Shown piece by piece: positions 1 to 64,000 of a DNA stretch of 64,000 nt (positions within the stretch are counted from its first letter, which is position 1; the number at the start of each line of letters is the position of its first letter). Made by a program: the position numbers and the translations under genes. Source of the DNA: a virus (lineage: Duplodnaviria > Caudoviricetes); the IMG/VR virus record IMGVR_UViG_3300003937_000325, one strand, 5' to 3'. The notes under the pieces were generated by a model. The model was given only the letters and a program-made list of their open reading frames with translations, did no database searches and was not told where the DNA came from.

Positions 1-77
1 TGAGTATAAGTCTTCTTAAGAATCTCGTAACGACCCTGCTCGACTATAATACTTTTTATAATGTTATTAAACTTCAT
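1..77 (-). CDS. 5' end of a gene running off the left window edge (MKFNNIIKSIIVEQGRYEILKKTYT...), probable late/head-associated protein
   Basis: ATG at 77, frame open to position 1, TATTTAT motif 19 nt upstream; N-terminus ends in IIVEQ like other putative head proteins here. Confidence 0.6.
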   Translation of the reverse strand, partial: MKFNNIIKSIIVEQGRYEILKKTYT

Positions 78-95
78 AAGTCTATTTGTTTTCTT

Positions 96-102
96 ATAAA
101 TA
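96..102 (-). promoter_or_regulatory. TATTTAT putative phage late promoter element
   Basis: ataaata on + strand just upstream of ATG at 77; same motif recurs before >12 gene starts. Confidence 0.5.
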
Positions 103-137
103 TATCAGAAATTAAAAATATTCTATTTTTATATGGG

Positions 138-1055
138 TTATATGTCTAAACTAAGTTGACTATTCTCGTGTTCATTATCTATAGATACTTCAAATTTAGT
201 AAAGTTAGGTATTTCATAATTCATTATTAAAAGTTCTGTACCTTTATTTTGTTTTTTACCTTTAGATGCTGCAGCTGCTTTAGCGAAGTCTTTTTCAACC
301 CATACATATTGATTCTTAGGAAACCATGTATGTAATAATTCAAAATCATAGTAAGATAAAGAAAATTTACTTTTTACATTTTTAAGTGAGTTAGCCAACC
401 TTTCATGGTCATCTCTATCAAAATCATGATTAGAATAATAATTTTCAGTCTTCCAATAAGGTGGGTCTAAGTAAATATATGTCGTTGGGGAGTCATATTT
501 CTTAATAACATCATCAAAGTCCATATTTTCAATATGACTTACCGCTAAGAATTTTTTAACCCATTTTTCATTCTTTAATTTATCCCTAAAAGTAAGGTAC
601 TTTGATTTGTATTTACCTTTTAAGTCAATATAACTTGAAGTTTCAGGTTTACTTCCACTAAAAACTTGAGTAAGGATGTACGCGTATTTAGCAGCTAATT
701 CATAGTTTGGTTTAGTACTCACGGTATACGTATCTACAAATATCTCCTTTTGTATCTCATTAAATAACTCTCTATACTGAGGTGGTGTTGGAAAAACACC
801 TCTTTGTTGACAGGGTATGTTGTCAACAGCCTTAAGTAATTCTGTTGGGTTTTGGATACATAAAAACAAATTGTAGTTGAGTGGATTAAAGTCATTGTAA
901 ACGACTTTCTTTAAATTTGGATACGAATCTAAGTCCATGTTATAAAAACACCAAAACATCCCTCCGAATGTCTCAACATAGACTTCCATATCTTTTGGAT
1001 AGTACTCTACTATCCATTTACCTATTCTACTTTTACCTCCTATATATGATAACAT
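138..1055 (-). CDS. N6-adenine DNA methyltransferase, Dam/D12 family
   Basis: SYIGGKS N-terminus, VETFGGM SAM-binding motif I, YLDPPY catalytic motif IV. Confidence 0.9.
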   Translation of the reverse strand: MLSYIGGKSRIGKWIVEYYPKDMEVYVETFGGMFWCFYNMDLDSYPNLKKVVYNDFNPLNYNLFLCIQNPTELLKAVDNIPCQQRGVFPTPPQYRELFNEIQKEIFVDTYTVSTKPNYELAAKYAYILTQVFSGSKPETSSYIDLKGKYKSKYLTFRDKLKNEKWVKKFLAVSHIENMDFDDVIKKYDSPTTYIYLDPPYWKTENYYSNHDFDRDDHERLANSLKNVKSKFSLSYYDFELLHTWFPKNQYVWVEKDFAKAAAASKGKKQNKGTELLIMNYEIPNFTKFEVSIDNEHENSQLSLDI

Positions 1056-1069
1056 AATTTTCTTTTTTA

Positions 1070-1100
1070 CAAATATAGGAAAAAATAAGTAAAAGGCAAA
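1070..1100 (-). promoter_or_regulatory. Bacteroidota housekeeping-sigma promoter (-33 TTTG / -7 TAnnTTTG)
   Basis: minus strand reads TTTG-ccttttacttattttttcc(19 nt)-TATATTTG, 14 nt before the methylase ATG. Confidence 0.75.
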
Positions 1101-1108
1101 TGTAAATC

Positions 1109-1137
1109 AAAAAAAAACCCCACATAAGTGAGGTTTT
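1109..1137 (-). terminator. Rho-independent terminator
   Basis: minus strand AAAACCTCAC-TTAT-GTGGGGTTTT followed by further T, just downstream of the 1142..1396 stop. Confidence 0.75.
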
Positions 1138-1141
1138 AAAT

Positions 1142-1396
1142 TTATTTTTTAAAGAACTTAACTAGTTTAGTTTCTATCCGTTCTAATCGGTTTTTAAGTT
1201 TGATTACTTTAGTTTTAAATAAATTCCAATTTACTGTAGCAAACACACCAAAAGCGAAACCTGCGTAAATTTTAAAACCAAACGCCCACAGTACTAATCC
1301 TGCGAGTAATCCAACAACACCTTCAATACCGTTTAACATTATCCATGTTTTAATAATGTTGTAAACTTTTTTAATAAAATCTAAAATCTTTTTCAT
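1142..1396 (-). CDS. small membrane protein (1-2 TM, basic termini; holin-like size)
   Basis: hydrophobic core GVVGLLAGLVLWAFGFKIYAGFAFGVFATV; own TATTTAT motif and terminator. Confidence 0.7.
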   Translation of the reverse strand: MKKILDFIKKVYNIIKTWIMLNGIEGVVGLLAGLVLWAFGFKIYAGFAFGVFATVNWNLFKTKVIKLKNRLERIETKLVKFFKK

Positions 1397-1410
1397 AATA
1401 TTTTTTTATT

Positions 1411-1417
1411 ATAAATA
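1411..1417 (-). promoter_or_regulatory. TATTTAT putative late promoter element
   Basis: 14 nt upstream of ATG 1396. Confidence 0.5.
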
Positions 1418-1499
1418 TAACATTATTACGTATTCTTATCTATTTTGCAATTTACAATCACACATTTTTATCTTAAACTACCTATATAAAATTATTATT

Positions 1500-1676
1500 A
1501 TGTCAAAAGAATACAATGTTAAGTCAATAGAATTAAATGAAAAAGAAGACTGTAAAACATGTGCCAGAGGGTTAAATGTTGGTCAAAAGTTTGTAGTATT
1601 ATTTTCTTTTTATATGTTAGCGACGAGTATATATGGAACTGTTAAGTTAATACAACTTTTAATTAATTCATTTTAG
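1500..1676 (+). CDS. 58-aa protein with CxxC and C-terminal TM helix (not in ORF track)
   Basis: manual translation [58 protein letters not shown]; fills the gap between two genes. Confidence 0.65.
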
Positions 1677-2618
1677 TAAGTCCTTTAATTTTACCTTATC
1701 CTCATCACTAATAGACTTGTTAGTCACACCCACTTTTATATAGAAATCCCCAATTCCACTTTGAGTAACAAATCCTTTAGATTTTACTCTTAGTGGTTTT
1801 TCTGTACTTAAATTTTTAGGTAAATTTATATCTAAATCCCCATCAGGATGAGACACTCTAAACGTTTTATTTATTAACATATCTATAGGGGTTATATTTA
1901 AATTAAAAACTAAATCTTTACCCACCTTCTCGTACTTACTTTTAATCATATTAATTTGAACTAATAAGTCACCTTGAATGTTATTTAGATAATCTCCTTT
2001 ACCTGCCGCCCTTAAGAAATCACCACTATCAACTCCTTTAGGTATTGATACCTTTAAATTTTTAAATTTATCGATAGACCCCGAACCATTACAATTTAAA
2101 CAAGGGTCAACAACCATTTGTCCACTTCCTCTACAAGTATGACACGGAGTATCCACTGTCTGTGTGAAAAAACCTGTACCCATTTTTTGTCTTATAAATC
2201 CTCTACCCGCACAAGTTGTGCATGTATTTTTTTTACCTCCAGTACCGACACATAATTCACATGAAATCTTAGATTTATAAGTTATCTCCTTTTCAATACC
2301 GACAAATGATTCTTCAGGTGTTAAAGTTACTCTTATTACTTTATCTTTAATTTTAGGTTTAGTTGGTCTTCTTTGTTGGTTAAACATATCAAAAGGATTA
2401 CCACCGAATTGACCACCGAAAGGATTAGGGTTATCGTACTGACTTCGTTTTTTTTCGTCACTTAACGTATCGTAAGCCTCAGCTATGTCTTTAAATTTTT
2501 CTTCTCCCTGAGGGTTTACATCTGGATGATATTGTTTACTTAATTTTCTATACGCTTTTTTAATCTCGTCTTGAGATGCGTTTTTATTAATATTTAAAAT
2601 TCGATAATAGTCCTTCAT
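1668..2618 (-). CDS. dnaJ: DnaJ (Hsp40) co-chaperone
   Basis: J-domain KDYY...[14 protein letters not shown], short G/F region, four CxxCxGxG zinc-finger repeats, C-terminal domain. Confidence 0.95.
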
Positions 2619-3261
2619 GCAAAATTATATAATTGTATTGTTTAAGAATAAGAAAAAGAAAAAGATAATCAAAGGTTATCAGTCAGAGAAACGCGCAATT
2701 ACTAAATTTAAATCATTAATTAAAGAAAACAATATCGACTTTGGAGTAACTTATGAAAATGCCGAGTACGTCACATATGAATTAGGATTATTAACCAATC
2801 AAGATTCATATCAAGTACCGTTATTTAAAGAAGATGAATTTGGTAGGAACACTGAATTATTTATGGATTCAGATACCGATTATATGATAAAACGTATGGT
2901 TCCTTATTCTATTGAAGAAAAAATTTACGATTGGTCAACTAATAATCGTATTACATTTAATGATGTACTTAAAAAATACTGTATAAAAAAAGAAATGAAG
3001 AGTATCTCTACTCTTCATAATAAATTAATTATACAAATTAATGATAAGTTTTTTGTATTTAGTTTAAAAAATATAGACGATTCACATCGTTTACTTAGTA
3101 CCTTAGAGAATCATTTTAGAAATAATGGGAGAAATGATGCCATATTTGTAAGAGATACATCAACCACTCAGAGAAAGTGGATGTACAATCTTTTAGTAAA
3201 AAATGGTTTTGATAAGAAAAAACTGTATCGTCAGACCACTACTTTTTCAAAACGAACGTAA
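2617..3261 (+). CDS. hypothetical protein
   Basis: 214-aa ORF with typical codon usage filling the space between dnaJ and 3239; no recognised motif. Confidence 0.7.
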
Positions 3262-3466
3262 AGTTAATACCTGAAATTTCAATATTAAATTTATCATTAC
3301 TATGATAAACCGCGGCAAAGTTTTTTATTATTTCATTATATTCAAATGACTCCAACTCAATAATAATTTTTACATCACCTTTAGAAAGTATAGAAGATTC
3401 AATATCATTAGATATCTTAGCTAAAAGACTTAACTCATCCCTAAAATTACTTTTATCCTCTCCCAT
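3239..3466 (-). CDS. hypothetical protein
   Basis: 75-aa ORF, part of an overlapping minus-strand run. Confidence 0.6.
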   Translation of the reverse strand: MGEDKSNFRDELSLLAKISNDIESSILSKGDVKIIIELESFEYNEIIKNFAAVYHSNDKFNIEISGINFTFVLKK

Positions 3467-3639
3467 AACGTATATTTCTTTTCAATGAAGATAGTGTTTG
3501 ACACCATTTCTTTATCGAACCCTTGAATGTCTTTAATAAGTGTATTTTTAGATGATTCAATTTGCCTTATCGACTTCTTTTTCTCTAACTTCAGTAGAGT
3601 CAACTCTTTCTCTATCTCCTGATTTGTTATCTTCTCCAT
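3430..3639 (-). CDS. hypothetical coiled-coil protein
   Basis: 69-aa ORF overlapping neighbours, charged helical sequence. Confidence 0.55.
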   Translation of the reverse strand: MEKITNQEIEKELTLLKLEKKKSIRQIESSKNTLIKDIQGFDKEMVSNTIFIEKKYTLWERIKVILGMS

Positions 3640-4039
3640 CTATAATTTCTTTTGAATTTATAATACTTGTTATCTCATCCACATCAAATTTAAGGTTCTG
3701 TAAGTCCTCTAAATTTTCTTTTTCAAAAATACCCTTTAACTCCTGAACTTTGTTTCTAAATAATTTGTCTTTAGCTTCTCTCTCTAAGTTAGATTTAATT
3801 ATGTTATCAATCAAATCTTCAAGTTGATTAACTGAAGTCTCATTTATTGGACAAACAAATGAAAGGGATATCTTGTCTCCATCTATACCATTTTTAACAA
3901 CTTCAATACCCTTACCCATATTACGTGGTAATACCCATTTATTTGAAAATAATAAATCGTAACTAACATGAGTATCCAGTATTCTAACCATCTTTAGATT
4001 TTTTTGTATTTTATTTAAAAAATTATAGTACGTATTCAT
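3557..4039 (-). CDS. hypothetical protein
   Basis: ORF 3557..4078; start moved to ATG 4039 because it forms an ATGA overlap with the upstream stop. Confidence 0.65.
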   Translation of the reverse strand: MNTYYNFLNKIQKNLKMVRILDTHVSYDLLFSNKWVLPRNMGKGIEVVKNGIDGDKISLSFVCPINETSVNQLEDLIDNIIKSNLEREAKDKLFRNKVQELKGIFEKENLEDLQNLKFDVDEITSIINSKEIIDGEDNKSGDRERVDSTEVREKEVDKAN

Positions 4040-4233
4040 ATTGCGGTAATTATTAATGTTATTAAATAGGATAAACATAGACCGTAGTAAATTAAGGACC
4101 CTACACCAATCTCGAACTTTTTAGGTGGAGTTGATAATAGGGCCTTTATGAAATTTACTGACAATCGTATGATTGATAATGATGTAAATACTGCAATAAA
4201 AATCGCTATGTATGTCATTATTGTTTCTATCAC
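4036..4233 (-). CDS. small two-TM membrane protein
   Basis: two hydrophobic stretches (YIAIFIAVFTSLSII; GSLIYYGLCLSYLITLII); start may be ATG 4218. Confidence 0.65.
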   Translation of the reverse strand: MIETIMTYIAIFIAVFTSLSIIRLSVNFIKALLSTPPKKFEIGVGSLIYYGLCLSYLITLIITAI

Positions 4234-4237
4234 TTTA

Positions 4238-4411
4238 TTACTTATTTTTTTCTTCCAAAATTTCTTTTCTCAAATCCTGTAGTAAAGCTTTTAGTTGTTG
4301 AGCTCCTTTTCTTGCTCTTACACCTGCGGATTTATTACCTTCGTAAAACTTGTTAGTATCTACTGAAAGTGTTTCCGTCAACTCTTTAATTGTTTCTAAT
4401 GTTTTTGTCAT
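4238..4411 (-). CDS. histone H1-like protein, Hc1 family (not in ORF track)
   Basis: manual translation MTKTLETIKELTETLSVDTNKFYEGNKSAGVRARKGAQQLKALLQDLRKEILEEKNK*; KFY.GNKSAG.RARK...L......R.EI signature of Chlamydia/Bacteroidota Hc1 proteins. Confidence 0.85.
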   Translation of the reverse strand: MTKTLETIKELTETLSVDTNKFYEGNKSAGVRARKGAQQLKALLQDLRKEILEEKNK

Positions 4412-4489
4412 TTTTAATAATCTTATTATAGTTTATGTTTTTAAAAAACTTAATTTTATATTGCTCATTGTAAATAGAAATGGGAAAAA

Positions 4490-4975
4490 TTATAATTGTA
4501 CTGAACGTTCCAACGACTTATAAAGGTCAGTAAACATCTCAAGGTCAGGTTTGGTAATCGTTCTTCTCCTATTAAATAACTCTCGTAAGAAGCTCTCTAT
4601 TGAGTCTCTAACGACCCCATCTAACTGTTCATAATACACTTCCATATAAAATGATTCAAAAAAGTCGTAATCATTACTACTGAAGTTAAATGTTATATTT
4701 TCCTTTTTGAAATCTAATATAACTTTATCAAAACACCATCTAAAGTGTTCTAACTTATCATCATTCATTATACCAATTTTTGTCGCATTACTATCACCAT
4801 GACTAAACCCTAAGTAAGTTTCACTAATTAAGTAATAAAGTGAAAAACTAAAGTCCTCAAATAAGTCACAGTATTCAGGTATAATATTATTAGCACGATT
4901 CCATGTGTCGATATCTTCCTTATCCATAGGTGTAGATAGCCATTTAAAAAATTGGTCCATTCTATATCTTTTCAT
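4490..4975 (-). CDS. hypothetical protein
   Basis: 161-aa ORF, aromatic/acidic, no recognised motif. Confidence 0.7.
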   Translation of the reverse strand: MKRYRMDQFFKWLSTPMDKEDIDTWNRANNIIPEYCDLFEDFSFSLYYLISETYLGFSHGDSNATKIGIMNDDKLEHFRWCFDKVILDFKKENITFNFSSNDYDFFESFYMEVYYEQLDGVVRDSIESFLRELFNRRRTITKPDLEMFTDLYKSLERSVQL

Positions 4976-5019
4976 AGTAAAAATATAGAACGGACCAAAA
5001 AAATATAAAGTTTTGTTTG

Positions 5020-6096
5020 TTATTGAGTTTTGTAATTGTGTGAAAATAGTTTTTTCATCTTATGAATATCTTCATTTACTCTCTCTTTTTTCTTATCTGT
5101 TTTAACAGACTCTGAAACCTCGATACCCGCCATACTATCAGTTGTTTTTTTCTTACCTGAATAATCAGTCACGGGTTGAGGTGCTTTGTTATATGATTGT
5201 TTCTTAAGTTTAGCTAAAATGTTTTTATCCATTCTATCTTTTACCTTTTCTCCTGTATCTGTCTTAACAGCATTTGCCCATTCGGGATTATTACCAGTTT
5301 CTGAGGAACCAAGAATATTCATATCTAACCACTCTTCATCAGGTTTAATTTGGTCATAATCTAAATTTTCCATACCACCTGAACGTGCAATTTGGTCGAT
5401 GTACTCCTCAACACCATCAGATGCAGTATACATCATCTTATCATCTTTTCTATCTCCGTTACCTGTTGGAAATTTTTCAGGGTTAGCCACATATTCTCCT
5501 TCATCAGCATTTTTAAGATAGTCTTTCATTTTTTTAGTAACTGATTTAATGTAATCTTCATTATCTTTCTTAGATGTCTTCATAGCCTTTTTTTGACCTG
5601 TAATCCCTGAAATTTTTTGTTCCTTAACTATTCGTTGGATTAACTCAATCATCTCATCTTCGGTCAATTTTAAACTTTGTTTTTTAGACTCGTTTTTTTC
5701 ACCCTCTACAGGATAAGTCTTACCATCAACTTCGAATTCGTCTTTACCGTCTTCGATTGCTTTAGCTCTCGCTCCACTAAATTCGTTACCTTCTTCTACT
5801 TCGTCCTCACCCATCTCTTTACGTTGTTTATCTATATCAGAATAGACACCAACAACTTTAGAGTCACGTCCATCAAACTTATCTCTTAACTCAGGCATCT
5901 TACCCATACCTTCTTTTGGTTCATCTTTTTTAGTCGCCTTTCTTTCCTCTTTACGGTTTTTGGCTACTTCATAGTACTCTTCCATCTCATCAATTTCAGT
6001 TGAAACAGACTCAGTTATATCTTTTACTTTTTTGTTGACTTCCTCACTTAGAACTCTCTCTACGAGGTTTTCAATCATATTTTCAATATCTTTCAT
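5020..6096 (-). CDS. highly charged putative head-internal/scaffold-type protein
   Basis: E/K-rich; EEGNEFSGARAKAIEDGKDEFEVDGKTYPV motif; helical ...VLSEE and ...IVKEQ segments; TATTTAT upstream. Confidence 0.6.
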   Translation of the reverse strand: MKDIENMIENLVERVLSEEVNKKVKDITESVSTEIDEMEEYYEVAKNRKEERKATKKDEPKEGMGKMPELRDKFDGRDSKVVGVYSDIDKQRKEMGEDEVEEGNEFSGARAKAIEDGKDEFEVDGKTYPVEGEKNESKKQSLKLTEDEMIELIQRIVKEQKISGITGQKKAMKTSKKDNEDYIKSVTKKMKDYLKNADEGEYVANPEKFPTGNGDRKDDKMMYTASDGVEEYIDQIARSGGMENLDYDQIKPDEEWLDMNILGSSETGNNPEWANAVKTDTGEKVKDRMDKNILAKLKKQSYNKAPQPVTDYSGKKKTTDSMAGIEVSESVKTDKKKERVNEDIHKMKKLFSHNYKTQ

Positions 6097-6111
6097 ATCA
6101 GTATTTTTATT

Positions 6112-6118
6112 ATAAATA
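6112..6118 (-). promoter_or_regulatory. TATTTAT putative late promoter element
   Basis: 15 nt upstream of ATG 6096. Confidence 0.5.
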
Positions 6119-6133
6119 TATGGTAAGTATCAA

Positions 6134-7039
6134 TTATTTATTTAACTTTTCCATTATAACTCCTTTAATAAAGGAACTATCCAAGTTATATTTTTTTGAT
6201 ACTTGTTTTATGGCTTCTTTAACTATATTGTTTTCAAAGAACTCTAAAGCATTGATGTCACCCTGATTACAGTAAGGGAACTTCTTACACTTATCTTTTA
6301 TTTTTACGTATTTACCTCCAGGTCCACCTAACTTTGGAAAGTTCTTATCTTTAACTGACCTAAGTTTTGAATAAACATTCTTAGGCGTATCTATTTGTAA
6401 TGGGTCCTTTTTTGGTCCTCCAAATGGTGCATCATAGGCTCCAACAGAAGATGAGGTTGTAGCCTCTTTGGATTCAATCTTCTCTAAGTTATTATAGTAG
6501 TTTAAATCCTCGTAAATGTGGTCCATCGCGATTTCAAAAGCTACCATCATTTCAGTAGTATGTTCTAATTCAACATTAACACCCTTCTCTAAAGCGTCTA
6601 TAATACTATCGACATCAACTTTGTGATGAGATGCCATATCTTCAATACTCATACCATCAGATAAACCACCTTCTAATTTTTCTTCCTTAATTTTTCTTTT
6701 TTGAGGCTCACTAAATAAAGGTCCGACATAACCACCGGCTGAACCTGCACTAGTTGCTTCATTCGGTTCTTCTTTAGATGTCTCCATCTCATCATCTAAG
6801 TCTTTAGCTATTTTAGTTAATATTTTAGTTAAAGTATCACTAGTTAATCCTTCAGTCTTACCTATTTGAGGTGACCATCCTTCATTACCATCTTCTTGCA
6901 CCTCTTTTTTAAGTTTACTAGACGCATTCATAAAATCAGTAACTGAATCACTATCACCATGAACGGTGTAATTTTTACCCATAGACGCAGTCATTGATTT
7001 ACCTATCTCCTTTTTAAGTTGTTGTGAAACATTTTCCAT
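6134..7039 (-). CDS. putative head-associated protein with DUF5661-like domain
   Basis: GVNVELEHT...EIAMDHIYEDLNYYNNL resembles DUF5661; repeated EATSAGSAGGY / EATTSSSVGAY motif; C-terminal CKKFPYCNQG. Confidence 0.6.
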   Translation of the reverse strand: MENVSQQLKKEIGKSMTASMGKNYTVHGDSDSVTDFMNASSKLKKEVQEDGNEGWSPQIGKTEGLTSDTLTKILTKIAKDLDDEMETSKEEPNEATSAGSAGGYVGPLFSEPQKRKIKEEKLEGGLSDGMSIEDMASHHKVDVDSIIDALEKGVNVELEHTTEMMVAFEIAMDHIYEDLNYYNNLEKIESKEATTSSSVGAYDAPFGGPKKDPLQIDTPKNVYSKLRSVKDKNFPKLGGPGGKYVKIKDKCKKFPYCNQGDINALEFFENNIVKEAIKQVSKKYNLDSSFIKGVIMEKLNK

Positions 7040-7287
7040 TATTTAACATTTTTTAGTCTTGGTTCCCAAAAACTTCTTTGAGTCCACATTATTTTATAAA
7101 ATTCTTTCATAACCTTAGCAACTATTTCACTAACATCTTTGGTTATTTTACCTCTACGTATCTCATCTTGTATTTTCTCGATAATTTTTTTCTCAAACTG
7201 ATTAATAGTCGTTGACCCAAGGAAGTCTTTTATTTCTTTCCTTATCATTATCTCGATGTCGTTTTTGTCTGCCTGTGTTAGTGCCAT
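7039..7287 (-). CDS. hypothetical protein
   Basis: 82-aa ORF, stop/start coupled to the next gene, TATTTAT 4 nt upstream. Confidence 0.7.
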   Translation of the reverse strand: MALTQADKNDIEIMIRKEIKDFLGSTTINQFEKKIIEKIQDEIRRGKITKDVSEIVAKVMKEFYKIMWTQRSFWEPRLKNVK

Positions 7288-7291
7288 ATTA

Positions 7292-7298
7292 ATAAATA
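7292..7298 (-). promoter_or_regulatory. TATTTAT putative late promoter element
   Basis: TATTTAT-taat-ATG at 7287. Confidence 0.5.
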
Positions 7299-8195
7299 TT
7301 AAAAAATCTTATAACCTACACTTATTCCTATGCCCCATGTAGGTTGAAACGAACCATCTATACTGTATAAACCGTATGATGGACCAATTAACATACCAAA
7401 ACCCCTTCTACTTTTACGTTTTGGAGGTGACTGTATTATATTAGGTTTTATATCCATAAATTCTACACCATTAACGAATGGTATCTGTAAAATACTTGGA
7501 GGTATTGGGTTCCCATTATTATCTGTTGGTTGTACAACAACTCTTGTTAACCCATTTTCCATCTCCAGTTGAGATAGTGTAAGTGAAAAATTTAAATTGT
7601 GTTTTAGTTGAGATGATTTTCCGATTCCAAATCTATCCACTAACTCTAACTTCAATGAGTCTTTAAATGGTCTTAACTTAAACCAACTCTGGGTCTCAAG
7701 TGTATATATTTGGTTGGAATCTTTTATACCTAAACCGATATTACCAACACTATCACGTTCAATGTTTGTCATAACGTCATTAGTGACTATCTCTGAACTC
7801 ACATCAGTAACGTATATATTTTTAACCTCTACGTTTTCATCGAGTTTATCGGCTAACTCTTGAATGTTTATTTTAGCGTCATTTAATTTTCTATCTAATA
7901 ACTGTAATTCACCTTCTCTAACCCTTAAAAGTGATTTAACATAAACGTTATCCTCTTCAACAAACTCTACTGAATCTTTTAAATTTTCGATATTATTAAA
8001 GAAACGGTTTTTTTCATTTTCATATTCAACTTCTTTAATTTCTATTTCATTTTTTAATCCTTTAATGTTATCACATTGTTTAAACAATAAAACAATTAAT
8101 AATGCAAAAATAACCCCTAAAAAAAACTTAGGGTTCTTCTTGATAAAATCAAAAATACTATTAAAAACGTTTATGATACCAGTTAATGCAATCAT
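7299..8195 (-). CDS. membrane-anchored coiled-coil protein with amphipathic C-terminal beta strands; candidate spanin
   Basis: N-terminal TM (FFLGVIFALLIVLLF), coiled coil, C-terminus GFGMLIGPSYG...WGIGISVGYKIF; two genes from the amidase. Confidence 0.55.
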   Translation of the reverse strand: MIALTGIINVFNSIFDFIKKNPKFFLGVIFALLIVLLFKQCDNIKGLKNEIEIKEVEYENEKNRFFNNIENLKDSVEFVEEDNVYVKSLLRVREGELQLLDRKLNDAKINIQELADKLDENVEVKNIYVTDVSSEIVTNDVMTNIERDSVGNIGLGIKDSNQIYTLETQSWFKLRPFKDSLKLELVDRFGIGKSSQLKHNLNFSLTLSQLEMENGLTRVVVQPTDNNGNPIPPSILQIPFVNGVEFMDIKPNIIQSPPKRKSRRGFGMLIGPSYGLYSIDGSFQPTWGIGISVGYKIF

Positions 8196-8782
8196 ACCGC
8201 ATCTATATTTTTTGTTTTCTTTCTTTGTGAAAGTACTTTAGCCCACTTAGCTTTAAATTTGTCATAGAAAGAGGTAAGTTTATTAATTAACTCCACTAAA
8301 CCATCATCTAATTTAATCATATCTCCATTGATATATACTCCGTTGTCTTCGCCTATTGAAAAGTAAAATTCAACATCGTAGTCTATTACTTTACCTGACC
8401 AATCCACATTATTTGGATATAAATTTAATGTGCCGAAATCAGATAAATCAGATACTTCATTTACAAATTCGTCCATAGTTTCTTGAAAAGATATTTTCTC
8501 ATCTGTTGAGAGTTCTAGTTCTTGTTTGGTATTACCGTGTAAAGTAATTAATCCACCAGACACTCTATATGATTTACTTTTATCTTCATCAGGGGTAGTT
8601 TGTACCTCAATTTCTTGTTCAGAATCTACCTCGATATTTGTCGCACCATCATCTTCTATTTCTTGTTCACTAATAAGGCCGTTTTTTGTTAAAACTTTTC
8701 TTGACTCTGTAAGGTCATTTTTACCTAACATATTTCTAGATACATTCAGTAAATTCTTTAATTCATCGTATTGATTACTCAT
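8192..8782 (-). CDS. hypothetical acidic protein (possible head-associated)
   Basis: 196-aa ORF overlapping neighbours; LISEQ motif followed by an acidic linker. Confidence 0.65.
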   Translation of the reverse strand: MSNQYDELKNLLNVSRNMLGKNDLTESRKVLTKNGLISEQEIEDDGATNIEVDSEQEIEVQTTPDEDKSKSYRVSGGLITLHGNTKQELELSTDEKISFQETMDEFVNEVSDLSDFGTLNLYPNNVDWSGKVIDYDVEFYFSIGEDNGVYINGDMIKLDDGLVELINKLTSFYDKFKAKWAKVLSQRKKTKNIDAV

Positions 8783-9374
8783 TTTCTATTTTTTTTATAA
8801 ACTCTTCAAAGTTAAAAGATGGATTTAAATCGGTTCGTTCTCTATAGTAATTACTGTAAGACGCTATACCATGAAATTTCTCAATCTTATCCACTTTAAC
8901 ATTATGACCAATAAAGGTCGTAGGTATATTGAAGTCAGCACATAACTGATTAACTAATACAGATAAAGTTTCAATTTGTTTATCAGTGTAAGGTTGCCAA
9001 AAAAAGTAACCTCTCCACTTCCTCTCATATATCCTATCTTTATAAATATTACCAATCCAGTTAATGTAACCACCAACTAATGGGTTTTTACGTAACCACC
9101 CTAAATTTTCTAATGATATAACTATTGTAGATTTATTATGGGACTTTACATCCATATAATTACTATAGGTTTCAGGTGGTATAATTTCATGTACCTCACC
9201 CTCTCTTGAAATCACATAATGAGGTAATTTATTATATTTACCACTCATTCGATATCTAAGACTATTTAAATAATCTTTAGCGTTACGACCCGTATGTGTT
9301 AATAGTATTTGTTTCTTTTTTTTATAATTACCAATAGGTTTAAGTCCTATCAGTTTTTGAATTTTCACCGCCAT
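8775..9374 (-). CDS. N-acetylmuramoyl-L-alanine amidase (Amidase_2), endolysin
   Basis: ILLTHTG, PHYVISREGEVHEI, HN..IVISLEN, YTDKQIETL, FIGHN, RTDLNP: Zn-amidase motif order. Confidence 0.85.
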   Translation of the reverse strand: MAVKIQKLIGLKPIGNYKKKKQILLTHTGRNAKDYLNSLRYRMSGKYNKLPHYVISREGEVHEIIPPETYSNYMDVKSHNKSTIVISLENLGWLRKNPLVGGYINWIGNIYKDRIYERKWRGYFFWQPYTDKQIETLSVLVNQLCADFNIPTTFIGHNVKVDKIEKFHGIASYSNYYRERTDLNPSFNFEEFIKKIENE

Positions 9375-10545
9375 CTCTCCTTCTATATGTTAGAATACGT
9401 TTATTTGGTTGTGGAGTGACTTTATTATTCTCTTTTTTTTCTATATTCTCTGATTGTTCTTCTACGTCACTTTCCAAATCAATCACTTGTGATAATTTAT
9501 CAATTTTTTTCAATAAATCATCAGTTATCACCATACTTTTTTCATTTTCAGTCTCTTTGGTGTCTATTTTACCTAATTCTTTTTCTAATCTACTTAGTAA
9601 TTCGTCAGAAACCTCTAAAGGTTTGGGTTCATCATTAAGTAACTCTTTTTCAATTTTACCCGCCTCTTTTGATATTTCTATGGGATTACCTACTAAATTA
9701 TCTTTTTCTGTATCCTCATTTTCATTTTTACGTTTTAATTGATTAAACATGAAATTAGATGCAATTACTAATGAAATTGCTAATGGGTCAAATACAAAGA
9801 TAATAATTAACAAAAGTACGTTAATTATAATATTCATAGGTTTACCTGTTAATTCACTTAAATATTTTAAAGGACCTAATTCACTTGCTATTTCAGCACT
9901 ACTCTCAGTATCTAAAATTTTAATATCGATACCGTTAATTGAATCGGTAGCGGTCTCCAACCTAATAGATATTTTATCTCTTTGTGCCACCGCAGTATTT
10001 AACTCATTTTGTAATGCCTTTCTTGTACTTGAAGAAGTTGTGGTAATTATTTGACCCGTTTCTTTATCTTTATACTGGATAATATTGTTAGATAGACCAT
10101 CTCTAAGACTTGAAATACTTTTATCTAAGACCCCCTTTTCAGTCATTAAGTAATCTCTACTATCTATAAATCTATTTTTTCTAAGTTCTAAAACTTCAAC
10201 TCTCTTATCAACAATACCCGACTTAGTCGCCGTCTCTTGATATGCCGCAGATAAGAATCCATAGATACCTGCAGAAGTAATAAGTACTAATATTATTGTA
10301 GCCAAAGTTAAGTAGAACCTTAACAATTTATTAATCTTACCCCAATATTGATATAATAGTGATGCAATAACTAATTTAGAAACTTCTAATGATGACGCCA
10401 TTACTATAACCTCAAAGGTCGCTCCCGCAAATAACTTACTAAGTCCTGATACTGAATAAAACGCAGCAGAAACACTCACAGACAAAGCCGAGAGTGCTAC
10501 TACAGTAGGGAAAATACGTTTTTTAATTTCTTTTAAAATACCCAT
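9340..10545 (-). CDS. multi-pass membrane protein with long coiled coil (DUF4407-like architecture)
   Basis: three N-terminal TM helices, coiled coil, ELGPLKYLS, further TM (VLLLIIIFVFDPLAISLVIA), acidic tail. Confidence 0.7.
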   Translation of the reverse strand: MGILKEIKKRIFPTVVALSALSVSVSAAFYSVSGLSKLFAGATFEVIVMASSLEVSKLVIASLLYQYWGKINKLLRFYLTLATIILVLITSAGIYGFLSAAYQETATKSGIVDKRVEVLELRKNRFIDSRDYLMTEKGVLDKSISSLRDGLSNNIIQYKDKETGQIITTTSSSTRKALQNELNTAVAQRDKISIRLETATDSINGIDIKILDTESSAEIASELGPLKYLSELTGKPMNIIINVLLLIIIFVFDPLAISLVIASNFMFNQLKRKNENEDTEKDNLVGNPIEISKEAGKIEKELLNDEPKPLEVSDELLSRLEKELGKIDTKETENEKSMVITDDLLKKIDKLSQVIDLESDVEEQSENIEKKENNKVTPQPNKRILTYRRRDGGENSKTDRT

Positions 10546-10564
10546 AAAGTGATTTTAGTTATCT

Positions 10565-10571
10565 ATAAATA
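10565..10571 (-). promoter_or_regulatory. TATTTAT putative late promoter element heading the lysis operon
   Basis: 19 nt upstream of ATG 10545. Confidence 0.5.
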
Positions 10572-10581
10572 GTTAAAAGTC

Positions 10582-11391
10582 TTATAAGTAATCAAATAAA
10601 GTAGAGCTTTCGTTACGTAATTTACGTAAAGCCTTTTCTTTAATTTGTCTAACCCTTTCTTTAGTTAGGCTAAAATCACCCCCAATATCTTCAAGCGTTC
10701 TTGGTGTGCCCGTTAACCCATAATACTCTTCAACAATATTTCGTTCTCGGTCGTCAAGTACTGACATAATACCAAATAACCTATGTTTTAACTCATCCGC
10801 AGTGTTAAAACCTTCATCTGGTTGTACTGAGTCTACATTCTCAAGTAAATCAATTAGAGTGTCTCCCTCGTCATTAATAAAGTTATCTACTGACGTTGTT
10901 TTTGGTAGACTTGTAAATTTAGAATCTAACTCAGTATTTGTCTTTTGAGCGACTTTTTTGGCTTTATATAAATCTTGAACAACATTAACAGGTAGCCTAA
11001 TCGTCCTTGAGTTTTCATTAAGAGATTGTAAAATAGATTGTTTAATCCACCAAACCGCGTATGATATAAACCTGAGTTTTTTTGTCCAATCAAAATTTTT
11101 GATTGCTTTCATTAAACCATAGTTACCCTCAGCAATTAAATCTGACATATCTAACCCTTGATTCTGATATTGTTTTGCGACCGTAATAACAAACCTGAGA
11201 TTACCTTCTAACAATTCTTTGTGAATTGAGTCTCGTTGTTCTTGTGTACAGTCATTCGAACACATTATATTCGATAACTCTTTTTCTCTTTCGGGAGTCA
11301 TGACATCGATTTGTCTTAAGTCTTTTAAGTACATTTGAATGTCATCTTGATTTAATGTATACATACTGTTGTTGTCTCTAATTTCTCGCAT
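10582..11391 (-). CDS. RNA polymerase sigma70 factor, RpoD/SigA-like lacking region 1.1 (Bacteroidota type)
   Basis: NLRFVITVAKQYQNQG, DLIAEGNYGLMKA, RFISYAVWWIKQSI (2.3/2.4), TLEDIG..FSLTKERVRQIKEKALRKLR (4.2). Confidence 0.92.
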   Translation of the reverse strand: MREIRDNNSMYTLNQDDIQMYLKDLRQIDVMTPEREKELSNIMCSNDCTQEQRDSIHKELLEGNLRFVITVAKQYQNQGLDMSDLIAEGNYGLMKAIKNFDWTKKLRFISYAVWWIKQSILQSLNENSRTIRLPVNVVQDLYKAKKVAQKTNTELDSKFTSLPKTTSVDNFINDEGDTLIDLLENVDSVQPDEGFNTADELKHRLFGIMSVLDDRERNIVEEYYGLTGTPRTLEDIGGDFSLTKERVRQIKEKALRKLRNESSTLFDYL

Positions 11392-11968
11392 ATTCGTCTA
11401 ATATTTGTTTTTCGTATTTAGTTAATTTATCCACACCACTTTCTTTAACCTTTTCAAGTAGTTCATCTAATGTTGGTTTTACAAAGGTAACATTTTTTTT
11501 CAATTTAAGCTCATTTATTAAAGAATCTTCTTCATTGTAAAACATATTATCAATTTCATCTTTATCAAAATTCTTCATACTATTCTGTAAGAAGTAATCC
11601 ATAATCTTTAACATTTCATCATCATCCTGTTTATTAGGCATTTTTTCATACTGCATATTTTCCGTTTCTAAATCAAATAAATTCAATTTTAACGTATCAT
11701 CAATATGTACCGCCATCTTATTAGGATGTTCAAATAAATACCACTGGTCGACAATTAATCCTATAGTACTGTCAATAAATTCTCTTAAATCCTCAAATTT
11801 TAGATTTGATTCAAAATTACAGACCACATGCGTATCGGTATGGTTGTATTTGAGATACTTTGAGGAACTTACTGGTGATAATTGTAACGGTATATCTTTT
11901 AGGATTGTTGAACCCTTTTCGAACTCCGAAAAAATAAACAACATATAAGGTTTAGACTTTTCTTGCAT
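11378..11968 (-). CDS. hypothetical protein with C-terminal DUF6576-like helix bundle
   Basis: start reassigned to MQEKSKPY (ATG 11968); C-terminal TLDELLEKVKESGVDKLTKYEKQILDEY matches the LD.ILDKI...G..SLT..EK..L pattern. Confidence 0.65.
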   Translation of the reverse strand: MQEKSKPYMLFIFSEFEKGSTILKDIPLQLSPVSSSKYLKYNHTDTHVVCNFESNLKFEDLREFIDSTIGLIVDQWYLFEHPNKMAVHIDDTLKLNLFDLETENMQYEKMPNKQDDDEMLKIMDYFLQNSMKNFDKDEIDNMFYNEEDSLINELKLKKNVTFVKPTLDELLEKVKESGVDKLTKYEKQILDEYARN

Positions 11969-11994
11969 ATTACACTTTTTTTTAATTCTAATTA

Positions 11995-12001
11995 TATTTA
12001 T
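11995..12001 (+). promoter_or_regulatory. TATTTAT putative late promoter element
   Basis: on + strand, 18 nt upstream of ATG 12020. Confidence 0.5.
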
Positions 12002-12019
12002 AAGAAAAAACAAATTATT

Positions 12020-12883
12020 ATGAAAAAACTTGTCATTCCTGAATCTGAGCTTACAAATATAATACAAAAAGCCGTAGAAAAAAAACTTATTGAACAAGAT
12101 TTTACTATCGAACCTCAAATAAGTAAAACACCAAGAGAAACTGAATTAGAAAATGTGTTTGGTAAATACAGTGGTGAGATACCTGCTGATATTGTTAGAT
12201 ACATGAGAAAAAATCCTAAGATTGTTATAAACCGTTTACTAGATATCTATGGACCTAAGATGTTAGAATATATGACCGATATGGTTATTGATGATGAAAC
12301 AGAACCAATTAATGAAGATTCCGCAGATGAAAATAAAGATGGTGTCATAAGTCCTAATGAACTTTATAGACATTTTGATTTAGATAAAGATGGTGTGGTA
12401 ACAATGGAAGACTACGCAGCTCATGTAGATTTTCATTGTGAAAATCCAGATTTACTTCAACCTTACAGAGAAACTGAAGAATACATAAGTAAGATGGATG
12501 ATGAACGTGATGACTTTGTCGATTTTTTTAACTCGTTAGAGGGTGTAGATTTTCATAATAATGTAGTTTCAGAACAATTTGATGAAGACGAAGACGAAGA
12601 AGAAGAGTTTATTAAATACCCTGTAGATGATTTTGACTTTGAGATGGATGAATCTGACATTAATGACATTTACGACCACAAAGGACCTTTAAGAAGGTTT
12701 AGAGGGTCAATTTATATTGACGATATGGTACCTGAGACAGATGATAAAGAATATGATAGAGCAGTGGCTAAAAAAATGTTAGAATTTTACAGAAGTCAAA
12801 TTAAAAATAGAGAAACTTATGTTGGAGGTGTAGGATTTAAACAAAGAAGTTTATTAGACCCGTATGATAATATGGACTTCTAA
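12020..12883 (+). CDS. acidic protein with a pair of EF-hand Ca2+-binding loops
   Basis: DENKDGVISPNE and DLDKDGVVTMED 12-residue loops; start reassigned to MKKLVIPESEL. Confidence 0.75.
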   Translation: MKKLVIPESELTNIIQKAVEKKLIEQDFTIEPQISKTPRETELENVFGKYSGEIPADIVRYMRKNPKIVINRLLDIYGPKMLEYMTDMVIDDETEPINEDSADENKDGVISPNELYRHFDLDKDGVVTMEDYAAHVDFHCENPDLLQPYRETEEYISKMDDERDDFVDFFNSLEGVDFHNNVVSEQFDEDEDEEEEFIKYPVDDFDFEMDESDINDIYDHKGPLRRFRGSIYIDDMVPETDDKEYDRAVAKKMLEFYRSQIKNRETYVGGVGFKQRSLLDPYDNMDF

Positions 12884-12902
12884 CTCTTAACATAATAAAA
12901 CT

Positions 12903-12930
12903 AAAAACCCACCAATCGGTGGGTTTTTTT
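12903..12930. terminator. bidirectional Rho-independent terminator
   Basis: AAAAACCCACC-AATC-GGTGGGTTTTTTT between convergent genes 12020..12883 and 12936..13400. Confidence 0.85.
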
Positions 12931-12935
12931 ATGGT

Positions 12936-13400
12936 TTAAACCATTTGAAGAGTTATGTTTTTAAAACTATCTACTAACACTCCGTAAGCGGGGTCGGCCC
13001 ATGTTTTAGAACCGATGGATTTCCAGTGATTATAGTCAGCCATCTTAGGAAAACCAGAGTGGATATCTCCAACCGTTAAATTCTCGATAATAACTTTATC
13101 AATTATGTAGAATTTACTAGCTTTCATAGCTAAGACCGTTTGATAGTTACCGTATTGGTTTTTTACTTCAAGGGTATGTAGTCGATTCTTTTCCCATCGA
13201 GTGGCAATCTGTGAAAGTTTACCTTTACCCTCTGAAATCGTTAGAAACCCTGCAACACACTTAGTGATTGCTCTGTACTCATACTCAGTTTCAGAATCAA
13301 AGCCGTTATCATTTACCATGAATTTACACATTTTACCATTAACTGATTGCTCTACTGAAAACCCTTTACCCATTACGTTGTTATACTCTTTAATATACAT
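12936..13400 (-). CDS. hypothetical protein (early-type)
   Basis: 154-aa ORF with a host-type promoter upstream. Confidence 0.7.
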   Translation of the reverse strand: MYIKEYNNVMGKGFSVEQSVNGKMCKFMVNDNGFDSETEYEYRAITKCVAGFLTISEGKGKLSQIATRWEKNRLHTLEVKNQYGNYQTVLAMKASKFYIIDKVIIENLTVGDIHSGFPKMADYNHWKSIGSKTWADPAYGVLVDSFKNITLQMV

Positions 13401-13440
13401 ATCTTTCCTTTTTTTATATTGTTAAACCCTTATTGTTCTA

Positions 13441-13448
13441 CAAATATA
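13441..13448 (-). promoter_or_regulatory. Bacteroidota -7 element TATATTTG
   Basis: minus strand cgTATATTTGta 40 nt upstream of ATG 13400; only a T-run at the -33 position. Confidence 0.6.
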
Positions 13449-13481
13449 CGGCAGATTTATCTATAAAAAAAATATTTAACA

Positions 13482-13643
13482 CTATATCTTCACAACTTCG
13501 CTAAATTTTACTGGTTTTGTCAATACCGTACCTATACTAAAATTTTGTTTTAAAATTAAACCATCTTCTCTAACTTCCTGAATAATGTATGTCGAATCTA
13601 ACCAACTAACCGTCTCACCAATTACAAACATGTCAACACTCAT
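13482..13643 (-). CDS. 53-aa hypothetical protein (not in ORF track)
   Basis: MSVDMFVIGETVSWLDSTYIIQEVREDGLILKQNFSIGTVLTKPVKFSEVVKI*, fills the gap exactly. Confidence 0.6.
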   Translation of the reverse strand: MSVDMFVIGETVSWLDSTYIIQEVREDGLILKQNFSIGTVLTKPVKFSEVVKI

Positions 13644-13647
13644 ATAA

Positions 13648-14199
13648 TCACTGACACTTAATTACGTAATGTACTTGTCTACGAAAACCATTGTACTGTT
13701 CATCTGAATTACCGTAAAGAATACCATCTACCAAAGCTAATGCGTGTCCCTTAACAATCATAAAGTAATTGCCTTTTGGGTGTTGTTCCATAAAAGACTT
13801 AACTGTATACCCCGTTTCTTTTTTATATTTAGGGTTGGTAAGTTTTTTTCTACCTCCGAAAGACTTTGTTGGATGGTAACCCATAAGTCTCATTTTCTTA
13901 CCATTTTTTTGTTTACCTAAAATATTTTTAAGATAAACTGAAGTGTAAGTCCCTTTACAATTTGTTCGATTAAATTTATCAGAGACAAATTTGTGAGCCT
14001 TATCGTAAGGTAAGTCTAATGACATCATAAATGCTCTAACCACACAATCGTTACGTTCAGACTTCGCAACTTTACTTTGTGATTGAGCGATAACGTTTGA
14101 GTCCCTGAAATACGTGTCTTTGATTTTTTTTCTAGTCACTTCCCCACCCCAACGAGTCTCAACTGTAGTTGTTTCAATTATGTCGTATTTTTTTGCCAT
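13648..14199 (-). CDS. hypothetical basic protein
   Basis: 183-aa ORF; ERNDCVVRAF and VKGHALAL motifs suggest a Cys/His (papain-like) fold, not confirmed. Confidence 0.7.
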   Translation of the reverse strand: MAKKYDIIETTTVETRWGGEVTRKKIKDTYFRDSNVIAQSQSKVAKSERNDCVVRAFMMSLDLPYDKAHKFVSDKFNRTNCKGTYTSVYLKNILGKQKNGKKMRLMGYHPTKSFGGRKKLTNPKYKKETGYTVKSFMEQHPKGNYFMIVKGHALALVDGILYGNSDEQYNGFRRQVHYVIKCQ

Positions 14200-14217
14200 A
14201 TTTCCTTGTTTGTTTTA

Positions 14218-14248
14218 CAAATATACGACATTAATTCTAATCTACAAA
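14218..14248 (-). promoter_or_regulatory. Bacteroidota housekeeping-sigma promoter (-33 TTTG / -7 TAnnTTTG)
   Basis: TTTG-tagattagaattaatgtcg(19 nt)-TATATTTG, 18 nt before ATG 14199. Confidence 0.8.
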
Positions 14249-14259
14249 ACGTAAGAAAG

Positions 14260-15117
14260 TTATTTTACTGAATTAATATAATTCTCTATTAAATGTTTTG
14301 GTTTCCAATTTAAAATCTCCTCAGTATCAGTTTTAAACTCCTCACTAGTAAATCTTTCTCCTCGTCTTTCAGGTATAAACTCCCAATCACCAAACATCTC
14401 GGCTATCTGTATTATAGTATGATTAACACCACTTCTAAGATGCCACTCATGGTTTTTACTCTGTTCACTTATCAGTATTAACCCGTCCACAATATCACCA
14501 ACATGTGTAAAATCTCTCTGTTGGTTACCTGGTTCAACAACCGTTAAATTTTCCCCATTATTATATTGTCTTTCAAATATACCTATAACAGTCGCGTAAT
14601 CACCATCAGTTATTTGACAAGGACCATAAACATTATAAAAATAAACAATTTCATAATTTAAATCGTACCACTTACCATAATTTTTGATTAATTCAACCAT
14701 CTTAGCTTTAACCCAAGAATAAGGGGATAAGTTTTCATCTTCACCATCATTTCCAAACTTTGATGATGATGCCGAATAAATTAACTTACTACCCCATTGT
14801 TTACACTTTTCAATTAACTTAGATGTTGAATATAAATTAGTCTCAATAAGGTAATCAACATCATCAAAAGATTTAACTATTCTTGAATATTCACCAAAGT
14901 GATATACGACATCGGGAATAATACCCCCACCACTATCGATGTAATCATTAACTGATATGTCTACGTAAGTCACATTTGGCGAATCAATATGATTTTCTTT
15001 TTTACCTGTAAAATAGTTGTCAACAGAGATTACTTTATAACTAGGATATTTATTAACTATACTTTTTATTAGGTTAGAACCTACAAAACCTGCACCCCCT
15101 GTAACTAATATGTTCAT
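14260..15117 (-). CDS. NAD-dependent nucleotide-sugar epimerase/dehydratase (extended SDR)
   Basis: NILVTGGAGFVGS, YSASSSKFG, YSWVK (YxxxK), YFYNVYGP, RDFTHVGDIV; start set at MNILVTGG. Confidence 0.9.
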   Translation of the reverse strand: MNILVTGGAGFVGSNLIKSIVNKYPSYKVISVDNYFTGKKENHIDSPNVTYVDISVNDYIDSGGGIIPDVVYHFGEYSRIVKSFDDVDYLIETNLYSTSKLIEKCKQWGSKLIYSASSSKFGNDGEDENLSPYSWVKAKMVELIKNYGKWYDLNYEIVYFYNVYGPCQITDGDYATVIGIFERQYNNGENLTVVEPGNQQRDFTHVGDIVDGLILISEQSKNHEWHLRSGVNHTIIQIAEMFGDWEFIPERRGERFTSEEFKTDTEEILNWKPKHLIENYINSVK

Positions 15118-15118
15118 A

Positions 15119-15655
15119 CTACACTCTTTTTGAATAACCAACTATTTGGTAAAAATCTTTTATTCCATCACAGTAATCTAAGATTAACTGCAATAAGGCT
15201 TTAAACATAAACGCACCTTCACTTTGTTTTTCACATCTAATAAATAGTTCAATAAATGTTGTTAAGGTATCCATTTGATAGTATCCGTGACCGTTTAGTT
15301 CATTGTATACTTCATCCAACTCATCTTTAACTTTTAATTCGTAATTATCTCTTTCATCAGTAGTCTTAAATGGTTCCATTTGGTCATACTTGTCTAACAT
15401 ATTATATACGAAACCTCTAACCAAACCTTTATTGTATTCACACTTAACAAGTAAATCAACAATCCAATGAGTATGACTTGGGGTTCTTAATCGTTTTCCA
15501 GGTTCCCTATATTTTACAATAAAGTCTAAATCAGGGTTATCCCCTCTAAATCCTTGATAGGTGGCAATATGTGTACCATCTCTCATTTTATAATATTTTA
15601 GTGGTGGATAGTACTCGTCTGTCCCTCTTTTCTTGTATGTTAACTCTTTTACCAT
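15119..15655 (-). CDS. hypothetical protein
   Basis: 178-aa ORF in operon context; no recognised family. Confidence 0.7.
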   Translation of the reverse strand: MVKELTYKKRGTDEYYPPLKYYKMRDGTHIATYQGFRGDNPDLDFIVKYREPGKRLRTPSHTHWIVDLLVKCEYNKGLVRGFVYNMLDKYDQMEPFKTTDERDNYELKVKDELDEVYNELNGHGYYQMDTLTTFIELFIRCEKQSEGAFMFKALLQLILDYCDGIKDFYQIVGYSKRV

Positions 15656-15680
15656 TTTATTTATTTTAAATTAATATTTT

Positions 15681-16139
15681 TTAAAAATCTCCCTCCGCAA
15701 CTTGAAATACGTTTAACCCATTACTTCTCCACATGTCAACCACTTTATTCCTATCGTCAAAGACCGCAAATACATCTTCTTTATTTGTGAATAAAGTATC
15801 TAACCAACCTTGTTTCAAATCATCATCAGACATAAACTTAAATTGTTTATTATCTGGTCTCATCTTTAAAACATCAAATGGTACATTAAAATTTTCTAAC
15901 CATTTTTTAGTCACATCTTTAGTAGTTTTTAATCTACCACTAAGGATAACAATTCTGAACCCACTATCTTTAAACATTTGAGCAACTTTTATAACTGGTT
16001 GATTCGGTTTATCTAAATTTATATTATTAGGGTCAAAAAATATATCCCAATCAATTTTACCATTATCCTTAGTTGATAGTGTTCGTCTATCATCTATAAG
16101 TGCTAATGTCCCGTCTAAATCAAATATAATACTTTTCAT
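15681..16139 (-). CDS. HAD-family phosphatase like the 3'-phosphatase domain of T4 polynucleotide kinase
   Basis: IIFDLDGTLA, ILSGR, LKMRP, FDDRNKVVDMWRSNGLNVFQVAEGDF. Confidence 0.85.
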   Translation of the reverse strand: MKSIIFDLDGTLALIDDRRTLSTKDNGKIDWDIFFDPNNINLDKPNQPVIKVAQMFKDSGFRIVILSGRLKTTKDVTKKWLENFNVPFDVLKMRPDNKQFKFMSDDDLKQGWLDTLFTNKEDVFAVFDDRNKVVDMWRSNGLNVFQVAEGDF

Positions 16140-16142
16140 ACT

Positions 16143-16256
16143 TTAAAACATTTTAGGTATTTGAAAACATAAGAAAGTTACATATAATAGGGCGGCTAAA
16201 ATTAATACCACATCAACACTTTCAATTTTCTTAATTATTGTTTTTATATTTTTCAT
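16143..16256 (-). CDS. 37-aa single-TM peptide (not in ORF track)
   Basis: MKNIKTIIKKIESVDVVLILAALLYVTFLCFQIPKMF*; ATGA-coupled to the upstream ORF. Confidence 0.5.
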   Translation of the reverse strand: MKNIKTIIKKIESVDVVLILAALLYVTFLCFQIPKMF

Positions 16257-16402
16257 CTCTCTTTGGTTTTAAAGGTTTCTGCTTTGTAGTTCTTGATGCA
16301 TTCTTCTTCCATCAACTCTACCATTTTAGAGTAAGAGATTTCTTCTCTATTAAGTTTCCATTCCAACTCTCTTACAAATCCTTGCTTTAAGTATTTACCC
16401 AT
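16253..16402 (-). CDS. 49-aa hypothetical protein (not in ORF track)
   Basis: MGKYLKQGFVRELEWKLNREEISYSKMVELMEEECIKNYKAETFKTKER*. Confidence 0.55.
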   Translation of the reverse strand: MGKYLKQGFVRELEWKLNREEISYSKMVELMEEECIKNYKAETFKTKER

Positions 16403-16413
16403 TGTCTTTGGTG

Positions 16414-16653
16414 TTAAAGGTTATCTCTTACTGAATTTTTATGTAACATTTGACTAGTTTGAGCAATACCAAAGCTCACCCAATTATCACTATTGTTAAA
16501 CTGAGCTCGGCAATGATTCATTATACCTTCTCCATCAAGTCCCCATTCTAATTGTTTCCCTGAAGCATCTGTAACTGGATGCCATTTAGTCTCCCATCCA
16601 TCATGAAGGAAAGTAACCCAAGCCATTTCTTTATTTAAATCTATATTTTCCAT
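16414..16653 (-). CDS. hypothetical protein
   Basis: 79-aa ORF headed by a host-type promoter. Confidence 0.65.
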   Translation of the reverse strand: MENIDLNKEMAWVTFLHDGWETKWHPVTDASGKQLEWGLDGEGIMNHCRAQFNNSDNWVSFGIAQTSQMLHKNSVRDNL

Positions 16654-16671
16654 ATCTATAAGTTTAGACTA

Positions 16672-16679
16672 CAAAGATA
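16672..16679 (-). promoter_or_regulatory. Bacteroidota -7 element TATCTTTG
   Basis: minus strand tTATCTTTGta 18 nt upstream of ATG 16653. Confidence 0.6.
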
Positions 16680-16694
16680 ATAAAAAAATTTCAA

Positions 16695-17147
16695 TTAAAC
16701 GTTATCATTGTAAAAAATTACCTCAACACCGCTTTCTTTAAACATTTGTAAACTTCTTTTTGCGTGTTCGTCCCAATATTCTCTATTTCTAGTGGTGTCT
16801 TTTATCTTACAGTGTATTCTTTTAATCCCCGAACTTATTATACCTTTAGCACAATCACTACATGGTATACCACAGGTTAAGTACATTGTACTTTCTCTTA
16901 AACTAACACCTATACGTGCCGCGTTATATATAGCGTTTCTCTCTGCGTGTTCAATCCAATAATACTTTTCAGGTCGTTCCTGTCTTTCTTCAATATTATC
17001 ATTAATACCACGAGGAAAAGAGTTATAACCTGTTGATACAATTTCATTATCTTTTCCGACAATTACTGCACCAATATGTGTCCTCTTATCCTTACTCTTT
17101 TCTTTTACCTGTTCCGCAATATTTAAAAAATATCTATCCCATTCCAT
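16695..17147 (-). CDS. dCMP deaminase (ComEB-like)
   Basis: GYNSFPRG, HAERNAI, PCSDCAK zinc/catalytic motifs. Confidence 0.92.
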   Translation of the reverse strand: MEWDRYFLNIAEQVKEKSKDKRTHIGAVIVGKDNEIVSTGYNSFPRGINDNIEERQERPEKYYWIEHAERNAIYNAARIGVSLRESTMYLTCGIPCSDCAKGIISSGIKRIHCKIKDTTRNREYWDEHAKRSLQMFKESGVEVIFYNDNV

Positions 17148-17148
17148 T

Positions 17149-18054
17149 TTACCCTATAATTTTTGTCAACCACTCTTTAAGGTCAATGTAGTTCAAAGTC
17201 CCAAATTTATCATTATATTTAGATATGTCTAACGCATATTTTCTATCATGACCTAATCTATCTTTTACGTATTCAAACTTAACATCTTTACCAACTATCT
17301 CAGATACAATTTTAATTAATTCATTATTAGTTATACGATAACCACTACCAATATTAAAAACTTGATTAACTTCATCCGATAACATTATATTAATTATTGA
17401 TTTCGCATTATCATCGGCATGTATCCATTCTCTAATTTGTTCACCATCACCGTAGACTGGAATAGACTCATCGTTTTTAATCATTTTAATTATCTTAGGT
17501 ACCATCTTTTCGGAGTGTTGATTTTCCCCAAAATTATTACAGGTTCTAGTAATCACGTAAGGTAACCCAAATGTCCTACCAGCTGACTGCACTATTAAGT
17601 CTGAGGAGGCTTTAGTTGCAGAATAGTATGATGACCCAACCAACGAAAATTCTTCATCAGCGGACACCTCTAAACCATAATCATTCATATCCCCATATAC
17701 TTCATCTGTAGAAATATGTATAAATTTCTTTAGACCTTTAACCTTTAGTGCTAATTCAACCATATTAAACGTACCCTCAACGTTAGTCCTTACAAATGGT
17801 CTACCATCTTTGATTGAGTTATCTACATGTGATTCAGCCGCAAAATGAACTACGTAATCACAGTCAGGTAATTCAGTCAAATTACATATATCTTCTTTAA
17901 TAAATTTAACCTGAGTATTGATATTGTTAGGGTTAGATGCATATGTGAGTTTATCTATAACTGTTATTTCACAATCATTTATCTCACTATTTAATTTGTT
18001 TACGAAATGTGACCCTATGAACCCCATTCCACCTGTAACTACTATTTTTATCAT
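17149..18054 (-). CDS. rfbB: dTDP-glucose 4,6-dehydratase
   Basis: VTGGMGFIGS, HFAAESHVDNSI, HISTDEVYG, YSATK, REWIHADD, DRLGHDRKYALD. Confidence 0.92.
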   Translation of the reverse strand: MIKIVVTGGMGFIGSHFVNKLNSEINDCEITVIDKLTYASNPNNINTQVKFIKEDICNLTELPDCDYVVHFAAESHVDNSIKDGRPFVRTNVEGTFNMVELALKVKGLKKFIHISTDEVYGDMNDYGLEVSADEEFSLVGSSYYSATKASSDLIVQSAGRTFGLPYVITRTCNNFGENQHSEKMVPKIIKMIKNDESIPVYGDGEQIREWIHADDNAKSIINIMLSDEVNQVFNIGSGYRITNNELIKIVSEIVGKDVKFEYVKDRLGHDRKYALDISKYNDKFGTLNYIDLKEWLTKIIG

Positions 18055-20426
18055 TGTTCTACTTTTGAAACGTTATTATCTTTATTTATTTTTACCACAC
18101 TATCGGCCCATTGACTAACTAAAGGATTATGAGTTATCACAAATATTTTCTCGAAATACTCTTTAATCTTTTGGAAGAATTGAGACACCATTTCTAAATT
18201 CTCATTAGATATTTTACCAAATACCTCATCAAACACAACTATGTTTGGTTTCGGTAAAGAACATACCTTACTTAAAACCGCCCTTAACGCCAATGAAGCT
18301 ATAGACCTTTCATATCCTGAACCTGAACTCATTAATTTTTCAATACCAGTATTATTATCTATCATCCAAAATTCAACCTCATCTTTTTCAGATATCCTAA
18401 CCTCCAATTTAAACTCTGCAGAATCAATCAATAACCTTTGTAATTCTGAATTAATTACCGGTGTCATACTTCTCATAATCATTTTGGTTATACCTTTTTT
18501 ACCAAATAATTCTAAGTAAATTTTATATAACCTTAATTTCTTTTCTTCATCTTTTATTCTAATAATAAAACTATTATTCTCATCAATCTTAGAATTACGG
18601 TTTTTAATATTATTTTTTGAATCACTTATTTTAGTATTAACACCGTCTCTTTCAACTGTTAAAACATCCAACCTCATATCTGCTTTGAGAATGGTCTCAT
18701 CAATTTTTTTATTTTCCTCTAATTTTATTTGAACCTCTTTGAATCTTTTAAGTTTATCTTCCAAACTACCTTTTTTAAGTTCCAAAGTTTCAAGTTGAAT
18801 TTCAAATTTTTCCTTTATAAGTTTGTTTCTTTCATAGGTATCAAAATCTTTTTTAAGATTTACGAAAGATTGTTCTTGAAGTGACAACTCCTTTAATTTA
18901 AGAGTAGAACGACTTATACCTATATTAATATCCTCTAATTCTTTTTTTCTCTTTTCTGTGTAAGTTGACTGAGCCAAAACGATACCACAGTATTGACACT
19001 CTAATCCATCTTCAAACGTTTTTAATTCTTCAATGATATCTTCTTTTTTCGAAGACATTGTACCCTCATTAACCTTTTCAGTTGATAACTTTTCTTTTAT
19101 TTGGTCGTGTTCATCTTCATGGTAATATTTTGAAGGTTCAACTACATTGATTGAAGTAAGTTCTTTAAGTGCTACACCTATTTTTGACCCATATTCTTTA
19201 ATCTCATCTTTCATTGATTCAGGGTTAATTCTAAGTAACTCATCATCTAACCCTATGTGTTTTTTTCTAATCAAATCGTCTCTATAACCCTGACCTTTCT
19301 CAATACGACTATTAACATCACTAAGTTCATCAACATATTTCAGTATGTTTAAATTCTCTTGTTCAATATCGATTTTCGCAATTTCATTCTCTTCCTTTAA
19401 TGATTCAATATTATATATATTTGAAATCATTCCCTTACTATAGTTTGAAGTAATTTCTTTAGCTACGTCTTCTTTTAACTTAAGAGAATCTAACCCTAAA
19501 AATCTTGATAAAACTTGTCCTCTAGCGGTGGGTTTAGAATCAATTAATTCCTCTAAATTAGTCGAAGTAGTTAGTATAGTCATTAAGAAATCATCCATAG
19601 TTCCTATAGATTTCTTTATAAACTCTTCGGTTTCCCTTCTTTGTTCACCTGTAAAATTTTGTAAACTACCGTCAGACAATTTTTTGAAAAATTCTAAACT
19701 AGTACTAACAGTGTAATCTGTTTTATTTCTTTTTAGTTTACGATTGACTTCCCTAACTATGATGTAATCCTCACCATCAATTTGAATTTCACCTTTAACT
19801 ACTACTTTATCTTTATTTCTAAATCGATTAAAAATTTCTTCAGCTTTATTAGTCTTAGTTGTCGTGTTAAAGAATAAAAATAGTAAAAGGTCCACAGTCA
19901 AAACCGTTTTACCACCAAAGTTAGGTGGATTAGATTCTACCGCAGTAATACCTTCTACTTTTTCAAAATCTAAAACTTGTTTGTCACCAAATGATAGAAA
20001 GTTAGAGAATTCAATATTTTTTATGTACCACTTTTTAAATGGTGTTATATCCGCCTTTTCGGAAGCAATTTTATCCTCCACTAATAAATCAATGTTTAAT
20101 ACTTCATCTAAACTTTTTTCATACCCATTAGCAATTAGATATTTTTTTATTAACTCTTTTTGAAAATTTTCATCTAATATATTCATAGAAACGTCTACGG
20201 ATTGCACATCCATATCTTCCGTCTTAACTTTCGTTATTACGTTTACATTCTTAGATTTATATTTTTTTTCAAAATAAGACCTAACTCTCTTTAGTCTTTC
20301 CTGAGTAAAATTATCTGGAGTATCTTCCCAAACAACTTGAATATAAGGATTTTCTAAAGTATCAACATCTAGTTTATGACTCATATAACTGTAATTTAAT
20401 TCTTTTGGCGGATTAAACAAATCCAT
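18051..20426 (-). CDS. Rad50/SbcC/gp46-like SMC ATPase with ~128-aa N-terminal extension
   Basis: NFLSFG, NFGGKT (Walker A variant), coiled coil with CQYC zinc hook, SSGSGYE signature, VVFDEVFG Walker B, VITHN. Confidence 0.9.
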   Translation of the reverse strand: MDLFNPPKELNYSYMSHKLDVDTLENPYIQVVWEDTPDNFTQERLKRVRSYFEKKYKSKNVNVITKVKTEDMDVQSVDVSMNILDENFQKELIKKYLIANGYEKSLDEVLNIDLLVEDKIASEKADITPFKKWYIKNIEFSNFLSFGDKQVLDFEKVEGITAVESNPPNFGGKTVLTVDLLLFLFFNTTTKTNKAEEIFNRFRNKDKVVVKGEIQIDGEDYIIVREVNRKLKRNKTDYTVSTSLEFFKKLSDGSLQNFTGEQRRETEEFIKKSIGTMDDFLMTILTTSTNLEELIDSKPTARGQVLSRFLGLDSLKLKEDVAKEITSNYSKGMISNIYNIESLKEENEIAKIDIEQENLNILKYVDELSDVNSRIEKGQGYRDDLIRKKHIGLDDELLRINPESMKDEIKEYGSKIGVALKELTSINVVEPSKYYHEDEHDQIKEKLSTEKVNEGTMSSKKEDIIEELKTFEDGLECQYCGIVLAQSTYTEKRKKELEDINIGISRSTLKLKELSLQEQSFVNLKKDFDTYERNKLIKEKFEIQLETLELKKGSLEDKLKRFKEVQIKLEENKKIDETILKADMRLDVLTVERDGVNTKISDSKNNIKNRNSKIDENNSFIIRIKDEEKKLRLYKIYLELFGKKGITKMIMRSMTPVINSELQRLLIDSAEFKLEVRISEKDEVEFWMIDNNTGIEKLMSSGSGYERSIASLALRAVLSKVCSLPKPNIVVFDEVFGKISNENLEMVSQFFQKIKEYFEKIFVITHNPLVSQWADSVVKINKDNNVSKVEQ

Positions 20427-20433
20427 TTTAACT

Positions 20434-20646
20434 CTATAACTTTATGTTAAGTGGTTGTTCATTCTCAACAACCTCATTATTTTCAGTTTCCGCTGATAAT
20501 GTTTTTCTATACTCCTCTAACTGTTTAGTCATCTCAGCAGTATACTGTTCTTGCATTTTTCTTTGCATCCCCTTAATTTTAGCGTTTCTCGCTTGAACTC
20601 TTTTACGGTGAGCCGTAGCTCCACCTCTTGTTTTACTTTTTGGCAT
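20434..20646 (-). CDS. small basic/coiled-coil hypothetical protein
   Basis: 70-aa ORF MPKSKTRGGATAHRKRV... Confidence 0.65.
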   Translation of the reverse strand: MPKSKTRGGATAHRKRVQARNAKIKGMQRKMQEQYTAEMTKQLEEYRKTLSAETENNEVVENEQPLNIKL

Positions 20647-20663
20647 AATTTTAATTATTTATC

Positions 20664-20670
20664 TATTTAT
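20664..20670 (+). promoter_or_regulatory. TATTTAT putative late promoter element (second copy at 20656..20662)
   Basis: TATTTAT-taat-ATG at 20675, same spacing and spacer as at 7292. Confidence 0.5.
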
Positions 20671-20674
20671 TAAT

Positions 20675-20881
20675 ATGAGAGAACTAATAACAAAAATACT
20701 TTCCAATAAACTGGTAAAACTTTTATTTTCAGTCTCAATTATTGTTTCAACTATACCATCAATTATACAAGATTTTAATGGAGTAGTCAACAATGGTTAT
20801 ACACATTATGGATTAATGTTTGTAGGTATTATGTACGGAATGGAAAGTTTATTATGGATTATGGACATATGGAAAAAATAG
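20675..20881 (+). CDS. small two-TM membrane protein
   Basis: hydrophobic LLFSVSIIVSTIPSII and YGLMFVGIMYGMESLLWIM segments. Confidence 0.65.
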   Translation: MRELITKILSNKLVKLLFSVSIIVSTIPSIIQDFNGVVNNGYTHYGLMFVGIMYGMESLLWIMDIWKK

Positions 20882-21279
20882 AATCATTTAACAAAAAAGT
20901 TATTGAATTAGAAAAAGGGTTAGAAAGTAACCACCCTAACTTTGATGAGATGGACCTTTATCAACTTAAAAAAGAAATGTTACTTTATAAATTAGATAAC
21001 CCTAATGATACTAAGATTGACACCCTATTATCCCTAATGGATAATCTTGATACCGCTTTCGATAAAGACCAAACTGAAAAAATGAACCGTAAGTTAAACT
21101 TACTTACGATATGGTCTACTATTTTCTTACCGTTATCTTTCTACACCGGTATGTGGGGAATGAATTTTGATGATGTACCTTTACTAACTGGTGACCACGG
21201 ATTTTGGGTATTTTTAGGTTTAACAATATTAACTATTGTTGGGATGTTCTATTATTTTAAGAAAAATAAGTGGTTTTAA
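20869..21279 (+). CDS. truncated (mini) CorA-family Mg2+ channel: stalk + two TM helices
   Basis: MNRKLNLLTIWSTIFLPLSFYTGMWGMNFDDVP: CorA TM1 with GMN signature, then TM2 and basic KKNKW tail; only ~136-141 aa. Confidence 0.85.
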   Translation: MEKIESFNKKVIELEKGLESNHPNFDEMDLYQLKKEMLLYKLDNPNDTKIDTLLSLMDNLDTAFDKDQTEKMNRKLNLLTIWSTIFLPLSFYTGMWGMNFDDVPLLTGDHGFWVFLGLTILTIVGMFYYFKKNKWF

Positions 21280-21497
21280 TTGAAATAGTAATTAATCATA
21301 TTATCTACATTTCCATTAGAAAATCCACCCATTAAGAGTACGTATACTAAGTACATCCAACCAAATAAATAATGAATAACTAACCAAAGTAATGATTTAT
21401 TAAAGTACCAACTTACTAATAAAGCGATGACTTTATAAACCATTCTCCAATCACCAGGTACTAAATAATACCTAACTTCTTTTATTTCATTATCCAT
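21276..21497 (-). CDS. small membrane protein
   Basis: hydrophobic Y/W-rich helices; start set at MDNEIKE. Confidence 0.6.
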   Translation of the reverse strand: MDNEIKEVRYYLVPGDWRMVYKVIALLVSWYFNKSLLWLVIHYLFGWMYLVYVLLMGGFSNGNVDNMINYYFN

Positions 21498-21831
21498 TAC
21501 CTTTTGTTTCCTCGAACCATTCCACAATCGTGTTAATCATCCAAACACCACCTGAAGCTAACATACCATCAAAAAATACCCCAAACGCCATATTAACTCC
21601 TAAAACCTCAACAAATGGTGACCAAATAAAACTCATTAAAAACCCAACCCATGTTGAGGTACACATCATACAAGATATTAATCCTGATAGAAATACTCCC
21701 ATGAAGTTAAATATTGATAGTCTATTTTCCGCCCATCTATGTAAACCGTCTCTTAATCCTTTAAAAATTGAACCATACACTAATATCTGACTCATTCCGT
21801 ACGCTGCTATTAACCAAATTACTAATTCCAT
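21490..21831 (-). CDS. membrane protein, DUF1360-like
   Basis: LISCMMCTSTWVG CxxC motif within three TM helices. Confidence 0.65.
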   Translation of the reverse strand: MELVIWLIAAYGMSQILVYGSIFKGLRDGLHRWAENRLSIFNFMGVFLSGLISCMMCTSTWVGFLMSFIWSPFVEVLGVNMAFGVFFDGMLASGGVWMINTIVEWFEETKGNG

Positions 21832-22664
21832 TACTTATATATATTATCGTTTAAATTTGTAGAACCCATAAATTTACCCTTTATTGGTCCTTTTATTTTT
21901 TCTAATTCTACAACATTATTCTCAATTTGTAAAATCTTTTCATCTTTTTTTCTTATCTCATCTTTCATCTTTGATATGGTTTCCTGTAGTAATAACAATT
22001 TATCTTTATTAACTACTTTAACCTCTTTGATGACTTCAATAGGTTTTTCAACTATTACCTCTTTAATAACTTCAATAACCTTCTCAACTTCTGTAGGTGG
22101 TTTGTTTAATTCAATATCTAAAGTTTGTCTAAGTTCATCTAAACTTTCATCTTTCTTAGAAATCTCTTGAGATAACTCTTTATTCACCCCCTCCAACTTA
22201 GTAATTTTACTACCAAGTTCTTTAACTTGTTCATCATCGGTAATGTATACCTCTTTTTCAACTATTACTTCTTTAGGTTTTTCAACTTCTACAATTTTCT
22301 CAACCTCAACAATTACTTCCTTTTCTACCTCTTTAATAACTTCAAAAGGTACTTCTTTTATAACTTCTACAGTTATTTGTTTTTCAACTATTTTTTCTAC
22401 AGGTATTTCTTTAATTACTACTTTTTCAATAATTTTTTCAACCTCGATAGGTACTTCCTTTATAACCTCTTTTTCAATTATTTTCTCTTCAAATACAATT
22501 TGTTCACCATCATCAGTTGTTAGTAAACCATATTTTTCAATCTGATATCCTTTACTAAAACATATCTTAATAAACTTCTCAAAATCTAATTCGTTTAGTT
22601 TACAGAAACTTTTAATATCCTTTATCTCTTTTGTGGTAAGACTAATAATTGGTGAGTTGCTCAT
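21831..22664 (-). CDS. low-complexity V/I-E-K repeat protein (articulin/alveolin-like repeats)
   Basis: many copies of EVIKEVP / VEKIVEK / EVIVEK interleaved with coiled-coil segments. Confidence 0.7.
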   Translation of the reverse strand: MSNSPIISLTTKEIKDIKSFCKLNELDFEKFIKICFSKGYQIEKYGLLTTDDGEQIVFEEKIIEKEVIKEVPIEVEKIIEKVVIKEIPVEKIVEKQITVEVIKEVPFEVIKEVEKEVIVEVEKIVEVEKPKEVIVEKEVYITDDEQVKELGSKITKLEGVNKELSQEISKKDESLDELRQTLDIELNKPPTEVEKVIEVIKEVIVEKPIEVIKEVKVVNKDKLLLLQETISKMKDEIRKKDEKILQIENNVVELEKIKGPIKGKFMGSTNLNDNIYK

Positions 22665-23424
22665 GTCCTTTCTCTAAATCTTCAATATTTGTTATTTTAA
22701 AAGATAAAAATGGTCGAGGATTAGTTAAATCAACAAACTCATAAGTATCTTCATCTACACTATAAATACCAAACCCATGTTTAGTTATACTCTCTCCAAA
22801 GTTCTGTTGAATAGTCGAACCGACCATATATGCTTTTTTATTATTAGGTATATCAATTACTTGTCTTTTATGAATATCTCCACATAATAACACATCTAAA
22901 CCTTTAAATTTTTTTATATCGTAAGCATGGTCCCCAAAACCGTAACCAGTATCAGTAACTAATCCCTGTATTGGGTCATGAAACAATCCCACTTTATATC
23001 CTTTAGCATTCGATATTTCAGGTGGTATATTACCTTGAAATTGAGAATATACACACCAACTTATATTATCGTCCTCATAAATCCCTCGGTCTCTATAGTA
23101 CACAATTTCAGGGTTTTTAAGTGAATCTATAATAGGTGTTAATGCGTCTAATCTATTAAGATTATTATTTAAAAAGTCATGATTACCAGGAATAAGTACT
23201 GTTTTAGATATTTTACTACATTCTGTAAGTATCCAAGCTACAACTTCAATAAGTTCAGGTGTCATTTGATTTTTACTATGAACCAAATCACCCGTAAAAA
23301 CAATTCGGTCAGGCTTTATATCTTTAAATTTATTTAACATATCAGTTATAATACGCTTATATAAATCGTGGTCTTTAAATAACCTCAAATGTAGGTCTGA
23401 AAAATGTACTATATTTTTTATCAT
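22642..23424 (-). CDS. Mre11/SbcD/gp47-like metallophosphoesterase nuclease (catalytic domain only)
   Basis: HFSDLH, FTGDLVH, PGNHD, LFHDP, CGDIHKRQ, GSTIQQNFGE; start at ATGA overlap with cysK stop. Confidence 0.9.
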   Translation of the reverse strand: MIKNIVHFSDLHLRLFKDHDLYKRIITDMLNKFKDIKPDRIVFTGDLVHSKNQMTPELIEVVAWILTECSKISKTVLIPGNHDFLNNNLNRLDALTPIIDSLKNPEIVYYRDRGIYEDDNISWCVYSQFQGNIPPEISNAKGYKVGLFHDPIQGLVTDTGYGFGDHAYDIKKFKGLDVLLCGDIHKRQVIDIPNNKKAYMVGSTIQQNFGESITKHGFGIYSVDEDTYEFVDLTNPRPFLSFKITNIEDLEKGHEQLTNY

Positions 23425-24296
23425 AAACAACTAAAATATCTATCTCCCCTATCACAAAGGAAGGTTATTACAGGACCATCAGGATTATATTTTTCAACAT
23501 ATCTTTCTGCGGCTAATATATTGGAACCCGCTGAAATACCTACAAACATACCGTGTTCTTTAGCTAACTTACGTGCCCTTAATTTTGCGTCCTCAGTACT
23601 AATAGTAATGATTTTATCAACAACAGTCAAATCAACTAAAAATTTTGAACCATCTCCTATCCCTTGTATACCGTGTAAACCTGGTTCACCACCACTCATC
23701 ACAGGAGACTCTTCAGGTTCCACAGCAACTATATCCATATTAAGATAATACATTTTTAACATTGGACCGACACCCATTAGTGTACCACCTGTACCTGTAC
23801 CACTGATTATTGCACTAGGTTCTATACAAATATTTCTACACTGATGTAATATTTCAACCGCAGTTCCCTCTTTATGTGATTCAACATTTAAAGGGTTATT
23901 AAATTGGTCACAATTAAACCAACCATTCACTTCACACATTTCATCTCTAAGTGCAATAGCGTCATCAAACGCACCAGCATCCACCTCAATAAGTTCTGCA
24001 CCATAAAGTTTTAGGGTTTTCTTACGTTCCATTGACATGTTGTTAGGCATAATGATAACACACTTATACCCTCGTTCCGCAGCTAACCAAGCAAAGCTAA
24101 CACCCATATTTCCAGAAGTGGCTTCACATATAGTCCCACCAGGTAATAGGGTTCCATTTTTTTCTGCTGTATTAATAATGTGTGATGCAGGTCTATCTTT
24201 GATAGAACCCGTTGGATTTAATAACTCAACCTTAGCATATATTTTATCACTAATCTTAAGTAATGGCGTAACACCTACATTGTCTGATAATTTCAT
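23421..24296 (-). CDS. cysK: cysteine synthase (O-acetylserine sulfhydrylase), PLP-dependent
   Basis: KVELLNPTGSIKDR (PLP Lys), EATSGNMG, GTGTGGT, HGIQGIG, GISAGSN. Confidence 0.9.
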   Translation of the reverse strand: MKLSDNVGVTPLLKISDKIYAKVELLNPTGSIKDRPASHIINTAEKNGTLLPGGTICEATSGNMGVSFAWLAAERGYKCVIIMPNNMSMERKKTLKLYGAELIEVDAGAFDDAIALRDEMCEVNGWFNCDQFNNPLNVESHKEGTAVEILHQCRNICIEPSAIISGTGTGGTLMGVGPMLKMYYLNMDIVAVEPEESPVMSGGEPGLHGIQGIGDGSKFLVDLTVVDKIITISTEDAKLRARKLAKEHGMFVGISAGSNILAAERYVEKYNPDGPVITFLCDRGDRYFSCL

Positions 24297-24691
24297 CTTA
24301 TACTTTTAAATTTGGAATGTATGAATCTATTTATTTTTTCCCATCGACTAAGTCCTGAACCCCACATAACTCTGTCGGTCATATCGATACACCAATTATC
24401 CCACTTTTCGAATAAAAATAAAATATCAACTGTTAATTCACCTGAATGTGTTACTGTTGGAAAATACCATGTAACTTCAAACAATGACCCTGACCATACA
24501 AACCCTTTATCAATATTAAGTATTTGAAACCCAAATTTATGATTATCACCACCTAAGTAGAGATTAAGCAAACTAATCTTTGTTGTCCATCGATTTGTCT
24601 TCCAAGCTATTTTTTGTAGTTTTTTTCTCATTTTTTTTATTATTTTTTTCTTCATTCCACATTTCATCCCAAAAATAAAATTCGTTTTCAT
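24293..24691 (-). CDS. hypothetical protein
   Basis: 132-aa ORF in operon; true start uncertain (may be MRKKLQKIAW). Confidence 0.6.
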   Translation of the reverse strand: MKTNFIFGMKCGMKKKIIKKMRKKLQKIAWKTNRWTTKISLLNLYLGGDNHKFGFQILNIDKGFVWSGSLFEVTWYFPTVTHSGELTVDILFLFEKWDNWCIDMTDRVMWGSGLSRWEKINRFIHSKFKSIR

Positions 24692-24699
24692 CTGTCATA

Positions 24700-24933
24700 T
24701 CACATATACACATTAGGTGGTTTACCGGGAAAATCCATATCATCATCTTGATTAGGTTCCCGTATGATTATTGGTTGAGTCGGTGGACCCTCCCTTCGTA
24801 TAATTACCTCAGTATTTTCAGTTAAATCAACTTCCTCAACTTTATTTTTAATATGTCTAATATCATCAACACTTAAATTAACTTTACCCTGTATGAATCC
24901 ATCAATCCATATTACAAAATCTCTACTTTTCAT
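24700..24933 (-). CDS. hypothetical protein
   Basis: 77-aa ORF overlapping the upstream gene. Confidence 0.65.
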   Translation of the reverse strand: MKSRDFVIWIDGFIQGKVNLSVDDIRHIKNKVEEVDLTENTEVIIRREGPPTQPIIIREPNQDDDMDFPGKPPNVYM

Positions 24934-25150
24934 TTCCTAATATATTAAATTCTTTATTTATATGTGCACATTCAGTGCAAACATAAGTTTCCATCGGAAC
25001 TAATTCATCAGTTGCTGAACCCGTTAGTAATTTACTAACTTTTTTAATGATAGTAACTTTATCATAAAAAATATTTTCACATTTTTCACATTCTACATTA
25101 GGTAAATCTAATGGATTTACTCTCATTTGGTTATTATTTCCTATATCCAT
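24923..25150 (-). CDS. small zinc-ribbon protein
   Basis: CEKC ... CTEC pair of CxxC motifs. Confidence 0.7.
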   Translation of the reverse strand: MDIGNNNQMRVNPLDLPNVECEKCENIFYDKVTIIKKVSKLLTGSATDELVPMETYVCTECAHINKEFNILGNEK

Positions 25151-25153
25151 ATC

Positions 25154-25789
25154 TTATCTTTTTACTGAACAAAATGAAACGATAATATACCTTTGTCCTG
25201 TTTCCACAGGTAATCCCCCATGCCAATGAGTTATTTGACCAGGATGAATTGATATGTCACCTTTCTTTCCTTTTAATTTAGAATTTTGATTTGGGAAGTA
25301 CGTTCCCCCACCTTCAAAATCTTCGTTTAATGTCACTACGGTTGTTATCTGACTCGCATCATGATGTAGTGATAAATGATACTGAGCATATGGGTGATAT
25401 CTTGCTATGAAATTTTCACTACTCATATTTAACCATGAATTACCCTCTAATTTAAATAACTTATAACTTAATGGCCATATATATTTTTTTAATACCTTTT
25501 GATATGTATCACCTAAACCAATAGTACCTAAAACCATATCGGTTGTTGGATAACTTTCGTGTCTATCAACAGTCCAGCAATTACAAGCCTCAGCCTCTTC
25601 CATAATAAAATCACAAAACTCATCCGTAAATGCAGGAATAGTATATATATTTAATAATTCTTCATGAACATATAACTCCCAATTATCAGACATTAGTTCT
25701 GGTTTTAAGAATCTACGTTCCCACTCCGCTGGATTATCATCATATGTATACAACTCAGGATGAATATAATTACTATGTTTAACTTCCAT
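25154..25789 (-). CDS. 2OG-Fe(II) oxygenase resembling the lysyl hydroxylase (PLOD) catalytic domain
   Basis: FTDEFCD, YPTTD, FIARY, LSLHHDAS (HxD), FEGGGTYF, HPGQITHWHGGLP (distal His), GQRYIIVSF. Confidence 0.85.
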   Translation of the reverse strand: MEVKHSNYIHPELYTYDDNPAEWERRFLKPELMSDNWELYVHEELLNIYTIPAFTDEFCDFIMEEAEACNCWTVDRHESYPTTDMVLGTIGLGDTYQKVLKKYIWPLSYKLFKLEGNSWLNMSSENFIARYHPYAQYHLSLHHDASQITTVVTLNEDFEGGGTYFPNQNSKLKGKKGDISIHPGQITHWHGGLPVETGQRYIIVSFCSVKR

Positions 25790-25940
25790 TATTTTCTTTT
25801 TTATCTCTTTTATAATTTAGATATATCATACCAAAACATAACCCAAACATAAATGATGGGAGTTGCCCACCCGTTTCTCTACCAATTAGAAAAAATATGA
25901 TTCCAAGAACCATTAAAAAATTATTAGATATTCTAATCAC
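25779..25940 (-). CDS. 53-aa two-TM peptide between the oxygenases (not in ORF track)
   Basis: GTG start; MIRISNNFLMVLGIIFFLIGRETGGQLPSFMFGLCFGMIYLNYKRDKKENNGS*; overlaps both neighbours. Confidence 0.55.
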   Translation of the reverse strand: MIRISNNFLMVLGIIFFLIGRETGGQLPSFMFGLCFGMIYLNYKRDKKENNGS

Positions 25941-26544
25941 TTGTACAATATGTCATTAAAAAATACCTATCATTTTTATCAACTCTTTTCATACCGTATC
26001 TATGCGTTATTTGTCCAGGATACATATAAATATAACCCTGTTTTGGTACTATAGTTTTTCCATATTTCTCAAAAACTAAATCACCACCTTTACTTTCATC
26101 ATCTAATTTACAGTACATTGAAATGTGTACATCATCATGGTGCATTCTAATTTCCTGACCCTCTTGTAACTTCAAGACATTATTATCGGGTTGTAATAGT
26201 TTCCATTTTTTACCCTCTAAATGCCACTCTTTTTGTACTATACTAAAAATGTAATCGTGAACTAAATGAGTCATTATTTTTTCTAAATTAAACTTTTTAA
26301 GGTTTGTTGAAAAAACAGGCGTACCCCATCGATTTACTTGGTCCCAATTAATCGTTTTTAAAATATCCACTAAATTATCACAGAATTTCGTATTAAAAAA
26401 TGGAAACTCAAACACATCAGGAGCGACTTCCTGAACCATCATATTCCACTCATATGATAAAAATTCTTTTCTTATGTTTCTACTTTTCCATAAGTCAAAG
26501 TCACTGTCATCGAACATGTCAGGATATAGGTCTTTATATACCAT
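25933..26544 (-). CDS. second, divergent PLOD-like 2OG-Fe(II) oxygenase
   Basis: EVAPDVFEFPFFNTKFCD, RMHHDD, KGGDLVF, YPGQITHRYG, RYFLMTY. Confidence 0.78.
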   Translation of the reverse strand: MVYKDLYPDMFDDSDFDLWKSRNIRKEFLSYEWNMMVQEVAPDVFEFPFFNTKFCDNLVDILKTINWDQVNRWGTPVFSTNLKKFNLEKIMTHLVHDYIFSIVQKEWHLEGKKWKLLQPDNNVLKLQEGQEIRMHHDDVHISMYCKLDDESKGGDLVFEKYGKTIVPKQGYIYMYPGQITHRYGMKRVDKNDRYFLMTYCTSD

Positions 26545-27391
26545 AATCAGATAATTTTAAATTCATAACTTTATTTATTGTTTTTGAAGGTATTTTAAAT
26601 TCTTCAAATTCACTATCACCTTTTAATAATACGATAACACACCCTAAAAGTGAAATGTTTTCATATTTTGTTCCTTCCAACATTTTTAAAATTAACCTTC
26701 CGTAGAATGGTAATTGTAGTTGATAGTGACCTAAAGCGTTGTCAGGTAAATCTTGAAATGGTGATTTCATTGGTTTTGTCCAATGAGTTTTTTTAAAATT
26801 CTTTTCTTTGTTAGTTTTCCAATCTGTGATTACTAACCCAAAACCGTTTTTCTCCTTATTCATTATTAACCAAACTTTATCAGGTTGACCCGTATACCCT
26901 AATTCAGGGTGACCTAAAACCATCTCAGTATCTAAAAGGTATGCCCCTCTTTCGTCCATTAATTTTAAGAATTTTTCACCCGCACTTATCATTGAGTTAC
27001 TTCTTAGTTCTTGTTCAATATCACATTCAAATATAGGTTTACGTACCTCTTTATAATCACCATATAGTTCAATTGTTTTCTTCTCTAGTATGAAGTGAGC
27101 TCGAGACCCCATATTTGTTGCATATGAACCCGCGGCTGACCACTCATCTAATAATCGTTCCATCTCCACTCTATCCCCCTTAGCCTTTTTATAAGCAATG
27201 TCTTCAGCTGGAAAAGGTTCATAGAAATGTTTTAATATTTTAGAGACTGAAGGAAAGTTATTTCTTACTATACCATCCCTATCCTTCATAAAATATATAT
27301 GTTCGGCTTCAGTAAATGATAATTCTAATTCTTTTTGTTTTTTATCTATTATATCTCTTATCTCTTGAGATATTGTTTTTAAGTTTTCCAT
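26534..27391 (-). CDS. PD-(D/E)XK exonuclease (RecB/Cas4-like phage nuclease)
   Basis: PSVSKIL, GSRAH, LDTE, GQPDKV, ITDWKTNK, HYQLQL..Y. Confidence 0.85.
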   Translation of the reverse strand: MENLKTISQEIRDIIDKKQKELELSFTEAEHIYFMKDRDGIVRNNFPSVSKILKHFYEPFPAEDIAYKKAKGDRVEMERLLDEWSAAGSYATNMGSRAHFILEKKTIELYGDYKEVRKPIFECDIEQELRSNSMISAGEKFLKLMDERGAYLLDTEMVLGHPELGYTGQPDKVWLIMNKEKNGFGLVITDWKTNKEKNFKKTHWTKPMKSPFQDLPDNALGHYQLQLPFYGRLILKMLEGTKYENISLLGCVIVLLKGDSEFEEFKIPSKTINKVMNLKLSDYGI

Positions 27392-28320
27392 TATTTTTCT
27401 AATTTTACATAACTCCCTTCAGGAATAACTCCCCGTAAGTCACCTAAATCTTTATTATCAGGTAGTTTTATTATATCTATTTTACCATATAGTTTTCCAC
27501 CACTTAATTTATAGTAAAGTCCTTTAGCATCTTCCCAAGCGTCCGCATCTAAACAAATCTTAATTCTACCTTTAGATTTATCGTATAGTGTTTCCCAAAG
27601 TTTTTCAGATAGAAATTTACCAAGTAGTGGTATAGAATTAGGAACAAAAAAACTATCAAATACTCCTTCTACTATCCATATATCTTCATCCCAATTTATT
27701 CTACTTTCATTAAATATTAATAGCTCTTTGGGTGCTTCAGGATTCTTATACTTTAGTTTAGAATACTTATTCCAACTACGAGCAACAAAGTAATTTAATA
27801 AACCTTCATCATTAAATGATGGTACTATTATACGTCCCGCATAATCACCACTGTTAGCAAACCCAATATCGTATTTTTTAATGATTTCATCAGTTATACC
27901 CCTTCTTTTTAAATAGTTATAAGCTTGCGCTCTTGGTGGAAATATAGGATTAACATCACTAAATTTTTGATATTCTTTAGGTAATCTAAGTGTTTTATAT
28001 TTTCTTTGGTCCCTAATAAACTCATCAGGCCTGACTAAAGTATAAAATTGTTTATCCTTCTTTGAACCGTATTTATCAATCAATCGACCTAAATGACCGT
28101 GAGTCCCATGTGTCTCAGAACAGGCCCAACATTTATAAACGTGTTGACCATAATTTATTTCTAAATTACCTTTACCGTCTCCTTTATCTGAACCTTTAAT
28201 GTCGTGTGAACAAACAGGGCAGTCAAAAGATATCTGAGCCCTCATTTCATTATGTAAATGAGACTCACCAAAAATGTTAACTAATAAGTCAACTACCAAT
28301 AATTCATCTTGATTGTCCAT
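27391..28320 (-). CDS. DNA primase (Zn finger + TOPRIM)
   Basis: CPVC...CWAC zinc-binding domain, RIIVPSF, FVARS, IVEGVFD, CLDAD, KDLGD. Confidence 0.88.
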   Translation of the reverse strand: MDNQDELLVVDLLVNIFGESHLHNEMRAQISFDCPVCSHDIKGSDKGDGKGNLEINYGQHVYKCWACSETHGTHGHLGRLIDKYGSKKDKQFYTLVRPDEFIRDQRKYKTLRLPKEYQKFSDVNPIFPPRAQAYNYLKRRGITDEIIKKYDIGFANSGDYAGRIIVPSFNDEGLLNYFVARSWNKYSKLKYKNPEAPKELLIFNESRINWDEDIWIVEGVFDSFFVPNSIPLLGKFLSEKLWETLYDKSKGRIKICLDADAWEDAKGLYYKLSGGKLYGKIDIIKLPDNKDLGDLRGVIPEGSYVKLEK

Positions 28321-28358
28321 ATAGGACTAAATATAAAATAAAGTATTTACAAAATCAA

Positions 28359-28961
28359 CTACCAAAGACCTTGTTGTTTCATATAACCTTGGACACATGT
28401 GTACGCATCTGCTTGGTCAAAACATTCTTTCTTTAAAGTATTGTTACGTGTATATAACCACACTATTTGCGGTTCAGATTCCGCAACTTTTTTCCAAACA
28501 ATTTCTTTCTTATCAATTGTTTTGGGAAGACCTCCAAATAAAACTCTTTTACCTTTTCCATTATCATTAACTAATTCTGGCCATGCAAACTTACGTGAAT
28601 TATATGTTGATATGTAACGAGGTACTAAACCTAAAACTTCGTAGATTACCCTTGAAATCATAGAATTATATCTTAATAGTGTTCCCACGGTCCATATATT
28701 ATTAGAATTAAGAAGTGGCTCTTCGATAACCACCTTAACAATATTTAAATCTTTGTATCCTTCTATTTTCTCTTTAAAACCATCTACCTTAAGTAATAGT
28801 TCTTCAATCTTTTCTTCAGGTTTAGGTTTTATGACTGGTGAAAAGTGTGTTAATTCTAACAATTTTTGACTACCCTCATCAAATAGTGCCCATCCAATAG
28901 TTTTTGTAGATATATCCAACCCTAAGACTTTAGGGGTATTATTTAATTCTTGTTTTGACAT
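28359..28961 (-). CDS. RuvC-like Holliday junction resolvase
   Basis: VLGLDISTKTIGW, VVIEEP, FDQADA acidic catalytic motifs of the RNase H fold. Confidence 0.8.
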   Translation of the reverse strand: MSKQELNNTPKVLGLDISTKTIGWALFDEGSQKLLELTHFSPVIKPKPEEKIEELLLKVDGFKEKIEGYKDLNIVKVVIEEPLLNSNNIWTVGTLLRYNSMISRVIYEVLGLVPRYISTYNSRKFAWPELVNDNGKGKRVLFGGLPKTIDKKEIVWKKVAESEPQIVWLYTRNNTLKKECFDQADAYTCVQGYMKQQGLW

Positions 28962-28970
28962 GTGATTATA

Positions 28971-31217
28971 TTAAAAATCTAATTTTATAGTATACTGTTG
29001 TATACCTTGTCTCTTTTCAGGAGACTGTATCTTAGATATAATCATAAGTTCTTTATTCAAATCGTAAAGACCAACTTCAGTTATGTAAGCCGAATCTGCA
29101 GTTGACCATGTTGGGTTTTGAGAAGTTAAAAATTGAGTGGGACCTAAATTACATTTATAATTCATAACATAAATCGTAGCTTGAATGTCTGAAGCAATAT
29201 TACCATAAAAATAATATTCATCTCCAAATGTTAAAGTAGGTTCTGGGTCATTATTTTTAGGTAACTCAATATAATTTGATAAATCATACACATCTCCGTT
29301 AGATACAGCATCATCGTACATAGTCTTATTTAAAATTAAAGTACTACCTGTTAAACCTGATACTGTTATATTACCATTAACCGATGTTCCACTTATTTGA
29401 CTAGTGACATCTACCTCATACCACTCAGTTGGGTCGGGTTTCTCCCCTGCCGTCACTTTTTGGGCCAGTAAGACTATATCATTAGCTGAAAATCCTGATT
29501 GTGAACCATCACTGAATAAAAATGGAAACTCATTTCCAAATCTAACTGTTACATCAGCAGTGTCAGGTGGACAATCTGGGTCTGTACCACATATTTGTGT
29601 ATAGTAATTACAATGTAACGACTCAGTAAATGCGGAGTGGTTAAACCTATAAGTTAACCATAAACATTCAGTCGTACCCGATAGAAGACCCGTATCACTA
29701 CCAGTCGTACCATTAAACGTATTAGGTACAATTAGACCTAATTTTGGTGCGGGTAACGTCCAATTTCTATTTGATTTATAACTTAATGACGCAATAATTT
29801 CATCATCATCAAAAGTTATCATTTTTAAGTCCGGCCAAACTTTACCTACTCTATTTGGGAATCCATTTATATTAGGATTATTATCCCATAAATGGTAATA
29901 CCTTATCCCCGGATTGTTCATATCATTATTTACATTTGATTCAATATAATGAGGTTTAAATAAATTTTCTTTTTCAAACCCATCAGGGTCAACATAAAAT
30001 GTTTGTCCCATAGTACCACCTGAGGACTTGTGCCACATAAGTGTTGGAACATTTACTCTAAACCTACGTCCAGGTCCCGTTTGACCTGAAAGTGGAAACT
30101 GATTATCCGTGGTTGTTAATGCAAATTTCTCACCATAAAAATTATCAATAGATTGATTAGTATAGTGAACTATTGATATAGCTTTTTGGTCTCTTGGAGA
30201 TAAGTTAATTTTTTCAGAAAATGAATTGTAATAATATGTCGAATCAGTATCGGTTTGACCAGTATTGGAATTATACCCTAAATATTCTTTAGTGCCTGTG
30301 TACCCTGTAGAACCAAATTGGTCGTACCCTTGATATACATTAGTAAATAATCCAGCAGGACTTTCAGTCCACGGAATATTCATGTTCCAAACTTTCACAA
30401 AATAGTTAGAGATATCACAATTACTTTCAAAATTAATAGCATCTTGATTCCAATAAAATTCAGGCGTATACGTATCATATAATTCAGTCATACCTGAAGG
30501 ATAAAATATTACTCTTGCGTCACCAACATAACCCATACTCTGTAAGTCAGGTAATTGTCTATCAAGTTTAATAGTTACAGTTCCCGTATTTCCTGAAGTG
30601 TTTCCCGTAATATCAATAACTTTATAAGTTAAAACAGGGTAGTTATTACTTATTGGTTGTGTACTAAAATCAGAATAATAAACTGTCATTATATGGTTAG
30701 ATATAACATTACCCGTTACACTAGCGTCGATAATTGAGGCGTTTAAATTAATTGTGTTTCCTGAATTTACAGTATTCATAGGTATAACATAATTAGGATT
30801 AATAGTATAAGCGCTCGATGTAAATGCAGTAAAATTACTATCTACAACATTACTAAAGTCATATGAAGTTTGTCCAGTAAAAAAACCTAACGTAGCAGCC
30901 GTATTATATATATTATCTATTATCGGTTCAGGAATTGGTATACCATAAGTGTTTGTTGATTGAGTTGAAACTAATAAAGGATATTTAACATTTGCTTTAT
31001 TTTTTTCAGGTAATGGAGATAAGTTTTGTGCGTTATACTCAGCATCTAATACTCGTCCAGTCGATAAATCGGCATTTGGTATACAGTCATAACAAACCTC
31101 ACTATCACCTACTTGAAAATATGAAACATTGAATGTTCCCTCTGAAATTCTTTTTCTTCCTGCGTCAGTTAATTTACTGTTAACTAATGCTGCGGTATCT
31201 TTTATTATGTATCCCAT
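28971..31217 (-). CDS. virion structural protein (baseplate/tail-collar type)
   Basis: N-terminal LTDAGRKRIS...FQVGDSE and C-terminal YITEVGLYD..ELMIISKIQSP...IKLDF patterns typical of baseplate/fibre-attachment proteins of large phages. Confidence 0.65.
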   Translation of the reverse strand: MGYIIKDTAALVNSKLTDAGRKRISEGTFNVSYFQVGDSEVCYDCIPNADLSTGRVLDAEYNAQNLSPLPEKNKANVKYPLLVSTQSTNTYGIPIPEPIIDNIYNTAATLGFFTGQTSYDFSNVVDSNFTAFTSSAYTINPNYVIPMNTVNSGNTINLNASIIDASVTGNVISNHIMTVYYSDFSTQPISNNYPVLTYKVIDITGNTSGNTGTVTIKLDRQLPDLQSMGYVGDARVIFYPSGMTELYDTYTPEFYWNQDAINFESNCDISNYFVKVWNMNIPWTESPAGLFTNVYQGYDQFGSTGYTGTKEYLGYNSNTGQTDTDSTYYYNSFSEKINLSPRDQKAISIVHYTNQSIDNFYGEKFALTTTDNQFPLSGQTGPGRRFRVNVPTLMWHKSSGGTMGQTFYVDPDGFEKENLFKPHYIESNVNNDMNNPGIRYYHLWDNNPNINGFPNRVGKVWPDLKMITFDDDEIIASLSYKSNRNWTLPAPKLGLIVPNTFNGTTGSDTGLLSGTTECLWLTYRFNHSAFTESLHCNYYTQICGTDPDCPPDTADVTVRFGNEFPFLFSDGSQSGFSANDIVLLAQKVTAGEKPDPTEWYEVDVTSQISGTSVNGNITVSGLTGSTLILNKTMYDDAVSNGDVYDLSNYIELPKNNDPEPTLTFGDEYYFYGNIASDIQATIYVMNYKCNLGPTQFLTSQNPTWSTADSAYITEVGLYDLNKELMIISKIQSPEKRQGIQQYTIKLDF

Positions 31218-31222
31218 GTTTT

Positions 31223-31229
31223 ATAAATA
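31223..31229 (-). promoter_or_regulatory. TATTTAT putative late promoter element
   Basis: 5 nt upstream of ATG 31217. Confidence 0.5.
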
Positions 31230-31260
31230 GTTTTATTATCTAATTTTTTATTTTTTTTAT

Positions 31261-32892
31261 CTACGTTAGTGGAAGACAACCCGATTGAGTAGACTCACCA
31301 GTTATTGGTGTTGATATATCGTTTATGGTTCCACAGGTTGTTGTTCCAATTATTTGTACATTCTTTAATTGTACATTAGTTCTGTTTAATCCCGTAATAG
31401 GACAATTACATGAACCACTACTAACGAATCTAGGTAATGTAACCGTTGTACTTACAGTACCGTTAAAAGTTGAACTACCGTCTATAGTAATAGTTGTATC
31501 TCCACTACTACTAAATGTATAAATAGTAATTTGAGAGTTAGAGCAATTTTCTGGGGGTGGTGAACCTAATCCAACAGGTGATGTTGAACTGATACTTACC
31601 GCATTACCATCTAAACTACCCGTAAACGTATTTTCATATGTTACAGGGTCAGAATTACCATTATCAGGGTACGTACTAATTCTAGTATGAGCGAAAGCTA
31701 AATCAAACGATACCTGCACACCTGATGGTAACTGAGGAGTGACGACCACATCATATTGATAACTAACAACTTGTTCTCTTAAGCTATTAGTCACTACTTG
31801 GTTAAACTTATTAAGTTGTATTGTATATGACGGTGCACCCACTCCTTCACTAATCGTAAAGTTAGTAGTCGCAACATTACCTGAGTCATCTGTTACTTGA
31901 CCAACATAACTACCTGGTTGAACATTATTAAATAGACCTGTCAATTGAGAAGACGTTATACCTTGAATAACATAACTATAAGGTGATGAACCTCCATTAG
32001 CATTCATTATTACAGTACCCAATTGACCTTCACATTGTGGTGATATTGGTGTAACACTTAAGGATAAGTTGGTTAAATTAGTTGGACATGTCCCTACTGT
32101 CATCACCCAATTTGCCTTTGTCGGTGGTACACCTTGATTTTGCCACGTTCCTGTTGGTTGTAATTGTGGAGGACTCTGAATTAGTCTCATTGCACCTTGG
32201 TTACCGCTAATAGAGGTCCATACTAATACTTCCCACCAACCATTATTAATATTGTATGTTAAGGTAAGACCATTTACAGTATCTAACCATTGGAAATTAC
32301 CATTATTATCAGTACCGTTAGGTGTGAAATTATATTGTTGATTTAATTCACTATGACTCAAACATAACGGGTCTTGAGCAGGAGGCGTAGGTGTAGGTGG
32401 GTTACAAACAGTACAAGTAGTATAAGAACTATTAATTGTTAATCCAGACACTTCAAGTCCCGCCGAACTAACAGGTCCAATAAACTCATAACATCCCGGT
32501 ATTTCATTAAAAATAATTGTAGGTTTGAAATTTGGGAATGGTGGTTCATAAGTTGCCCCTGAAACATAAACTGTTCGAGATGAAAATCCTGGACATGTAA
32601 TAAACTTGTAAACTGTTTCGGTACTACTACCCACAACACATGTTGTTTTTTTAATATAATCTCCAAAATAATCAACAACATTAGCTATATATGTACCTGG
32701 AGATAAATTAGTTAAAGTATTACCTTGTTGACCATTAGTCCACGTTATAGAATAAGGAGGGGTACCGCCAAATACTTGAACTACGGCACTACCATCAGAT
32801 GCTGTTGGGGAAGATGCGTTAGTAACATTACACTCCACCTCCATAGGTATTATGGTTATTATCGTACATTGATTTCCTGTTAATCCTGCCAT
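31261..32892 (-). CDS. virion fibre/adhesin-like protein with SprB-type repeats and Cys module
   Basis: DGSAVVQVFGGTPPYSITWTNG...LTNLSPGTYIANVVD and GGSSPYSY...FNNVQPGSYVGQVTD; start set at MAGLTG. Confidence 0.7.
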   Translation of the reverse strand: MAGLTGNQCTIITIIPMEVECNVTNASSPTASDGSAVVQVFGGTPPYSITWTNGQQGNTLTNLSPGTYIANVVDYFGDYIKKTTCVVGSSTETVYKFITCPGFSSRTVYVSGATYEPPFPNFKPTIIFNEIPGCYEFIGPVSSAGLEVSGLTINSSYTTCTVCNPPTPTPPAQDPLCLSHSELNQQYNFTPNGTDNNGNFQWLDTVNGLTLTYNINNGWWEVLVWTSISGNQGAMRLIQSPPQLQPTGTWQNQGVPPTKANWVMTVGTCPTNLTNLSLSVTPISPQCEGQLGTVIMNANGGSSPYSYVIQGITSSQLTGLFNNVQPGSYVGQVTDDSGNVATTNFTISEGVGAPSYTIQLNKFNQVVTNSLREQVVSYQYDVVVTPQLPSGVQVSFDLAFAHTRISTYPDNGNSDPVTYENTFTGSLDGNAVSISSTSPVGLGSPPPENCSNSQITIYTFSSSGDTTITIDGSSTFNGTVSTTVTLPRFVSSGSCNCPITGLNRTNVQLKNVQIIGTTTCGTINDISTPITGESTQSGCLPLT

Positions 32893-32903
32893 TTTATTAT
32901 TTT

Positions 32904-34820
32904 TTAAGTACAATCATTATATGTCCCTAAAGCTATCTGTATTTGAGTCGAGTAACCCCCACTATATACAGTTTGCCAGAAACTATTCATATTTATACAA
33001 GCCGTGACCGTAGTAGTAGATTCACCACCTAGTATTATAGTAACAACATCACCATTACAAGTTTTTACATTACTTAAGGTTATTTGTGATGATGAAGTAT
33101 TATTCACACCAAACCCTGTTTTACAACCACAATAAGTGTCTGAACAGTCAGTCACTATTGAATATCTATATGCCGCACTCGGCCAATTAGTACCAATTGT
33201 AGTATTATTCTGACTTGACGTTATAGTAAAAGTTTTACCACCTAAAGTATAACAAGTATTAACCCCTTGCGATGGTACAATTTCCTGAACAAGTGCACCT
33301 ATTCCAGCTAATCTGGCAGCACTTATAGTATCACCACTACTTAATGATGACGCTGTTCCCGTATCCATTTGTATAATCATTGTTTTATTATTCACACATC
33401 CTTCAGCTAATATATGTATTGCTTCACATTTACCACTATTACTACAATCACTATTAATTGTATTTAGAGTTGGATTTAATAATGGTGCGCTAGCATCATA
33501 CGGGACTTTTTCATAACATTCGTCAATAGTAAATTGTTGACTCAATTGATTGGTTATCGTAAATACGAAACTTGCAAAATCATCATCATTTAATGTGGTA
33601 TTAAAGGTTGTTGGAGCAACCATTAAATCAGACATACTAGGTGTTAAACCGGCGTTACACAATCTATATGTAGTTGGTAATGATGGGGAACTACTTGTTG
33701 GTGTAGGAGTATTTGTAGGAGTTAAAGTAGGTGTATTAGTAGGTGTATTTGTCGGAGTTAAAGTAGGTGTATTTGTTGGCGTATTTGTCGGAGTTAAAGT
33801 AGGTGTTAAAGTAGGTGTTAAGGTAGGTGTTAAAGTAGGTGTTAAGGTAGGTGTTAAGGTAGGTGTTAAGGTAGGTGTTGGCGTTAAAGTCGCATCAGGT
33901 GTAGATGTAACACTTGGTGTAGGTGTTAAGGTAGGTGTTAAGGTAGGTGTTAAGGTAGGTGTTGGCGTTAAAGTCGCATCAGGTGTAGATGTAACACTTG
34001 GTGTAGGTGTGATAGTAGATGTATTGGTTGGAGTATTAGTTGGTGTGTTAGTTGGAGTATTAGTTGGAGTTGGAGTTAAAGTCGCATCAGGTGTAGATGT
34101 AACTGTCGGCGTATTAGTTGGTGTTAATGTAGCCGTTGGTGTTTGACTTACGTCTATAGTGTTTGTTGGCGTAGCGGTATTTGTTGGAGTAGGTGTTGGT
34201 GTTGGAAAACCACAATCCTCAGTTGTAAAAGATACACTACATGTCGCACCATTTACACAACCTTGGTATAGCCAATTTGTTGTATTAGGTGAAGGAAATA
34301 TCGGAGCCGGATTATAAAATGTTACACCAGCTAAATTCCAACCTGAAATTTCCCATCTTGTACCTGACCACTGTATTGAACCATTATTTGGTGAAATCCA
34401 TTGATTTTGTCCATTAAATAGTGTTGTCGATAATGTATATCTAACCGTCTCCGTAAATCCATTACCTTCAAACACACCATCATAATAAGTGACATTTAGA
34501 CATGGTCCTGTAGCACTAGGTGTAAGTGTTGGTGTTGGCGTGAGAGTAATAGTAGGGGTAACAGTAGGTGTCGCTGTCGGTGTAGGTGATGGTCCGAACC
34601 CGAAACATTCACAAACCACACATAAATCGGCATCTATAACTTTAATACAAAACGGTATATTTTCATAAATTGTCGGTAAATTAAATGTCGCAGGAAAATC
34701 AGCATTAGTCGCCACCTGACCAAGATATGTTTGTTGGGATAACGCATCACAACTATCAGCCACCCATATTTGAAATGGTGATACTCCTGTCGCACTATCT
34801 ATACCTACTGTTGTACTCAT
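32904..34820 (-). CDS. virion protein with mucin-like Pro/Thr stalks and Cys-rich modules
   Basis: short beta N-terminal domain, (PTxT)n tracts, Cys-rich C-terminal domains. Confidence 0.7.
33697..34203 (-). repeat. (P-T-x-T)n coding repeat, ~170 aa, 12-nt period
   Basis: LTPT/NTPT units; includes an exact 84-bp tandem duplication at 33841..34008. Confidence 0.9.
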
Positions 34821-34926
34821 TTATTTATCTATTATATTATTATAGTAACTCACATTATTAAGTGAATATGTTATTTTACTATAAGTATTTATCTCTCTTT
34901 CAATTTTATTTTTTTTATCCATAATA

Positions 34927-37900
34927 TTATAATGGTAAACATTCAAAAGTGGTTGGACTACATTCTCCACCAAAAAGGTCCACAACTTTACCATATAAAC
35001 CCGCGTTTGGACCCACAGTTTCAGTTACAATTTTTGCTATTCTAAATTGACCCGTGCCCGTATCTGTTGGATTAACCCAATAAGCGTAAAATCCACCTTC
35101 AATACCATTTGTTATCCCATAAATAAATGTAGGTTGTAATGGGTCATTATCACAAGTTTTTTCTGAAGTAACATTGAAGTTATTATTACAAAAAGCATTA
35201 CATATTGTAACTCCAGCTGAAATATAAATCGTAAATTCACCACTTGGTTGTGAACTAGGTGTTGGTGTTGGTGTAGTTGTATTAGTAGGTGTCGGTGTTG
35301 GTGAATCAATTGGCGTACTTGTCGGTGTTGGTGTCGGTGTTGGAGTCGGACTTTGTGATGGTAGAGGTGAATTGTCAGTTGGACATTGAGTACAGTTAGG
35401 GTATCCCGTATCTAAACTTAACGAGTATGATGGCCCTGAGTAACCTGTTATATCTTCAATATATTCCCAACATCCTGGTACTTCATTAAATGTTGAAACA
35501 TTATTAGCTCCAGGATTAACAACATTTAACCCATATAATGTATCGGTATTTGTTAATTGTGAACCTGAGAATACTATATCGTAGAACTGAGTTTGTCGTT
35601 GTGATGACGTATGATAACCTATTTTACCTTGGTCTGCAAATTTAATTAATTCATTACCCGTCGCGTATGATGGTGCCGAGGTCCACGTATTAATATCATT
35701 CAAGTCTATACTCACTAATAAGGTATATGGGTTGGGGTTACCTGTTTGTACACAATCCGTACACTGTGGTAATACTATAGAATCACCCATCATTTTAGTA
35801 GTATATACATCTATAGTCGTCCCTGTTTTTATTACCTTAACTCTTACATCACCCTGGTTAGAATAAAAATTATAAGTTGAACCATTACTACTACCATTTC
35901 CTGAAAAAGGACTAGTACCTTCCCATACATACGTATCGAAAGAATTGGACCCATTAGTGAACGCTAGCGTAGGATTATTTAAGTTATACCTTATGTCGGC
36001 CTTATCATATTGTGAATTAAATGTCAATAATAAAGACTGTGTTGAACCTGAAGGACCATAAATACCTTCATCATCTTTAATTGTCGATAATACGAGACCA
36101 ATATTGTCATTATCCTGAGCGGTACTTCCAACTGTAACTTCATGTGTGTAATCACTAAATCCACATGTAGAATAGAACCCATTAACTAACCCACTATTTT
36201 GTGAACATTGAATCATGTCGGGTACACCTCCGGCGTTAGTTATTTTAGATATCGCGTTGACTACAGTATTTGAAGGACCTTCAACGGTGTATTTAGTCTG
36301 TAAACTATTAGATAAACTCGTTACATTCCAATTAGTAGTAGTTGTTAATATTTGAGACCCTGTTGGGTTACCTAAAGCTTGACCTTCATTTACAGTCGGA
36401 TTAAACGTTGTCCAAGCCCATCCAGGTTGACCAACATTGTACCAAACAACAAATTTATTTATATAACTATTAAAATAAAATCTACCATTATCGGTTCCCG
36501 CATTACAACCAACACAAGGATACGCTCCGGATAAAGGTGGGGTGGATGGTCCAACATTTTCCCCTTCAGTCATAGGTAGATTATGAACACCTAAATACCT
36601 TGAACTATTATTAATCGTACCACCCGTATAGAACCAATAATTATTGTCATTAGTTATAATAGTACCATCTGGTTGTAATCCCGTTTCAACATTTGTACCA
36701 GGGAATACGTTACGTGCAAAATATGAGAATCGTGTCCAATTATTTACAATATCATTAGGGTTGGTTTGCTCACCATATGTAATGTCATTTTCAACACAGG
36801 CCACACCACCACATCTTTCATATACACTAAATATTTCCGGTGTTGGAGTTGGGTCAGGTGTAGTACATTCTAAACAATCAGCATCTATACTATTAACAGA
36901 AGTTAATATATGTGTTGAAGACCCTTCAACTTCTTCCTCATACGTTAAACAATAATCCACACCACCTATAGTACCATTAAATGTCGTACCTGATGTTACA
37001 GTACCACCAGTATAAGGTATTGGTGCAGTTACATAAAATTCTTGTTCTTTATCATTAGGGTCACAATTAGTTAACCTCGCTACCTCACCACAATCAAAAT
37101 ACCCATCATCTATTATAAATGTTACTGCTCCACCAACAGGCGTTATACACGCTTGCGGTGTAGAAGTGGGTGTAGGTGTCGGTGTTGGAGTAATATCTTT
37201 AACATCATCATTTATTATTATAACCGCATCACAATCATTAATTAACGTACTTGTCGGTGTAGGCGTTAATGTTGGTGTAACTGTATTAGTTGGTGTATTA
37301 GTTGGAGTTATAGTGTTAGTCGGAGTATTGGTTGGTGTTGGGCTTGGACTAAGTCCTGGTGTTACTGTTGGAGTAGGGGTAGGAGTAGGAGTTACCGGTC
37401 CACATACACCTCCAACGCATGAATAAAAGGAATCAGCATAATTCATATTATAGGAAGGTTCACTTGGAAAAGGACTCCATCCAGAAAAATCTATTGGTGG
37501 GAAATTAGTTGAATCTCCACTGTATAATACATCATCTCGCCAAGTCCTTGCTCCAGTTACTTGACCATCTTTAACACATAGATAGAAAAGACCTCCACTT
37601 ACTAATGCCGTAGTAGCACTAAATGTTATAAAATTATTATCACAATCATAATAATCAATTTCAACAACATCATTAGGATTTACAGTATTACCTGTGGCGG
37701 CGAACGGAATATTTGTGTCTATTTCTAAACAATCACAACTTGAATTTGTAGGTGTAATCGTTGGAGTGGCAGTTGGTGTTGCTGTCGGAGTTAATGTAGG
37801 GTCAGTTGGAGTTGGAGTTATTGTAGTCGTAGCTGTTGGAGTTATTGTAGGTGTATTTGTAGGCGTATTAGTTGGTGTTAATGTAGGAGTATTAGTCGGT

Positions 37901-40900
37901 GTATTTGTAGGAGTTAAAGTTGGACTTAACGATGGGGTATTTGTTGGAGTATTAGTCGGTGTAACCGTTGCAGTATTTGTAGGAGTTAATGTGGGGGTTA
38001 AAGTTGGTGTAACGGTAGGAGTATTTGTCGGCGTGTTAGACGGGGTAGGAGTTATGGTCGCATCAGGTGTAGAAGTTACACTTGGAGTTATTGTCGGAGT
38101 ATTAGTAGGAGTATTAGTCGGAGTGTTAGATGGTGTATTAGTAGGACTTAACGATGGAGTATTAGTCGGTGTCAATGTAGGTGTGTTAGTCGGCGTAACA
38201 GTTACAGTATTCGTAGGAGTTAAAGTTGGACTTAACGATGGAGTATTAGTCGGTGTATTAGTTGGGGTATTAGTTGGAGTTAAGGTAGGAGTATTAGTCG
38301 GGGTATTCGTTGGCGTTAATGTAGGTGTGTTAGTCGGAGTATTAGTTGGAGTTAAGGTAGGGGTATTTGTCGGAGTTTGAGTTGGTGTATTAGTTGGAGT
38401 ATTTGTCGGTGTGTTAGTCGGCGTAACAGTAGTGGTATTTGTCGGAGTAGGCGTTAATGTTGGAGTATTTGTTGGAGTAACAGTTGCAGTATTTGTTGGT
38501 GTTAATGTAGGAGTATTAGTTGGTGTTAATGTAGGTGTATTAGTAGGTGTATTAGACGGAGTAGGTGTTAGTGTTGCGGCTGGTGTTGAAGTTACTGTTG
38601 GAGTATTTGTAGGCGTTAAGGTAGGTGTGTTAGTTGGAGTTAAAGTAGGTGTATTAGTCGGAGTAACTGTCGCAGTATTTGTAGGTGTTAAAGTAGGACT
38701 TAACGATGGAGTATTAGTCGGGGTATTCGTTGGTGTTAATGTAGGTGTGTTCGTTGGAGTAACCGTCGCAGTATTAGTAGGAGTTAATGTAGGCGTATTA
38801 GTCGGTGTCAATGTAGGTGTATTAGTCGGTGTCAATGTAGGTGTTGGTGTTATGGTTGCGTCGGGTGTTGACGTTACACTTGGAGTTATTGTCGGAGTAT
38901 TAGTAGGCGTTAATGTTGGTGTTACCGTAGATGTGTTTGTTGGTGTTAAGGTAGGTGTCGGTGTAGACGTATTAGTCGGGGTATTAGTTGGAGTTAATGT
39001 AGGTGTGTTTGTTGGCGTTAATGTAGGTGTTAAGGTAGGAGTTAGAGTTGGTGTAACCGTTGGTGTATTTGTAGGAGTTAAAGTCGGAGTATTAGTAGGT
39101 GTTACCGTAGCCGTATTAGTTGGCGTTAAAGTAGGCGTATTAGTCGGTGTATTAGTAGGTGTTGGTGTAGATGTATTAGTAGGCGTAACCGTTGAGGTAT
39201 TAGTAGGAGTTAATGTAGGTGTGTTTGTTGGCGTTAATGTAGGTGTTAAGGTAGGAGTTAAGGTAGGCGTATTAGTTGGAGTTAAAGTAGGGGTATTAGT
39301 TGGAGTAGGAGTTATGGTCGCATCAGGTGTAGAAGTCACACTTGGAGTTATTGTCGGAGTGTTAGTTGGAGTTAAGGTAGGCGTATTAGTTGGAGTTAAA
39401 GTAGGTGTCGGTGTAGATGTATTTGTAGGTGTAAGGGTAACCGTGTTTGTTGGCGTTAATGTAGGAGTATTAGTAGGAGTTAATGTAGGTGTGTTTGTTG
39501 GTGTTAAGGTAGGAGTTAAGGTTGGCGTATTTGTTGGGGTCAGAGTCGGGGTGTTAGTAGGTGTTAATGTAGGAGTATTAGTAGGTGTTAATGTAGGAGT
39601 ATTAGTAGGTGTTAATGTAGGAGTATTAGTAGGTGTTACCGTTGCTGTATTTGTTGGAGTTAATGTGGGTGTATTTGTTGGAGTTAATGTTGGAGTTAAG
39701 GTGGGCGTGTTTGTAGGAGTTAATGTCGGTGTAACTGTTGCGGTGTTAGTAGGAGTTAATGTTGGTGTGTTAGTAGGTGTTAAGGTTGGCGTATTTGTTG
39801 GAGTAACTGTAGCAGTATTTGTAGGCGTTAAAGTTGGACTTAACGATGGGGTATTAGTCGGAGTTAAGGTAGGAGTATTAGTAGGTGTAACCGTTGCAGT
39901 ATTAGTCGGAGTTAAGGTAGGAGTATTTGTTGGAGTTAAGGTAGGGGTTAAGGTAGGGGTTAAGGTAGGAGTATTTGTCGGAGTAACCGTTGCAGTATTT
40001 GTTGGCGTATTTGTTGGCGTATTTGTTGGAGTTAAGGTAGGGGTTAATGTTGGAGTTAAGGTAGGGGTTAATGTTGGAGTATTTGTCGGAGTAACCGTTG
40101 CAGTATTTGTTGGTGTATTTGTAGGAGTTAAAGTAGGAGTTAAAGTAGGAGTTAATGTTGGCGTATTTGTTGGAGTATTTGTCGGAGTAACCGTTGCAGT
40201 ATTTGTTGGTGTATTTGTAGGAGTTAAAGTAGGAGTTAATGTTGCAGTATTTGTTGGAGTTAAGGTAGGGGTTAATGTTGGAGTATTTGTCGGAGTATTA
40301 GTTGGTGTAACCGTTGGTGTATTTGTAGGTGTTAAAGTAGGTGTTAGTGTCGGGGTATTTGTCGGGGTTGGTGTTGGTGTATCTGACGGACAAGTACCAC
40401 ATGATTCACAAGAATTAAATAAATCATCAGGAATTAACTTACCATCCTCACCTGCTCCACCTTGCGATTCACCCGTAATCTCATAACAATCACCTAACCA
40501 TTTTAAATGGGTTCCACCATATTGTACGCTCGGTTTTAGACTCCCTTTACCACATGGTACCGTTAATTTTACAACTATTCTTTCTTCAGTACAACAGTCT
40601 TCTAATTCTATTATCCAAAATTGACAACCAATCTCTTTTTCATAACATTCTTCACAATCAGGAAAATCGGGAAAGTTAAATAATCCATCAGTACCATCAC
40701 CTCCAAGATTATTAGCGTAATAACAACAATTATCAATAAAAAAAACATTGTTATTTGATACTATATTTGCCGCATCAACTGCGGGAACTAATATACTTTT
40801 CTTTAGAATACTTGTACAACAGTCATACAGTGTTATTTCTCTATAATCAATACTTCTTGTTGGAGTTATTGTTGGTGTTGGTGTTGTAGTAATTGTTGGA

Positions 40901-42234
40901 GTCGGTGTTGGTGTCGGTGTCGGACTTTGTGATGGAGATGGTTCCGAACATGGAAATAACAACTTACATTCTTTACAATCTTGTTCGGGATTAGGATTTA
41001 CTTGTGGTCCGCCAGCACCTCCAGTAGAAACTATTTCGTAACATTCGTTAGCTATTACAAAGGTGGAACCAGCGGGACTAAAAACAGGTGCCTGTACATC
41101 CAAAAATTGAGTTTCGTCACAACATTTTACAGCACGATACCTAGCGTATGATATCACAGGTGTCGTTGGCGTAGGAGTTGGTGTTGCTGTTGGTGTATTG
41201 GATGGGGACGCTCCCGTACAACAATCCGTACAGTCTTCAGAAACACTTGTGATAATTACTGTGGTATTAGATACCGCCTTATCACTAATATCTGTAACCT
41301 GATAACAACAATCATCATCTGGTCCCGGACCTAATGCTGGTACATCTACTGTAACCACCTGACCGAGATATGGACAAGGAATTATTGCAGGTGACTGAAG
41401 AGTAACCCATACCCCATCTAAAGGATATGTACACCCACCTATATCAGGTGGGGGACATAGTCCTGTTATCTCATCACAACGTCTTAATTTTATTTTACAA
41501 ACCGCACTAACTGGTTGAGTGTCACCATCCTCAATAGGTGTCGTACCTGAATCACCAGGACAATTCCCACAATCAGTACCTATCCACACTTGTGCTATTG
41601 TACCGATAAAAGATACTGTTGGCGAGCAGCTCGGACAATCACTTATAGGTATCCAACACGACCCATGACTGTCTTCAAAACCATTAAATCCAACTGCAAG
41701 GTTCGCAGTATTATTAATACATGCAATAGTAAATGGATTATTACAGTTTTGAATACATATCGTACCAACATTATGCACAACATATCCGTCTAATAAATAA
41801 TGAAATGGTCCGTGTAAACTAATTGAAATTAAATCCTCCTTATTGATAGATTTTTCATAACTATAAATGTTCTCTAACAATATACTGTCTTCCGTGATTC
41901 TCACTAATTTGTGGTCATCACCTAAGTATAAATTATTAACATTTTTAAATTCAAAAGTTTTATTTAAAGTATTATATACAAGTATTTCCTTATCCCTTAA
42001 AGATAGTTCATTAATGGTTATATAATCTTGATTTTCTGTGGAAACTTTATTTACCTCAGATGAAGTAAACTCTAAACCATTAATTTCTTTACTTGACCAA
42101 TATTTAGCTTCTTGAACGTCACCATCATTAGGTAAAATAATAGTTTGCAGAGACATACCCTCTTGAACATCTTCAATATTCAAAAGAGTACCATCAAGTA
42201 ATAAAACTTTTTGACCTACTTTATATCCAACCAT
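34927..42234 (-). CDS. 2435-aa giant virion fibre-like protein: N-terminal Hint domain, Cys modules, ~880-aa Pro/Thr stalk, lectin-like domain
   Basis: see Hint and repeat features; GFYS...[10 protein letters not shown]...DNDNIGLV segment resembles L-type lectin/thrombospondin-C-like beta sandwiches; TATTTAT upstream. Confidence 0.75.
37745..40380 (-). repeat. (P-T-x-T)n mucin-like coding repeat, ~880 aa
   Basis: [16 protein letters not shown] units punctuated by NTATVT, PSLSPT and [12 protein letters not shown] cassettes. Confidence 0.95.
41770..42234 (-). other. Hint (intein-like/BIL) domain at the protein N-terminus, residues 1-155
   Basis: [20 protein letters not shown] (block A-like) and [11 protein letters not shown] (blocks F/G, terminal His154-Asn155); no Cys1, no block-B TxxH, +1 residue Val. 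Confidence 0.75.
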
Positions 42235-42253
42235 ATAACTAAATACTTTCTAT

Positions 42254-42260
42254 ATAAATA
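42254..42260 (-). promoter_or_regulatory. TATTTAT putative late promoter element
   Basis: 19 nt upstream of ATG 42234. Confidence 0.5.
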
Positions 42261-42288
42261 ATCGCATAAGCGATTTTGTGACATTTTA

Positions 42289-43959
42289 TTATGACTCTTT
42301 TCTTAATTTACCATCATAGTGGTCAAATCGGTCATGTTCTGTTGGTGTAAGTAATAAAATACCAGGGTTTATATTACCCTTTACGGTTTCTTGAAAAATA
42401 TATGACATCCAAGTCTGTTCAAATGGTCTTTCCCACTTTTCAGTTAAAAACATTTTTTTATTACCGTACTTAGAGACCACTTGAGGCCAATTACAGTAAT
42501 ATATTTCACCATGGGCATATGGTACACCATTAAAGGAGTCTATTTTAGTTAATTTAGTCTTAGGTGCGTTGGGGTCTAAACCTTGGATGGGTAATGTTGG
42601 TTTTTCTGGCCATTGATTTTCTCTAAAATTTTGAGGAACATTATACCATGCCCATTGAACCCTATTATCCCCATAAAACTCAGTAAATGATAATTTTAAA
42701 AAATCGAAATCATTTTTTTTACTTATTTGTAATGACTTTCTATATAATCCATCAACAAACCTGTTAAAACCGTTTTTACCGACCTCACCTTTCTTAGGAT
42801 AAAAAAACATATCATCCTCAAAAAAGAAATAATAATCATAACCCCTCTTTTCGGCATCTTCGGCAATCCACTGTCTACCACCACATATACCTAAATTATC
42901 TTTTTTAACATGTATTATATCGTGTTCTTTACATAGTTTTTTGTATTCAGGTGTAGTCTCTAAATCAGTGGAATTATCTAATAATATCCATTGAGGTTTT
43001 TCGACAAAGTCTTTATCGTATTGATTCATAGACTTAATTAGTGTTTTAACCTGATTAGGACTATTAAACGTTATAACATACAAACCAACATTATTAATAT
43101 TTAAATCATTACTTTTTATTTTCACCTTGGATTCATTTAAAACTTTATGTTTGTTATTTTTCACATCTTCAAAAAACTTACTTATTAAACCATTACTTTC
43201 GATTGGGAAATATTGATACAAATCAGGATGTCTATAAAGTAATATTGTAAATAGAGATTCTTCAGTACCCATATAACCTTCATTTAACGTACTTTTCATT
43301 AAATTATAATATTGGTTATTAAAATCGGATATAGACTCAACTGGACCACCGAAAAAACCTCCTCTACACACCTTATCAACTTTAGATGATGTTAATTCAC
43401 ACATTTTCTTATAATTAAACCCATGAATTTCATTTTCAGCCTTATATGGGAAAGATATAAATGTTATTTTATCAATATTACCTAACTTATCAATTACTTT
43501 ATCGTGGGTAAAATATCCAGAGTGTACAGTATTCGTAATACCCGCATCTAACCAATATAAATGAGTAGATTTAAATCTATCCATTATCTTAGCGTCATGC
43601 ATTAGAAATACTTTAGACATCACAAGAGGGTTATACATATCTAATTTAGATTGTGTCGATTCACCTAACCAACCCGCCTGAGCTCTCCATTTTTCTGACT
43701 GCCTTATTTCTGAAATCTTATCATAAAACTCGTTTTTAAACCATTTTTGGTCCCTAACTATAAATTGTGTATTTTCTTTTGTTCTTTTTTTAAAAACAAA
43801 CTCTTCAATTTCTTTATCACCAAATATTATAAGATTATACGGTAAATCTAAAAATTGATTAAATTTTTCTAAATAATGTTCAAACGTTCGAGACCACCCT
43901 TCAGATAATTCGTCTCTTTTTATATTCCATAAACCTGTTACTATAGTGATATTATCCAT
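42289..43959 (-). CDS. bifunctional glycosyltransferase: HtrL/YibB-like N-domain + GT-A (GT2-like) C-domain
   Basis: ITIVTGLWNIKR...YNPLVMSKVFL...YWLDAGI, CRGGFFGG, GTEESLF; then LYVITFN, LLDNS, NLGICGGR, FFEDDM (ExD/DxD). Confidence 0.8.
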   Translation of the reverse strand: MDNITIVTGLWNIKRDELSEGWSRTFEHYLEKFNQFLDLPYNLIIFGDKEIEEFVFKKRTKENTQFIVRDQKWFKNEFYDKISEIRQSEKWRAQAGWLGESTQSKLDMYNPLVMSKVFLMHDAKIMDRFKSTHLYWLDAGITNTVHSGYFTHDKVIDKLGNIDKITFISFPYKAENEIHGFNYKKMCELTSSKVDKVCRGGFFGGPVESISDFNNQYYNLMKSTLNEGYMGTEESLFTILLYRHPDLYQYFPIESNGLISKFFEDVKNNKHKVLNESKVKIKSNDLNINNVGLYVITFNSPNQVKTLIKSMNQYDKDFVEKPQWILLDNSTDLETTPEYKKLCKEHDIIHVKKDNLGICGGRQWIAEDAEKRGYDYYFFFEDDMFFYPKKGEVGKNGFNRFVDGLYRKSLQISKKNDFDFLKLSFTEFYGDNRVQWAWYNVPQNFRENQWPEKPTLPIQGLDPNAPKTKLTKIDSFNGVPYAHGEIYYCNWPQVVSKYGNKKMFLTEKWERPFEQTWMSYIFQETVKGNINPGILLLTPTEHDRFDHYDGKLRKES

Positions 43960-44573
43960 TACTCTTTTATTTTACAAACCCATACAACTTTATCAAAAGT
44001 TTCTTTCATAAAACTTTTTAAATTATATTTTTCACACGTTTCCTTTATGTCTTCTTCTCCAATTTCTCTCCAATTCCAAATTTTATCCCTATAATTCTCT
44101 AAAAAGTTTTCTTTAGTATCTACATAGTCGTGAGCCATTATAATATCCCCACTTTTTAAGTACTTTGACAAAATTATAAATTCATTGACTTTACTTCCTC
44201 CATCACATAATACTAATGTAGTCCCTTCTCGACCAATGAACGATTCAACCATTTCTGGTTTTTCAATTTCTTTATATGAATGTGAAAAAATATTTTCAAC
44301 AATAATTTCAATATTTCTCTTTCTCATTTCTGGAAACCATTTATGTTCTTTCACTTCAAAAGATTTAATATCTGTTTTTTCTAACCCTATCTCATCTAAA
44401 GTTTCTCTTATTGAGAGTGTTGTCCCCCCACCAGCAGTTCCAATTTCTACTATTTGTTTAGGTTTAATTTCTTTTAATAGCTTTTCAAAAGCACCACTAA
44501 CTTCAGGTTTTTGTTGCATTGTTAGTCTAAAATTTGGTGTTATTTTTGAAATATATGAAGTATGTCCTTTCAT
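43959..44573 (-). CDS. class I SAM-dependent methyltransferase (CmcI/Methyltransf_24-like; possible sugar O-methyltransferase)
   Basis: KPKQIVEIGTAGGGT motif I, VLCDGG, LKSGDIIMAHD. Confidence 0.8.
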   Translation of the reverse strand: MKGHTSYISKITPNFRLTMQQKPEVSGAFEKLLKEIKPKQIVEIGTAGGGTTLSIRETLDEIGLEKTDIKSFEVKEHKWFPEMRKRNIEIIVENIFSHSYKEIEKPEMVESFIGREGTTLVLCDGGSKVNEFIILSKYLKSGDIIMAHDYVDTKENFLENYRDKIWNWREIGEEDIKETCEKYNLKSFMKETFDKVVWVCKIKE

Positions 44574-44580
44574 TTTTTTA

Positions 44581-45579
44581 TTATATTAATTTTAATTTAT
44601 TAATGACCAATTCCGCACTTTTTGGCCATCTCATATTTTTATCGTACCAATCTCTTTGGTTTTTACTTATAAATTTTAAAAATTCGTCATCGTTTTTTAC
44701 TTCGTTATATTTAGAAATAATTAAATTTGTTACCCCTTCATGACCATTTTTATCAAATTCTAAATATGCATGTTCTCTAGGTATTGTTATATAGTGATAA
44801 TTAGGTATGAAAGCCTCATGTATCTCGCTTTTATATTCTATTCTTATATACGGAACACCAATCGCCATCATTTCAATATCTCTATAACAAAGCTCACCAG
44901 GGTGTTCATTAGCACTATTAAACATATCAACATCCATATAGTGAGATAATGCAATTTTTTGTTTACTTAATTGATTAAGGTAAGTATCAATATGTATATT
45001 ATTAGGGTCTAAATATTTTTTATCATATAGTAATCTAACAACATTTCGGTATGCAGTTTTTTCATCACCTTTCCAACCACCCCCTTTGAAGTACAACTTG
45101 TCATTTAAGATATCAGTATTATCTCTAATTTCTCGGTGTTTATTAACATCAAAATCTTGAAAAAAACCGAAAATAAATGGATGTACCTTATCTAACTTAT
45201 TTAATAGTCTATTTTTTTTTAAGTGTTCAACAATATATCTCCTACTAAAATGTGCTGACATTATACCTAAACATTTATCACTTTTTAGATAATGAACCAC
45301 TTGCGATGTGAAATACTTAGTAAAAGTTATGACAATAAATTCGCCATTATCTAAATTTTCTGCAATAAAATCAACATCACTTAATGGTGGATTATTACCA
45401 AATTGACCCACTTTAGATTGTAAATCTATTCTACCACTAAATGTGCCACCATCTTTATTATAATTAACTACTTCAACCTCTGAAAATTGCTTTAAAAATT
45501 CTATAAATTTTTTATACCAAGGTAAATGATACCTACCCCATTTTTCATTTTGAAACATATGTACTCTCAGTTTTGCCAT
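44581..45579 (-). CDS. GT-B-like glycosyltransferase (CgeB/Glyco_trans_1_2- or exostosin-like C-terminus)
   Basis: KLYFKGG, YLNQLSKQKIALS, CYRDIEMMAIGVP, F.PN.HYI, IS.N.R.WY: C-terminal pattern of this group. Confidence 0.7.
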   Translation of the reverse strand: MAKLRVHMFQNEKWGRYHLPWYKKFIEFLKQFSEVEVVNYNKDGGTFSGRIDLQSKVGQFGNNPPLSDVDFIAENLDNGEFIVITFTKYFTSQVVHYLKSDKCLGIMSAHFSRRYIVEHLKKNRLLNKLDKVHPFIFGFFQDFDVNKHREIRDNTDILNDKLYFKGGGWKGDEKTAYRNVVRLLYDKKYLDPNNIHIDTYLNQLSKQKIALSHYMDVDMFNSANEHPGELCYRDIEMMAIGVPYIRIEYKSEIHEAFIPNYHYITIPREHAYLEFDKNGHEGVTNLIISKYNEVKNDDEFLKFISKNQRDWYDKNMRWPKSAELVINKLKLI

Positions 45580-45590
45580 ATATATCTACA

Positions 45591-46859
45591 CTATAAATTT
45601 CCTATTATTCGTTCACCCCAACCTTTAGACTCTGAAAATGGCCAAACTACCCAATACTTAGGTTTTTCAGCTGTAGGGAACTCTCTCCAAACTTTACAAT
45701 AACCTGCAGGGTCTGTCATCATTCGTTTAATCTCGTTTTTATCCGCATCCTTTCTAAATAAAGTCTTATCATCTTCTCCATGAAATGCAACTACCCAATA
45801 TTCATAATCTTTTTCAGGTACTTTATCAAACCCAACATCTATACAATGTTTAAATATTGAAGAAAAACTTTCTAACCATTTTTTCTCACCACCAAGTTCT
45901 TTTATGCCTGGATTTGGTGGATAATTTTTATCAATAGTATGTTGTTGTATAGCTCTTTTTGAAAATAGTAAACCTGAATACTCCTCATATTGCCTTAAAG
46001 TTCTTTCAGTACCAAACCCATATATACCTTCGTGACCTTCTTGTTTTTCACCATCCATACCAAATAACTTTCTATTAGTTAAATGTGAATGACTATTTTT
46101 TTCTCCCCATGTACTATCATCATCCCATTGTTTAGTTCTACCCTTACGAGTATACTCATGCCAAATCAATGTTTTATGTGGGTGAAATAAATCATATCCC
46201 CATGTAAATGCCCTAACTGCGATTGATATTTCTTCCCCGTGAAAATAATATTCTGGATTATGTTGTACTTCTTCAGAAAACTGACCTAAGGTAAAGCACA
46301 TATGTGCCGAATAGAACCTTGATGGTACTGGTGTATCTAATTCCTTCCAATTCGGTATTGTTTCAGGTAAGAAAAATACTGCACCTTCAGGAATAAACCT
46401 ATCAAAAGCCATTCTCCATGGTTCCATAACTCGTCCTTGAGGGTCGTTATCGGGGTTATATGACGACACATAACCCGTTAACAATGGTTTAGGAATACCT
46501 ATTTTTTGGAGGTCTTTAACCATCTTTATTAGTTCTGTATCCCAATTTGGTGCAAATCTCATATGTGAATCAATTTGTAAAGTATACATTTCACCACCAT
46601 AAAGTTGTTGAACTTGATTTCTAGCCCAACATACTCCTTTAGCATCAGTATAAAGTACATCACTAATTCGGAACCTTTTATCGTCTCGATACTTATCTAA
46701 GTTATCAAATCCGTCCTCAGGGTGATATTGTCTACAAATACCTAACACTAAATTCTGAGGTTTCTTAGCGTTCTCCAACATATCCTCAATAGTTTTCACT
46801 AATTCAGGGTCTCGATATGCGGCTATTTGTACAAAAATTGTTTGTGGTTTACGAGCCAT
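45591..46859 (-). CDS. GT60-family alpha-GlcNAc transferase homologue (Skp1-HyPro Gnt1 / polypeptide GlcNAc-T type)
   Basis: IFVQIAAYRDPE, AKGVCWARNQVQQ, LQIDSHMRFAPNWD (DxH), YFHGEEISIAVRAFTWGYDLFHP, WHEYTR: all hallmark GT60 motifs in order. Confidence 0.9.
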   Translation of the reverse strand: MARKPQTIFVQIAAYRDPELVKTIEDMLENAKKPQNLVLGICRQYHPEDGFDNLDKYRDDKRFRISDVLYTDAKGVCWARNQVQQLYGGEMYTLQIDSHMRFAPNWDTELIKMVKDLQKIGIPKPLLTGYVSSYNPDNDPQGRVMEPWRMAFDRFIPEGAVFFLPETIPNWKELDTPVPSRFYSAHMCFTLGQFSEEVQHNPEYYFHGEEISIAVRAFTWGYDLFHPHKTLIWHEYTRKGRTKQWDDDSTWGEKNSHSHLTNRKLFGMDGEKQEGHEGIYGFGTERTLRQYEEYSGLLFSKRAIQQHTIDKNYPPNPGIKELGGEKKWLESFSSIFKHCIDVGFDKVPEKDYEYWVVAFHGEDDKTLFRKDADKNEIKRMMTDPAGYCKVWREFPTAEKPKYWVVWPFSESKGWGERIIGNL

Positions 46860-46952
46860 TGTTTTTATTTTATTTAAAAGTTTATATTTTATTCTTATAC
46901 TAAAAAATCATATAAAAAAATCAATTGTAAAGAACTAAACACCATTTTCAGA

Positions 46953-46959
46953 TATTTAT
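46953..46959 (+). promoter_or_regulatory. TATTTAT putative late promoter element
   Basis: 7 nt upstream of ATG 46967. Confidence 0.5.
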
Positions 46960-46966
46960 AATTGAT

Positions 46967-47134
46967 ATGAAATTATTAAGAACAATTACAGAAATAGTTG
47001 AGGAAGCGGAAACTAATTATTACACCGCTTCTATAGAAACTAATGACCCGAAGGAGCTTGAAGTTTTAGAATCCAAATTAAATGATAGTCTCAGATTATT
47101 AGAGATTTACAAAGGCATAAAAAAAGAGGACTAA
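46967..47134 (+). CDS. 55-aa acidic helical protein (not in ORF track)
   Basis: MKLLRTITEIVEEAETNYYTASIETNDPKELEVLESKLNDSLRLLEIYKGIKKED*; own TATTTAT; AAAGAGG-actaaa-CCTCTTT hairpin spans the stop. Confidence 0.65.
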   Translation: MKLLRTITEIVEEAETNYYTASIETNDPKELEVLESKLNDSLRLLEIYKGIKKED

Positions 47135-47168
47135 ACCTCTTTATTATTATTTTAAATTAACTTTGGTT

Positions 47169-47901
47169 CTATATTGAACTAGTTCCTTGTGGGTACTCCA
47201 CCAACATCTTATCGATATCTTTTCTTTCGGCTTGTACTATGTAAAAACACTTCACTTTAGAACTTAAAATGTTTGAATTCCCTACAATCACAGTATTATC
47301 TACAATATTCTTAACAAATAAATTTTGATGTGACCCAATTGGTGTTAACTGTACTGTTATCGTACTTTCATCAACTAATTCTAACCAATAATCTGGTAAC
47401 TCAATAACTTTACTACCCTCTAATTTACCTCTAACATAAACACCGTGTTCAGGACCCTCTAATGAACCATGTCTTAAATTCGTAACCTTCAATCTGATTA
47501 GTCGCACGCTCAGATGATTTTATTTGTACTACCGTACTATAACTATCATCAGCTTCGAAGAACACTCTAGGTCTAAGGGTTGGGGATACTGAGACGGTTT
47601 TAATTATTGCAGTCAACTCATTAGTATTTGACCTAAATTCTAAATTATTATCATCTTGGACAACTATTCTATTACCCCCTAAAGTACCATCTCCTGTATA
47701 TAAATTTTCAGAATTACTAAAACTAACACCTCCATTACCATCAGTAGTTAAAACTTGATTAGCTGAACCATCAGTTGTTGGAAACGTATAGCTAGAATTA
47801 AATTTTATAACCCCACCGGTAGAAATTTGTATTCGTTCACTACCTCCTGAAGTTAAATCTAACCCTGTCGTATTATTATAATATAGTCCGTTATCGGCCA
47901 T
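47169..47901 (-). pseudogene. tail-fibre-like gene split by a frameshift/deletion (ORFs 47449..47901 and 47169..47507)
   Basis: upstream ORF has fibre modules; downstream frame encodes the fibre C-terminal domain LRHGSLEGPEHGVYVRG...ITVQLTPIG...AERKD but lacks the KSF.I.HP segment I expect before it and has only a weak GTG start. Confidence 0.55.
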
Positions 47902-47917
47902 GTTCTTTTTTTATTTT

Positions 47918-47945
47918 GGCTATGGGAGAGAAATGAATCTCTCCC
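47918..47945 (-). promoter_or_regulatory. 5'-leader hairpin followed by ATAGCC
   Basis: minus strand GGGAGAGA-TTCATT-TCTCTCCC-ATAGCC, 16 nt before ATG 47901. Confidence 0.55.
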
Positions 47946-47963
47946 GTTAATTATAGTCTATTG

Positions 47964-47970
47964 ATAAATA
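47964..47970 (-). promoter_or_regulatory. TATTTAT putative late promoter element
   Basis: upstream of the leader hairpin of gene 47901. Confidence 0.45.
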
Positions 47971-48008
47971 GTTTCAATACAATTTATATTGATTTTTTTT
48001 ATCCTTAA

Positions 48009-50120
48009 TTAGATAACTTGTACCCAACCAAATGACTTATAGATGTATACACCTTCTCTACTATCAGTTTGATAAACCATCAATCCTGTTGCTGGTGAAC
48101 CAATCGCTAATCTTTGAGCCGATGTCATTCTTGGAAATAAGAACCCTTTAGTAGTTGAGTTTACCTCTAAGACTGCTGTAGCCTCAGGTGCATTTGCTCC
48201 TCCACCAATATGAACACTTGCTGATGTTTCATCAACATATAGTGTATCATTAAGATTAATACTACCTTTAATGAAATTTATTACTCCGTTTCCTAAATCA
48301 ACAGTTCTCGCAGCATCCGTTAATTGTCCATCAATATTATAGATGTTTTGAGATGTTACCGAACCATCAACTGTAATGTCAATAGTATCAGCCGCACCAC
48401 CTGCAGTAATTATTGCTGATGAATCCGAAGATATGAACGTTAATGTTCCACCTAAGTCTACATCTGAATCAGTTCCCGCAGTTCCCGCGAATGTTAATGA
48501 ATCATTAACTAATCTTGCGTTTCCGATAGAACCATCAATTAATTCTGCCGTTACTGAAGCTCCCGCACTAACTGTAAAGTCAATTTCTGATGAATCAACA
48601 AAATTAGCTACTTCAAACACTGAAGCTAAAACCTTACCATCAAAGTCACTAACTTGAGATGCTGTAATGTCAATTGTTACATCAGCCGCCGCAGTTAATC
48701 TACCTTGAGAATCAACTGTAAATGTCGCCACTGTATCAGCCGCCCCGTAAGATGCCGCAGTTACCGCCGTATCATCAAGATTGAATGTTACTGTGTCAGT
48801 TGCTGAACCTACACCTGTAATACCTGTACCACCTAAAAGGTTTAAAGTATCACCTAACTGTACAACTTGTCCAACACCACTATCACTAGATAAGTTAAAT
48901 TGAAATCCTGAAGCAGTTACATCAGGTTTACCATTACTTAAAGATAATGTTAATGTTCCTGAACCTAATGTTGCACCTGTTACGAATGAATCCGAAACTG
49001 ATGATGCGTCTACTGTTAAGTCTAAACCACCTGAACCATTTCCTGTAGCTACAATAGAACCATCAGAAGATGTGAATGTTAAATCACTACCTAAATTAAT
49101 GTCAGAATTAGTACCCGCAGTACCATTAACCCCAATTGAAGAGTTAACTAAAGATGCCGTTACTGAAGCTCCCGCACTAACTGTAAAGTCAATACCTGCC
49201 GCTCCTGTTGAATCAACAAAGTTAGCTACTTCAAACACTGAAGATAAAACCTCACTATCAAAGTCAGTTACCTGAGATGCCGTTATTGCAATTGCTTGTT
49301 CTGATGCCGCAGTTAAACGACCTTGTTGGTCAACTGTAAACGTTACCGTTTCACTTGCTGAACCATAAGTACCTGGAGTCACTGCCGTATCATCAAGTGT
49401 AACTGTAATACTTAAACTACCATCATCTACAGTTGAAATACCTGTACCACCTAAAATATTAAGTCTATCACCGTTATACATTGTTGAGTTACCTGAGTCA
49501 GCATTAGTAAACCATGAGAACCCTGTAACGTCTACGTTAGCACCATCATTCCTTGTAAGTCTTAATGTACCTGACGCTGGTGAGTTGATTGTTCCACTCG
49601 TTACGAACGTATCAGTATCATCAATACCTGTGATTGTAATATCACTTTCTAATCCTCCGTTTATCGCTAAAGTAATTGTACCCGCGTTGTAAGTACCTGC
49701 AGTAATAAAAGGTAACTCAAAGTTACCTGATACTGTACCTGTACCTGATTGTGCAATACCCCATGAAGTATCATAAGCTACACTTGTTAATGCGTCGATA
49801 GTAAATGTGGTATCAGCGATATCATTGTATGCGACTGTTACTACATTTGAAGCTTCGGTTACGTCTGTGACTACTGTACCAACAGCGATATCACTACGTG
49901 TTCCGACAACCCCGTTGCCATCTACCACCATAAAGTTCGTATTTGAACTTGACGATGGGATTCCTTCAAACCTAACACCTGCCGCGTCTACGTGGAAATC
50001 TGTACTCGGTGCAATTGTACCGAAACCAAATTGTCCTGATGCGTCGATAATCATCCTATCAACCGTACCCGTAGCGAACGTTAAACCTGAAGTTTGTAAA
50101 TTTAAACCATTTGTTGCCAT
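48009..50120 (-). CDS. tail fibre-like protein with internal duplication and Bacteroidota-type C-terminal module
   Basis: two copies of LDDTAVT..YG.A....TFTVD.QGRLTAA....I.ITASQV.DFD..VL.SVFEVANFVDS; C-terminal LEVNSTTKGFLFPRMTSAQRLAI.SPATGLMVYQTD. Confidence 0.75.
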   Translation of the reverse strand: MATNGLNLQTSGLTFATGTVDRMIIDASGQFGFGTIAPSTDFHVDAAGVRFEGIPSSSSNTNFMVVDGNGVVGTRSDIAVGTVVTDVTEASNVVTVAYNDIADTTFTIDALTSVAYDTSWGIAQSGTGTVSGNFELPFITAGTYNAGTITLAINGGLESDITITGIDDTDTFVTSGTINSPASGTLRLTRNDGANVDVTGFSWFTNADSGNSTMYNGDRLNILGGTGISTVDDGSLSITVTLDDTAVTPGTYGSASETVTFTVDQQGRLTAASEQAIAITASQVTDFDSEVLSSVFEVANFVDSTGAAGIDFTVSAGASVTASLVNSSIGVNGTAGTNSDINLGSDLTFTSSDGSIVATGNGSGGLDLTVDASSVSDSFVTGATLGSGTLTLSLSNGKPDVTASGFQFNLSSDSGVGQVVQLGDTLNLLGGTGITGVGSATDTVTFNLDDTAVTAASYGAADTVATFTVDSQGRLTAAADVTIDITASQVSDFDGKVLASVFEVANFVDSSEIDFTVSAGASVTAELIDGSIGNARLVNDSLTFAGTAGTDSDVDLGGTLTFISSDSSAIITAGGAADTIDITVDGSVTSQNIYNIDGQLTDAARTVDLGNGVINFIKGSINLNDTLYVDETSASVHIGGGANAPEATAVLEVNSTTKGFLFPRMTSAQRLAIGSPATGLMVYQTDSREGVYIYKSFGWVQVI

Positions 50121-50171
50121 TGTTATTTTGTTTTTTAATTGGTTATTATCCCTATTTTATTAGTAAGGCTG

Positions 50172-50624
50172 TTACAATACATTGACCCATCCTAAAGATT
50201 TATACATAAACATACCCTCTTTAGCGTTACTTGTGTTATCTGTACAATACACCAATAAACCTGGAAGGGGATTACTTATATTTAGTCTCTGTGATTGAGT
50301 CATTCTCGGAATTAAAAGTCCTTGACTCTCACTCGCTAATTCTAATAAGGCACATACAGGAGACGAGGTCCCTGTACCGATTGATACTCCTGAATCACCA
50401 CTAAATGTTAGGTGGTTAGTATCTTGGTCGACAATACGGTTACTATCAAGTGTACCATCGTCCGTATATATGTTGGTATTAGGTATCGTTGAAATATCTC
50501 TGTACTTTACCTCAGTACCATCAAGTACTAAAATAGAGTTGACGTTAACATCTAAGTCAACTGTCGAGATAAATGTCTTTCCACTTACCGATAATCCATG
50601 TCTTGTTACAAACTCTCTTGCCAT
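50172..50624 (-). CDS. short fibre-like protein sharing N- and C-terminal modules with its neighbours
   Basis: start set at MAREFVTRHGL (cf. MAHELVARNGL of 52193); NIYTDDGTL module; LLELASESQGLLIPRMTQSQR module. Confidence 0.7.
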   Translation of the reverse strand: MAREFVTRHGLSVSGKTFISTVDLDVNVNSILVLDGTEVKYRDISTIPNTNIYTDDGTLDSNRIVDQDTNHLTFSGDSGVSIGTGTSSPVCALLELASESQGLLIPRMTQSQRLNISNPLPGLLVYCTDNTSNAKEGMFMYKSLGWVNVL

Positions 50625-50642
50625 TTTATTTTTTTTTCTTAA

Positions 50643-50672
50643 GGCTATTGAGGGAAGGAGGACTTCCCTCAA
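50643..50672 (-). promoter_or_regulatory. 5'-leader hairpin followed by ATAGCC
   Basis: minus strand TTGAGGGAAG-TCCTC-CTTCCCTCAA then TAGCC, 18 nt before ATG 50624; TATTTAA variant at 50697..50703. Confidence 0.55.
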
Positions 50673-50747
50673 AATTTTAATTATTATTCTTTATTATTAA
50701 ATAGATATTCTAAGTAATAACATTGGTTATTATAACTTTTATTTTAA

Positions 50748-52193
50748 TTATATTTTAACCGCTCTTGTATTCGCTATACAGTCCATATTTTGAACTGCTC
50801 CCGCAACGACTCTTATTTCACCATTTGCAGTTGCGTCAAGTTCAACACCCGCCGTAAACGTCCCTAAATCAACAGTCGACCAATCAGCAAATTCTACCGA
50901 AGGTGTATTCTCAGCGTCTCTACCAAATACCGCAGTAAAGAATCCTGAACGGTATCCATTTCCTCCACCTTTTTCAGTTAAAAAGTATTCAACGTGAACC
51001 GCACCATATACCAATGGGTCAACACTAAATAAAACCTGTGTACCACCACCTGACGATGTGACTCTTATTGTTTGTTCTGAGTCAATTAGAACTGTGTTAC
51101 CATCATTTCTTGTTAAAGTCGCCTCAGGGTAATCAACAGTAGCACCCGTCACAAATGTATCACCTGTTAATGTACCAAAACCTGAAACTACAATATCGGA
51201 CTCTAAACCATCGTTTATTTCTAAAGTAAGTGACCCTCCATTTAAAGTTGCCCCTGTAATGAACGGTAAAGCCACAGGAGTTGTACCAAGTGTACCTGTT
51301 CCTGCAAATGCTACGTCCCACGCACTACTGTAAGTAACCGCAGTTAAAGCATCTATCGTACCTATAGTTATACCAGTAGACGATGTATTTAATGTTATTA
51401 TATTGTTAGTTATTGAACCACCTGAAACATACGGTTGGTCTAATAAAGTAGTAATTGTTAAACCTCCATCATCTACAACAGTTAAACCCGGTCCACCTCT
51501 AAAATTAATTCTACTTCCATTATAGAAAGTTGACGTACCTTGGTCACCTGTAGTAGTAAATTCTAAACCTGTAACGTCAACATTACTGTTGTCATTTAAT
51601 CTAAGTCTCATTGTGCCAAGTGCCGGTGAATTAATTGTTCCACCTGTAACAAACGTATCACCTGTTAGTGTTCCAAATCCTGAAACTACAATGTCAGATT
51701 CTAATCCTTGGTTTATTTCTAAAGTAAGTGACCCTCCATTTAAAGTTGCTCCTGTAATGAATGGTAATTCAATTGGACTAGCACCTAAAGTACCGTATCC
51801 CGCTAATGCGACATCCCAATCGTTATTATAGGTTAAACCTGTTACCGCAGCTACTTCTATGTTAAAGTCCGCTCCTTGATTATTTGTGAAGGTCAGTGCT
51901 CCTGTCCCTCCGTTTAATGTACCACCTGTTACGTGAATATTCACGTCAGCTATTGATACTGTACCTCCTTGATTATTTGTTAATACAAGGGTTGAATCCC
52001 CTATTCCGCTTAGCGTACCACCTGTTATGAAAGTATCACCACTAAACGAGGCTAGTGATAAAAAATTTACTTCATTATTTGACGGGTCTAAAGCTAGAAT
52101 AGTAGACGATAATGATTGGTCTAATTGTACGTCTCCAAGGAATGTACTTCCTGAGACTCTTAAACCGTTTCTTGCTACTAATTCGTGTGCCAT
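50748..52193 (-). CDS. virion fibre-like protein with GDTFVTGG repeats and duplicated module
   Basis: two copies of WDVA.AG.GTLG..P..LPFITGATLNGGSLTLEIN.GLESDIVVSGFGTLTGDTFVTG; C-terminal YGAVHVEYF...YRSG domain. Confidence 0.7.
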   Translation of the reverse strand: MAHELVARNGLRVSGSTFLGDVQLDQSLSSTILALDPSNNEVNFLSLASFSGDTFITGGTLSGIGDSTLVLTNNQGGTVSIADVNIHVTGGTLNGGTGALTFTNNQGADFNIEVAAVTGLTYNNDWDVALAGYGTLGASPIELPFITGATLNGGSLTLEINQGLESDIVVSGFGTLTGDTFVTGGTINSPALGTMRLRLNDNSNVDVTGLEFTTTGDQGTSTFYNGSRINFRGGPGLTVVDDGGLTITTLLDQPYVSGGSITNNIITLNTSSTGITIGTIDALTAVTYSSAWDVAFAGTGTLGTTPVALPFITGATLNGGSLTLEINDGLESDIVVSGFGTLTGDTFVTGATVDYPEATLTRNDGNTVLIDSEQTIRVTSSGGGTQVLFSVDPLVYGAVHVEYFLTEKGGGNGYRSGFFTAVFGRDAENTPSVEFADWSTVDLGTFTAGVELDATANGEIRVVAGAVQNMDCIANTRAVKI

Positions 52194-52205
52194 TTTTTTA
52201 TTTTT

Positions 52206-53684
52206 TTATATAATGTGTTTAATTATCCTGATATTCCAGGTCCCCCCTAAAATATTGGCTTTTAGTAACGCATCGTTACCATTCAATTCCATCCCCCATG
52301 AAAAATTATTAGTTGTTCCTATATCAACCGTTGAGAAATCATTGAAATCTATATCAGTACTCGACCATACCGCTTGTATTGTTCCAGCCCTATAGTTAGT
52401 ACCATCATCAATTACATAATCAAAGAACACTGCTCTATATGTTGTAGTATCCACAGAATCAATAGTTGTCCCACTAACCGAAACATTAGAATCATTTACT
52501 AATCCAATATGTGTTAATATTTCTAAACCTGTAATTTGTGAAGTTGTTCCATCATTATTATTTAATGTAATAGAACCACCTGAATAAGTACCCCCTGTTA
52601 CTTCAGCCGCAAATGTTCCAGCATTAAAATCAACACCATCATTTAAACCTAACGTTAATGTCTTAGTTATTTGATTATATGACATACCTGTCACATATGT
52701 ATCCTCAGTAGTCCCTGTTGTAAAACCTGTTAGTGTAACTACAGAACCATCACTATTTTTTAACTCAACTGTACCCGAACTATTATTATAAGTACCACCC
52801 GTTAATTCAGTGTCAGTTGGTTGTTGCCATTGTCCATCACCCCTATAAAATGTTTTATCGTTTGCTCCACCACCATTATTTATTAAAGCAATGGTCATTT
52901 CATCAGGGTTAATCGCCGCGTCGGTAGCTATACCCGCACCTCCTGGTTCTTGGTAACCCGTGAAATTTAAAGTGAATCCATCAACAACCTCAATTGGTGT
53001 AGTAGGTACGTTATCACCAGATGCCGTCCACCCTGTATATGACCCTGTACCACCCGTAGTAAAACCTGTAACATTGAATGTTCCACCCGTACTATTAGTA
53101 AAGACCGCAGTACCATTACTATAGGTACCACCTGTTACAGTAATATCGGTACCGTAAAATATTTTCCATCTGGCGTTTGCTCGTGTTACTCCACTTACAC
53201 CTTCTATTGATGAATCTAACCAAGCATTTATGAAATTAGTACCACCAACGTTTGGTGCGAACTGTGTACCCGAACTAATTGTGGTAGTCGTGTCACCAGT
53301 TTCTACCGCACCACCAGCAAAGGCATCATCGTATAGAGTTTCATAGTTATTTATAACATATTGATAAACTGTGTCCGTTTCATGAACATAAACTAACTGA
53401 CCTAACCTTCGTCTACCAGATGATATTAAATCGTTATTAAGTGTTATTATGTTAGATTGAAAAGGAGCTAGTCTTTGATAGTATTCGATAGGGATTCTAT
53501 TAGCTTCTTCCCGTATATTACCTGTACCAATAATAGTAAAAATAAGGTCACTAAGAGCCCATACTTCAGTATATCCACCAACTAAACCAGCACTAAAAGT
53601 TGTACCCTTAGTATCGGTTCTAATTACTGATAATGTACCATTTACTATATCAGTTGATAGTGGATTTTTATATATGAATGACAT
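52206..53684 (-). CDS. virion fibre-like protein with VTGGTY repeats
   Basis: repeated TGGTY..GT..L.N..G motifs; C-terminal YRAVFFDYVI..YRAGTI domain paralogous to that of 50748. Confidence 0.7.
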   Translation of the reverse strand: MSFIYKNPLSTDIVNGTLSVIRTDTKGTTFSAGLVGGYTEVWALSDLIFTIIGTGNIREEANRIPIEYYQRLAPFQSNIITLNNDLISSGRRRLGQLVYVHETDTVYQYVINNYETLYDDAFAGGAVETGDTTTTISSGTQFAPNVGGTNFINAWLDSSIEGVSGVTRANARWKIFYGTDITVTGGTYSNGTAVFTNSTGGTFNVTGFTTGGTGSYTGWTASGDNVPTTPIEVVDGFTLNFTGYQEPGGAGIATDAAINPDEMTIALINNGGGANDKTFYRGDGQWQQPTDTELTGGTYNNSSGTVELKNSDGSVVTLTGFTTGTTEDTYVTGMSYNQITKTLTLGLNDGVDFNAGTFAAEVTGGTYSGGSITLNNNDGTTSQITGLEILTHIGLVNDSNVSVSGTTIDSVDTTTYRAVFFDYVIDDGTNYRAGTIQAVWSSTDIDFNDFSTVDIGTTNNFSWGMELNGNDALLKANILGGTWNIRIIKHII

Positions 53685-53699
53685 CTATTTCTTTATTTT

Positions 53700-53706
53700 A
53701 TAAATA
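53700..53706 (-). promoter_or_regulatory. TATTTAT putative late promoter element
   Basis: 15 nt upstream of ATG 53684. Confidence 0.5.
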
Positions 53707-53738
53707 TGTAGAGTTAACTACTTTTCTTTTATTATTTA

Positions 53739-56681
53739 CTAAATTAAACTACCCCCTCTAATATAATTAGCTGTGGTATCTACAACACCCGAAGCCCCTT
53801 GGTTCCATCCTCCATTACTAGAGAATACTCGATATGTTCCATTCGGCCAATTTGAGCCCGTATATGTAATATCAAAACGTCTAAGAGTACTATCGGTAGT
53901 TAATGGACTTAAACTATTTGGTGCTCCCGCGAAATTAAATTGTACATCACCGTAAACTAAAGATGATGAGTCTAATAATGAATGTGGTACCCATATCGAA
54001 TACCATACATTACCTGTAGTCGTATTTGCAATTATTTCAGCAGTTTCAAATACAAACGCATCTATTGGATTTCCTTGACTATCACTACCTCCCGTAACTT
54101 GAGGTACTGGAACTTTTATAACAGGCGGTACATTCGCTGTTCCATTAACAAATCCTGGCCAATCCATATAAATCTTTAAATCTGCTACATTAGTCCCATT
54201 TACTCCCGAACCTCCTTGGAAACCATACCAAGATGATGCACCTGTATTAAACATATATCGTAAAATATCCGTATTTGGATTTGAACCAAATACTGAGTCA
54301 TCAGCTGATTCCATAAATATTAACGCTTGTTTGTCTTCTTCTGGTCTCAATGATGGAGTCGGAGTTGGAGTAATAGTATTAGTCGGAGTCATAGTCGGAG
54401 TATTAGTTACTGTTGGTGTAGGTGTATTAGTTGGTGTATTAGTTGGGGTATTAGTTGGCGTGTTTGTTGGAGTATTTGTTGGAGTGTTAGTAGGTGTAGG
54501 AGTGTTAGTCGGTGTATTCGTAGGAGTATTTGTCGGTGTCGGGGTGTTAGTAGGGGTGTTAGTTGGAGTATTCGTAGGTGTATTAGTCGGCGTATTCGTA
54601 GGTGTGTTAGTTGGAGTATTTGTTGGAGTATTTGTCGGTGTTAGGGTAGGAGTTATAGTTGGTGTGTTAGTTGGAGTATTTGTCGGTGTGTTAGTTGGCG
54701 TGTTAGTTGGTGTGTTAGTAGGCGTGTTCGTAGGAGTATTTGTTGGAGTATTGGTTGGTGTAGGAGTATTAGTAGGAGTGTTAGTTGGGGTGTTAGTAGG
54801 AGTATTAGTTGGTGTGTTTGTTGGAGTATTAGTTGGTGTGTTAGTAGGGGTACTAGTTAGTGTTGGAGTTATTGTTGGAGTTATTGTTGGAGTATTAGTT
54901 GGAGTGTTAGTTGGAGTATTGGTTGGAGTATTAGTCGGTGTATTTGTAGGAGTTAATGTTGGGGTATTAGTAGGAGTATTTGTTGGTGTGTTAGTCGGAG
55001 TATTGGTTGGCGTATTAGTCGGAGTATTAGTTGGAGTATTAGTTGGAGTATTAGTTGGCGTATTAGTTGGGGTAGGAGTATTAGTTGGCGTATTCGTAGG
55101 AGTATTTGTCGGTGTGTTAGTAGGAGTATTTGTTGGTGTGTTAGTCGGAGTATTAGTTGGAGTATTAGTTGGAGTATTTGTCGGTGTATTTGTTGGAGTA
55201 TTAGTTGGAGTGTTAGTAGGTGTAGACGTATTTGTCGGAGTGTTCGTAGGTGTGTTAGTTGGAGTTAGTGTTGGAGTTAGTGTTGGAGTTATTGTTGGAG
55301 TTATTGTTGGAGTATTCGTAGGTGTGTTAGTTGGCGTATTCGTTGGCGTATTCGTTGGTGTATTCGTTGGAGTAGGTGTTATAGTTGCGTCAGGAGTTGA
55401 AGTAGGAGATGGTGTTACAGTATTAGTAGGAGTTAATGTTGGAGTATTAGTCGGAGTATTAGTCGGTGTATTTGTAGGAGTTAATGTTGGAGTATTAGTA
55501 GGAGTATTGGTTGGGGTGTTAGTAGGAGTATTAGTTGGAGTATTAGTTGGGGTATTAGTTGGGGTGTTAGTAGGGGTGTTAGTAGGGGTAGGAGTTATAG
55601 TTGCATCAGGAGTTGAAGTAGGAGATGGTGTTACAGTATTAGTTGGGGTATTAGTTGGTGTATTTGTTGGAGTATTGGTTGGAGTGTTAGTAGGAGTATT
55701 GGTTGGAGTTTGTGTTGGAGTATTAGTCGGCGTATTAGTAGGGGTGTTAGTAGGAGTATTGGTTGGAGTTTGTGTTGGAGTTTGTGTTGGAGTATTAGTC
55801 GGCGTATTAGTCGGCGTATTAGTCGGAGTTGGTGTCGGAACGTTTGTAAATGAACCATCAACCACAAAATCACAATCTAAACCTGACGCTGTCGGAGTTG
55901 GAGTTTGTGTTGGTGTATTAGTTGGTGTTGGTGTTGGAATATTTGTAAATGAACCATCAACCACAAAATCACAATCTAACGTTGATGTTGCTGTCGGAGT
56001 AGGGGTTACAGTACTAGTTGGAGTATTAGTTGGAGTTACGGTTGGAGTAAGACCTGATGTTGGTGTTGGTGTAGGGGTTACAGTACTAGTTGGAGTATTA
56101 GTTGGCGTCGCCGTTGGCGTAATAGTTGGGGTAAGACCCGATGTTGGTGTCGGTGTAGGTGTTACAGTACCAGTAGGAGTATTAGTTGGCGTCGCCGTTG
56201 GCGTAATAGTTGGAGTAAGACCTGATGTTGGTGTTGGCGTAGGGGTCACAGTACCAGTAGGAGTATTAGTTGGTGTATTCGTAGGAGTACTAGTTGGGGT
56301 AATAGTTGGTGTGAGACCTGATGTTGGTGTCGGAGTAGGAGTTACAGTACTAGTTGGAGTATTAGTTGGTGTGTTAGTCGGAGTTGGAGTAAATCCTATT
56401 GTTACTGTTGGCGTAGGAGTTGGAGTTGGAGTTACATCGTCATCATAAACAATTATTTTTTTGGACACCGTCTCATCGTTACAACCTGGTTGCTTATTAA
56501 CGACAAAAATAGTGTATTCAATACCTGCAACTGAACCTGGTAAATCTAAAACAACACCCGCAACTATTTGGTCTCTAGTAATACCCGTTCTAATAGGCAC
56601 AGTCTGAGTAGAACCCGTGTGAATATCAAACGGTCCAACCGCATTTGAACTTAAAGTTAATCTTATTATTACTTGACCCAT
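53739..56681 (-). CDS. 980-aa virion protein dominated by a mucin-like (PTNT)n stalk
   Basis: short beta N-terminal domain, ~690-aa Pro/Thr tract, globular C-terminal domain; TATTTAT upstream. Confidence 0.75.
54355..56435 (-). repeat. (P-T-N-T)n mucin-like coding repeat, ~690 aa
   Basis: near-pure PTNT units, [11 protein letters not shown] cassettes, duplicated [13 protein letters not shown] and [13 protein letters not shown] inserts. Confidence 0.95.
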
Positions 56682-56700
56682 TAATTAATACATTTGTTAT

Positions 56701-56707
56701 ATAAATA
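56701..56707 (-). promoter_or_regulatory. TATTTAT putative late promoter element
   Basis: 19 nt upstream of ATG 56681. Confidence 0.5.
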
Positions 56708-56792
56708 CTGCGAGAATGTAAAATACAGATTTCTATTTACTTTATTTTTTTTTAGTTTTATCACTTGAATATATTATTATTTGTAGAAATTA

Positions 56793-59700
56793 TTAGCAAC
56801 CTCCTCCGATTCCACTACAATTACCACCTAAACATGTTAAGAAACTTGTTACAACACCGTTACTAACATTAAAAACACATCCCGTATCTGAAACAAATGC
56901 TCCGTTACCTAACAGTACGTAGTTACCACCACTAAAGGCGTAAACCGAATTACCTGTAGGACAATCTAAGAACGTAGATGTTAGTACATCTGTAAAATAT
57001 TCAGTAGTTGGAGTGTCCCCACCAATAAAGGCATTACATGGTTGTGAGGAACCTCCTCCGTGAAGTCCGAAGAATAGACCTAATGAGGCATATCCTGGAG
57101 GTGTCGTATCACATGGGTCAAAACCTGTAATGAAATTACCAGAAGGACAATCATTATACATTACTTCTTCAGTACCAAATCCTAAATCTTTTACCACTCT
57201 AACCCAACTAACATCAGAGTGACAAGATGAACCCCCAGTACAGTTTTGATTAGGTCCTGAAAATATACATGCACAATTAAACGAGAAGTCAATAAGACCA
57301 CTAGAAGAAGCCGCCGCTATAGCCTGAGCCTGTGTCGAATCAATTGATAATTGACTATATCTATCCCTATTACTTTGACCAGGATAACCAGAACCCCCTA
57401 CTAAAGTAGAATCAGGTGGGTAATTTAGAAGGTCAGTAAATCCACCGTTATTATTCATAGATACCTGACCAATATTTATACCATTCGCTATAATATCAAA
57501 CCTCGCTCTATTACATGTGTGACCCCCATGACAAGGCGAACCGTTTGCAGAGCTCTGATTATATTCAACTATAAATGTTAGAGACTCAATACAAGTAACT
57601 AAAGGTAGTGTTGTCGGTGTAGGTGTTGGAGTCGGTGTTGGAATTAGAGTGGTTGTTGGTGTTGGAGTCGGAGTACTTGTTTGTGTTGGAGTTGGAGTCG
57701 GTGTAATATCATTACAACATATATCGTACACTATTTTAGTACTTAATCTAAAGTACACATTCTTTAATTCTTTACAGTCCGAAATAATTGTTATTAAATT
57801 TTGGTCAATATCTAATGTGAAACTTTCAATTTGCGGTATCGTTTTAAGTATCTCATCAATTGCGTTCATCCAATCTTGAGCACTAGGATAGTCACCTAAA
57901 GTAGTTCCTGTATAAAATGGGTTTTCTACGTGATAAGGAGGTGTCAGTGTACCACCTGAAAAATCAACTATAGCATAAAAAACGGCATTTACTAACGTAC
58001 AGTTCTGATGTCCAACAGTTAAATCAAGGTAACCCTCATTTAACATAGAACCAAAATCTCTAATACCCGCTGAAGTAGTAATAAAATCGTTTTCACATAT
58101 TTCATTTACTTCATAACATTCAACAATTTGATTGTTACAGTTAATAGTTACCGACTCCGTAGCACTACATCCGTTATCATCAGTAATAGTTGCGGTATAT
58201 GTACCACCACTTAAACCTGTAATTGACATCGTAGTCTCACCATTACTCCATAAAATATTAAATGGAGCAACTCCATCGCTAATACTAATATCTGCCATAC
58301 CATCATCACCTGTAACACATTCAGTAGGAAGTATTATAAAGTTTACTCCTGTAGATGGGGCGATTGTTATAGTTTGAGAAACTGTACAGTTTCTTACATC
58401 AATAACATTTAAAAGGTACGTTGATGGTGCCAACGAAGTAATTGACTGAGTATTTGATGGGTCATCAATAACGGAATAAACAACTGAACCCGTATTAACA
58501 TCAGTTAAGATATAATCAAATGGACCCTGTAATGGAACAGAACCCGCAGTTAGATTAATATCTATTATCCCATTGTTATCACCACAAGTACCATCAGTGA
58601 TAGTACTATTAACGTTAAATTTAACATTATTACTTATAGTTTTATCAGTACTATATGTACAGTTACCATTTTGAGATACAATTGTAACCGTATATGTACC
58701 TGAAGGTAAGTTATTAAAAGTATGACTTTGTGAACTAGTTGTTGTACTATCAGTAATTAAACCATTCGTAACCTCATAAGTGAAAATTCCCGCAGGTGCT
58801 GATATACTTATCGATATTGAACCATCATCGTTACAATCGGAATTAGTAACCCCTATATTAACAATGGTGAAACCTGCAGTTGAAGGTATAGACTGAATTG
58901 CCGTAACTGAACAACCACCCGCATCTGTAATAATAGTACTATTAAAACCTCCACATAATCCTGTAAATGATTCTGATAAATTATTAGAAGTTATTACTTC
59001 ACCTGCACTATTTTGGTATGTATATGGTGAAGTACCTCCCGATATTGTTACCACAACTTGACCATCACAATCAAAACAACCCGCTTGTGTTGGTACGGTT
59101 GAGACTATACCTAATGGGTCAGCTAACCCTACGTTAATACTTTGACTTAATCTACACCCTTCAGAATCTGTAACTTCAACACCCCACGAACCCACGGATA
59201 ATCCAGTTGCTGTTTGTGTTGTTTGTCCGTTGGACCACAAGTATGTGTATGGTGGAGTACCACCTAATAAATTAGTAACAGTCGCAGTACCCACACCAGG
59301 ACCACACGGAGAATCAGGAACAACTAAAATATTATAACTAATTGGGTCCGTACTTACAACTGTCGTATTTGTTGTTTGTGCGATTGCACCTCCAAAATCT
59401 GTAACAATACAGTAGTAGGTTGCGGGACCAATATTTGTAAATGTCTGTGTATTTGAAAAACTATTAAAAGATTGAAAAATAGTTCCCGAAACCGTATCGT
59501 ATAAATCATATTGAAATGGACTAGATAATGAATCATTTGTAACTGTTACAACTCCGTTGATATTTCCACATGTCGTACCTGAAGAAGTTATAGTGGCATT
59601 AAAACAACCTTCAACATTAACATTAATAACCACATCTTGATTAACCCCACCTGAACTATCTTGAAGTAAAAAGACATAACTACCTTCATCAACACCACCC

Positions 59701-61670
59701 CAACTAAATGGTCCGTTACCTGTTTGTTGACCTAATAGTAATCCACCCGCCGCAGTGGTTGACGTATTTTGAATAGTATATGGTTTTGTACCACCTGAAG
59801 GACTTATTAATATAATACCACCTTTAGGATTAGTACAAGTACCTGTAACTTCAAAACTATAAGTTATCGGACCTTCATCACAACTAACAACACATACGTC
59901 ACCACTAATTTGTACACCTTGCATCGAAACATTAATATCAACACATACCTCTAACCCTACTTCATTACCTTGTTGTAATCTTCCACAACAATCCGTATAC
60001 GTATAAAAACCATCTGTAATACCTGAAAAACAACCCTCCCCCACATTTGAAGTTGGTGTTGGTGTGGGTGTAGGCGTAGGGGTATAACTAGGAGGGACAA
60101 AGGGACTTGAAGTTGGTGTTGGTGTGGGTGTAGGCGTAGGGGTATAACTAGGAGGAACAAAGGGACTTGAAGTTGGCGTGGGAGTTAGAGTATTTGTGGG
60201 AGTAGGTGTAGGAGACAATCTAACTTCAGGTGAAGGTGTTGGTGTTGGCGTGAGAGTATTTGTAGGGGTAGGTGTGGGTGTAGATTCTTGACATATAATG
60301 TCAGTACACTTTATTGGCCCCACTGAAGCAACACTATTATCCCAATATATTATAGTAACATAAGGTTCTAAAAGTGGTTCATTAATTCTATTATAACACC
60401 CATTAACTCCACCTACATTTTCAAATAAATAGCCATTAAAAGGTGGGCTCGTATATAAATCATTATCAAAATCTATAACATTAAATCTAAATATTTTATT
60501 ACCTGAACACGCAGAAAAATAATAATATTCATCTAACTCAGAAACATTATTTTGACAATCAGTACAATTTTCATAAACGTTTGTTATTTCATGTCCTGAT
60601 GTTATATTAGTACTTATTAGTACTTGGTCAACTTTATCCGTTTCACCACCAAAACAGAACGTCTTACTTTCAACGAATTGCGGCGTTATAAATCCAGTTC
60701 CAAGCGGGTTACCCCACGTTAACGTTGAAGCACTAAAAGTACTTTGACCCTGATTTACCCCGTTACAATCATTACCAGATGGTTGAAATTTATATATATT
60801 ATTAAATGGATTATTAGAAACACAATCGGAACAATCAGAATACCAATTTGATACTATGTCGTAATAACCAACACCTAAAGTACCTGAATAGGGTTGTTGA
60901 ACATTATTAGGCTTTAAACACGGACCCCCCCATATTGAAGAATATGATTCTACCCTATCCCTCATATCACCAGAATATTGCACACCACTCGAATCTGTTA
61001 TTAAATTACCGTAACAATCATCGGACATTGTAACCCACCCATCATATAAACCGTTAAAGTAGTTTCTGGCGTTTGTTGCGAAATAGGGTATTTGTGTATA
61101 ATATGACCCTAAACCACTTACTAAGTCTGATGTAATAGAACTGGCATTATTAAAATCATAGTTTAAAACCCCATTATTAGTAATGTGACTATAATCATTT
61201 ACACTTGTTAGAAAAATAAAATCATACCTATTAGTATCCGCACCACCTATTACTTTTGATAAATCATTAAACGTATTTGCACTATAAAAATTAGTACTGT
61301 ATCTAGGAGATTTAAATGTCCCACTTGGACCTATTACATCAATATAGTTTTGAGCGAAAAATGTTGTATTAATATTAAACGTTGAACCTATATAAACCGC
61401 GACTGAAGTATCTGATACCTTACTCCAATATTCACCTGTAACCATTTGAGTGTCAAAAGGGATTGTTGCTGAACCTAAATTTGTAGCTTTCCAATATCTT
61501 GACCTAAATGACCAAGTTGTATCAGGGTTAGTAAGTAGATGGTTCTCCGTAAACGCTCTATTTAATCCTGCGGGTGTAGCCGCATCGGGCCAAGCCATAT
61601 ATACGGTAGAACCTGTAGTTGGTGAACCTACAGTCGCTATTTGTTCTAATTTAAAATATAAAGTCGCCAT
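56793..61670 (-). CDS. 1625-aa virion adhesin-like protein with tandem SprB-type repeats, Cys modules and Pro/Thr linkers
   Basis: series of ~70-80-aa repeats ([23 protein letters not shown]...VEVTD..GC; [15 protein letters not shown]...[16 protein letters not shown]). Confidence 0.75.
60047..60176 (-). repeat. 60-bp tandem duplication ([16 protein letters not shown] units)
   Basis: two near-identical 60-nt copies (one mismatch, ggagggac vs ggaggaac) plus a partial third. Confidence 0.85.
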
Positions 61671-64000
61671 TAACTACAATTGATTTTTACATTTACACCA
61701 ACGTTTACTGTTAGAGTTTTATTTGTGAATTCGGGGTCGCATCCTGTGTTACTTACTGTCAAAATATTATTACTGTCTATAGTATAGTTTAAACCACTTT
61801 GATATAAATACTGTAACTTATCATTCAACGCAATAATCCAATCAGTAAATGTCGGGTAATCTTGTCCACCAAGTCCCTCATAAAATTCCTCCTGCACTAA
61901 AATTGTTGAGTCTAATCTTACATCAACATACCATTTACTAACTAAACTGTTTAGTACACAGTCATTAATAGTGTACCCAGATTTATTAATACAACTATTA
62001 ATACTATTATTTAATATAGTGGGTATAGAACTTATATTAACATCACACGTCAATGTTTCGTCAATACAATCATTATCAAATAACTGACCGTAGTATATAC
62101 ATGGAATACAGTCAATAGGTATAATTTCACAACCTCTTTGTCTTCTCCAAACATGTTTTTGTCTTTGTAAAACATTGTTTACCATTTTCTGACCACCCAT
62201 CCATATTGTAGAGGCCGGAATCATCTGTTCAACTAATTTTGTCCAATAATCACCAATACCTAAAGTAAAATCAATCATCTTCTGATAAGTGTATTGATTT
62301 GAAGGTATATTTACCGCCGATTCCGATTGTAAATATTTCCAATATATGGACTGTAATGTTGGGTAACTGTTGGCCGCCCCATCACTAATAGTCTGTCTGT
62401 TTCGTACATTTATTAATGTATTATAAAACGTTTGAGCGAACTCGAAAAATGTTTTTTCCTGTGGTAGTGGATTAATAACGGTCCAATCTTTACCTCCAGG
62501 GTACGGATAAGGCGATGTTAAACCTGATGATGGAAATGGATATCCATAACGTCTAGACATTCTCCATATATCGTAGGTTATACCTTGCGCCATGTTTAAG
62601 TATAATTCAACATTTTTAGCGTTAAGTACTAATTTTTCATCAAACACCTCATAATACGCATTATACGCACCATCACGATTTCTCCTAATACCTGTTTCAG
62701 TATCATCCCATGATTTATTATTATCAATAGTTCTGGTTAACCCAAAACCAATATTCATATATGGGAACTTTCTAAATCTATCAAAATACTTTTGACCATA
62801 AGTAAAAGTCTCTAAAGATGTTTGTATACTAGGGTTAGCCCCTGTAAATGTTGAATTAGTAATATCAAGTTTTTCAATAGCTCTATGGTCAGGTGTCTCA
62901 ATATACCAACCCGCACCTTTTTCAAAGAAATATTCATTATTTGTTACGGGTCTCTTTGGATACCCATACTCATTCATAGGGTAATCCCCTCTTGTAGCAT
63001 CTGTTTGACTAACATATTTTGACGTAGTGAAACCTGTGTACGTAACACCTTGTATATTGTAAACTACATTCGGGTCTAAAGCGGGTACATCATCTACTTT
63101 TGTACCACCTGACAGTTTTAAGTATTCACCTTCAAATCTTTTTACATTTATTGGACCATCAGCGATGTATACTATTTCATTGAACTCAATCAAATCTTTA
63201 GGTGCCCCTACCATCCTCATAATTGCCTCAATAGAATGTCTTGTTCCTTTTGATTTAAATAGATAAGCCGAATTCAGTATCAAATTTCTATAAAATTGAA
63301 AATTTAACTGATTAGGTGTCGGGTCATTTTGAAAACCAGGATATATAGATTTATTTTTAGTCCCAAATATTGATGTTAAAAAATCTTCGTTAGTTATTGG
63401 TGAAATATTTGTATTCCATCCTAAAGTTTGTGCTAAATTTTGTAGTAATTCTGAAGGTATATCATTTTGAGGAGTATAATGTACTGAATTCATAAAAGAT
63501 AACGCATCTATGAATTTTTTAGACTCATCAAAACTTCTACCGTATAATTGTAAAACTTTTTCAACTTTTTTATCACCCGTATCAAAGTCTTTAAAAGCAC
63601 CTGTAGTTAAAAATCTAACTATTAAATCAGTTTTATACCTATCTATTACCTCACCAATTTCACTAACCTGTGTTAAGTAATTGTCAAATCTTAATGTTGA
63701 TATATCTAAATTCCATACCCCTAATTTAGGCCACGTAACCCTTTTTTTACGTTTTACGAATTGCCCATCATCGGTCTCTTCAACCATATCAAATATCGCA
63801 GTATATGGTGGGTTACTAAATCTATTTAATAAAAAATCTTCAATCTCATCAAAATCTTCTTTAAATGTAAATTCAGTATTGAATGATGTAGGTCTTAATA
63901 TTAGTGTATCTGTTGACGCGGTTAACCCACTAAATGGGTTACCTTTTACACTTACAGTAACAGTACCCGCAGAAACGTTTTGAGACGCCATAAAATTAAC
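61670..64000 (-). CDS. baseplate wedge-like structural protein, probably truncated at the right window edge
   Basis: [20 protein letters not shown] (Y..KGT..I motif of baseplate/tail-I-type proteins); frame is open upstream of ATG 63991 to the window end. Confidence 0.65.

Follow-up and report, generated by a model that had tools for sequence, protein, structure and literature searches.

Gating of CorA is still debated, and, to our knowledge, all members of the family that have been studied carry a large cytoplasmic sensor. Canonical CorA, a Mg2+/Co2+ channel represented by the T. maritima protein (TmCorA; PDB 4i0u/3jcf) and by the families PF01544 and TIGR00383, shares the succession of TM1, GMN loop, TM2, and basic tail with the phage protein described here, which we refer to as "mini-CorA." Canonical CorA, however, has the domain formed by TmCorA residues 1 to 176 and an MPEL motif, whereas mini-CorA lacks that domain and carries VPLL instead, is paired with a small protein (p68), and is found in viruses only. 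Like mini-CorA, the full-length CorAs of the Lactobacillus phages Lb338-1 and LfeInf (322 to 329 aa; PMC6163359) are encoded by CorA-family genes of tailed phages, as are those that we found in the Microcystis phage MaAM05 (374 aa) and in metagenomic phages (301 and 332 aa). Yet, these are host-like transporters that match only the last 60 to 90 residues of mini-CorA, at 25 to 39% identity, and no p68-type partner has been reported for them.

Viral miniature K+ channels manipulate the membrane and the ion state of the host. The chlorovirus channel Kcv and its like (viral K+ channels are listed in PMC6163359) are the nearest parallel in concept and follow the same idea as mini-CorA, in that the pore module is kept and the regulatory cytoplasmic domains are dropped, but this is an analogy and not a homology: The channel superfamily, the ion, and the host are different, and Kcv is a tetramer, whereas mini-CorA is presumably a pentamer. 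A further comparison is with the CorA-type effectors of type III CRISPR systems, which are activated by SAM-AMP and are common in Bacteroidota. The B. fragilis CorA (PMC10600005) has a CorA-like two-helix C-terminal membrane module, as does mini-CorA, but it also has a large unrelated N-terminal ligand-binding domain and cas neighbors, both of which mini-CorA lacks, and PADLOC CorA models match the TM part of mini-CorA only. The partner p68, in turn, is reminiscent of class II holins or pinholins such as S68 of phage 21, given its length of about 68 aa, its two TM helices with small and polar residues, and its charged C terminus, which we take to be the features of that class. It differs from pinholins in that it has no sequence-family match, has no lysis-gene neighbors, and is followed by mini-CorA rather than by an endolysin. 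A full-text literature search yielded no publication on a truncated viral CorA or on a p68 partner; full-length phage CorA and CRISPR CorA are known, and we found no account of a minimal CorA with a p68 partner.

The locus lies within a stretch of 64,000 nucleotides (hereafter, the window), which has a G+C content of 33% and belongs to an uncultured marine jumbo phage of the T4 type. The record nearest to the window measures 119 kb, at an estimated completeness of 41%, and relatives are as long as 297 kb. In this lineage, the p68/mini-CorA cassette is inverted between the SbcC and SbcD genes, in a block of replication and nucleotide-metabolism genes that also includes primase and deaminase genes. 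The features are collected in Table 1.

Table 1. Features of the cassette and its flanks, in window coordinates.
Feature	Position	Strand	Details
SbcC/gp46-like ATPase, left flank	18051-20426	-	phrog_77, E 1.1e-45
Two TATTTAT boxes, candidate late-type phage promoter	20656-20662, 20664-20670	+	12 and 4 nt before the p68 start
p68, two-helix membrane hairpin (68 aa)	20675-20881	+	AF2 pLDDT 84; helices 12-35 and 46-65
Overlap of p68 3' end and mini-CorA 5' end	20854-20881	+	Candidate starts ATG 20854 (Met1) and ATG 20869 (Met6)
Mini-CorA open reading frame	20854-21279	+	141 aa (136 aa from Met6); Pfam PF01544 match
TM1, pore-lining helix (residues 80-100)	21091-21153	+	Low column entropy; TmCorA alignment
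GMN signature (residues 102-104), followed by loop FDDVPLL	21157-21165	+	Invariant in 49 sequences
TM2 (residues 114-135) and basic tail KKNKWF (136-141)	21193-21276	+	AF2 helix 114-137
TTAA common to the stops of mini-CorA (+) and the convergent 73/83-aa membrane-protein gene (-)	21276-21279		
SbcD/gp47-like nuclease, right flank	22642-23430	-	phrog_100, E 3.3e-21

Mini-CorA matched the Pfam CorA family (PF01544) with an E value of 3e-22 and a score of 79.7 bits, against a curated cut-off of 27 bits. The match is confined to the final 86 positions (207 to 292) of a profile of 292, with no counterpart of positions 1 to 206 in the protein. The NCBIfam model for corA (TIGR00383) scored 71.5 bits, which is under its equivalog cut-off of 200.75, and mini-CorA is therefore not to be named a CorA equivalog; some members of its family are annotated by JGI simply as "magnesium transporter." With phmmer, mini-CorA aligned to TmCorA residues 265 to 351 without gaps, such that WGMNFDDVPLL fell onto YGMNFEYMPEL and the C-terminal tail came to lie opposite KKKKWL. 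In this gap-free alignment, L81, L84, S88, L92, S95, and G99 correspond to TmCorA M291, L294, A298, M302, T305, and G309, i.e., every pore-lining position of TmCorA has a like residue in mini-CorA. Given such a match across pore residues, GMN signature, and tail, the identity of mini-CorA is real and far beyond chance. An earlier note on this DNA, made from its letters, had described a CorA of ~140 aa with an intact GMN signature, two TM helices, and a basic tail, and this description held in the Pfam match, in the TmCorA alignment, and in the AF2 model. Within the periplasmic motif of TmCorA, the change from MPEL to VPLL removes the Glu, and hence the selectivity or the conductance of mini-CorA may differ. 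We also found a 295-aa CorA whose residues 169 to 295 are collinear with mini-CorA residues 9 to 141, from which it follows that mini-CorA originated by N-terminal truncation.

The AF2 model of mini-CorA (a single chain, based on an alignment of 49 family members, with a moderate pLDDT of 69 and values below 50 in the GMN loop) consists of helices at residues 4 to 24, 32 to 48, 53 to 99 (stalk and TM1), and 114 to 137 (TM2). A Foldseek search with this model returned CorA chains for all top matches, with a probability of 1.0 and a TMq of 0.56 to 0.67 to TmCorA. By VIA, model residues 1 to 139 are equivalent to TmCorA 177 to 349 (139 residues, Z = 8.9); although this Z is modest for a helical protein, the assignment to the CorA fold is safe because of the sequence match. 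Nothing in mini-CorA aligned to TmCorA 1 to 176 in the VIA comparison, whereas its first 78 residues aligned to the soluble domain of ZntB, within the helical portion, and the model has just 79 residues upstream of TM1, all of them helical. As modeled, mini-CorA is a CorA without the N-terminal alpha/beta domain, in which the helices are shortened and the helical funnel wall, the stalk, and the pore are retained. The description as pore and stalk only thus needs correcting: The N-terminal alpha/beta domain is indeed missing, but about 80 cytoplasmic residues are kept, corresponding to the helical alpha5-alpha7 part of the funnel.

The missing domain of ~175 residues is the source of the cytoplasmic Mg2+ sensor in cellular CorA. 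We take the D89 side of the TmCorA sensor to sit in this alpha/beta domain, and the mini-CorA stalk is about 17 residues shorter, which suggests that the D253 region is missing as well; judged by alignment and model, neither D89 nor the sensor residues of the D253 region would have a counterpart in mini-CorA. Mini-CorA is a CorA-family pore module with the CorA fold that has lost the sensor domain. The loss does not by itself imply an "open" pore, since the hydrophobic gate residues are kept.

The conservation of the protein is concentrated in the membrane part. Among 49 members, the column entropy was 0.14 bits in TM1 and 0.26 bits in the GMN loop, vs. 1.1 to 1.5 bits in the cytoplasmic helices; G102, M103, N104, F105, and P109 were invariant and W140 nearly so. 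The C-terminal end is similarly constrained, with Y134 and F135 invariant and K136, K139, and W140 nearly invariant in a 33-row alignment. In these alignments, the pattern is that of a conducting pore. Selection on the gene was strongly purifying, with dN/dS values of 0.032 and 0.070 relative to the two closest relatives, 0.016 for the pair L004-L005 (L numbers denote individual loci), and 0.16 to 0.32 for distant pairs, and the dN/dS was below that of the neighboring SbcC.

These values bear directly on the reading of mini-CorA as a decaying, functionless remnant of a captured full-length corA. Such an origin would account for the collinearity with the C-terminal 127 residues of the 295-aa CorA, but dN/dS values of 0.03 to 0.07, a length that remains constant at 125 to 141 aa in dozens of diverged loci, and a frame without interrupting stop codons all speak against decay, and no N-terminal remainder of CorA is present upstream, as p68 fills that space. 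We therefore consider a remnant most improbable. The earlier note had named full-length CorA in relatives together with relaxed selection as the signs of a decaying fragment, and neither was found. Instead, the short form is conserved in related phages: Five related phage records, including a 99%-complete 297-kb genome, each contain a single CorA match, whose open frame measures 133 to 166 aa, and none of the five has a full-length CorA.

On a larger scale, approximately 977 short homologues were retrieved from marine metagenomes (77 to 247 aa, mostly 125 to 141 aa); among the matches listed, from JGI, ENA, Logan, and Tara data, homologues of 105 to 141 aa were 64 to 99% identical. Twelve IMG/VR loci bear mini-CorA, on contigs of up to 297 kb. 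In an exhaustive search of 1.84 billion representatives without a length limit, mini-CorA clusters reached E values of 1e-28, while full-length CorAs started at 1e-16 and aligned only from about residue 51 of mini-CorA. Fused or full-length forms of mini-CorA were sought in the same 1.84 billion representatives, and none was closer than E = 1e-16. The phage collection, in which records close to the window may be absent, contained no cultured relative of mini-CorA, only full-length CorAs that match its C-terminal part, and no close relative of the flanking DNA of the window or of its SbcC. Two homologues (P0041 and P0045) lie on a 430-kb contig, which is larger than the ~300-kb genomes of the phage group.

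Mini-CorA was found to be restricted to viruses. A scan of one genome per species across 185,579 species gave a single full-coverage match and, apart from this one phage-like contig in a single-cell assembly (SAG), no cellular genome with the mini-CorA architecture. The match (L016) comes from a Prochlorococcus single-cell assembly, in which a p66 and a 133-aa mini-CorA share a contig of 15 kb. This contig carries orphan, phage-like genes and is related to a 152-kb IMG/VR contig; it could stem from a co-sorted virion. L016 showed no DNA match to known cyanophages, and the capsid of L011, a locus related to L016, is just 33 to 34% identical to cyanophage gp23. The Prochlorococcus host link, which comes from one single-cell assembly, is only a lead. 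None of the 14 other genomes of this Prochlorococcus genus (completeness not stated) had a Pfam CorA match above the cut-off, and the genus thus seems to be without CorA-type Mg2+ channels altogether.

The latter observation is relevant to a reading in which mini-CorA acts as a poison or modifier, by joining the full-length CorA of the host in mixed pentamers and thereby blocking or deregulating Mg2+ transport. Mini-CorA would be equipped for this, as it retains the whole TM and stalk region, i.e., most of the membrane-embedded contacts between CorA subunits, and a control search confirmed that CorA is present in Bacteroides and in most bacteria. However, if the link to Prochlorococcus is real, mini-CorA cannot act there via a host CorA, because the 14 congeners have none. 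Furthermore, phages that are just 47 to 53% identical overall and that differ in genomic background have the same TM1 and GMN loop, which points to an intrinsic constraint rather than to co-variation with the CorAs of different hosts. An intact selectivity filter would be dispensable in a blocker, and poisoning leaves p68 unexplained. Hence, we consider this reading unlikely. Where the earlier note had offered a pore or a poison subunit, the data lean to an autonomous pore, given the near-invariant pore and GMN signature and a Prochlorococcus without CorA, with less support for the poison.

A related proposal, also raised previously, is that mini-CorA serves as an anti-defense decoy which enters the pentamer of a type III CRISPR CorA effector and disables it. 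CorA effectors do occur in Bacteroidota, their TM domain is required for immunity (PMC10600005), and the PADLOC CorA models match mini-CorA weakly and over part of its length (E = 6.9e-8). These defense-type models, however, scored 29.8 and 17.3 bits, compared to 79.7 and 71.5 bits for the canonical ones, which weakly disfavors the proposal. Moreover, the GMN signature is perfectly conserved in mini-CorA, whereas CRISPR-associated CorA is described as divergent, and the cassette was likewise present in T4-like phages outside this lineage, including one with a link to Prochlorococcus. Taken together, we regard a decoy as very unlikely.

The partner protein p68 accompanies mini-CorA in nearly every phage that has mini-CorA. 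Starting from mini-CorA, 11 of 12 loci have p68 directly upstream; the remaining one, L010, contains mini-CorA without p68 within the 21% of the genome that is covered. Starting from p68, a mini-CorA of 125 to 141 aa with the GMN signature was present downstream in each of 36 viral loci, adjoining or overlapping p68 in 35 of them, so that p68 and mini-CorA form a fixed module. Within the window, p68 and mini-CorA are on the plus strand, amid genes of the minus strand (48 of the 51 tabulated genes, including every neighbor of the cassette). The strand bias, the constant pairing, and an overlap of the two genes agree with the earlier description of a plus-strand two-gene unit comprising a small membrane protein. 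On L119, a 152-kb viral contig, a 328-aa gene (1697-2683) lies between p68 and mini-CorA, with stops and starts overlapping on both sides. An identical p68 sequence (P0271) was present on 272 contigs, the longest of which measures 1.37 Mb, vs. the ~300-kb genomes of the phage group.

The p68 protein is itself conserved, with dN/dS values of 0.10 to 0.26 and with K15, F18, P28-S29, D33, H44-Y45-G46, Y54, E57, L60-W61, and D64 invariant. No p68 family was found in Pfam, PHROG, NCBIfam, or PADLOC, where Pfam DUF7027 remained sub-threshold (E = 0.004), and the look-alikes in the ESM Atlas were viral only, none of them named. The two reading frames overlap by 28 nt when mini-CorA starts at Met1 and by 13 nt when it starts at Met6, the start used by some relatives to give 136 aa. 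Met1 is absent in L007 and Met6 in L011; both ATGs lie within an xxA-TGG (Leu/Ile-Trp) codon pair of p68. All loci with p68 retain an overlap of 13 to 41 nt, since the mini-CorA start falls within conserved Leu/Ile-Trp codons of p68. The persistence of this overlap suggests a joint function, and translational coupling of the two genes is probable from the sequence arrangement.

Mini-CorA is read in the -1 frame of p68, and the junction in the window reads TGG AAA AAA TAG. The run of six A residues before the p68 stop is not conserved (GGAAGAAATAA in L004/L005, GGAAAAATTA in L008/L009), and there is consequently no conserved slippery site at this position. A p68-mini-CorA fusion produced by -1 frameshifting was ruled out on these grounds, the more so because the only database "fusion" (P0300, 191 aa) is an indel artifact within helix 2 of p68. 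A search for longer forms with the p68 profile returned only three single-contig oddities. In P0299 (188 aa, a single ENA contig), a p68-like two-helix N terminus runs into a SET domain (PF00856), which may represent either a genuine fusion or an artifact of assembly.

Upstream of p68, the two TATTTAT boxes are a candidate promoter of the p68/mini-CorA unit. The doubled motif noted before is present, but it is not overrepresented across the entire window (44 sites vs. 53.6 expected), and close relatives keep only the proximal copy: It was found in L003, L012, and L007, no copy was found in L004/L005, and the doubled form is specific to the genome of the window. The motif is nonetheless associated with genes, as TATTTAT occurred in 7 of 51 gene-upstream stretches of 45 nt, where its frequency on the strand as a whole would predict about 1. 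The other six gene-proximal sites read TATTTATA, 5 to 19 nt before the ATG, and both p68 boxes lack the trailing A that these six share. Late expression of the cassette is plausible.

A box like those that precede structural genes is one of the features that would fit a membrane permeabilizer, in which a holin-like p68 and mini-CorA together set the membrane potential for lysis timing or superinfection exclusion rather than for nutrition. In its size, its topology, and the polar faces of its helices, p68 corresponds to a small holin (68 aa, two TM helices, N-in/C-in, charged C terminus), and two more small membrane proteins are encoded next to the cassette. Against such a role, neither an endolysin nor a spanin is present in the neighborhood, which is made up of replication and nucleotide-metabolism genes, no PHROG holin family was matched by p68, and the near-invariant GMN filter favors ion-selective conduction over a nonspecific hole; in addition, the divergence of the p68 boxes at the trailing A sets them apart from the other sites. 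We accordingly judge a holin-like permeabilizer to be improbable, about as much so as the poisoning of host CorA.

The reading that we favor, with a probability of roughly 0.55, is that mini-CorA is a self-assembling pentameric GMN pore without the canonical Mg2+ feedback sensor, which, with p68 as accessory, overrides the ion or membrane state of the host. Five copies of mini-CorA would form a divalent-cation (Mg2+-type) pore in the inner membrane of the host; for comparison, a pentamer has been modeled from the C-terminal 172 aa of a CorA-type protein taken in isolation (PMC10600005). As the canonical sensor is absent, this pore would escape the usual Mg2+ feedback and would not be shut by it. 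The p68 protein would be an accessory subunit that restrains, targets, or tunes the pore, and it may well regulate it. A promoter of its own would drive the cassette on the strand opposite to the surrounding replication and recombination genes, and through the cassette, the phage would override the divalent-cation homeostasis of its host. The benefit could be that more Mg2+ becomes available, in Mg-rich seawater, for the massive synthesis and packaging of DNA or, alternatively, that the membrane potential is altered. Seawater contains ~50 mM Mg2+, and an unregulated Mg2+ pore might be toxic there. A more specific version, which we put forward tentatively and hold to be possible but doubtful, is that mini-CorA and p68 constitute a two-component minimal Mg2+ channel that originated in marine T4-type phages, a counterpart for Mg2+ of Kcv, in which p68 replaces the sensor. 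With it, the phage would set the divalent-cation regime of the cell and would provide CorA-type transport also to hosts that lack CorA, e.g., Prochlorococcus.

Mini-CorA represents a natural CorA of 136 to 141 residues, which selection has maintained across hundreds of environmental sequences. If functional, it would provide the smallest working model of CorA and a direct test of what a pore and stalk do without the sensor. If the favored reading is true, p68 would be a new kind of accessory subunit for CorA, and divalent-cation control would join the host functions that abundant marine jumbo phages seize, in parallel to what viral miniature K+ channels did for K+.

The genomic position of the cassette varies between phages. 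The order SbcC-cassette-SbcD is conserved in L002-L007 and L012, but the cassette follows the gp23 capsid gene in L011 and lies among unrelated genes in L008 and L009, and in L010, mini-CorA stands alone beside an SHMT gene, in a context unrelated to that of the window. The cassette thus sits in different places across T4-type lineages, which argues that it moves as a module. In the window, two genes that encode small membrane proteins (73/83 aa and 113 aa; 21276-21831, minus strand) are convergent to mini-CorA. They are conserved in L003, L004, and L012, and the 113-aa protein has a weak DUF1360/phrog_781 match. The stop codons of mini-CorA and of the 73/83-aa gene share TTAA, so that no room is left for a terminator between them, and, together with p68 and mini-CorA, the two convergent genes make four consecutive small membrane proteins between SbcC and SbcD. 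Beyond them lies a 277-aa protein (21831-22664, minus strand; 262 to 385 aa in relatives) with Glu/Lys/Val-rich, EKxVIKEVP-like repeats, for which no Pfam or PHROG match was found.

On the other side, a very basic 70-aa protein with a Lys/Arg-rich N terminus (20434-20646, minus strand) is divergent from p68 across a 28-nt gap; it is conserved, though just 37 to 86% identical in relatives. Beside SbcD, the window contains a PLP-dependent gene (PALP, cysteine-synthase-like; 23421-24296, minus strand), of which a 69% identical copy occurs in L010 (6825-7703), 0.4 kb downstream of mini-CorA and adjoining the phage SHMT gene. Two adjacent genes for OGFOD2-like/2OG-Fe(II) oxygenases (211 and 203 aa; 25154-26544, minus strand) were also observed in the replication block.
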